Source: Candidatus Auribacterota bacterium | GTDB lineage: Bacteria > Auribacterota > UBA6266 | Reading direction: 5' to 3' | DNA length: 7,871 nt | Assembly (NCBI GenBank): GCA_023136205.1 | Contig: JAGLRQ010000113.1 | Span: forward strand, 1 to 7,871 | Notes under the pieces: model-generated | Databases searched by the model: none | The model's input: the letters and a program-made list of their open reading frames with translations, nothing else | What the model was told of the DNA's origin: nothing | In this document: piece by piece, positions 1 to 7,871 of the stretch | How the letters are laid out: each line of letters opens with the position of its first letter | Position numbering within the stretch: position 1 is the stretch's first letter | Program-made: the position numbers and the translations under genes

Positions 1-720
1 TCAAAAGAAATCAATCTTCCGTTTTTTAAGAGTTTAATCGAAAAACTTCCTTTTGTCACGGTTAAGTCCGCTGTTTCTATGGATGGTAAAATAGCGGCAA
101 AAACAGGAGATTCTAAATGGATTTCTTCAATTGAATCAAGAAAATACGGCCATTTATTAAGGAAAGAGGCGGATGCGGTTCTTACCGGGATTAATACTGT
201 AATCAAAGATGACCCCTTGTTTACCGTAAGACATGTTAAAAGTGCAAAGGATATTATAAGAGTAATTGTTGATACAAATTGCCGTTTGCCTTTGGAAAGC
301 AATATTGTGCGCAAGCGGCCGGAATTGACTTTGGTTGCTGTCGGGAAAGATATTGCAAAAACAAAAATCAAAAGATTGAAAGATCTTGGGCTGGAAGTCC
401 TGGAGGTTGATAGGGATAACAGCGGGAAGATCAACCTGAAAAAATTGCTCAAAATACTTTCAGCCAGGGGTATTAATAATATTCTCTGCGAATCCGGAGG
501 TTCTTTGACAGCATCTCTCTTTAAGAACAAGCTGGTTGACCGCATCGTGTTTTTTATATCCCCAATGATTATTGGGGGCAAAGATGCTCCTACAGCGGTG
601 GAAGGCAACGGGGTGAAGAAAATCGATTCCGCCGTAAAAATAGAAAACACAAAGATGAAAAAATCAGGGGGAGATTTTATGATTACCGGTGATGTTAACA
701 CGGAATGGAGGAATTTTTAA
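1..720 (+). CDS. ribD: Riboflavin biosynthesis protein RibD, C-terminal 5-amino-6-(5-phosphoribosylamino)uracil reductase domain; 5'-truncated by the window edge
   Basis: Frame 1 is open from base 1 (SKEINLPFFKSLIEKLPFVTVKSAVSMDGKIA...), so the ATG at 79 is internal. The PFVT-K-x-A-x-S-x-DGKIA motif, the SR..GH.LR...DAVL.G..TV..DDP.FTVR block and the CE.GG.L..SL block match the RibD reductase domain layout. Stop TAA at 718-720. Riboflavin synthase follows directly. Confidence 0.85.
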   Translation, partial: SKEINLPFFKSLIEKLPFVTVKSAVSMDGKIAAKTGDSKWISSIESRKYGHLLRKEADAVLTGINTVIKDDPLFTVRHVKSAKDIIRVIVDTNCRLPLESNIVRKRPELTLVAVGKDIAKTKIKRLKDLGLEVLEVDRDNSGKINLKKLLKILSARGINNILCESGGSLTASLFKNKLVDRIVFFISPMIIGGKDAPTAVEGNGVKKIDSAVKIENTKMKKSGGDFMITGDVNTEWRNF

Positions 721-722
721 GA

Positions 723-1358
723 ATGTTTACCGGGATAATAGAGTCTGTTGGCGTTATTTTAAGAATTGGAAAAAAATCAGGGAATCTGGAAATTGAAATA
801 GAGGCTTTGAATTTCCTTGATGATGTCGGGATTGGCGACAGTATATCTGTAGATGGAATCTGTTTAAGCGTTTGCAGTAAAACGGGTGAGTCTTTTTGCG
901 CAAACCTTCTTGCTGAAACCGTAAAAAGATCTACATTTGATTCGGCATGCGCAGGCCGAAAGGTAAACCTGGAAAAATCTTTGAAATCCGGATCGCGTTT
1001 CTCAGGGCACATAGTTACGGGACACGTTGACGAAACGGGAGAAATTCTGGAAGCAAAAAATTATTCCGGAGATATGGAGTTAAAAATAAAAATCCGTCCG
1101 GAGACTGTAAAATATATTGTGGAGAAAGGTTCTGTTGCTGTAAACGGTGTTAGCTTAACAGTGGTAAATGAGGGGAAAGATTATTTTACGGTTCGGCTGA
1201 TTCCTTTGACAGCGGGAAAAACGAATTTAGATAAAGTTCGAAAGGGTAACAAGGTAAACATAGAAGCCGATATTCTTGCTAAATATGCCGCTAAAGCATC
1301 CGGCAGGAATAAACCATCTAAAATAACCCTCAAGTTTCTCAAAGAAAAAGGTTTTTAA
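723..1358 (+). CDS. ribE: Riboflavin synthase (alpha chain)
   Basis: The canonical N-terminus MFTGIIE begins at ATG 723, with GGAGG at 708-712 about 10 nt upstream. The track start at 705 only adds MEEFLR. The duplicated lumazine-binding repeat layout is present (GDSISVDGICLSV... and GSVAVNGVSLTV...). It can be laid alongside E. coli riboflavin synthase from memory (GHxxxGHV, LIPxT, VNIExD). Confidence 0.9.
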   Translation: MFTGIIESVGVILRIGKKSGNLEIEIEALNFLDDVGIGDSISVDGICLSVCSKTGESFCANLLAETVKRSTFDSACAGRKVNLEKSLKSGSRFSGHIVTGHVDETGEILEAKNYSGDMELKIKIRPETVKYIVEKGSVAVNGVSLTVVNEGKDYFTVRLIPLTAGKTNLDKVRKGNKVNIEADILAKYAAKASGRNKPSKITLKFLKEKGF

Positions 1359-1375
1359 TAAAAAAGGGCCCGTTA

Positions 1376-2224
1376 GTGTACCGCTTTGTAAAATCTTGCA
1401 TTGTATTTTTAATAGTTTTTCATGGAGTTTTTTTCTTTTCATCCTTTTCCCGCTCCTCGGATGATTTAAGAATTGTATGTCTTTCTCCCGCCGCAACAGA
1501 AATATTATTTGATCTGGGTGCGGATAAGTGGCTTGCGGGAATTACAAATGAGTGTGATTATCCTCCCGCGACAAAAGGTATCCCGAAAGTCGGAACCTTT
1601 TCGAATCCTTCCGTTGAATATATTCTCGAAAAGAATCCGGATATAGTAATAACTGACGGGCTCGAACAGCAGATCATGGCTTATAATCTGCGGAAATTCG
1701 GGATAAAAACCCTGACTATTTTTCCATCGGATTTTGAAGGCCTGTTTGACGCGTATATTAAAATCGGAGATATATGCGGACTTAAAAGGGAAGCCCTTGA
1801 AAAGGTAAGGTTAATGAAAAATGATATTGGCCGGGTTCTTAAAAAAGTTAAACATCTTAAAAAAAAGCCTCAAGTATTTGTTGAGATCTGGAGTAAACCT
1901 TTGATAACAGCAGCAAAAGGTTCACACATAGATGAAGTTTTAAGGTTAGCAGGAGGAATTAATATTGCCTATAATTGCCCCCGTCCTTACAGTAGAGTCA
2001 GCCCCGAGCTTGTTATAATTTCTAATCCTGATATAATTGTTCTCGCCTATAAAGATGAAAGTAATATCGGTTTGAGGGAAGGCTGGCAGAATATTAATGC
2101 TGTTAAAAAGGGGTTTGTCTGCAATGACATCAATCCTGATTTTCTTGTAAGAGCCGGGCCCAGACTGATTGAGGGTCTGGAAAAACTGCGTAAACTTATA
2201 GAAAAATGGGATATGCAAAATTGA
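1376..2224 (+). CDS. btuF: Periplasmic substrate-binding protein of a BtuF/FecB-type (TroA-like cluster A) ABC importer; most resembles cobalamin-binding BtuF
   Basis: GTG start with AAGGG 7 nt upstream and a hydrophobic signal peptide. RIVCLSPAATEILFDLGA..LAGIT..CDYPP, KP.VFVEIWSKPLITAAKGSHIDEVLRLAGG.N, SPE.VI..NPDIIV and R.GPRLIEGLE..R match the BtuF layout as I recall it from E. coli. Aromatic residues (VGTF, RPYSRVS) sit where E. coli BtuF has its corrin-stacking Trp residues. Substrate assignment is an inference; an iron-siderophore or heme substrate is not excluded. Confidence 0.72.
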   Translation: MYRFVKSCIVFLIVFHGVFFFSSFSRSSDDLRIVCLSPAATEILFDLGADKWLAGITNECDYPPATKGIPKVGTFSNPSVEYILEKNPDIVITDGLEQQIMAYNLRKFGIKTLTIFPSDFEGLFDAYIKIGDICGLKREALEKVRLMKNDIGRVLKKVKHLKKKPQVFVEIWSKPLITAAKGSHIDEVLRLAGGINIAYNCPRPYSRVSPELVIISNPDIIVLAYKDESNIGLREGWQNINAVKKGFVCNDINPDFLVRAGPRLIEGLEKLRKLIEKWDMQN

Positions 2225-3201
2225 AGAAAATAACAGTGATATTATTAGTTGCTCTTGTAACAGCGGGTTTGTTCATGACATCCCTTCTTGTGGGCCCCGC
2301 GGATATTAATATTGGTAATATTTTTGATTATTTTTGCGGGAAATATAACCCGGTTATTCACCTGAGGTTTATGAGAGCCTGTATGGCAGTGATATCCGCT
2401 GCCGGCCTTTCAGCAGCCGGGGTATTTTTGCAGGGGTTGTTGCGAAATCCTCTTGCCGGCCCGTATATCCTCGGCATATCCGCCGGCTCAGCAATCGGCG
2501 CGGTAGGTGCAATTTGCTGCGGGCTCGGCACAGCTTTTATATTGCTTCCAGTACCTATGGTATGCGCGTTTATTGGCGCAATCATTACAATAATTGTTGT
2601 TTACAGGTTAGCTCTTAAAGACGGAAATCTGTCTGTTCAGAATCTAATACTTGCCGGAATTGCAGTTAATTCTCTACTTTCCAGCGTATTGCTTTTTGCA
2701 ATATACTCTTCAAAAAATGAAGCGATAAACGGCATAATCTGGTGGCTGCTCGGAAGTTTACAGGTTTTTGATATTAGGATAGTTTTGTTTTCCGGGGGTA
2801 TTGTTTCGGCTTCTATTTTACTTGCTATCCCTTTAACAAAGGAATTAAATGCTGTTTCCATAGGTGATGACCTGGCAACATATGTCGGGATAAAAGTTGA
2901 ATGGATTAAAACCATTTTCTTTGTTCTTTCAGGAATTATGACAGCTGCTGTTGTGTCCAGTGTTGGAATGATCGGGTTTGTCGGACTTGTTATTCCTCAT
3001 ATAACAAGGAAGTTGTTCGGCCCTGATATCAGGGTTCTTTTACCGGCATCTGTAGTAATCGGTTCAGGATTTCTGCTTATTGCCGACATGCTTTGTAGAA
3101 TTCTCTTTATTCCGGCCGAATTGCCAATAGGAATTGTAACATCTCTGGTAGGGGCGCCGTTTTTTATTTTTATCCTGGTCATCACGAGGAAAGGTTCATG
3201 A
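2206..3201 (+). CDS. FecCD/BtuC-family ABC transporter permease (iron-chelate/cobalamin uptake type)
   Basis: 331 aa, highly hydrophobic and multi-spanning, with Gly/Ala-rich helices typical of FecCD permeases (LRNPLAGPYILGISAGSAIGA, GMIGFVGLVIPHI.R, LP.GIVTSL.GAPFFI.IL). Overlaps the PBP stop by 19 nt. An alternative TTG start at 2221 would give a TTGA-type overlap. The end overlaps the ATPase start (ATGA at 3198-3201). Confidence 0.85.
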   Translation: MGYAKLKKITVILLVALVTAGLFMTSLLVGPADINIGNIFDYFCGKYNPVIHLRFMRACMAVISAAGLSAAGVFLQGLLRNPLAGPYILGISAGSAIGAVGAICCGLGTAFILLPVPMVCAFIGAIITIIVVYRLALKDGNLSVQNLILAGIAVNSLLSSVLLFAIYSSKNEAINGIIWWLLGSLQVFDIRIVLFSGGIVSASILLAIPLTKELNAVSIGDDLATYVGIKVEWIKTIFFVLSGIMTAAVVSSVGMIGFVGLVIPHITRKLFGPDIRVLLPASVVIGSGFLLIADMLCRILFIPAELPIGIVTSLVGAPFFIFILVITRKGS

Positions 3202-3965
3202 AAAATAATATTCTTGAATTAAAAGATGTAACGGCGGGATATGGTTCCAAAGAGGTTCTTAAAAACATTTCCTTCTTCGTAAAAGAAGGGTCTTTTACCG
3301 GTATAATCGGGCCAAACGGTTCGGGAAAATCAACTCTTGTTAAAACTCTGGGGAACTTTTTAAAACCAGACAGGGGAATCATTTATTACCGCGAAACCGA
3401 TGTCAGGAATATAACTCATAAAGAATATGCGAAGAAAATCACTGTAGTTCCTCAGGAAACAAAAACTGTTTTTGACTATACTGTCAGGGATTTTGTAACT
3501 ATGGGCAGGTATCCATATACGGGATTCTGGGGCACACTGTCAAAAGAAGACACAAAAGAAATCGAAGAAGTTCTATTTACAACTGGGCTTAATAAGTGTT
3601 GCGCGAAAAACATTAATGAAATGAGCGGGGGAGAAAAGCAGATGGTTTTTCTCGCAAGAGCCCTCTGTCAAAAAACTTCTCTGATAGTCCTTGATGAGCC
3701 GCTAACCTTTCTTGATATTAAACATCAAAAAATAATCATACACATCCTTGAAAAGTTCAACAAAGAAAAAGCCCTTACAGTACTGATGGTTGTACATGAT
3801 ATAAATACAGTTTTGAAACACTGTACCGATACAATAATTCTGAATGAAGGAAGTGTTTACGCTTCGGGAAACACAGAGGCAACAGTAAACAAAGAAACAA
3901 TCCGCGAGATATTTGAAACAGAAGTTGAATTTGTTAAATGCGGAGACAAAAACTTATTTTTCTGA
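3198..3965 (+). CDS. ABC transporter ATP-binding protein, BtuD/FepC/FhuC family
   Basis: Walker A GPNGSGKST, signature MSGGEKQ, Walker B LIVLDEP and H-loop VVHDIN. AGGAAAGG RBS upstream. ATGA start/stop overlap with the permease. Confidence 0.9.
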   Translation: MKNNILELKDVTAGYGSKEVLKNISFFVKEGSFTGIIGPNGSGKSTLVKTLGNFLKPDRGIIYYRETDVRNITHKEYAKKITVVPQETKTVFDYTVRDFVTMGRYPYTGFWGTLSKEDTKEIEEVLFTTGLNKCCAKNINEMSGGEKQMVFLARALCQKTSLIVLDEPLTFLDIKHQKIIIHILEKFNKEKALTVLMVVHDINTVLKHCTDTIILNEGSVYASGNTEATVNKETIREIFETEVEFVKCGDKNLFF

Positions 3966-3971
3966 TCATGT

Positions 3972-4631
3972 CTATTGTTTTATCTCAAAAACAATATTAG
4001 TGTTAAACCCTATTTCAGATTGGCCTATTTCTTTTGGAAATTTTGGAAAGAGTTTCGAAGCTTCTTTTAATACTGCTATAGCGGCGGGGGAAAATACTTC
4101 GTCAGTTGTTCTAATTACCTCAATAAAAGTTACTCTTCCTTTTTTGTTTAAATAAAAGAGTATTGTTACTTCTCCTGATACAAGCTCTCGTTTTTTTGCT
4201 TCTTCAGGAAAGTAATCTAAGGTAATTTCTGCTATAATACTATTCAATTGTTTTTGGTACTGTCTAACAAGTACAATCTGTGATGCAAATTCTTTTTTGG
4301 CTTTTTCAAGGGTTTTTCTTGATTCTTCTTTTTCAACTTCTTTTTCAGGCTGAGGTTTAATGATTTTTTTTGCCTGGGCTTTTTTTATCTGTTCCTTCTT
4401 TTTATCCTTGTTTTTTACATGAACAGAGGATGTTATTTTTGGTATTTTGATTTGCTCGGGCTGAAGCTCCGGAAATTGCGCGTAATAAAGAAGAACTTCA
4501 AGGTATTTATCCTTTTTGTTCTTAGATGCAAGCATTCTTAAAGTCGGCGATGCGCCCAGTACTATCAGGTGAATCGAGATCGAAATAAAAAATGAAAGCA
4601 ATAATAATCTATTTCTGAAAAAAGCTGCCAT
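3972..4631 (-). CDS. tonB: TonB-family energy transducer (N-terminal anchor with SxxxH motif, Lys/Glu-rich linker, TonB_C domain)
   Basis: The anchor RLLLLSFFISISIHLIVLG carries S-I-S-I-H, matching the E. coli TonB S-V-C-I-H (SxxxH) motif. The C-terminus YFPEEAKKRELVSGEVTILFYLNKKGRVTFIEVIRTTDEVFSPAAIAVLKEASKLFPKFP fits the TonB_C pattern (YP..A....G.V.v.F.i...G.v........s.....aA..a......P.P). I prefer the ATG at 4631 (purine-rich AGAGAGA upstream) over the track's GTG at 4703, which lacks any SD. That start would add a 24-aa non-TonB-like extension through a GC-rich hairpin. Confidence 0.8.
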   Translation of the reverse strand: MAAFFRNRLLLLSFFISISIHLIVLGASPTLRMLASKNKKDKYLEVLLYYAQFPELQPEQIKIPKITSSVHVKNKDKKKEQIKKAQAKKIIKPQPEKEVEKEESRKTLEKAKKEFASQIVLVRQYQKQLNSIIAEITLDYFPEEAKKRELVSGEVTILFYLNKKGRVTFIEVIRTTDEVFSPAAIAVLKEASKLFPKFPKEIGQSEIGFNTNIVFEIKQ

Positions 4632-4803
4632 AATTTCTCTCTTTGTGAATCGTATAAAAGCCGTATGTAGTCCCCTCAGGGGAGGCTGCGCTACGCTTCG
4701 CACTATCTTGTGAATTGATTAAATACTACACAACAAGTGTGCTATTAACAAGTGTCAAATATATTAATATCGAAATTTTAATAAAATTTAACTGAATAAA
4801 TTC

Positions 4804-4831
4804 TTGACATAACAGAAAAAGAGTATAAAAT
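4804..4831 (+). promoter_or_regulatory. Sigma70-like promoter of the riboswitch-controlled operon (TTGACA-16 nt-TAAAAT)
   Basis: Perfect -35 TTGACA at 4804-4809. -10 TAAAAT at 4826-4831 after a 16-nt spacer. It lies about 30 nt upstream of the riboswitch aptamer. Confidence 0.6.
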
Positions 4832-4861
4832 GATGCCGACTTTTGTTCTTTAATTTTTAGT

Positions 4862-4960
4862 TATGGTTTTCAGTGTCAGGGAAATCCCGTGAGAGCCGGG
4901 AGCTGGGCCGCAGCTGTAATCGGTGTAAAACCGTAAGCCAGAATACCTGTCTGAAAAAAA
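4862..4960 (+). promoter_or_regulatory. Cobalamin (B12) riboswitch aptamer, Rfam RF00174-like
   Basis: B12 box AAGCCAGAATACCTGTCT at 4935-4952 matches the consensus rAGYCMGgAgaCCkGCcd at 15 of 18 positions. Core cAGGGAAatCCCGTGAGAGCCGGGAGCTGGGCCGCAGCTGTAA at 4877-4919 parallels the conserved AGGGAA...GGTG.(A)A.CC...GC.GC..CTGTAA layout. Closing helices are TTTTCAG(4867-4873)/CTGAAAA(4951-4957) and CAGG(4877-4880)/CCTG(4946-4949). There is a peripheral hairpin CGGT-gtaaa-ACCG at 4921-4933. Boundaries are approximate. Confidence 0.88.
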
Positions 4961-4994
4961 TTTAATCTTCTCCGGAACCGAGAAAAGACGAAGG

Positions 4995-5028
4995 CCCGTT
5001 CTCACAAAAAGGAGAAACGGGTTTTTTT
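4995..5028 (+). terminator. Intrinsic terminator forming the riboswitch expression platform (transcription attenuation)
   Basis: Stem CCCGTTCTC (4995-5003) pairs with GAGAAACGGG (5012-5021) with one bulged A, followed by T7 at 5022-5028. It lies between the aptamer and the RBS (AAGGAG 5053-5058) of the ORF starting at 5066. Confidence 0.8.
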
Positions 5029-5065
5029 GTTGTCTGAAACCGGAGGCAACGAAAGGAGCAGTTAG

Positions 5066-5983
5066 ATGTGTAAGTTTTTATTGAGCAGTTTTTTGGTTTT
5101 GTTGTGTGTATCGCCTCTTGCTTTTTCAGAGGTAGCTTCATGGACTGAGGATTTCAGCAGCCCTTCCGGATGGACATACGAAGGGGAAACAGGGACTCAG
5201 CTTTTTACCCATAATGGGACTCAGGGCAATGTTAACGCGCTATGGAAATCAGATAAGAGCACCAGCCGCTATTACAAGAGCTTGGGCGGAAGTATAACAG
5301 AATCAAGTTCTTTCTCTTTCGGGTGTGATTTACAGATAAACGATCTGGTACAGAACCCTTGGGGTATGCAAATTGGTTTTGGCCTTTTTAATACCGCTAA
5401 TACCGGTGATAACAGGGTAGGTTATTATGACGGAGACTGGGGTTACCATAGTGGAAATACTATAAATACATTTGAATTAAGTTATTTCCCTTATCAAGAC
5501 GGATGGGGAGGGCCATGGTTTGGAGGAACCATAATGCCCGAGGTTGATAATGAGCCTGGCGAACCCGGGAATCAGGTCAAGATTGTTTATTCCGGCGAAA
5601 CTGTCACATATAAAACTGTGGGATTTGACGAAGGGGCACTCCCTTACGATGCTTGGCTGTACACAGAAGCTACATACGACGGAAGCTCTAAAGAAGCGCT
5701 TTTTAGCATATATACCAACCAAGAAAAAACAACACTTCTATCTGTAAACGGACAGATAGCTCAGTCTTCCTTTATTTATACCGGAGACGCTTTCTCGGTA
5801 GATGCTTTAGGGTTTTTTAGTTATTACGATTATCTGGACAGTACCCCTGTTTCTCCTTCACTTAGTGGTGTTGGCATTTTTGATAATGCTTACTTTAATG
5901 TGGTTCCGGAACCTTCCAGTTGGATATGCTTTACCTTAGGGCTGGTTTCACTATGGTGTTTTAAAAGAAAGAAAACCGCATGA
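5066..5983 (+). CDS. Secreted PEP-CTERM-anchored protein of unknown function, aromatic/Gly-rich; a beta-sandwich fold is a guess
   Basis: AAGGAG RBS 7 nt upstream. Signal peptide MCKFLLSSFLVLLCVSPLAFS|EV. The C-terminal sorting signal VPEP-SSWICFTLGLVSLWCF-KRKK (nt 5903-5980) is a textbook PEP-CTERM: motif, TM helix, basic tail. The mature region is rich in W/Y/G (GDWGYHSG, DGWGGPWFGG). It starts W.EDF and ends IFDNAYF, reminiscent of LamG/concanavalin-like modules. I recognise no characterised family. Confidence 0.8.
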   Translation: MCKFLLSSFLVLLCVSPLAFSEVASWTEDFSSPSGWTYEGETGTQLFTHNGTQGNVNALWKSDKSTSRYYKSLGGSITESSSFSFGCDLQINDLVQNPWGMQIGFGLFNTANTGDNRVGYYDGDWGYHSGNTINTFELSYFPYQDGWGGPWFGGTIMPEVDNEPGEPGNQVKIVYSGETVTYKTVGFDEGALPYDAWLYTEATYDGSSKEALFSIYTNQEKTTLLSVNGQIAQSSFIYTGDAFSVDALGFFSYYDYLDSTPVSPSLSGVGIFDNAYFNVVPEPSSWICFTLGLVSLWCFKRKKTA

Positions 5984-6771
5984 AAAAAAATATCCCGTTA
6001 GAGATTAAAGAAAAAAATTGTGTTTTATCATCTCTAACGGGATTTACATTAATTGAATTACTGGTTGTTATCGCGATAGCCTCTCTCATGATATCTTTTC
6101 TCCTGCCCGCGTTGCTGGAGGCAAAAGAAACAGCCAAAAAATGTGTCTGTATTTCTAATTTAAAACAGTTATATCTTGCGACAAGCCTTTACCTTCAGGA
6201 TAACGATGATGTTTTTTTCCCGCATTACGTCAAAAAAGGAGCAGATAGGTTGTGGTGGTTTGGCTATGAACCAAATTTCAATACCGGTATACCTGAAGGA
6301 AGCAGAGAAATTTATCTGACAAAGTCTTTTTTATACCCCTACATAAGAAACATAGGGGGTATCGAAAAATGCCCTTCATTTAACTATAATGACCCCAAAT
6401 GGAAACCAAAATTTAAGTGTGCTACATATGGTTACGGTTATAATTCCCTGGGCCTCCAGGAGAAGAAGACCAGTGAAATAAAGGATTTAGCAAACACAGT
6501 ACTTTTTGCGGACTGCGCTCAGATTAATACATTCCAGGCACCGGCATCACCAACTAACCCCATGATTGAAGAGTTTTATTATATAAGCCCTTATCCGTTT
6601 GAAAAGCTGATTCACTTCAGGCACAATGGTTTGGCAAATGTCCTTTTCTGTGACGGCCACATTGACGCTATGAGACCTTTTCCCGGAACTGAAGATCCAA
6701 AAGGAAAGCAAATCGGACACATAGTCGGCAGAATCAACCCACCCGCGGATTTCTCCATGTTTAATTTATAG
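5980..6771 (+). CDS. Prepilin-type N-terminal cleavage/methylation domain protein with H-X9-DG motif (DUF1559-type pseudopilin-like protein)
   Basis: Leader MKKNIPLEIKEKNCVLSSLTG, then FTLIELLVVIAIASLM: a class III signal with G|F cleavage and Glu at +5. The NLKQLYLATSLYLQDNDD block is typical of DUF1559. HNGLANVLFCDG at nt 6622-6657 is an exact H-X9-DG. Its ATG overlaps the upstream stop (ATGA at 5980-5983), implying translational coupling. Confidence 0.85.
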   Translation: MKKNIPLEIKEKNCVLSSLTGFTLIELLVVIAIASLMISFLLPALLEAKETAKKCVCISNLKQLYLATSLYLQDNDDVFFPHYVKKGADRLWWFGYEPNFNTGIPEGSREIYLTKSFLYPYIRNIGGIEKCPSFNYNDPKWKPKFKCATYGYGYNSLGLQEKKTSEIKDLANTVLFADCAQINTFQAPASPTNPMIEEFYYISPYPFEKLIHFRHNGLANVLFCDGHIDAMRPFPGTEDPKGKQIGHIVGRINPPADFSMFNL

Positions 6772-6780
6772 TAAAAATTC

Positions 6781-6809
6781 TTGACATACATTTCCTCTTT
6801 ATTTAAACT
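6781..6809 (+). promoter_or_regulatory. Sigma70-like promoter upstream of rpsU (TTGACA-17 nt-TAAACT)
   Basis: Perfect -35 TTGACA at 6781-6786 and -10-like TAAACT at 6804-6809 after a 17-nt spacer. It shares the 14-mer AAATTCTTGACATA with the riboswitch promoter. Confidence 0.5.
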
Positions 6810-6899
6810 TCAAATCTCTCTAATGTTTTTGCTAGGACATGTATATAGAGGTTTCATTGATAAGATGATATATAATATTACGAAGGGTGGTGAAGAAAA

Positions 6900-7082
6900 T
6901 TGCCATTAGTACGCGTTAGAAAAGGTGAGCCTGTTGACAGAGCCCTCAGGCGCCTGAAGAAAAAAATAGATAAAGAAGGCATAATGAAGCAGGTGAAACA
7001 GCATCGGCACTATGAAAAGCCTGGGGTAAAAAAACGCAGAAAACAGAAGGAAGCGAAAAAGAAACGAAGAAAGATGAGTTAA
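6900..7082 (+). CDS. rpsU: 30S ribosomal protein S21
   Basis: [49 protein letters not shown] parallels E. coli S21 ([47 protein letters not shown]). TTG start at 6900, with GGGTGGTG purine-rich RBS upstream. Basic C-terminal tail. Confidence 0.92.
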
Positions 7083-7097
7083 TTAAAAAGTTCATTT

Positions 7098-7130
7098 AAA
7101 GGGCCTGGGAAACCAGGCCCTTTCTCTGTT
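7098..7130 (+). terminator. Intrinsic terminator after rpsU
   Basis: GGGCCTGG (7101-7108), GAAA tetraloop, CCAGGCCC (7113-7120). AAA/TTT flanks extend the stem, followed by TTTCTCTGTT. Confidence 0.75.
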
Positions 7131-7144
7131 CAAAGGAGCTTAAC

Positions 7145-7576
7145 ATGATAAAAGGAGTGAAGATTTTTGAACATAAGAAATTTTTTGATGACAGGGGATG
7201 GCTAAGCGAAGTCTGGAGGTCGGATTCCTTTAAGTATTCACCTGAGATGGGTTATATATCCGTAACACATCCCGGAAAGTCAAGAGGGCCCCATGAGCAC
7301 TGTCATCAAACAGACTATTTTGTTTTCATGGGGGCCAGTGAGTTTACAATAAAATTGTGGGATAAAAATACAGGAGAAAAAGAAGAGCACGTTGCGCCAA
7401 AAGACAAAATAACTATTCTTGTAGTACCTCCGGCAGTTATCCATGGTTATAAAAATACCGGAGATACGAATGGTTGTGTCCTTAATCTGCCTGACAGGCT
7501 CTACGCCGGAAAAAATAAAAAGGAGCCGGTTGATGAAACAAGACATGAGGAAGATAATAAATATCCAATGGATTAA
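7145..7576 (+). CDS. Short cupin-fold protein of the dTDP-4-dehydrorhamnose 3,5-epimerase (RmlC)-like family
   Basis: AAGGAG at 7133-7138, 6 nt before the ATG. F.D.RGW..E.W N-terminal block, SRGPHEH...Q.DYFVF.G....KLWD and VVPP.VIHGYKN.G are laid out like RmlC (RG.H.Q, Q.KLV.C..G...DV.VD, IP.G.AHGF). At 143 aa it is shorter than classical RmlC, so the exact activity is uncertain. Confidence 0.6.
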   Translation: MIKGVKIFEHKKFFDDRGWLSEVWRSDSFKYSPEMGYISVTHPGKSRGPHEHCHQTDYFVFMGASEFTIKLWDKNTGEKEEHVAPKDKITILVVPPAVIHGYKNTGDTNGCVLNLPDRLYAGKNKKEPVDETRHEEDNKYPMD

Positions 7577-7579
7577 GTA

Positions 7580-7608
7580 TTGATTTATCCAAATCAAAAA
7601 ACTACAAT
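7580..7608 (+). promoter_or_regulatory. Candidate sigma70-like promoter (TTGATT-17 nt-TACAAT) for the downstream membrane protein gene
   Basis: TTGATT at 7580-7585, a 17-nt spacer, and TACAAT at 7603-7608. It lies in the intergenic region about 55 nt upstream of ATG 7664. Sequence match only. Confidence 0.35.
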
Positions 7609-7663
7609 GGCAGGACGTGTTTTTAGTATATTATTAGAATAATGGAATTCTTTGATTTCTGAT

Positions 7664-7871
7664 ATGAAAAATAAATTTCTTGTGTTTTTAAGAGTGCTAA
7701 TCGGAATAAGCATACTTTTGTACGTGCTGGCCACTCTGCAGATTGGAGACCCATCAGTTTATTCCAACAAGAGCATATTTGAGTGTTTAACACATAATAT
7801 ATCCCAGCTTATAAACAAGATCCTGTTAATCAATAAGCCTCTCTTTATTTTAGGATTATTTTTAATAGTGT
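7664..7871 (+). CDS. Integral membrane protein, 3'-truncated by the window edge; N-terminus resembles flippase-like/UPF0104 (LPG-synthase TM-type) proteins
   Basis: Not in the supplied track. My translation from ATG 7664 is open to the window end: MKNKFLVFLRVLIGISILLYVLATLQIGDPSVYSNKSIFECLTHNISQLINKILLINKPLFILGLFLIV. It has two hydrophobic helices. No clear SD. The in-frame stop at 7640-7642 limits the N-terminus. Family assignment is weak. Confidence 0.45.
   Translation, partial: MKNKFLVFLRVLIGISILLYVLATLQIGDPSVYSNKSIFECLTHNISQLINKILLINKPLFILGLFLIV

Follow-up and report, generated by a model that had tools for sequence, protein, structure and literature searches.

A cobalamin riboswitch controls a PEP-CTERM surface protein and a pilin-like protein in a receptor-free Auribacterota family: a candidate locus for B12 acquisition

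To our knowledge, all well-studied diderm bacteria import vitamin B12 through the receptor BtuB together with TonB, and B12 exceeds the size limit of ordinary porins. The locus described here raises the question of how corrinoids might cross the outer membrane of a bacterium in which a BtuFCD-type importer and a tonB gene are present and the only cobalamin riboswitch controls two small proteins, neither of which resembles a receptor. The window, meaning the whole stretch of DNA analysed (7,871 nucleotides), is an entire contig from a Candidatus Auribacterota genome (labelled G000; 1.76 Mb, 92.65% complete), which we compared with five relatives from the same family; these six genomes, representing two genera, are all MAGs and are 87–96% complete. 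Our main reading, which we hold at a probability of about 0.55, is that the locus is a B12-repressed corrinoid acquisition module standing in for BtuB; we infer the binding and transport of corrinoids from the comparisons given below.

Every part of the locus was found where a sequence-only reading of this DNA had placed it. The window opens on the forward strand with the 3' part of ribD, truncated by the contig end, and ribE (positions 1–1358; RibD_C 175.6 bits, Lum_binding 149.5 bits, NCBIfam riboflavin synthase equivalog 212.8 bits). After a gap of 17 nt between ribE and btuF, in which no terminator-like site was found, the same strand carries one operon encoding a BtuF-like periplasmic binding protein of the Peripla_BP_2 type (1376–2224; PF01497, 85.9 bits), a BtuC-like FecCD-family permease (2206–3201; PF01032, 264.2 bits), whose top NCBIfam matches are two BtuC models, and a BtuD-like ABC ATPase (3198–3965; PF00005, 112.2 bits), which matches FecE, heme and corrinoid ATPase models at 195–212 bits. 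BtuF was the top NCBIfam match of the binding protein; against solved structures this protein reached 65–72 bits with BtuF chains and 87 bits with an 'iron-binding protein'. Because all three components score below the NCBIfam equivalog cut-offs (BtuF 89.5 bits vs 234, BtuC 218.7 vs 461, BtuD 122 vs 281), we describe the importer as BtuFCD-like at family level only, with a substrate suggested by its context. A tblastn search of the genome with the locus permease returned only the self match and no second FecCD-family permease. The importer lacks its own riboswitch and closes a series of riboflavin and housekeeping genes; it should be noted that its position outside riboswitch control is a counter-point to reading the locus as an acquisition module.

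The family appears from its gene content to depend on imported B12, since 12 ORFs with B12-binding domains were identified in G000 and five genomes of the family yielded no CbiC, CobS or BtuR. Downstream of the importer and on the reverse strand lies a gene for a TonB-family protein (3972–4631; TonB_C 30.2 bits vs a cut-off of 24.6), the ORF of which extends to a GTG at 4703. This protein has the build of a TonB, with an N-terminal membrane anchor carrying the S-x-x-x-H motif (SISIH, within the predicted anchor), a spacer which is rich in lysine and glutamate rather than proline, and the TonB_C domain. Its level of conservation is close to that of the adjacent genes (85% and 47% identity, vs 93% and 49% for btuD), and ExbB homologues are present in the genome.

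A receptor for this TonB was searched for across the family. Searches of the entire genome (92.65% complete) gave no match to the TonB_dep_Rec barrel or to the Plug domain, and Plug was not found in the five same-family relatives, including one which is 96% complete with a contig of 1.99 Mb. The Plug and 22-strand barrel of such a receptor, which take up about 600 aa or more, are also absent from both riboswitch-controlled proteins, and a genome-wide scan found a single copy of the cobalamin riboswitch (RF00174), with no second copy in the other genomes of the family either. These scans, which the sequence-only reading had named as its own check, agree with its claims that a BtuB-type receptor is missing and that the only riboswitch-controlled genes encode two small non-barrel proteins. 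Elsewhere in the phylum the same domain is common: Plug was found in 46 of 79 genomes (1–17 receptors each), with RF00174 directly upstream of a Plug gene in at least 18 of the 46. In the receptor-bearing families the operon runs riboswitch, btuB (TBDT), tonB, btuF, btuD, btuC, with btuB followed by tonB in L075, L076, L077 and L079. This order directly supports the idea, also put forward from the sequence, that the riboswitch operon occupies the slot of the receptor: here btuB alone is missing from the set, the riboswitch drives the pair of small proteins, and tonB occupies the position of the btuB-linked tonB of other families. The equivalence of these TonBs is positional only, as BLAST gave no support for their orthology (best E 0.16). 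Both genera of the family keep the gene order btuFCD, tonB, riboswitch, PEP-CTERM, H-X9-DG, whose conservation in relatives had been posed as a check.

The riboswitch aptamer occupies positions 4847–4968 on the forward strand (47.5 bits, E = 1.1e-9, covering model positions 1–189) and exceeds the RF00174 gathering score of 31.5; it is a short form without the long peripheral extension. In the second genus of the family the riboswitch scores only 25–30 bits. A promoter-like site, recognised purely as a consensus match at 11 of 12 positions (TTGACA, 16 nt, TAAAAT; 4804–4831, forward strand), precedes it. A GC-rich hairpin followed by U7, 25 nt 3' of the aptamer (about 4993–5028, forward strand; −17.5 kcal/mol, z = −3.0), has the form of an intrinsic terminator; it was detected by folding, a simple terminator scan having overlooked it because of a bulge in the hairpin. 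A terminator in the expression platform implies repression on B12 binding, so the riboswitch is predicted to be a terminator-type OFF switch.

The first gene behind this switch (5066–5983, forward strand) encodes a 305-aa protein with the features of an exosortase substrate: a signal peptide, a VPEP motif, a helix and a C-terminal KRKK tail, in a genome with two exosortases. TIGR02595 matches it at 18.1 bits (cut-off 16), and the Pfam PEP-CTERM model falls just below its cut-off (19.7 vs 20.7 bits). It belongs to an unnamed family of 284 representatives, and no Pfam match was found in 50 of its members. An alignment of five sequences gave an unusable structure model (pLDDT 45.7), and we used instead an AF2 model built from 50 sequences (pLDDT 82.6). 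This model predicts a beta-sandwich of the legume-lectin/ConA-like type (peanut lectin Z 15.9, 204 residues aligned, rmsd 3.3), and Foldseek with the same model retrieved legume lectins (E = 1e-8). The predicted structure thus matches the ConA-like lectin/glucanase fold, a shared fold being no proof of function, and lectin-like folds bind carbohydrate more often. The protein is a candidate corrinoid-binding surface component; neither locus protein was found to be homologous to any characterised B12-binding protein. Kinship with DUF4465 (PF14717) found no support at the sequence level: hhalign against 11 DUF4465 proteins aligned the PEP-CTERM tail only, and there was no Pfam match. DUF4465 structures are absent among the fold matches listed, which carries no weight for or against kinship. 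The PEP-CTERM-like proteins of about 300 aa that lie under riboswitches in a different family of the phylum, likewise without a receptor, are unrelated to it (hhalign probability 0.4%).

The second gene (5980–6771, forward strand; 263 aa) overlaps the first by 4 nt (ATGA) and encodes a prepilin-like protein (N_methyl 21.4 bits vs 21.2; TIGR02532 22.3 vs 16.3). The prepilin motif G|FTLIE is visible and places Glu at +5. At its N-terminal helix the protein resembles solved pilins and GspG, the matches to solved pilins reaching E = 1e-12. A literal H-X9-DG motif is present, with the DUF1559 and H-X9-DG models below their cut-offs (PF07596 19.1 bits vs 23.3; TIGR04294 16.4 vs 19); PF07596 matches are carried by the orthologues at L099 and L110. 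The genome encodes a prepilin peptidase (Peptidase_A24) and six secretins. The pilin-like partners fall into a single orthologous group, with 15 of 301 genomes encoding one member each, always downstream of a PEP-CTERM protein; 4 of these 15 orthologues (Verrucomicrobiota sample) have no riboswitch at the gathering threshold. In some of these genomes the preceding PEP-CTERM protein is DUF4465 (BtuJ-type); a partner HMM scores the partners from DUF4465 cassettes at 294–307 bits and G000's own paralogues at 35–101 bits. B12 binding has been demonstrated experimentally for the DUF4465 family (PMC13398666).

The pair is also riboswitch-controlled in distant lineages, which supports the reading first made from the sequence. 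When the family of the PEP-CTERM protein was sampled among members at 24–29% identity, RF00174 (53–98 bits) lay upstream in all 11 members with sufficient upstream DNA, and a pilin-like gene lay downstream in 12 of 12. The cassette riboswitch is the only RF00174 of the genome in each of seven cassette-bearing Verrucomicrobiota genomes. These contain 0–5 Plug genes each, none of them riboswitch-linked: five have 1–5 TonB-dependent receptors and two have none. One distant cassette (L110) adjoins btuFCD and another (L109) adjoins cobS, cobT and cobC. An Atlas feature search returned unnamed PVC clusters only, and in the literature we found nothing relevant tying PEP-CTERM, DUF1559, H-X9-DG or pseudopilins to B12.

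The sequence-only reading had left two alternatives: a receptor encoded elsewhere, or an outer-membrane step taken by the two proteins themselves. As no receptor was found, we favour the second, in which the pair would itself carry B12; the surface and pilin-like proteins probably form an undescribed route of B12 acquisition. Under this proposal, an ancestral btuB-tonB-btuFDC operon would have lost btuB, leaving the adjacent TonB as a positional remnant. When B12 is scarce, the riboswitch-controlled and translationally coupled pair would be made, the first product being Sec-exported and exosortase-sorted and the second processed by the prepilin peptidase. The surface PEP-CTERM protein may then capture corrinoid, a pilin-like protein on a machine of the T2SS/type-IV-pilus type may hand it inward to BtuF, and the BtuFCD-type ABC importer would perform the inner-membrane step. 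Corrinoid binding, the outer-membrane route and any role of TonB are all deductions from comparison. It is a more tentative suggestion that the DUF1559 pilin-like protein, built by such a machine under one of the six secretins, moves corrinoids across the outer membrane together with the lectin-fold protein and with no TonB-dependent receptor, the retained TonB perhaps assisting.

Other explanations of the locus must be weighed. It is very improbable that a BtuB-type receptor exists and was missed, either in the unassembled 4–13% of the MAGs or because its sequence has diverged beyond what the Plug and barrel models recognise: the six MAGs are incomplete, but none of them, across two genera and including the one at 96% completeness with its 1.99 Mb contig, has a Plug candidate, the identical search detects 1–17 receptors in 46 other members of the phylum, and the sole riboswitch is already accounted for. 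The importer might instead carry heme, a siderophore or a different chelate and sit next to the riboswitch operon by chance or through inherited synteny. Such a substrate would suit scores under all equivalog cut-offs, an ATPase best matched by FecE and heme models, a binding protein whose top solved match is the 'iron-binding protein', and a place downstream of rib genes with no B12 riboswitch. We nevertheless think it unlikely, as no other FecCD-type permease was found in a genome which seemingly must import B12, homologues in the phylum sit within riboswitch-btuB operons, and btuFCD-type genes also lie near one distant cassette.

The pair may also do less than we propose. It could only capture or store corrinoid at the surface, like BtuG, BtuH and BtuJ in Bacteroides, with a separate, unrelated channel crossing the outer membrane and the pilin-like protein merely anchoring or displaying the binder. 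The riboswitch-controlled extracellular binders of Bacteroides are indeed accessories of a transporter (PMC13616437, PMC13398666), and the 1–5 TonB-dependent receptors in five of the seven Verrucomicrobiota genomes could serve without a riboswitch. The Auribacterota family studied here, however, has no TonB-dependent receptor, two of the cassette-bearing Verrucomicrobiota genomes are also receptor-free, and neither regulation nor gene position ties any other candidate channel to B12, which makes a capture-only role rather doubtful. Less probable again is a response to B12 starvation which does not involve uptake, for example a lectin-tipped pilus attaching the cell to B12 producers or surfaces. 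A lectin-like fold and a pilin-like partner are usual parts of adhesins, and the riboswitch by itself says no more than that these genes are B12-responsive; against this, the same pilin orthologue is elsewhere paired with DUF4465, tested members of which bind B12 (PMC13398666), cassettes adjoin btuFCD and cob genes, and in this phylum the cassette replaces btuB.

A receptor-free diderm family which appears B12-dependent has placed its sole B12 switch on a pilin-like and a surface protein, a pair also under B12 control in distant PVC lineages. Should this pair prove to act in capture or import, it would represent a new vitamin uptake route, a new B12-binding scaffold and the first testable role for the large uncharacterised DUF1559/H-X9-DG family, and readings of B12 auxotrophy and cross-feeding from Verrucomicrobiota, Planctomycetota and related genomes would change. 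We know of no precedent for vitamin uptake by a pilus- or T2SS-type machine; if import of this kind is true, such a machine would for the first time be seen to import a vitamin, and a very large PVC family would gain its first function.

Compared with canonical diderm uptake (riboswitch-BtuB, TonB-ExbBD and BtuFCD in E. coli, and also L076 and L077 in this phylum), the locus shares a BtuFCD-type importer, tonB and a cobalamin riboswitch of the OFF type acting on an outer-envelope component, and its genome also encodes ExbB homologues. The locus differs in having no BtuB or other TonB-dependent receptor, in placing the riboswitch on two non-barrel proteins (305 aa and 263 aa) and in leaving the importer outside that control. 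With type II secretion pseudopilins, type IV pilins and competence pseudopili, the last of which serve DNA uptake through a secretin, the second protein shares the prepilin motif, the hydrophobic N-terminal helix and a genome encoding the peptidase and secretins, whereas its head domain has no solved relative and no assembly genes are adjacent. The extracellular cobamide relay of Bacteroides thetaiotaomicron, in which BtuB works with BtuG, BtuH and BtuJ (DUF4465) (PMC13616437, PMC13398666), likewise relies, in a B12 auxotroph, on beta-rich proteins which are exported, attached to the surface and under riboswitch control; BtuJ is a beta-jellyroll. The locus protein is instead attached by PEP-CTERM/exosortase rather than a lipid anchor, is not DUF4465 by profile, and has a pilin-like partner and no BtuB as recipient. 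The locus also resembles PVC cassettes in which a cobalamin riboswitch precedes the genes for a DUF4465 PEP-CTERM protein and a DUF1559 pseudopilin (L165, L169, L185): the first gene is PEP-CTERM-sorted, riboswitch control is shared, and the pilin-like partner is orthologous (47–55% identity, with a shared conserved motif), whereas here the first gene belongs to a different, unnamed legume-lectin-like family and the pair sits at a former btuB locus in a receptor-free lineage.

The window is contig C17 in its entirety, from a 1.76 Mb metagenome-assembled genome (MAG; G000, 92.65% complete) of the PVC group, and a close homologue bears the name Candidatus Aureabacteria, now Candidatus Auribacterota. 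Gene, domain, riboswitch, promoter and terminator analysis reproduced all coordinates and descriptions of the sequence-only reading. The window opens with ribD, represented by its 3' part, and ribE. Next are three genes whose products are a BtuF-like binding protein (1376-2224), a permease of the FecCD family (2206-3201) and an ABC-type ATPase (3198-3965), and then a convergent gene for a TonB_C protein (3972-4631, minus strand). Between the latter and the aptamer of a cobalamin riboswitch (4847-4968, scoring 47.5 bits) lies a promoter-like site, and the aptamer is followed by a terminator (hairpin and U7). 3' of this terminator are the two genes of the cassette: a PEP-CTERM protein (305 aa, 5066-5983) and a prepilin/H-X9-DG protein (263 aa, 5980-6771), with a 4-nt overlap between the start of the second gene and the stop of the first; the window closes with rpsU and a cupin gene. 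We also observed a GC-rich inverted repeat at 4660-4700, within the leader of tonB; it separates the promoters of tonB and the riboswitch, which point in opposite directions.

The neighbourhood had been described as resembling a B12 uptake locus without a BtuB-type receptor. By domain search, neither the TonB_dep_Rec barrel nor the Plug domain of TonB-dependent receptors was found in the 92.65%-complete G000, and Plug was found in none of the six genomes of its family, all of them MAGs, one of which reaches 96% completeness and has a contig of 1.99 Mb; within the phylum, 46 of 79 genomes carry between 1 and 17 Plug genes. The window's copy of the riboswitch (RF00174) is the only one in G000, a picture that the whole family shares, and the gene order btuFCD, tonB, riboswitch, PEP-CTERM, H-X9-DG is conserved across both genera of the family. 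Both scans suggested by the sequence-only reading favoured it. Corrinoids are needed by the family despite the absence of a receptor: 12 ORFs of G000 carry a B12-binding domain, and searches of five genomes turned up no CbiC, CobS or BtuR. The family retains two TonB proteins, the second of which adjoins an ExbB homologue in G000 (C135:2559-4083), and three or four ExbB/MotA homologues, with no known client receptor. In another Auribacterota family (f4), 0/9 genomes had a Plug domain and 0/9 a cobalamin riboswitch.

Elsewhere in the phylum, at least 18 genomes of receptor-bearing families have a Plug gene immediately preceded by RF00174. Two loci run riboswitch, TonB-dependent receptor, tonB, btuF, btuD and btuC, and because of this the window looks like the same operon minus btuB, with tonB and btuFCD retained and the riboswitch now driving a two-gene cassette; the proposal that the riboswitch operon occupies the BtuB slot fits these arrangements. 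Three other loci run riboswitch, small membrane protein, receptor and a short gene, which proved to be tonB at two of them. The window TonB is not decaying, since its conservation (85% identity to orthologues in the same genus and 47% in the other) is about equal to that of neighbouring genes (btuD: 93% and 49%). Sequence comparison gave no support for its orthology to btuB-linked TonBs. In one family of the phylum, cobalamin riboswitches stand in tandem pairs before btuB (G042:C16:24586-25097; similar in G011, G020, G028, G036 and G053).

The PEP-CTERM protein had only five close clusters in a word-indexed search of a 5.8-billion-protein collection, while a profile search against 1.84 billion representatives gave 284 relatives, mostly of about 300-330 aa and most ending in a PEP-CTERM signal. 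These share the motifs EDFxxDP, FGLxNSxTTGxDR, DYFPN and FxVDSFA, and no Pfam family matches their body. An AlphaFold2 model built from a 50-sequence alignment (pLDDT 82.6) has a legume-lectin/ConA-like beta-sandwich, the nearest folds being peanut lectin (Z 15.9), legume lectins (Foldseek E 1e-8) and unnamed Verrucomicrobiota clusters (Atlas). By profile comparison, which aligned the PEP-CTERM tail only, the window's protein is not a DUF4465 member. The family is rare and patchy: among the 79 Auribacterota genomes it was found in the family of G000 only, and in the second sample, for which the label Verrucomicrobiota is based on one named protein, full-length matches were found in 6 of 301 genomes.

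We sampled 12 members of this protein family, taken from Verrucomicrobiota and from metagenomes without assignment; they are 24-29% identical to the protein in the window. Directly downstream, 12/12 had a gene for a pilin-like protein of about 250 aa, and RF00174 (53-98 bits) lay directly upstream in all 11 with enough upstream DNA. One distant cassette adjoins btuFCD-type genes and one adjoins cobS, cobT and cobC. In 7/7 cassette-bearing Verrucomicrobiota genomes the cassette riboswitch was the sole RF00174, and none of their 0-5 Plug genes was riboswitch-linked. In the second genus of the host family the cassette riboswitch has diverged (L007:9772-9866; G002, G003): RF00174 scores it at only 25-30 bits, and the AdoCbl-II model, which detected it best, at 30.1 bits. 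One cassette contig (L109, protein P0019) was deposited as the cyanobacterial culture Oscillatoria amoena and may instead derive from an associated bacterium.

Other genes under riboswitch control were found in further receptor-less Auribacterota families. At L068, L069 and L070, from one such family, the gene under riboswitch control encodes an unrelated protein of 300 aa, which has a signal peptide and ends in an LPEP-plus-helix tail; BtuR and a lamin-tail-domain protein of about 1,100 aa are encoded next. At L067, L071, L073 and L074 the riboswitch controls either beta-propeller (PQQ-like) proteins of 543-655 aa, after which a gene of BtuF type follows, or FG-GAP proteins of 850 aa, and these may be other non-BtuB solutions.

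The second cassette gene encodes a protein with a standard prepilin signal, whose N-terminal helix matches solved pilins and GspG; no solved relative of its head domain was found. The cassette partners are a single orthologous group and carry motifs that generic DUF1559 proteins lack, notably QINT[FW]QAPASPxNPM[IL]EE[FW]Y. Partners were also found beside DUF4465 (BtuJ-type) proteins, which bind B12 via loops of an augmented beta-jellyroll (PMC13398666). These pilin-like partners scored 294-307 bits against the partner HMM, with 47-55% identity and the same motif, and are clear orthologues of the window's partner; DUF1559 paralogues from G000 itself scored 35-101 bits. The partner was present in 15 of the 301 Verrucomicrobiota genomes, one copy each. 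The gene directly upstream encoded a PEP-CTERM protein in 14/14 loci read for it (lectin-fold family 6, DUF4465 3, weakly DUF4465-like 1, other kinds 4); at the 15th (G100), which lay outside the tail count and riboswitch scan, a DUF4465 gene is adjacent. A riboswitch was present at no fewer than 10 of the 15 partner loci and, at the gathering threshold, absent from 4. The partner orthologue thus stands beside lectin-fold, DUF4465 and other PEP-CTERM proteins: what stays constant is the pilin-like protein, and what can be exchanged is the beta-sandwich protein sorted by exosortase.

An OFF-type B12 riboswitch, the sole one of the genome, controls this pair in a B12-dependent, receptor-less genome; the pair is under B12 control across phyla and sits at the former btuB position. 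Riboswitch-repressed exported proteins of auxotrophs normally serve acquisition. We consider it probable, at roughly 55%, that the pair is an acquisition module functionally replacing BtuB. The lectin-fold protein would be the corrinoid binder in the window's version of the cassette, displayed at the surface by exosortase, while prepilin peptidase would cleave the pilin-like protein for mounting on a pilus or T2SS-type machine, and the two together would hand corrinoid on toward BtuF. G000 has two exosortases, a prepilin peptidase and about 20 prepilin-like ORFs, of which only the one on the window contig lies beside a PEP-CTERM ORF. It also has six secretin genes (contigs C20, C29, C87, C144 and C15), in a genome without a TonB-dependent receptor, and four relatives searched have 4-6 each. 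That the pilus-type machine itself is the outer-membrane route is a tentative extension, and it is unlikely that the pair serves for capture only, with passage across the outer membrane through some other channel. A starvation response other than uptake, such as adhesion, seems improbable, and a missed receptor very improbable.

Whether the importer takes another substrate is a separate point. Its genes have no riboswitch of their own (window 1-3965), and btuF starts 17 nt past ribE with no terminator in between. In the relative G004 (L007:326-8978), btuFCD form the end of a same-strand run of FMN riboswitch, ribBA, ribH, nusB, a PHP-domain gene, ftsY, ribD and ribE, with ribE and btuF overlapping. 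No second FecCD-type importer was found in the genome by tblastn with the window's permease; genomic context points to B12 as the substrate, and we regard a different one as doubtful. We also noted that ribF adjoins two distant cassettes (L097 and L110).

In the literature searched we found no paper tying B12 to PEP-CTERM proteins, to pseudopilins or to proteins of the DUF1559/H-X9-DG type. New here are a family without the receptor, an ancestral architecture of btuB-tonB-btuFDC, the lectin-fold family and the pilin-like partner orthologous in both cassette types. The window locus lies far from all described B12 uptake systems, and comparative genomics alone suggests its function. Membership in the Bacteroides relay of BtuB, BtuG, BtuH and BtuJ was rejected, the locus being without BtuB, a BtuG-type propeller or a DUF4465 domain. 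This relay is the nearest described system and resembles the cassette in its riboswitch control and surface binders, but differs in being centred on a TonB-dependent transporter and lipoproteins.

Follow-up and report, generated by a model that had tools for sequence, protein, structure and literature searches.

The closest described systems to the locus reported here are the Btu loci of Bacteroides thetaiotaomicron, in which the riboswitch-controlled lipoproteins BtuG, BtuH, BtuJ, and BtuK feed BtuB and then BtuF-BtuCD (PMC13616437, PMC13398666). Two other groups of proteins are relevant. Few unexplained families are as expanded in the Planctomycetota and Verrucomicrobiota as the DUF1559/H-X9-DG proteins, which reach tens to hundreds of copies in a genome and have no assigned function or ligand, and many PEP-CTERM proteins are equally opaque. 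We analyzed a 7,871-nt stretch of an Auribacterota contig (hereafter the window), in which positions 4804–6771 hold a cobalamin riboswitch followed by one gene of each type. An original prediction, made without database searches, had stated that neither type of protein had a prior tie to B12, and the literature we searched agrees, as it held no paper connecting DUF1559/H-X9-DG or PEP-CTERM proteins with B12. The two genes belong to none of the known riboswitch regulon classes listed in that prediction, which are biosynthesis, btuB/btuFCD transport, B12-independent isozymes and BtuG-type lipoproteins. We infer that the trio is likely to be an undescribed B12-scavenging module.

The riboswitch, the operon structure and the protein features are shown by sequence analysis. 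A promoter-like site, a B12 box (4935–4952), a terminator (4995–5028), a ribosome-binding site and two open reading frames (5066–5983 and 5980–6771) had been predicted and all held at these coordinates, as did the expectation of an RF00174 match above the gathering threshold on the + strand. This match covers 4847–4968 (47.5 bits versus a gathering score of 31.5; E 1.1e-9) and spans the full model, positions 1–189, while our self-built covariance model, R1, scored the aptamer at 89.7 bits (4839–4968). The B12 box, AAGCCAGAAUACCUGUCU, falls on the B12-box columns of RF00174, and the placement of AAGCCAGAAUACCUGUC on those columns meets that criterion for membership. The aptamer also has the core GGGAA plus GCCGCAGCUGUAA, which is invariant over four lineages. 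In its core, B12 box and terminator platform the leader is like those of RF00174 and the short Cbl-II-type (RF01689) aptamers, as found upstream of many btuB and cob genes. The window aptamer is only 122 nt long, with 5 nt standing in for the 59 model positions of the peripheral P6 extension, and it does not meet the P6-extension criterion of class-I AdoCbl aptamers. Based on this reduction, and on the fact that the ortholog in locus L007 scores best on the AdoCbl-II model (32.7 bits, under the cutoff of 36.5), we infer from sequence alone that the aptamer is a short, class-II-like form still inside clan CL00101; its ligand response has not been shown.

Upstream of the aptamer is a sigma-70-like promoter on the + strand (4804–4831), TTGACA (4804–4809) and TAAAAT (4826–4831) separated by 16 nt, with 11 of 12 consensus matches. 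This site is kept in locus L001 (alignment A1), although promoter-like sites overall were not enriched versus shuffles (10 found, 7.9 expected). Downstream on the same strand is the intrinsic terminator (4995–5028), whose arms, CCCGTTCTC (4995–5003) and GAGAAACGGG (5012–5021), form a G+C-rich stem of 9–10 bp followed by T7 (5022–5028), all read directly from the sequence. It was missed by our automatic terminator scan because its 8-nt loop and bulge are outside the scan rules; it is nevertheless the dominant hairpin in both the single-sequence fold and the consensus fold, the latter with one compensatory pair. A second conserved element is UCUCCGG (4969–4975, + strand), which is invariant in all four Auribacterota leaders and has a predicted partner, CCGGAGG (5040–5046, + strand), in the RNAalifold consensus. 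This partner is the Shine-Dalgarno sequence of the ORF1 ortholog in L003 and L007; in the window a Shine-Dalgarno AGGAG (5054–5058, + strand) can be read 7 nt before the ATG at 5066. The pairs between the two elements are invariant in the four leaders and therefore lack covariation support. Since TTCTCC (4968–4973) is also complementary to GGAGAA in the terminator 3' arm (5011–5016), the 4968–4975 segment is a possible antiterminator, a role that is inferred. The minimum free energy of the full leader was not unusual versus shuffles (z −1.6). A kissing loop between L5 (GUGAGAG) and the terminator loop (UUCUCAC), spotted by eye, was rejected as the complementarity is lost in L001, L003, and L007. 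The predicted expression of the genes only under B12 limitation, i.e., OFF-switch logic, remains an inference without expression data.

Riboswitches upstream of homologous gene pairs had been proposed as a check and were found far above chance: in all four Auribacterota lineages, at 51 of the 80 genome loci sampled by ORF2 similarity alone and at 3/3 loci sampled by ORF1. Within the Auribacterota, where ORF1 is about 55–83% identical, the aptamer, the terminator and the Shine-Dalgarno context are conserved, and the gene pair is kept in L001 (RF00174, 47.1 bits; ORF1 identity 83%), L003 (34 bits; 56%) and L007 (R1, 78.5 bits, with clan member AdoCbl-II at E 7e-6; 59%). The two nearest ORF2 homologs outside the phylum (57 and 52% identical) have RF00174 upstream at 123.5 and 110 bits, respectively. 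The 80 loci are a sample of 488 genome hits, and all 51 of their strong aptamer matches are upstream of the pilin on its strand, at a median of 1223 nt from its start, with no match elsewhere in the 583 kb of these loci on either strand. Rfam confirmed the aptamer in 13 of 20 loci and then in 19 of 20 R1-positive loci. Of the 62 loci whose upstream sequence spans 2.8 kb or more, 44 have the aptamer and ~30% have no riboswitch; in one clade (L015, L016, L038, L049, L052, and L081) just ~90 nt precede the PEP-CTERM gene. The ORF1-based sample consists of three loci, L092–L094, each with the order riboswitch, ORF1 homolog, pseudopilin. Their aptamers (100–112 bits) are 150–180 nt upstream, and an H-X9-DG pilin 34–36% identical to ORF2 is immediately downstream. 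The verrucomicrobial sister loci have full-length aptamers of ~185 nt, unlike the short Auribacterota form.

The trio of riboswitch, PEP-CTERM gene and pseudopilin gene is thus widely conserved in Verrucomicrobiota and related phyla, and is linked to B12-uptake genes. This bears on the possibility of a chance or lineage-specific juxtaposition, in which the riboswitch is real and its position is meaningless or a decaying relic. In favor of that explanation, the window aptamer is truncated and its RF00174 score is modest, and the adjoining btuFCD-like genes have no riboswitch. We consider it all but excluded because the trio is kept across several phyla and the aptamers are always upstream on the same strand with none elsewhere; the conserved terminator and Shine-Dalgarno context also argue against it.

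The first gene of the pair, ORF1 (5066–5983, + strand), encodes a 305-residue protein with a signal peptide (residues 1–21), a predicted β-sandwich of ~255 residues and a PEP-CTERM anchor at residues 280–302 (nt 5903–5971). Its C terminus has the form VPEP-TM-KRKK, in which VVPEPSSWICFTLGLVSLWCFKRKK is directly visible, and VPEP is nearly invariant within the ORF1 family. The protein scored above the cutoff for TIGR02595 (18.1 versus 16) and just below that for the Pfam PEP-CTERM model PF07589 (19.7 versus 20.7); having both the C-terminal signal and a signal peptide, it meets the criterion for a PEP-CTERM protein, and this predicted label held. An AlphaFold2 (AF2) model based on a 21-sequence alignment (pLDDT 74.8, pTM 0.75), which replaced an uninformative one based on six sequences (pLDDT 41), has a ConA/L-type-lectin-like β-sandwich fold. 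Foldseek matched it to legume lectins with E values of ~1e-7, moderate TM-scores of 0.45–0.62 and sequence identities of 10–14%, and it also resembles lectin domains of bacterial adhesins such as SraP and Aap. There was no Pfam lectin match and nothing to indicate sugar- or metal-binding residues, and a search of the ORF1 profile against PDB sequences gave no true match, only one short spurious lectin stretch. While the predicted fold is like that of L-type lectins, the genomic context of ORF1 indicates B12, not glycans.

The identity of ORF1 as a divergent DUF4465 protein was considered and dropped, as there was no Pfam match, an hhalign probability of 0.4% and no PDB sequence match. At the sequence level ORF1 is not a member of DUF4465/BtuJ (PF14717) and has merely an analogous operon position; it is also not homologous to BtuG, BtuH, or BtuK, and neither hhalign nor the PDB profile search detected a sequence relationship to any known B12 binder. 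Our proposal that ORF1 is a surface corrinoid binder is an inference for which there are no binding data.

The start codon of ORF2 (5980–6771, + strand; 263 residues) lies within the stop of ORF1, an overlap of 4 nt (ATGA). The protein has a prepilin leader with cleavage between G21 and F22 and Glu at +5, an N_methyl region (nt 6040–6102) and a globular domain of the H-X9-DG/DUF1559 type, with H215-x9-DG at nt 6622–6657. Its prepilin signal (G/FTLIE, within LTG/FTLIELLVVIAI, the slash marking the cleavage site) meets the criterion for such signals, scoring 21.4 with PF07963 (cutoff 21.2) and 22.3 with TIGR02532 (cutoff 16.3). PDB pilin N termini match the profile of the ORF2 subfamily. The N-terminal helix and processing signal are like those of the GspG/GspH and ComGC pseudopilins, in contrast to the globular domain, which is unrelated to theirs; the assembly ATPase, platform and secretin genes are also absent near ORF2.

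ORF2 scored below the cutoffs for DUF1559 (PF07596, 19.1 versus 23.3) and H-X9-DG (TIGR04294, 16.4 versus 19). However, its class-III signal, length of ~250 residues and C-terminal H-x9-DG are like those of the DUF1559 (SBP_bac_10)/H-X9-DG proteins of the Planctomycetota, Verrucomicrobiota, and Lentisphaerota, and PF07596 is present in homologs 45–57% identical to ORF2, to which JGI gives the name H-X9-DG. By motif and annotated homologs, ORF2 is a divergent member of this family, and the predicted label held on that basis rather than by model scores. Unlike DUF1559 at large, the ORF2 subfamily is tight and is marked by its riboswitch linkage. In its alignment H215-x9-D225-G226 is invariant, as are the additional motifs NTFQAPAS, NPM[LI]EEFYY, and HFRHNG. 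In all, ~50 residues outside the pilin helix are invariant, and we therefore expect the globular domain to have a constrained function. The role of the pseudopilin, including any B12 binding, is inferred in the absence of binding or expression data.

The slot between the riboswitch and the pilin is filled either by an ORF1-family protein (F1) or by one of the unrelated PEP-CTERM families F9, F10, and F24, among which hhalign found no relationship. F24 is DUF4465 (E 1e-48 to 1e-54) and matches PDB entry 9HMU (E 2.9e-31), a B12-bound DUF4465/BtuJ-type protein of the verrucomicrobial C. akajimensis (PMC13398666; PMC13616437); this family is present in sister operons L036, L055, L061, and L069. 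Some operons additionally hold BtuF, BtuCD, DUF6580, or an OprB porin. For example, L033 has the order riboswitch, ORF1-family gene, pilin, BtuF, BtuD-BtuC fusion, and L073 has riboswitch, ORF1-family gene, DUF6580, BtuF, pilin. Past the pilin, most genes have unrelated housekeeping roles (GH10, CysS, CPSase, amidohydrolase), and the core operon therefore stops at the pilin. NCBIfam gave no names for DUF6580, F10, a 246-residue protein (F15) or the unknowns of L009 and L010.

These operons are like the B. thetaiotaomicron Btu loci in having a cobalamin riboswitch and accessory surface proteins repressed under B12 sufficiency (repression here being inferred), interchangeable binders of unrelated folds, linkage to BtuF/BtuCD and a shared DUF4465/BtuJ family. 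They differ in that anchoring is by PEP-CTERM instead of lipidation, and in that the H-X9-DG pseudopilin, unreported in any Btu system, is a constant partner. Neither a TonB-dependent receptor (BtuB) nor a BtuG propeller was present in any operon examined, and the L010 β-propeller and F10 protein do not resemble the solved BtuG structures in sequence.

The composition of these operons also bears on the two functions proposed originally, corrinoid scavenging at the surface and adhesion. In the adhesion explanation a lectin and a pilus form a device made under B12 limitation that attaches the cell to B12-producing neighbors or hosts, without binding the vitamin. Supporting it are the similarity of the ORF1 model to L-type lectins and adhesin domains, the pilin-like character of ORF2 and the fact that little is known of the Auribacterota and related lineages. 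However, the lectin matches are at the fold level only, and adhesion leaves unexplained both the DUF4465 B12 binders in the ORF1-family slot and the BtuF, BtuCD, and DUF6580 genes within riboswitch-controlled operons. For these last two reasons we favor scavenging, which the comparative context supports as an inference, B12 binding not having been shown, and regard adhesion as very unlikely.

In a third explanation B12 concerns the PEP-CTERM protein alone, and the pseudopilin is a T2SS-like piston or adaptor for the export or display of its partner rather than for vitamin import. This is consistent with the pairing of the pilin with a PEP-CTERM protein whichever family fills the slot, with the GspG/GspH-like N terminus of ORF2 and with the JGI label for H-X9-DG proteins, "prepilin-type processing-associated." Against it, the globular domain of the pilin is highly conserved despite partners of four unrelated folds and families, which is odd for a cargo-specific adaptor, and in L009 the riboswitch is directly before the pilin. 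Moreover, PEP-CTERM sorting is normally credited to exosortase, not to pseudopili. We therefore consider the export-helper explanation unlikely.

The original view of the pair as a non-canonical operon needs refinement, since in the window its immediate neighbors are a TonB-like gene and a btuFCD-like transporter. The ABC importer genes, btuF-like (1376–2224), btuC-like (2206–3201) and btuD-like (3198–3965), are on the + strand and match Pfam Peripla_BP_2, FecCD and ABC_tran, respectively. BtuF and BtuC are the best NCBIfam names despite scores that missed the equivalog cutoffs (BtuF, 89.5 versus 234; BtuC, 218.7 versus 461; BtuD-type, 122 versus 281), and the B12 specificity of the importer is inferred, being backed only by context (L033). 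These genes are not behind the riboswitch and have none of their own. The intervening gene (3972–4703, − strand) encodes a TonB C-terminal-domain protein (PF03544, 30.2 versus 24.6; TIGR01352, 28.8 versus 27.1); it diverges from the riboswitch promoter region and is syntenic in all Auribacterota loci. The 7.9-kb window has no visible gene for an exosortase, a prepilin peptidase or a secretin, and the compared loci, each of up to 17 kb, have none for an exosortase.

The likely explanation, in our view, is a module for corrinoid acquisition at the cell envelope, induced when B12 is limiting, its B12 binding and pseudopilin role being inferred. Positions 4804–6771 would be a B12-repressed transcription unit, in which the promoter is followed by the short-form riboswitch and an expression platform composed of the intrinsic terminator and a conserved pairing that may also occlude the ribosome-binding region. 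The two envelope proteins, coupled in translation, would be made under corrinoid scarcity. ORF1 would be exported and presumably anchored at the cell surface by its PEP-CTERM tag via exosortase, and its lectin-like β-sandwich would capture corrinoids as a functional, non-homologous analogue of the jelly-roll BtuJ/DUF4465. ORF2, processed by prepilin peptidase, would form or tip a short pseudopilus that moves corrinoid, or ORF1 carrying it, off the surface and toward the periplasm, from which the neighboring BtuF-BtuCD importer would complete uptake. This relay or translocation role of ORF2 is an inference. Several points count against this explanation. Binding and expression data are lacking, ORF1 has no recognizable sequence relationship to known B12 binders, and its fold matches carbohydrate-binding lectins with only moderate TM-scores. 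In addition, some loci have no riboswitch, the btuFCD-like genes of the window are outside riboswitch control, and exosortase, prepilin peptidase and secretin genes are not visible in the window. Finally, the platform pairings lack covariation support, and the folding energy of the leader is unexceptional.

A bolder reading, which is no more than possible, is that H-X9-DG/DUF1559 pseudopilins are devices for nutrient capture and import, the riboswitch-linked subfamily forming a retractile or piston-like pseudopilus that brings corrinoid across the outer envelope. The pseudopilus might bind the corrinoid itself or receive it from interchangeable PEP-CTERM surface binders, and would replace the TonB-dependent BtuB route. 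There is a precedent in competence pseudopili, where pilins drive a ligand inward; to our knowledge, no pseudopilus is known to import a vitamin. If correct, this reading would provide the first ligand assignment for DUF1559 and the first case of vitamin uptake by means of a pilus.

The presence of a conserved, ligand-specific riboswitch before one subfamily each of DUF1559/H-X9-DG and PEP-CTERM proteins gives a concrete hypothesis, that both act in corrinoid acquisition. If true, it would account for the ability of these phyla, with their abundant soil, freshwater, and gut-associated members, to compete for B12 even though the operon encodes no BtuB. The idea of a surface relay would then extend from the lipoproteins of Bacteroidota to exosortase-anchored proteins, and a role of other DUF1559 paralogs with other nutrients would be suggested.

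The Rfam scan of the window returned a single match at the gathering level, a cobalamin riboswitch (RF00174) at 4847-4968 on the + strand, which scored 47.5 bits (cutoff 31.5, E 1.1e-9) and covered the whole model. The original prediction, made from sequence alone, had expected this + strand match above the gathering cutoff and had described a promoter, an aptamer with its B12 box at 4935-4952 (+), a terminator, a ribosome-binding site and two overlapping ORFs; all were located as claimed, the B12 box within the RF00174 match. The aptamer is a short form, in which the peripheral P6 extension, spanning 59 positions of the model, gives way to 5 nt. It is preceded by a promoter-like site (TTGACA-16 nt-TAAAAT, 4804-4831, +; 11 of 12 matches), the top-scoring of its region, and followed by a terminator hairpin, CCCGTTCTC/GAGAAACGGG and then T7 (4995-5028, +), identified from the sequence and RNA folds, while AGGAG (5054-5058, +) lies ahead of the ATG at 5066. 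Two invariant elements that flank the terminator, UCUCCGG (4969-4975) and CCGGAGG (5040-5046), are predicted to pair, and the latter serves the ORF1 ortholog as its SD in L003 and L007, loci of other Auribacterota lineages; mixed transcriptional and translational control is thus a possibility suggested by these elements. TTCTCC (4968-4973) is complementary to the 3' arm of the terminator and might form an alternative antiterminator pairing. Covariation support is absent for the platform pairings because every position is invariant. We infer that corrinoid binding would favour the terminator and that the UCUCCGG:CCGGAGG pairing would enclose it, masking the SD in L003 and L007.

The first gene of the pair, ORF1 (5066-5983, +), encodes a protein with a signal peptide and a VPEP-TM-KRKK tail that scored above cutoff for the PEP-CTERM model TIGR02595 and slightly under it for that of Pfam. 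Its end is overlapped by the start of ORF2 (5980-6771, +) through ATGA. The ORF2 product has a canonical prepilin signal (G|FTLIE), exceeds the cutoffs of both N-methylation models and carries the H-x9-DG motif; it is under cutoff for the DUF1559 and H-X9-DG models, annotations borne by its homologs of 45-57% identity. No terminator was found downstream of ORF2 (6771-6900), so that some transcripts of the riboswitch operon may extend into rpsU (6900-7082); a promoter-like TTGACA-17-TAAACT (6781-6809) stands ahead of rpsU. The window is of Candidatus Aureabacteria/Auribacterota origin, according to the name of a 99%-identical protein. Upstream of the riboswitch, overlapping or near-overlapping genes (79-3965, +) encode the C-terminal part of RibD, RibE and a btuF/btuC/btuD-like importer. 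The importer's components are a BtuF-like binding protein, a FecCD-type permease and an ATPase; their top NCBIfam names (BtuF, BtuC, and corrinoid/heme/FecE-type ATPases) were all under equivalog cutoffs. Neither an FMN nor a cobalamin riboswitch was found ahead of these rib/btu-like genes in the window and, since none precedes the importer there, this putative B12 importer is seemingly without riboswitch control, unlike the adjoining surface pair. A TonB C-terminal-domain protein is encoded at 3972-4703 (-), divergent from the riboswitch promoter region; its gene is syntenic across all Auribacterota loci (L001, L003 and L007), and no TonB-dependent receptor was found in the window or near this gene.

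Only five close relatives of ORF1 were identified in 5.8 billion proteins, every one on a syntenic contig, and the leader is kept in all Auribacterota lineages for which upstream DNA could be examined. The leaders of L001 and L003 matched RF00174 with 47.1 and 34 bits, respectively, and the L007 aptamer (1311-1407) scored highest for AdoCbl-II (RF01689; E 7e-6, under cutoff) and reached 78.5 bits with our own covariance model, trained on verified aptamers. The aptamer core, the terminator and the UCUCCGG...CCGGAGG elements are all retained in an alignment of these leaders. Auribacterota aptamers are 122-134 nt and without the P6 extension, whereas those of verrucomicrobial sister operons are full-length (~185 nt), and the ligand selectivity of the two forms could possibly differ.

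Homologs of ORF2 number in the thousands, and the two nearest outside the Auribacterota (57 and 52% identity) directly follow RF00174 matches of 123.5 and 110 bits. One related locus, L010, has an ORF1-homologous PEP-CTERM protein (28% identity, 278 aa, E 6e-16) between riboswitch and pilin. From 488 matching genomes, chiefly of Verrucomicrobiota but also of Planctomycetota, Kiritimatiellia and Auribacterota, we chose 80 loci solely by similarity to the ORF2 subfamily. An Rfam scan of 20 found RF00174 upstream on the same strand in 13. Across all 80, our own model gave 51 strong matches (54-153 bits), all upstream of and on the same strand as the gene, and zero elsewhere in 583 kb on both strands; Rfam confirmed 19 of 20 matches when rechecked. 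Of the 62 loci with 2.8 kb or more available upstream, 44 had a riboswitch and none was found in the other ~30%. The median distance from riboswitch to pilin gene was 1223 nt, equivalent to one intervening gene. Sampling by ORF1 gave the same arrangement in three of three loci (L092, L093 and L094): in each, the ORF1 homolog is preceded at 150-180 nt by an aptamer scoring 100-112 bits and directly followed by an H-X9-DG pilin that shares 34-36% identity with ORF2. On three further contigs for which genes but no DNA were available, the homolog is followed by a gene for 253-297 aa, with an N_methyl match in one of three. The expectation that homologous pairs would carry the riboswitch upstream therefore held by both ORF1- and ORF2-based sampling; we regard a chance juxtaposition without meaning as all but excluded, and riboswitch control of the pair as very likely.

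Two peculiarities of the sampled loci were recorded. The aptamer of L018 (1892-2143) is 252 nt long with a large insertion, and scored 91 bits with our own model but was absent at the Rfam gathering threshold in two scans. In L048, L080, L085, L086, L059 and L062, the PVC-type operon is on high-GC contigs of MAGs titled Bifidobacteriaceae, Anaerolineales, Armatimonadetes or Akkermansia muciniphila, which probably reflects binning or labelling errors.

By ORF clustering of all loci, the commonest architecture is a riboswitch, one or two ORF1-family PEP-CTERM proteins and the pilin; in other loci the slot between riboswitch and pilin is filled by PEP-CTERM family F9 (~225 aa), F10 (~340 aa, repeat-rich) or F24. 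Profile-profile comparison found no kinship among these four families. F24 combines a DUF4465 domain (Pfam E 1e-48 to 1e-54) with a PEP-CTERM tail, and matched PDB 9HMU, a crystal structure of the verrucomicrobial protein D5EK51 with B12 bound, with E 2.9e-31. DUF4465 is the jelly-roll B12-binding domain of Bacteroides BtuJ1/BtuJ2, and DUF4465 proteins from verrucomicrobia and planctomycetes bind B12 in vitro (PMC13398666). A published DUF4465 neighbourhood analysis listed ABC transporters, TonB-dependent barrels, propellers and binding proteins; pilins were not among them.

Further transport genes occur within some of the riboswitch-controlled operons: L033 has the order riboswitch, ORF1 family, pilin, BtuF-like protein and a fused BtuD-BtuC, and L073 the order riboswitch, ORF1 family, DUF6580, BtuF and pilin. 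The other downstream genes have unrelated housekeeping functions, so we take the pilin gene to be the last of the core unit. Some riboswitch-controlled operons include the DUF6580 membrane protein, and in two from Chthoniobacter/Spartobacteria an OprB-family porin, a possible outer-membrane route, follows pilin and DUF6580 (L026 5404-6567, L027 5321-6511). A TonB-dependent receptor was absent from every operon examined. DUF6580 (PF20221), which might be an inner-membrane corrinoid transporter and was not mentioned in the full-text literature searched, lies in or beside operons at L026 4757-5407, L027 4725-5324, L073 2488-3039, L036 ~4750-5409, L059 and L089, and also divergently beside riboswitch-less variants. 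The latter (L015, L016, L021, L051 and L081; e.g., L016 2548-5098) consist of DUF6580 (-), ~90 nt, an F9 PEP-CTERM protein (+) and the pilin (+). Convergent beyond their pilin are a small cytochrome-c-like protein and a 246-aa protein of family F15, which has no Pfam or NCBIfam match and could only be guessed to be an outer-membrane barrel.

Other genes neighbour the pilin in single loci or small groups. A Cys-rich CWC + DUF5522 protein is encoded directly ahead of it in L059, L062 (3213-4013) and L089 (3600-4043), and is fused to it in protein P0088. In L010 (6327-12304), riboswitch, PEP-CTERM protein and pilin are followed by a 540-aa WD40/PQQ-like β-propeller, a 620-aa unknown protein, a double ABC ATPase and CbiQ (ECF-type module); no sequence similarity was found between this propeller and solved BtuG. 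Two Acido-Lenti-1 sRNA (RF01687) matches lie just past the L032 pilin gene (2386-2430 and 2622-2666, -).

The ORF1 family (287 representatives at E<1e-3, ~300-330 aa) shares the motifs EDFxSDP, FGLxNSxxTGxDRxG, vEFxYFPN, LP and a C-terminal VPEP. An AF2 model from a 21-sequence alignment is an all-β sandwich (pLDDT 74.8, pTM 0.75), for which Foldseek against the PDB returned legume/L-type lectins, the Emp47p carbohydrate-recognition domain and bacterial adhesin lectin modules (E ~1e-7, TM 0.45-0.62, identity 10-14%), so that the fold is predicted to be ConA-like. Membership of ORF1 in DUF4465 was not detectable. An adhesion device induced by starvation is a rival reading, for which these lectin matches speak and against which the operon-encoded uptake genes speak, and we consider it very unlikely. 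The ORF2 subfamily has ~50 invariant or near-invariant columns outside the pilin helix, including two Cys, three His, NTFQAPAS, NPM[LI]EEFYY and HFRHNGxANVLFCDGH, and its similarity to solved pilins or pseudopilins is confined to the N-terminal helix. This conservation counts against another rival, in which the pilin does no more than help to export or display its PEP-CTERM partner, and which seems unlikely.

Our data thus show a promoter, a short aptamer, a conserved terminator, two translationally coupled envelope proteins, a conserved trio and linkage to B12-uptake genes across phyla, and a role of the pair in corrinoid acquisition is likely. In the mechanism that we infer, ORF1, displayed at the surface via its PEP-CTERM tag, would capture corrinoids, by analogy to BtuJ, to which it is not homologous, and the pseudopilin would relay or pull the ligand inward to BtuF-BtuCD; this specific division of labour remains tentative, and we would not yet favour it over its negation. 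The nearest known system is that of Bacteroides, in which a riboswitch-controlled relay of the surface lipoproteins BtuJ, BtuH, BtuK and BtuG feeds BtuB (PMC13616437). The two have their logic and one binder family in common, but the system described here differs in its presumed exosortase-type anchoring, in the lack of an operon-encoded BtuB and, foremost, in the constant pseudopilin. The full-text literature searched held no link of DUF1559, H-X9-DG, prepilin or PEP-CTERM proteins to cobalamin or its riboswitch, and the original prediction's claim that neither family had been tied to B12 held to that extent. We conclude that this is probably riboswitch-regulated B12 scavenging with a new architecture and, if the pseudopilin itself is the translocation device, the system could be categorically new.

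Follow-up and report, generated by a model that had tools for sequence, protein, structure and literature searches.

To our knowledge, accessory surface proteins that capture vitamin B12 are known only from Bacteroidetes, where BtuG, BtuH and BtuJ decide competitive fitness. BtuG and BtuH provide accessory corrinoid capture at the cell surface and are encoded behind B12 riboswitches, beside transport genes, in this group (PMC13398666). BtuJ1 and BtuJ2 belong to DUF4465 (PF14717), a family of β-jellyrolls that bind B12 experimentally, the proven binders coming from Bacteroides thetaiotaomicron, from Coraliomargarita and Haloferula (Verrucomicrobia) and from the planctomycete Mucisphaera, with structures available as PDB 9FCT, 9I2L and 9HMU (PMC13398666). 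The neighbourhood analysis reported for DUF4465 makes no mention of pilin-like partners (PMC13398666).

The stretch of DNA considered here, hereafter the window, comprises 7,871 nucleotides of a Candidatus Auribacterota contig and points to an equivalent B12-capture system in the PVC group, with a different architecture that joins a new jellyroll family to a pilin-like partner. Riboswitch-controlled accessory B12-binding surface proteins are known as such; what is new is the ConA-like family and its unexpected, fixed pilin-like partner. Members of the PVC group abound in soils, fresh waters and the sea. A planctomycete or verrucomicrobial genome encodes dozens to hundreds of DUF1559 proteins, the family that the partner resembles; they have no known role, and we know of no structure or function for any of them. 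A literature search returned nothing on the function or regulation of DUF1559 proteins, no paper connecting cobalamin riboswitches with PEP-CTERM proteins, pseudopilins, prepilins or DUF1559, and none describing the cassette. The two genes, at 5066–5983 and 5980–6771, would together form a riboswitch-repressed cassette whose most likely purpose is extracellular corrinoid scavenging, a reading that presumes corrinoid binding and that we regard as fairly probable.

The riboswitch and its expression platform

The original prediction took 5066–5983 to be the first gene after a B12 riboswitch, and this holds. Positions 4847–4968 of the same (+) strand hold a cobalamin riboswitch aptamer that scores 47.5 bits (RF00174, gathering score 31.5; E 1e-9). 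It lies directly upstream of the gene, with no ORF in between, and, together with the conserved platform described below, places the gene in a cobalamin-riboswitch regulon. The aptamer is of the short form lacking the peripheral extension. Orthologous aptamers score 47.1 and 34.0 bits at loci L001 and L003, and that of L007 aligns in its core and scores 32.7 bits with AdoCbl-II, below the gathering score of that model. Just 5′ of the riboswitch, a sigma-70-like promoter is suggested by a consensus match (TTGACA, 16-nt spacer, TAAAAT; 4804–4831, + strand; 11 of 12 positions), and the region is conserved in the alignment with L001.

The expression platform (4968–5058, + strand) combines a pairing helix, a terminator and the Shine–Dalgarno sequence. 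The segment UUCUCCGG (4968–4975) is able to pair with CCGGAGG (5040–5046). This pairing encloses an intrinsic terminator (4995–5028) made of a stem-loop and a U7 tract; a terminator scanner missed it because the stem is bulged. The Shine–Dalgarno sequence AAGGAG follows at 5053–5058. The platform folds with a minimum free energy of −37.7 kcal/mol (z-score −2.8). Four lineages keep the hairpin, the U-tract and the CCGGAG box while the stem varies by substitutions; the Shine–Dalgarno-sequestering helix and the terminator are both conserved. Considering the riboswitch class and the terminator, the cassette probably behaves as an off-switch, repressed by corrinoid.

Anatomy of the exported protein

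The ORF at 5066–5983 (+ strand), located where it had first been described, encodes a 305-aa protein. Its N-terminus, MCKFLLSSFLVLLCVSPLAFS|E, reads as a Sec-type signal peptide (5066–5128, + strand; aa 1–21) with predicted cleavage at AFS|E, and a comparable hydrophobic N-terminus is found in all orthologues in the alignment. A lipoprotein reading was rejected, as the Cys residues within the signal peptide have no preceding lipobox. The mature domain (5129–5899, + strand; aa 22–278, 257 aa), a candidate corrinoid-binding module, is composed of 3.1% W, 7.4% Y, 6.6% F and 12.5% G. Every motif quoted in the original prediction was found in place: GDWGYHSG at aa 123, YQDGWGGPWFGG at aa 143, SYYDYLD at aa 252 and IFDNAYF at aa 271, followed by VPEP at aa 280 and KRKK at aa 300 in the tail.

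That tail, VPEPSSWICFTLGLVSLWCFKRKKTA (5903–5983 including the stop codon, + strand), runs from VPEPSS through a hydrophobic helix to KRKK, and thus shares with PEP-CTERM/exosortase substrates (TIGR02595, PF07589) the N-terminal signal peptide, the C-terminal VPEP, the transmembrane helix and the basic cluster. It scores above the cutoff of TIGR02595 in NCBIfam (18.1 bits, cutoff 16) and just below the gathering score of Pfam PF07589 (19.7 against 20.7), and it is kept in all five Auribacterota orthologues. Export and a PEP-CTERM tail, both proposed earlier, are thus borne out by the signal peptide as read from the sequence and by the TIGR02595 match; the word “unambiguous”, which had been applied to the sorting signal, is too strong, the Pfam score of the tail being borderline. 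A surface location of the protein appears likely on these features. No exosortase was seen within ~8–21 kb around the gene in the Auribacterota loci.

A distant family with a legume-lectin-like fold

The protein had been called an orphan matching no family, which is true of curated libraries only: in Pfam and NCBIfam, the window protein and ten distant relatives match nothing besides the tail. A word-indexed search returned five close relatives, all from Candidatus Aureabacteria/Auribacterota MAGs and 55–99% identical, and public names are limited to “PEP-CTERM sorting domain-containing protein” or “hypothetical protein”; when the word-indexed search was repeated with the family profile, few proteins came back and none had an informative name. 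Searched exhaustively as a profile, the mature domain recovered 221 homologues at E ≤ 1e-3, of which 19 reach E ≤ 1e-10, so that the protein is no orphan. The family consensus reads EDF..DP…YDS…T…PLG.TLT..DSF…QIAFGL.NS.TTG.DR.G…FD.VEFDYFPN…FGGP.

The depth of the alignment proved decisive for structure prediction. With the five close orthologues only, AlphaFold gave an unusable model (pLDDT 40.8); rebuilt from a 68-sequence alignment, the model reaches a pLDDT of 87.2 and a pTM of 0.88 and is all-β, a single β-sandwich but for a disordered loop at mature residues 148–164. The original prediction had proposed a lectin-like β-sandwich, to be checked by a Foldseek search of an AlphaFold model, and at the level of the fold it was right: against the PDB the search returned a jellyroll of the legume-lectin type, with 205 matches at E ≤ 1e-3 headed by 1sbf (E 6.6e-9, TM 0.56/0.61). 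The mature domain is accordingly predicted to be a ConA/legume-lectin-like β-jellyroll of an unnamed family, superposable on legume lectins as members of the ConA-like lectin/glucanase superfamily are.

What the domain has in common with soybean agglutinin (1SBF), the Emp47p carbohydrate-recognition domain (2A71) and the superfamily at large is the overall β-sandwich jellyroll (probability 1.0, TM 0.5–0.6). Unlike the legume lectins, from which it is separated by 10–15% identity and an rmsd of about 6 Å, it has no HMMER sequence match to them—searches of PDB sequences, whether queried by the protein or by the family profile, gave nothing meaningful and no lectin—and its gene lies in a context of vitamin regulation and not of glycans. 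A likeness this remote does not allow sugar specificity to be transferred. Among solved structures the nearest folds belong to legume lectins that bind sugars, which does count against corrinoid capture and raises the alternative of a genuine lectin or adhesin that recognises glycans, with B12 starvation inducing lectin and pilin for attachment to B12 producers or particles. We consider this decidedly unlikely: the best structural matches are indeed legume lectins and a carbohydrate-recognition domain, and pilins commonly mediate adhesion, but the likeness is confined to the fold (TM about 0.55), and the B12-binding DUF4465 proteins are jellyrolls as well.

The DUF4465 structures 9FCT and 9HMU have an augmented β-jellyroll fold; the model is a β-sandwich of the general jellyroll class, and DUF4465 entries are absent among the 50 Foldseek matches listed. 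Membership in the family was rejected, as Pfam gives no match, hhalign assigns a probability of 0.1%, and in a separate comparison nothing but the PEP-CTERM tail aligned. The ConA-like protein shows neither sequence nor profile similarity to DUF4465 or to proteins of known structure, a further point against corrinoid capture.

A pilin-like partner

The original prediction overlooked what we judge to be the most unusual part of the locus, a translationally coupled, pilin-like partner. The start of this prepilin-type gene (5980–6771, + strand; 263 aa) overlaps the stop of 5066–5983 in the sequence ATGA, and its product carries a DUF1559/H-X9-DG-like globular domain. The leader, …LTG|FTLIELLVV, is cleaved between G21 and F22 and has Glu at +5, and at 21.4 bits the match to the N_methyl model of the Pfam/NCBIfam set exceeds the gathering score. 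The matches to DUF1559 (19.1 bits) and HX9DG (16.4 bits) stop just short of their cutoffs, and an HFRH-N9-DG motif lies at about 6613–6657.

The partner shares the GFTLIELLVV class III signal with GspG pseudopilins and with the DUF1559/H-X9-DG prepilin-type proteins (PF07596, TIGR04294), and has a C-terminal region of the DUF1559/HX9DG type like the DUF1559 proteins of Planctomycetes and Verrucomicrobia. Unlike the DUF1559/H-X9-DG proteins at large, it belongs to a distinct subfamily that bears its own signature, DCxQINT[FW]QAPASPxNPM[IL]EE[FW]Y, and is tied to B12 riboswitches.

Conservation of the cassette

Is the arrangement of riboswitch, ConA-like gene and pilin-like gene peculiar to one lineage? 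A first answer comes from P0017, a homologue only 30% identical that is encoded by an unrelated MAG (L008), where a cobalamin riboswitch of 94.5 bits is followed by the homologue and then by a prepilin-type gene for a 267-aa protein, 43% identical to the window partner and sharing with it both the subfamily signature and HFRH. Since the ConA-like alignment contains no conserved stretch of 7–10 residues, the better-conserved pilin partner was used for the locus search. A search with the partner alignment found the pilin subfamily encoded in 133 species-level genomes; 80 of these loci were fetched, mostly from Verrucomicrobiota, with Planctomycetota, Kiritimatiellia and Auribacterota also represented, and the riboswitch count was restricted to the 73 with at least 1.5 kb upstream. 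Riboswitches were called with an nhmmer profile, with which Rfam agreed for all 32 positives and all 13 negatives tested.

A cobalamin riboswitch is present upstream on the same strand in 62 of the 73 pilin-side loci, and in 52 of these 62 a ConA-like gene lies between riboswitch and pilin gene, several more being added by BLAST clustering. The observed frequency, 85%, compares with a chance of less than 1% for a B12 riboswitch within 3 kb upstream, a rough estimate that was not computed. Eleven loci show no riboswitch. Three of them (L020, L028 and L052) have the ConA-like gene at or near a contig end, so that the riboswitch could be off the contig, and L018, from Verrucomicrobium sp. BvORR034, the only isolate genome recovered, has the pilin-like gene with neither riboswitch nor ConA-like gene upstream. 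A second search began from the ConA-like protein and did not depend on the pilin; each of the five loci that it gave with long enough flanks (L008, L091, L092, L095 and L096) has the order riboswitch, ConA-like gene, pilin-like gene. Taken together, the surveys from both sides establish the cassette as a real, conserved regulatory and genetic unit. Complete genomes that contain it, from Auribacterota and Verrucomicrobiota, include GCA_016933315.1 and OY970325.1.

These results also bear on the simplest explanation, namely that 5066–5983 encodes an ordinary exosortase-sorted surface or biofilm protein whose position behind a riboswitch is incidental, or whose riboswitch mainly serves another purpose. 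Curated models do recognise nothing but the PEP-CTERM tail, and public annotation goes no further than that tail. Against this, the riboswitch linkage is held across at least four phyla at 23–30% protein identity, for which reason incidental adjacency is essentially excluded, and most family members have no PEP-CTERM tail; we assign the explanation a very small probability indeed.

The tail itself is found in seven of 56 cassette ConA-like proteins, and a module of ~70 aa ending …FYRVRAxRP, which also ends propeller proteins, in 39 of the 56. Exosortase sorting is therefore a lineage-specific trait and not a property of the family, and the PEP-CTERM anchor that had been proposed does not generalise, most relatives carrying a different C-terminal module. 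In this the family departs from classical PEP-CTERM substrates, as it does in that exopolysaccharide loci are not its conserved context.

What fills the slot elsewhere

The strongest clue to function comes from loci in which the gene upstream of the pilin-like gene has been exchanged. In L031, L040 and L085 the slot is occupied by a DUF4465 protein with a PEP-CTERM tail, in L015 and L016 by an SGL-like β-propeller, and in L037 by a PEP-CTERM protein together with a propeller- or dockerin-like protein; in L050 and L057 the pilin-like gene has no upstream partner. In addition, the operons of L028 and L045 encode a BtuF-like binding protein, a DUF6580 membrane protein and a Dph6-like ATP pyrophosphatase. 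That a proven B12 binder takes the place of the ConA-like protein is the strongest reason we have for regarding the latter as a corrinoid-capture module; this exchange, and the BtuF-like genes found in some of the operons, speak for handling of the vitamin itself and against lectin-mediated attachment.

The same pattern can be read in the opposite sense: the pilin-like gene is the constant element and the upstream partner varies or is missing, which might make the DUF1559-type protein the real corrinoid binder or transporter, with the ConA-like protein as an accessory (anchor, chaperone, cargo or secretion partner). In a variant of this scheme, a type II secretion-like pseudopilus would push out the ConA-like protein as a secreted “corrinophore”. 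The pilin is also the better conserved of the two (43% against 30% identity between the window and L008) and contains invariant His, Cys and Asp residues in the alignment. What tells against such a division of labour is that the replacing partners include DUF4465, an experimentally established B12-binding family (PMC13398666), which suggests that ligand binding belongs to the slot that varies. The DUF1559 side, moreover, offers no known structure or function, and PDB matches of the pilin-like protein cover the N-terminal helix only. On balance we think it unlikely that the pilin is the binder.

Under the preferred reading, in which the ConA-like domain would bind corrinoid, the protein can be set beside the described capture systems. 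Like BtuJ and other DUF4465 proteins, it is exported, of the all-β jellyroll class and encoded in B12-riboswitch-controlled loci, where the two families take the same slot upstream of the pilin-like gene. Unlike them, it is led in Foldseek by legume lectins and shares no detectable sequence or profile signal with them, its family is anchored by a PEP-CTERM tail or the “FYRV” module and not as the BtuJ lipoproteins are, and its B12 binding is predicted. With BtuG and BtuH it would have in common an accessory role in surface corrinoid capture behind a B12 riboswitch. BtuG is a seven-bladed β-propeller that docks on BtuB; here, in contrast, the model is a single jellyroll sandwich, the locus has no BtuB, ORF and domain annotation reveals no outer-membrane TonB-dependent receptor in the window, and the fixed partner is pilin-like. 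A role analogous to BtuG or BtuH, which the original prediction had offered as pure inference, nonetheless gains strong comparative support from the cross-phylum riboswitch linkage and from the DUF4465 and β-propeller replacements.

A possible route for corrinoid capture

How might such a cassette work? When corrinoid is scarce, the aptamer would be unliganded, the terminator at 4995–5028 would not form and both genes would be expressed. The ConA-like protein would then be exported via Sec and lose its signal peptide, being kept at the cell surface in Auribacterota by the PEP-CTERM tail, and its aromatic- and Gly-rich loops could capture B12 or other cobamides, in the role that the BtuG, BtuH and BtuJ lipoproteins play in Bacteroides. 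The pilin-like partner, once processed by prepilin peptidase, may build a short envelope-spanning fibre or be anchored by its N-terminal helix; type IV pili have been reported for Auribacterota (PMC9324843). It could receive the ligand and relay it to a periplasmic binding protein and ABC importer, plausibly the BtuFCD-like one encoded at 1376–3965. Of this scheme, the gene anatomy, the riboswitch, the fold class and the arrangement conserved across phyla are established; corrinoid capture is well supported by context, binding by the ConA-like domain is argued by analogy with the replacing DUF4465 proteins, and hand-over to the pilin-like protein is proposed.

There is a substantial chance that the cassette represents a distinct uptake mechanism. 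We would go almost, but not quite, to even odds on a broader proposition: that PVC-group bacteria (Verrucomicrobiota, Planctomycetota, Kiritimatiellia and Auribacterota) share an undescribed B12-acquisition module in which a DUF1559 type IV pilin/type II pseudopilin-like protein is combined with interchangeable corrinoid-binding heads, be they ConA-like, DUF4465 or β-propellers. If true, the vitamin would be captured or relayed by way of a pilin, and the very large DUF1559/H-X9-DG family, for one subfamily of which the locus offers a testable function anchored by a riboswitch, would receive its first functional assignment. The cassette would further add a new corrinoid-binding scaffold and a genomic marker for B12 auxotrophy or scavenging in uncultured lineages.

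The genomic neighbourhood in Auribacterota

Upstream on the + strand, positions 79–3965 encode ribD-C, ribE, a BtuF-like binding protein, a FecCD permease and an ABC ATPase. The last three, recognised with Pfam/NCBIfam as a BtuF-like periplasmic binding protein, a FecCD-type permease and an ABC ATPase (1376–3965, + strand), constitute a candidate inner-membrane corrinoid importer, although the assignment to B12 is insecure because the binding protein scores only 89.5 bits with the BtuF model against a cutoff of 234. Riboswitch control of these btuFCD-like genes was rejected: they start 17 nt after ribE and lie upstream, beyond a divergent TonB-family gene (3972–4703, − strand; TonB_C 30.2 bits, above the gathering score) that points away from the riboswitch promoter. 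Being outside riboswitch control and only weakly BtuF-like, they too weigh against corrinoid capture, as does the lack of an outer-membrane TonB-dependent receptor in the window.

The Auribacterota orthologues (55–99% identity) share one gene order: btuFCD-like genes, tonB on the opposite strand, riboswitch, the ConA-like gene, the pilin-like gene and rpsU. In the window, 5980–6771 is likewise followed by rpsU and then by sugar-nucleotide and polysaccharide genes. In the window itself, these downstream genes are the usual company of PEP-CTERM proteins, which is a point against corrinoid capture. The classical association of PEP-CTERM proteins, known from Haft's work on PEP-CTERM and exosortase, is with exopolysaccharide loci, and such genes downstream would suit a glycan-binding lectin; the polysaccharide neighbourhood is, however, not conserved outside Auribacterota.

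Organization and variants of the cassette

First, the sequence overlap between the two protein-coding genes of the cassette implies that they would be translationally coupled in the window, where a single ATGA (5980-5983) holds both the stop codon that ends the PEP-CTERM gene and the start codon of the pilin-like one. In other loci, too, the two genes often overlap or are tightly spaced. Their copy number varies. The cassette is duplicated in tandem in L063, L074, L078, and L089, where the order begins with the riboswitch, a ConA-like gene and a short pilin-like ORF (134-145 aa), followed by a second ConA-like gene in L074 and L078 or by a second, longer pilin-like ORF in L063 and L089. Two ConA-like paralogues precede a single pilin-like gene in L019, L026, L029, and L041.

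Second, the ConA-like gene itself can be replaced. SGL-like beta-propellers take its place in L015 (2647-3984) and L016 (2545-3936), and both share the FYRV-type C-terminus with the ConA-like cassette proteins. This module, of about 70 aa (LERT.D…W…G.G…D…AFYRVRAxRP), is found at the C-termini of ConA-like proteins in L014-L090 (e.g., L043 2724-3896) and forms the end of most Verrucomicrobial cassette proteins as well as of the propeller proteins. No Pfam family matches it; it may serve as a sorting or partner-binding module. In L037 (2027-3976), the replacement consists of a different PEP-CTERM protein together with a propeller- or dockerin-like protein. This PEP-CTERM protein has an N-terminal domain that recurs adjoining, or fused to, ConA-like domains in the proteins P0007 and P0022.

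Third, further genes and RNA elements accompany the cassette in some lineages. Genes for a Dph6-like ATP pyrophosphatase (PF01902), a DUF6580 membrane protein and a BtuF-like protein adjoin the cassette genes in L028 (1440-3681), L045 (about 1400-3643), L033, and L080; in L045 and L033 they are flanked by the riboswitch and the pilin-like gene, and the riboswitch of L028, if any, is off-contig. To our knowledge, neither DUF6580 nor the Dph6-like enzyme has a known B12 role, and a literature search found no mention of DUF6580. In L046, a Verrucomicrobia MAG, two oppositely oriented copies of the Acido-Lenti-1 RNA motif (RF01687, 57 and 61 bits; 3614-3659 on the minus strand and 3755-3800 on the plus strand) lie directly 3′ of the ConA-like gene, both inside the reading frame called as the pilin-like gene.

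The PVC-type cassette also occurs in several MAGs labelled Bifidobacteriaceae, Akkermansia muciniphila or Acidobacteria-type taxa (among L020, L066, L088, L035, L074, L078, L029, L053, and L054). The labels are more likely to stem from mis-binning or mislabelling than from the real distribution of the cassette. Under the Akkermansia muciniphila label, the isolate codes of L035, L074, and L078 look like those of environmental sampling series.

Genes upstream of the riboswitch

Divergent from the riboswitch promoter, the window encodes a TonB-family protein (3972-4703, minus strand) whose linker is Lys/Glu-rich, whereas the usual TonB linker is Pro-rich; no TonB-dependent receptor was found in the window. 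The L001 lineage carries about 230 additional bases between tonB and the riboswitch promoter (L001 4359-4620 vs. window 4704-4710), which are AT-rich with a short hairpin-like repeat and are missing from the window in alignment A1. Farther upstream, BtuF-like, FecCD, and ABC ATPase genes form an array with ribE (705-3965), which they follow after only 17 nt. With 89.5 bits, where the BtuF cutoff is 234, the binding protein matches BtuF only weakly, which leaves its substrate uncertain. These transport genes lack a separate cobalamin riboswitch, and the equivalent array in L003 is headed by an FMN riboswitch (535-669, 119 bits).

Follow-up and report, generated by a model that had tools for sequence, protein, structure and literature searches.

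The window that we analysed, a 7,871-nt stretch of a Candidatus Auribacterota genome (GCA_023136205.1, contig JAGLRQ010000113.1, forward strand), holds a cobalamin riboswitch followed by two overlapping genes for a secreted partner protein and a pilin-like protein. The elements lie in the order promoter-like site, RF00174 aptamer, terminator hairpin, ribosome-binding site, partner gene and pilin-like gene. The promoter-like site (TTGACA, 16-nt spacer, TAAAAT; 4804-4831, + strand), a consensus match only (11/12), ends 16 nt from the aptamer and would drive the operon. The aptamer (4847-4968, +) matches RF00174 with 47.5 bits (E = 1.1 × 10−9; gathering score 31.5) and is of a short form, in which 5 nt replace a 59-nt peripheral segment of the consensus. 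It was found again by an independent, verrucomicrobial-only riboswitch model (35.8 bits, E = 8 × 10−8), and orthologous aptamers are present in the Auribacterota loci L001, L003 and L004. A terminator-like hairpin, CCCGTTCTC ... GAGAAACGGG, and a run of seven Ts come next (hairpin 4995-5021, whole element 4995-5028, +). The hairpin is visible in the sequence and occurs in both the minimum-free-energy and the centroid folds of 4840-5070; a simple terminator scan missed it because its stem is bulged. Together, hairpin and T run are likely the expression platform of the riboswitch. A ribosome-binding site (AAGGAG, 5053-5058) lies ahead of the partner gene (5066-5983, +), whose TGA stop (5981-5983) is part of an ATGA stop/start overlap with the pilin-like gene (5980-5983, +), an arrangement of the kind that couples translation. 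The identical 4-nt overlap occurs in L001. Aptamer and expression platform are 5′ of the pilin-like gene (5980-6771, +) on the same strand, and no terminator intervenes. The original prediction had placed this gene under B12 control, coupled by an ATGA overlap to the gene upstream, and the window bears out both points.

The pilin-like gene encodes a 263-aa H-X9-DG protein. Its ATG is the sole start codon 5′ of the pilin motif, which forces a leader peptide of 21 aa (5980-6042, +), ending with G21 at position −1. The long leader to which attention had been drawn is thus real in the window, but it is a local feature and not a conserved one: an ortholog with ~86 to 88% identity has a leader of 10 aa, and leaders range from 3 to >20 aa across homologs. 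The proposed class III signal, G↓FTLIELLVV, is present at residues 21-30 with F+1, E+5 and P+22, and a prepilin peptidase is predicted from this signal to remove the leader. The mature N terminus (FTLIE...) opens a pilin-type alpha-1 helix (residues 22-74; 6043-6201, +). The window protein passes both prepilin N-terminal models, PF07963 (Pfam N_methyl; 21.4 versus a cut-off of 21.2) and TIGR02532 (22.3 versus 16.3), which match 72 and 74 of 75 subfamily members, respectively. F1, E5 and P22 are kept in the subfamily, and E26 is invariant among the 75 sequences. The AlphaFold2 model (mean pLDDT, 93.9) has a helix at residues 24-74. Near the C terminus, an exact H-X9-DG motif, HNGLANVLFCDG (residues 215-226, H215-nine residues-D225-G226; 6622-6657, +), confirms another element of the prediction. 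It lies within a conserved block, HFRH...DGH, in which H212, F213, R214, H215 and D225 are invariant or nearly so among the 75 sequences. The subfamily has a further signature of invariant or nearly invariant columns, QINTFQAPAS (6520-6549) and NPMIEEFY (6556-6579; together 6520-6579, +).

These features relate the protein to GspG/PulG and the type IV pilins, with which it shares the class III signal, F1, E5, P22 and an alpha-1 helix of ~50 residues. With a profile of the subfamily, solved pilins and GspG align over their ~65 N-terminal residues (E = 6 × 10−12 to 2 × 10−8). The equivalog model for GspG itself (TIGR01710) gives 30.9 versus a cut-off of 88.85 and aligns over model positions 2-57 of 134 only. 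The ~190-aa globular domain, in contrast, matches no solved pilin or pseudopilin. A Foldseek search of PDB folds returned nothing below E = 1 for this domain, and PDB sequence-profile matches were limited to the helix, with no resemblance to a solved B12 binder. The subfamily also differs from GspG/PulG and type IV pilins in lying outside gsp/pil operons, in its regulation by a vitamin riboswitch, and in having Ala rather than Gly at position −1 in about half of its members.

The window protein falls short of the two curated family models, scoring 19.1 with PF07596 (DUF1559; cut-off 23.3) and 16.4 with TIGR04294 (H-X9-DG; cut-off 19), the latter over residues 212-227. The profile searches suggested in the original prediction favoured its N-terminal assignment and left TIGR04294 below cut-off. 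Across the subfamily, PF07596 is matched by 56 of the 75 members (E ≤ 10−3; best E = 3 × 10−12) and TIGR04294 by 62 (E ≤ 0.01; best E = 8 × 10−8). Judged from these profile matches, the window protein is homologous to the DUF1559/H-X9-DG family at the level of its subfamily. Like the DUF1559 (PF07596, 'SBP_bac_10')/TIGR04294 proteins of Planctomycetota, Verrucomicrobiota and Lentisphaerota, subfamily members have a prepilin N terminus and a C-terminal H-X9-DG block, and like the family they are restricted to the PVC group. They differ from the parent family in their length of ~245 to 265 aa, in the signature Q[VI]NT[FW]QxPAS plus [NH]PM[LI]EE[FW]Y, and in being tied to cobalamin riboswitches.

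A scan with two peptide patterns, taken from the QINTFQAPAS and NPMIEEFY regions, found 576 relatives in a collection of one genome per species (185,579 species). We kept 80 loci from 80 different genome assemblies, and sampled 75 loci outside Auribacterota. The subfamily occurs in Auribacterota and Verrucomicrobiota, and a few of its loci carry the label Planctomycetota or Kiritimatiellia; its members are 45 to 57% identical from Auribacterota to Verrucomicrobiota. Within Auribacterota, the pilin-like proteins are ~86 to 88, 68 and 69% identical to that of the window, and the riboswitch and gene pair are retained in three diverged lineages. By the motifs and level of identity of its subfamily, the window protein is a member of a tightly conserved group rather than an arbitrary DUF1559 paralog. 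DUF1559/H-X9-DG proteins are highly paralogous in PVC bacteria. A single verrucomicrobial genome has 67 PulG-like paralogs, and one such pseudopilin paralog sits in an alginate-utilisation gene cluster of that genome, the lyases of which may be cargo of a type II secretion system (T2SS) (PMC13274419). This last case makes it too strong to claim that the present locus gives a DUF1559 member its first functional context, as had been suggested. No published function for the parent family was found in the literature that we searched.

The association with the riboswitch is conserved across diverged lineages. Among the 75 sampled loci outside Auribacterota, 49 have a cobalamin riboswitch 5′ of the pilin-like gene and in its orientation, and none has one in the equally long downstream half or on the antisense strand. 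The riboswitch reached the Rfam gathering score in 37 of 60 loci and scored just below it in one further locus; a custom riboswitch model, which recovers every cobalamin-riboswitch match excluded from its training set, was positive in 11 of 15 additional loci. All three loci that were fetched independently outside Auribacterota also have one. In the remaining 26 of the 75 loci, no riboswitch was detectable within 3 kb, and the custom model, too, left 26 negative; when 12 of the negative loci were rescanned at a permissive E-value, one gained a match. Note that the operon extends beyond the fetched DNA in about 10 of these 26, and that some of the rest have a divergent DUF6580 gene, in an arrangement of their own. 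It had been proposed that riboswitches should occur beside such genes more often than paralog abundance predicts, and the survey strongly favours this link. Tight coupling to the adjacent gene recurs as well: 33 of 74 loci allow a 4-nt overlap (in 15 of these it is the only available start), and 63 of the 74 have a stop/start overlap or a gap of ≤30 nt. Among the papers that could be searched, we found none linking DUF1559, prepilins, pseudopilins or PEP-CTERM proteins to cobalamin or B12.

The partner gene encodes a secreted protein of 305 aa with a Sec signal, a ConA/legume-lectin-like beta-sandwich and a putative PEP-CTERM tail (VVPEPSSW...KRKK). The motif can be read directly from the sequence as VVPEPSSWICFTLGLVSLWCFKRKK, and the tail scores 18.1 with TIGR02595 (cut-off 16) and 19.7 with Pfam PF07589 (cut-off 20.7). 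The best Foldseek matches of its AlphaFold2 model (mean pLDDT, 76) are legume lectins (E ~ 3 × 10−8, TM 0.5 to 0.65); a PDB sequence-profile search gave no match. Homologs of the partner adjoin the pilin-like gene in Verrucomicrobiota also. Across the sampled loci, the adjacent gene belongs to this ConA-like family in ~35 loci, to a ~450-aa family in 8, to DUF4465 in 7 and to other PEP-CTERM proteins in at least 13. These families show no detectable relation to each other, and the pilin-like protein is constant beside them. Only ~36 of 84 adjacent proteins have a PEP-CTERM tail. The pairing with an exosortase substrate, as originally drawn, is thus not a conserved property of the partner.

One of these families has a known ligand. 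The DUF4465 neighbours match a B12-bound crystal structure, 9HMU (E = 5 × 10−45), and experiments have demonstrated B12 binding by DUF4465 proteins of Verrucomicrobiota and Planctomycetota (PMC13398666). The ConA-like partner is a candidate corrinoid binder. We considered whether it might be a divergent DUF4465 protein and rejected this as far as sequence and profiles show: Pfam finds no match to the DUF4465 jelly-roll in the partner, and a comparison of the two family profiles aligns the PEP-CTERM tail alone. Since both are beta-sandwiches, a very remote relationship is conceivable. The ~450-aa family gave one weak match to an SGL beta-propeller (25.9 versus 26.3) and no relative in the PDB; a BtuG-like propeller is here a lead and not a result.

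Upstream of the riboswitch, the window has a gene set (1376-3965, +) that encodes a BtuF-like binding protein together with a FecCD permease and an ABC ATPase. These BtuFCD-like genes are not behind the riboswitch. The BtuF-like protein scores 89.5 with the BtuF equivalog model (cut-off 234), and we regard the set as a candidate for corrinoid import through the inner membrane. All Auribacterota loci share this synteny. A gene for a TonB C-terminal-domain protein (3972-4703, − strand; TonB_C 30.2 versus 24.6) diverges from the riboswitch operon and is kept at this position in L001, L003 and L004. In subfamily loci, a gene for a DUF6580 membrane protein or a BtuF-like gene often follows. A part for DUF6580 in the B12 module is suggested by this context only: the family had no match in an NCBIfam search and is mentioned in no paper that we found. 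For the idea that DUF6580 is a BtuM- or ECF-S-type B12 transporter we found no support, as neither a single sequence nor a 10-sequence profile had a relative in the PDB. Genes for T2SS or type IV pilus machinery, a prepilin peptidase, an exosortase or an outer-membrane channel are absent from the window, and no gsp/pil machinery genes were found in the flanks of related loci that were annotated or matched by seed profiles.

The position behind the riboswitch and the adjoining secreted proteins that capture B12 suggest a component of B12 import that has yet to be described. We consider it probable that the pilin-like protein is the conserved core of a corrinoid-scavenging module that is controlled by cobalamin riboswitches in PVC bacteria, the relay function set out here included. 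When B12 is scarce, the riboswitch would let transcription pass the terminator, as its elements suggest, and the secreted partner and the pilin-like protein would then be co-produced from their overlapping genes. The partner is interchangeable by lineage, being ConA-like with a PEP-CTERM tail in the window and DUF4465 or a member of another family elsewhere, with the pilin-like protein as the constant component. The partner would capture the corrinoid at the cell surface. Once prepilin peptidase had removed its leader, the pilin-like protein would be anchored in the inner membrane by its alpha-1 helix, or be built into a short T2SS-type pseudopilus, and expose its ~190-aa globular head to the periplasm. 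This head may bind the corrinoid, or the loaded partner, and hand it to the inner-membrane importer, which would be the BtuFCD-like system in the window and DUF6580 or BtuF-linked systems elsewhere. Most likely, then, the pilin-like protein takes over corrinoid from a surface binder, which varies, and passes it on to a transporter in the inner membrane. What it recognises would be a constant element, either ligand or importer, and not the variable fold of the binder. The original prediction had envisaged retrieval by a pilus-like structure as a possible new uptake principle; besides this, the data fit a periplasmic relay anchored in the membrane, and likewise a secretion adaptor.

As a secretion adaptor, the pilin-like protein would be a cargo-specific T2SS pseudopilin that exports or displays the co-encoded binder and handles no B12 itself. 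PEP-CTERM proteins are expected to be sorted by exosortase, which speaks against this route. Furthermore, an adaptor that recognises its cargo should vary with that cargo. The cargo families have no detectable relation and end in C-terminal tails of two kinds, but the identity of the pilin-like protein holds at 45 to 57%. Nor would export need any link to inner-membrane components such as DUF6580 and BtuF. We therefore regard an adaptor as unlikely, even though the N terminus is GspG-like with F1, E5 and P22, the gene always adjoins that of a secreted protein, often with translational coupling, and the PulG-like paralog of the alginate cluster offers a possible precedent (PMC13274419).

A retractile or extended fibre that crosses the outer membrane to present or retrieve the binder or B12, in place of the TonB-dependent BtuB, we rate slightly lower. 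The conserved pilin assembly residues would suit it, as would the pili-like fibres of Planctomycetes, which emanate from crateriform structures, bind dextran that is later taken up, and have been implicated in substrate capture (PMC5394234). There is no TonB-dependent receptor in the window, nor among eight scanned operon ORFs of ≥650 aa, a survey that covered only some of the large neighbouring ORFs and to which six opposite-strand ORFs of at least ~600 aa did not belong. A TonB gene, on the other hand, adjoins the operon in Auribacterota, and OprB-type porin genes in two of the operons suggest a conventional outer-membrane route. None of the operons examined contains a secretin, an assembly ATPase or a platform gene, and a head of ~190 aa is large for a major subunit.

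Two further readings we hold to be very improbable. A generic DUF1559 gene that entered a B12 operon by chance and has no B12-specific role would be in keeping with the paralogy of the family, with the 67 PulG-like copies in one genome (PMC13274419) and with the sub-threshold family scores of the window protein, but it is already contradicted by the riboswitches of 49 of the 75 loci in other phyla, every one in a regulatory position, by the subfamily's own signature motifs in 80 different assemblies, and by neighbours that are repeatedly related to B12. That the riboswitch governs the first gene only and the pilin-like gene is expressed independently could appeal to weak promoter-like matches within the coding regions, but such matches are at least as common in shuffled sequence, the 4-nt overlap is too tight for a terminator or promoter, the next promoter-like site (6781-6809) comes after the pilin-like gene and ahead of rpsU, and in three loci (L012, L026 and L027) the pilin-like gene is directly the first gene after the riboswitch.

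The scavenging module that we favour has counterparts in known systems. The btu loci of Bacteroides (BtuG, BtuH and BtuJ1/J2, the last being DUF4465) follow the same logic of a riboswitch, variable binders and transport genes (PMC13398666). They centre on the TonB-dependent BtuB with lipoprotein binders, whereas the constant component here is a pilin-like protein that is not homologous to any Btu protein, the binders end in a PEP-CTERM or 'FYRV' tail, and the operons showed no BtuB. The role of the protein may be analogous to that of BtuF, a periplasmic carrier that delivers corrinoid to the inner-membrane importer. The two have no similarity in sequence or fold, and the pilin-like protein would be membrane-anchored or fibre-borne through its pilin helix. 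Note that BtuF-like genes adjoin the pilin-like gene in some loci, so it is not a simple replacement for BtuF. The PulG-like paralogs in verrucomicrobial polysaccharide loci are likewise part of a locus devoted to one kind of nutrient (PMC13274419). These paralogs and the dextran-binding fibres of Planctomycetes concern polysaccharides and give the pilin-like gene neither a defined regulator nor a defined ligand, in contrast to the riboswitch and the proven B12-binding neighbours here.

The subfamily ties one branch of the DUF1559/H-X9-DG proteins to corrinoids, to a riboswitch regulator and to neighbours with proven B12 binding. It would add a conserved component to B12 acquisition, which has so far been described around BtuB, BtuF, BtuCD and the accessory lipoproteins of Bacteroides. 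More tentatively, PVC bacteria could import B12 by a pseudopilus route, in which a T2SS- or type IV pilus-like subunit would use its ligand-binding head to ferry corrinoid over the periplasm, and perhaps also the outer membrane, from interchangeable binders at the surface, in place of the TonB-dependent BtuB. DUF1559/H-X9-DG paralogs would then be substrate-specific uptake subunits with a SusD-like role, and their families a general uptake set comparable to SusD in Bacteroidota. The loci also yield new candidate B12 binders, namely the ConA-like partner family, the ~450-aa family and further PEP-CTERM proteins. Because the ligand class, the regulator and the neighbours are defined, the function of the family can be tested by binding assays and by knock-outs in cultivable relatives. 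An ortholog of the pilin-like protein is carried by a MAG of Akkermansia muciniphila.

The pilin-like gene (263 amino acids; window positions 5980 to 6771, forward strand) closes a compact riboswitch-headed unit from the candidate phylum Auribacterota ("Aureabacteria"), part of the PVC group. On the same strand, a promoter-like site (4804 to 4831; 11 of 12 consensus matches) is followed by a cobalamin riboswitch aptamer (RF00174, 4847 to 4968, 47.5 bits), a hairpin with a run of seven T (4995 to 5028), a partner gene of 305 amino acids with an AAGGAG ribosome-binding site ahead of it (5066 to 5983) and then the pilin-like gene. A second promoter-like site (6781 to 6809, forward) and rpsU come next. 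The bases before the two promoter-like −35 hexamers are identical, so that both sites read ATTCTTGACATA (4800 to 4812 for the riboswitch, 6777 to 6789 for rpsU), which may be a lineage-typical promoter context. Upstream lie ribD, ribE and genes for a BtuF-like binding protein, a FecCD permease and an ABC ATPase (79 to 3965, forward), an order kept in all Auribacterota loci, and a TonB C-terminal-domain gene (3972 to 4703, reverse). The three transport genes, 3' of the riboflavin genes, are fused by overlapping stops and starts and have no riboswitch of their own within the window. The substrate of the BtuF-like protein is uncertain because the BtuF model reaches only 89.5 against 234.

Every feature that the original prediction read in the pilin-like gene is found where it was placed: the ATGA overlap with the partner gene, the prepilin signal (G21/FTLIELLVV; mature residues F1, E5 and P22) and the exact H-X9-DG motif, HNGLANVLFCDG, at 6622 to 6657. 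Both prepilin-signal models exceed their curated cut-offs. The protein itself falls slightly under those for H-X9-DG (TIGR04294, 16.4 versus 19) and DUF1559 (19.1 versus 23.3), but most close homologs match (62 of 75 and 56 of 75, respectively), which places it in the DUF1559/H-X9-DG superfamily as a divergent member. The 21-residue leader, described as long for a prepilin, is real, since the sole available start codon forces this length; it is not conserved, being 10 residues in an 88%-identical ortholog and 3 to 5 in many homologs.

Protein searches return thousands of homologs, the verrucomicrobial ones 45 to 57% identical across about 90% of the length. The subfamily alignment holds invariant blocks outside the generic family description, including W92-x-F-G-x-E, K144-F, G-Y-G-x-N155, Q-I-N-T-F-Q-A-P-A-S (181 to 190), N-P-M-I-E-E-F-Y (193 to 200) and H-F-R-H...D-G-H; the protein belongs to a distinct, highly conserved subfamily. 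Using two blocks as peptide patterns, we found 576 relatives among 185,579 species (one genome each). The best 80 of these come from 80 different assemblies. Verrucomicrobiota account for most, a few bins carry the label Planctomycetota or Kiritimatiellia, and two are bins of Akkermansia muciniphila.

The association with the riboswitch extends well beyond the window. Riboswitch and gene pair are kept in three diverged Auribacterota lineages, whose pilin-like proteins share 86, 68 and 69% identity with that of the window. RF00174 lies immediately upstream in all three independently fetched verrucomicrobial loci and occurs in 37 of 60 further loci (3-kb flanks, Rfam gathering score), with one more slightly under that score. 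A covariance model trained on 29 of these hits recovered all cobalamin-riboswitch-model matches left out of training, the window's included, and detected the element in 11 of 15 previously unscanned loci. In total, 49 of 75 loci carry the riboswitch, always upstream and on the gene's own strand; as an internal control, downstream halves of equal length and antisense strands of the 75 loci gave none. Among the 26 negative loci, about 10 have an operon that runs beyond the fetched DNA. The original prediction had named beforehand, as one outcome that would count against it, a riboswitch neighborhood no more frequent than paralog abundance explains. Given these counts, positions and controls, the association far exceeds that expectation; the finding is real, and its scope is wider than a single-sequence view could show.

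In a census that used profiles made for this analysis, the gene adjoining the pilin-like gene nearly always encodes a secreted protein, but its kind varies. About 35 loci have a member of the window's PEP-CTERM partner family in this position, 7 have DUF4465 bearing a PEP-CTERM tail, 8 a family of about 450 amino acids with one weak beta-propeller match and at least 13 another unannotated PEP-CTERM protein. The two genes could overlap by 4 nt in 33 of 74 loci (the sole option in 15), and 30 more have a gap of at most 30 nt; in L012, L026 and L027 (relatives' loci, as are other L numbers) the order is flipped, with the pilin-like gene first 3' of the riboswitch. The DUF4465 neighbors match the B12-bound crystal structure 9HMU (E = 5 × 10−45), and B12 binding has been shown experimentally for DUF4465 proteins of Coraliomargarita, Haloferula and a planctomycete (PMC13398666), a paper that leaves the pilin-like neighbors unmentioned. 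Homology between DUF4465 and the window's partner family is not detectable. The predicted binding domain of the window's partner has no Pfam domain; for this protein AlphaFold2 predicts a ConA/legume-lectin-like beta-sandwich (pLDDT 76; Foldseek E ~3 × 10−8, TM 0.5 to 0.65). A full-length ConA-like member with a PEP-CTERM tail (protein P0134) occurs in the cyanobacterium Oscillatoria amoena, and the family thus extends past the PVC group.

PEP-CTERM ends about 36 of 84 adjacent proteins, and many others close with a conserved '...RxFYRV...' tail (L009 4715 to 5980, L020 to L023, L036, L063 to L065, L077, L080 and others). In the many partner-family and ~450-residue proteins without PEP-CTERM, a conserved C-terminal region of about 100 amino acids closes '...G-T-G...R-x-F-Y-R-V...'; the one such protein scanned (L009 4715 to 5980) has no Pfam match. 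Because the same binder families show both tails, their sequences suggest two interchangeable sorting or anchoring modules.

Transport genes also recur nearby: a DUF6580 membrane protein (about 18 loci), BtuF-like proteins (about 10) and an OprB-type porin (2). DUF6580, polytopic and about 200 amino acids long, occurs in L013 (6843 to 7448), lies downstream of the pilin-like gene in L029, L030, L031, L046 and L055, and divergently upstream in L018, L019, L038, L039, L049 and L084. We found no solved relative, NCBIfam model or literature for it, and regard it as a candidate new inner-membrane corrinoid transporter. The porin is the last gene in L029 (4404 to 5567) and L030 (4321 to 5511), where the riboswitch heads the order ~450-residue family, pilin-like, DUF6580, OprB; it may provide a TonB-independent outer-membrane entry route. 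None of eight scanned ORFs of at least 650 amino acids was a TonB-dependent receptor. Thioredoxin/AhpC-like genes stand on the same strand just 3' of the pilin-like unit in two unrelated loci (L012 8310 to 9578, L067 3745 to 4731) and might act in corrinoid reduction or disulfide handling.

The pilin-like gene keeps its riboswitch link across phyla and stands among B12 binders, some proven and some candidates, and among transport components of the membrane or periplasm. We class this as a B12-scavenging locus in which one conserved component is new, and offer a mechanism as a proposal. The variable partner would capture corrinoid at the cell surface, and the constant pilin-like protein, with the pilin helix as its anchor in either the inner membrane or a short pseudopilus, would recognize a constant element (the corrinoid or the importer) and relay the corrinoid inward. 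Our chief argument is an imbalance: the pilin-like protein stays highly conserved, yet its partners come from several families without detectable relationship; the ligand is expected to be what these differing families have in common. A role in B12 acquisition is very probable, and direct corrinoid binding is an even bet.

AlphaFold2 confidently predicts (pLDDT 93.9) a 51-residue alpha-1 helix (24 to 74) and, after it, a globular domain rich in beta structure and about 190 residues long. Similarity of the subfamily profile to solved pilins and GspG is confined to the first ~65 residues, and a Foldseek search of the PDB, whose entries include known B12 binders, gave no match for the globular domain. 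C131 is invariant and C57 nearly so, a pattern that would fit a disulfide and an extracytoplasmic location. Assembly into a fiber is doubtful. As the main alternatives, the protein might instead be a type II secretion cargo adaptor serving display of the binder, which we consider unlikely, or a true fiber crossing the outer membrane, which is slightly less probable. The data contradict readings of the gene as a chance passenger or as not co-regulated.

The locus follows the same logic as the btu loci of Bacteroides, which are likewise under riboswitch control and use a varied set of accessory binders (BtuG, BtuH and BtuJ; PMC13398666), but the constant part there is the TonB-dependent BtuB and here the pilin-like protein. 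The latter belongs to the prepilin-signal class and, at subfamily level, to DUF1559/H-X9-DG; it is no equivalog of GspG and is unrelated to all Btu proteins. Earlier examples of pilin-like paralogs tied to nutrient use are a PulG-like gene inside an alginate-utilization gene cluster, in a genome that carries 67 of these paralogs (PMC13274419), and the dextran-binding fibers of Planctomycetes (PMC5394234). In the literature available to search, we found no paper in which cobalamin is connected with DUF1559, prepilin-like or PEP-CTERM proteins. A very large uncharacterized protein family here gains a defined, testable ligand context.

The window's aptamer is a short form, with 5 nt in place of the 59-nt peripheral segment of the RF00174 consensus, and that of the Auribacterota ortholog L003 (1311 to 1407) scores highest against the AdoCbl-II model RF01689. 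Such short aptamers tend to favor cobalamins whose upper ligand is small, and hydroxo- or methylcobalamin may therefore be what the operon senses. In the Akkermansia muciniphila bins (L057, L060), DUF6580-like and BtuF-like genes precede the subfamily gene and a partner-like fragment lies at the locus edge. No riboswitch occurs within the 3 kb fetched; the operon probably begins upstream of that stretch. Confirmation in cultured strains would make this species a cultivable host for experiments. Directly downstream of the pilin-like gene in the verrucomicrobial locus L034, the Acido-Lenti-1 small RNA motif (RF01687) occurs twice (2386 to 2430 and 2622 to 2666, reverse). An AP_endonuc_2 gene (PF01261), missing from the window, lies directly 3' of rpsU, downstream of the operon, in the Auribacterota loci L003 (3782 to 4747) and L004 (10168 to 11142); CbiR, the cobamide-remodelling enzyme of Akkermansia, falls in this superfamily (PMC7733943).
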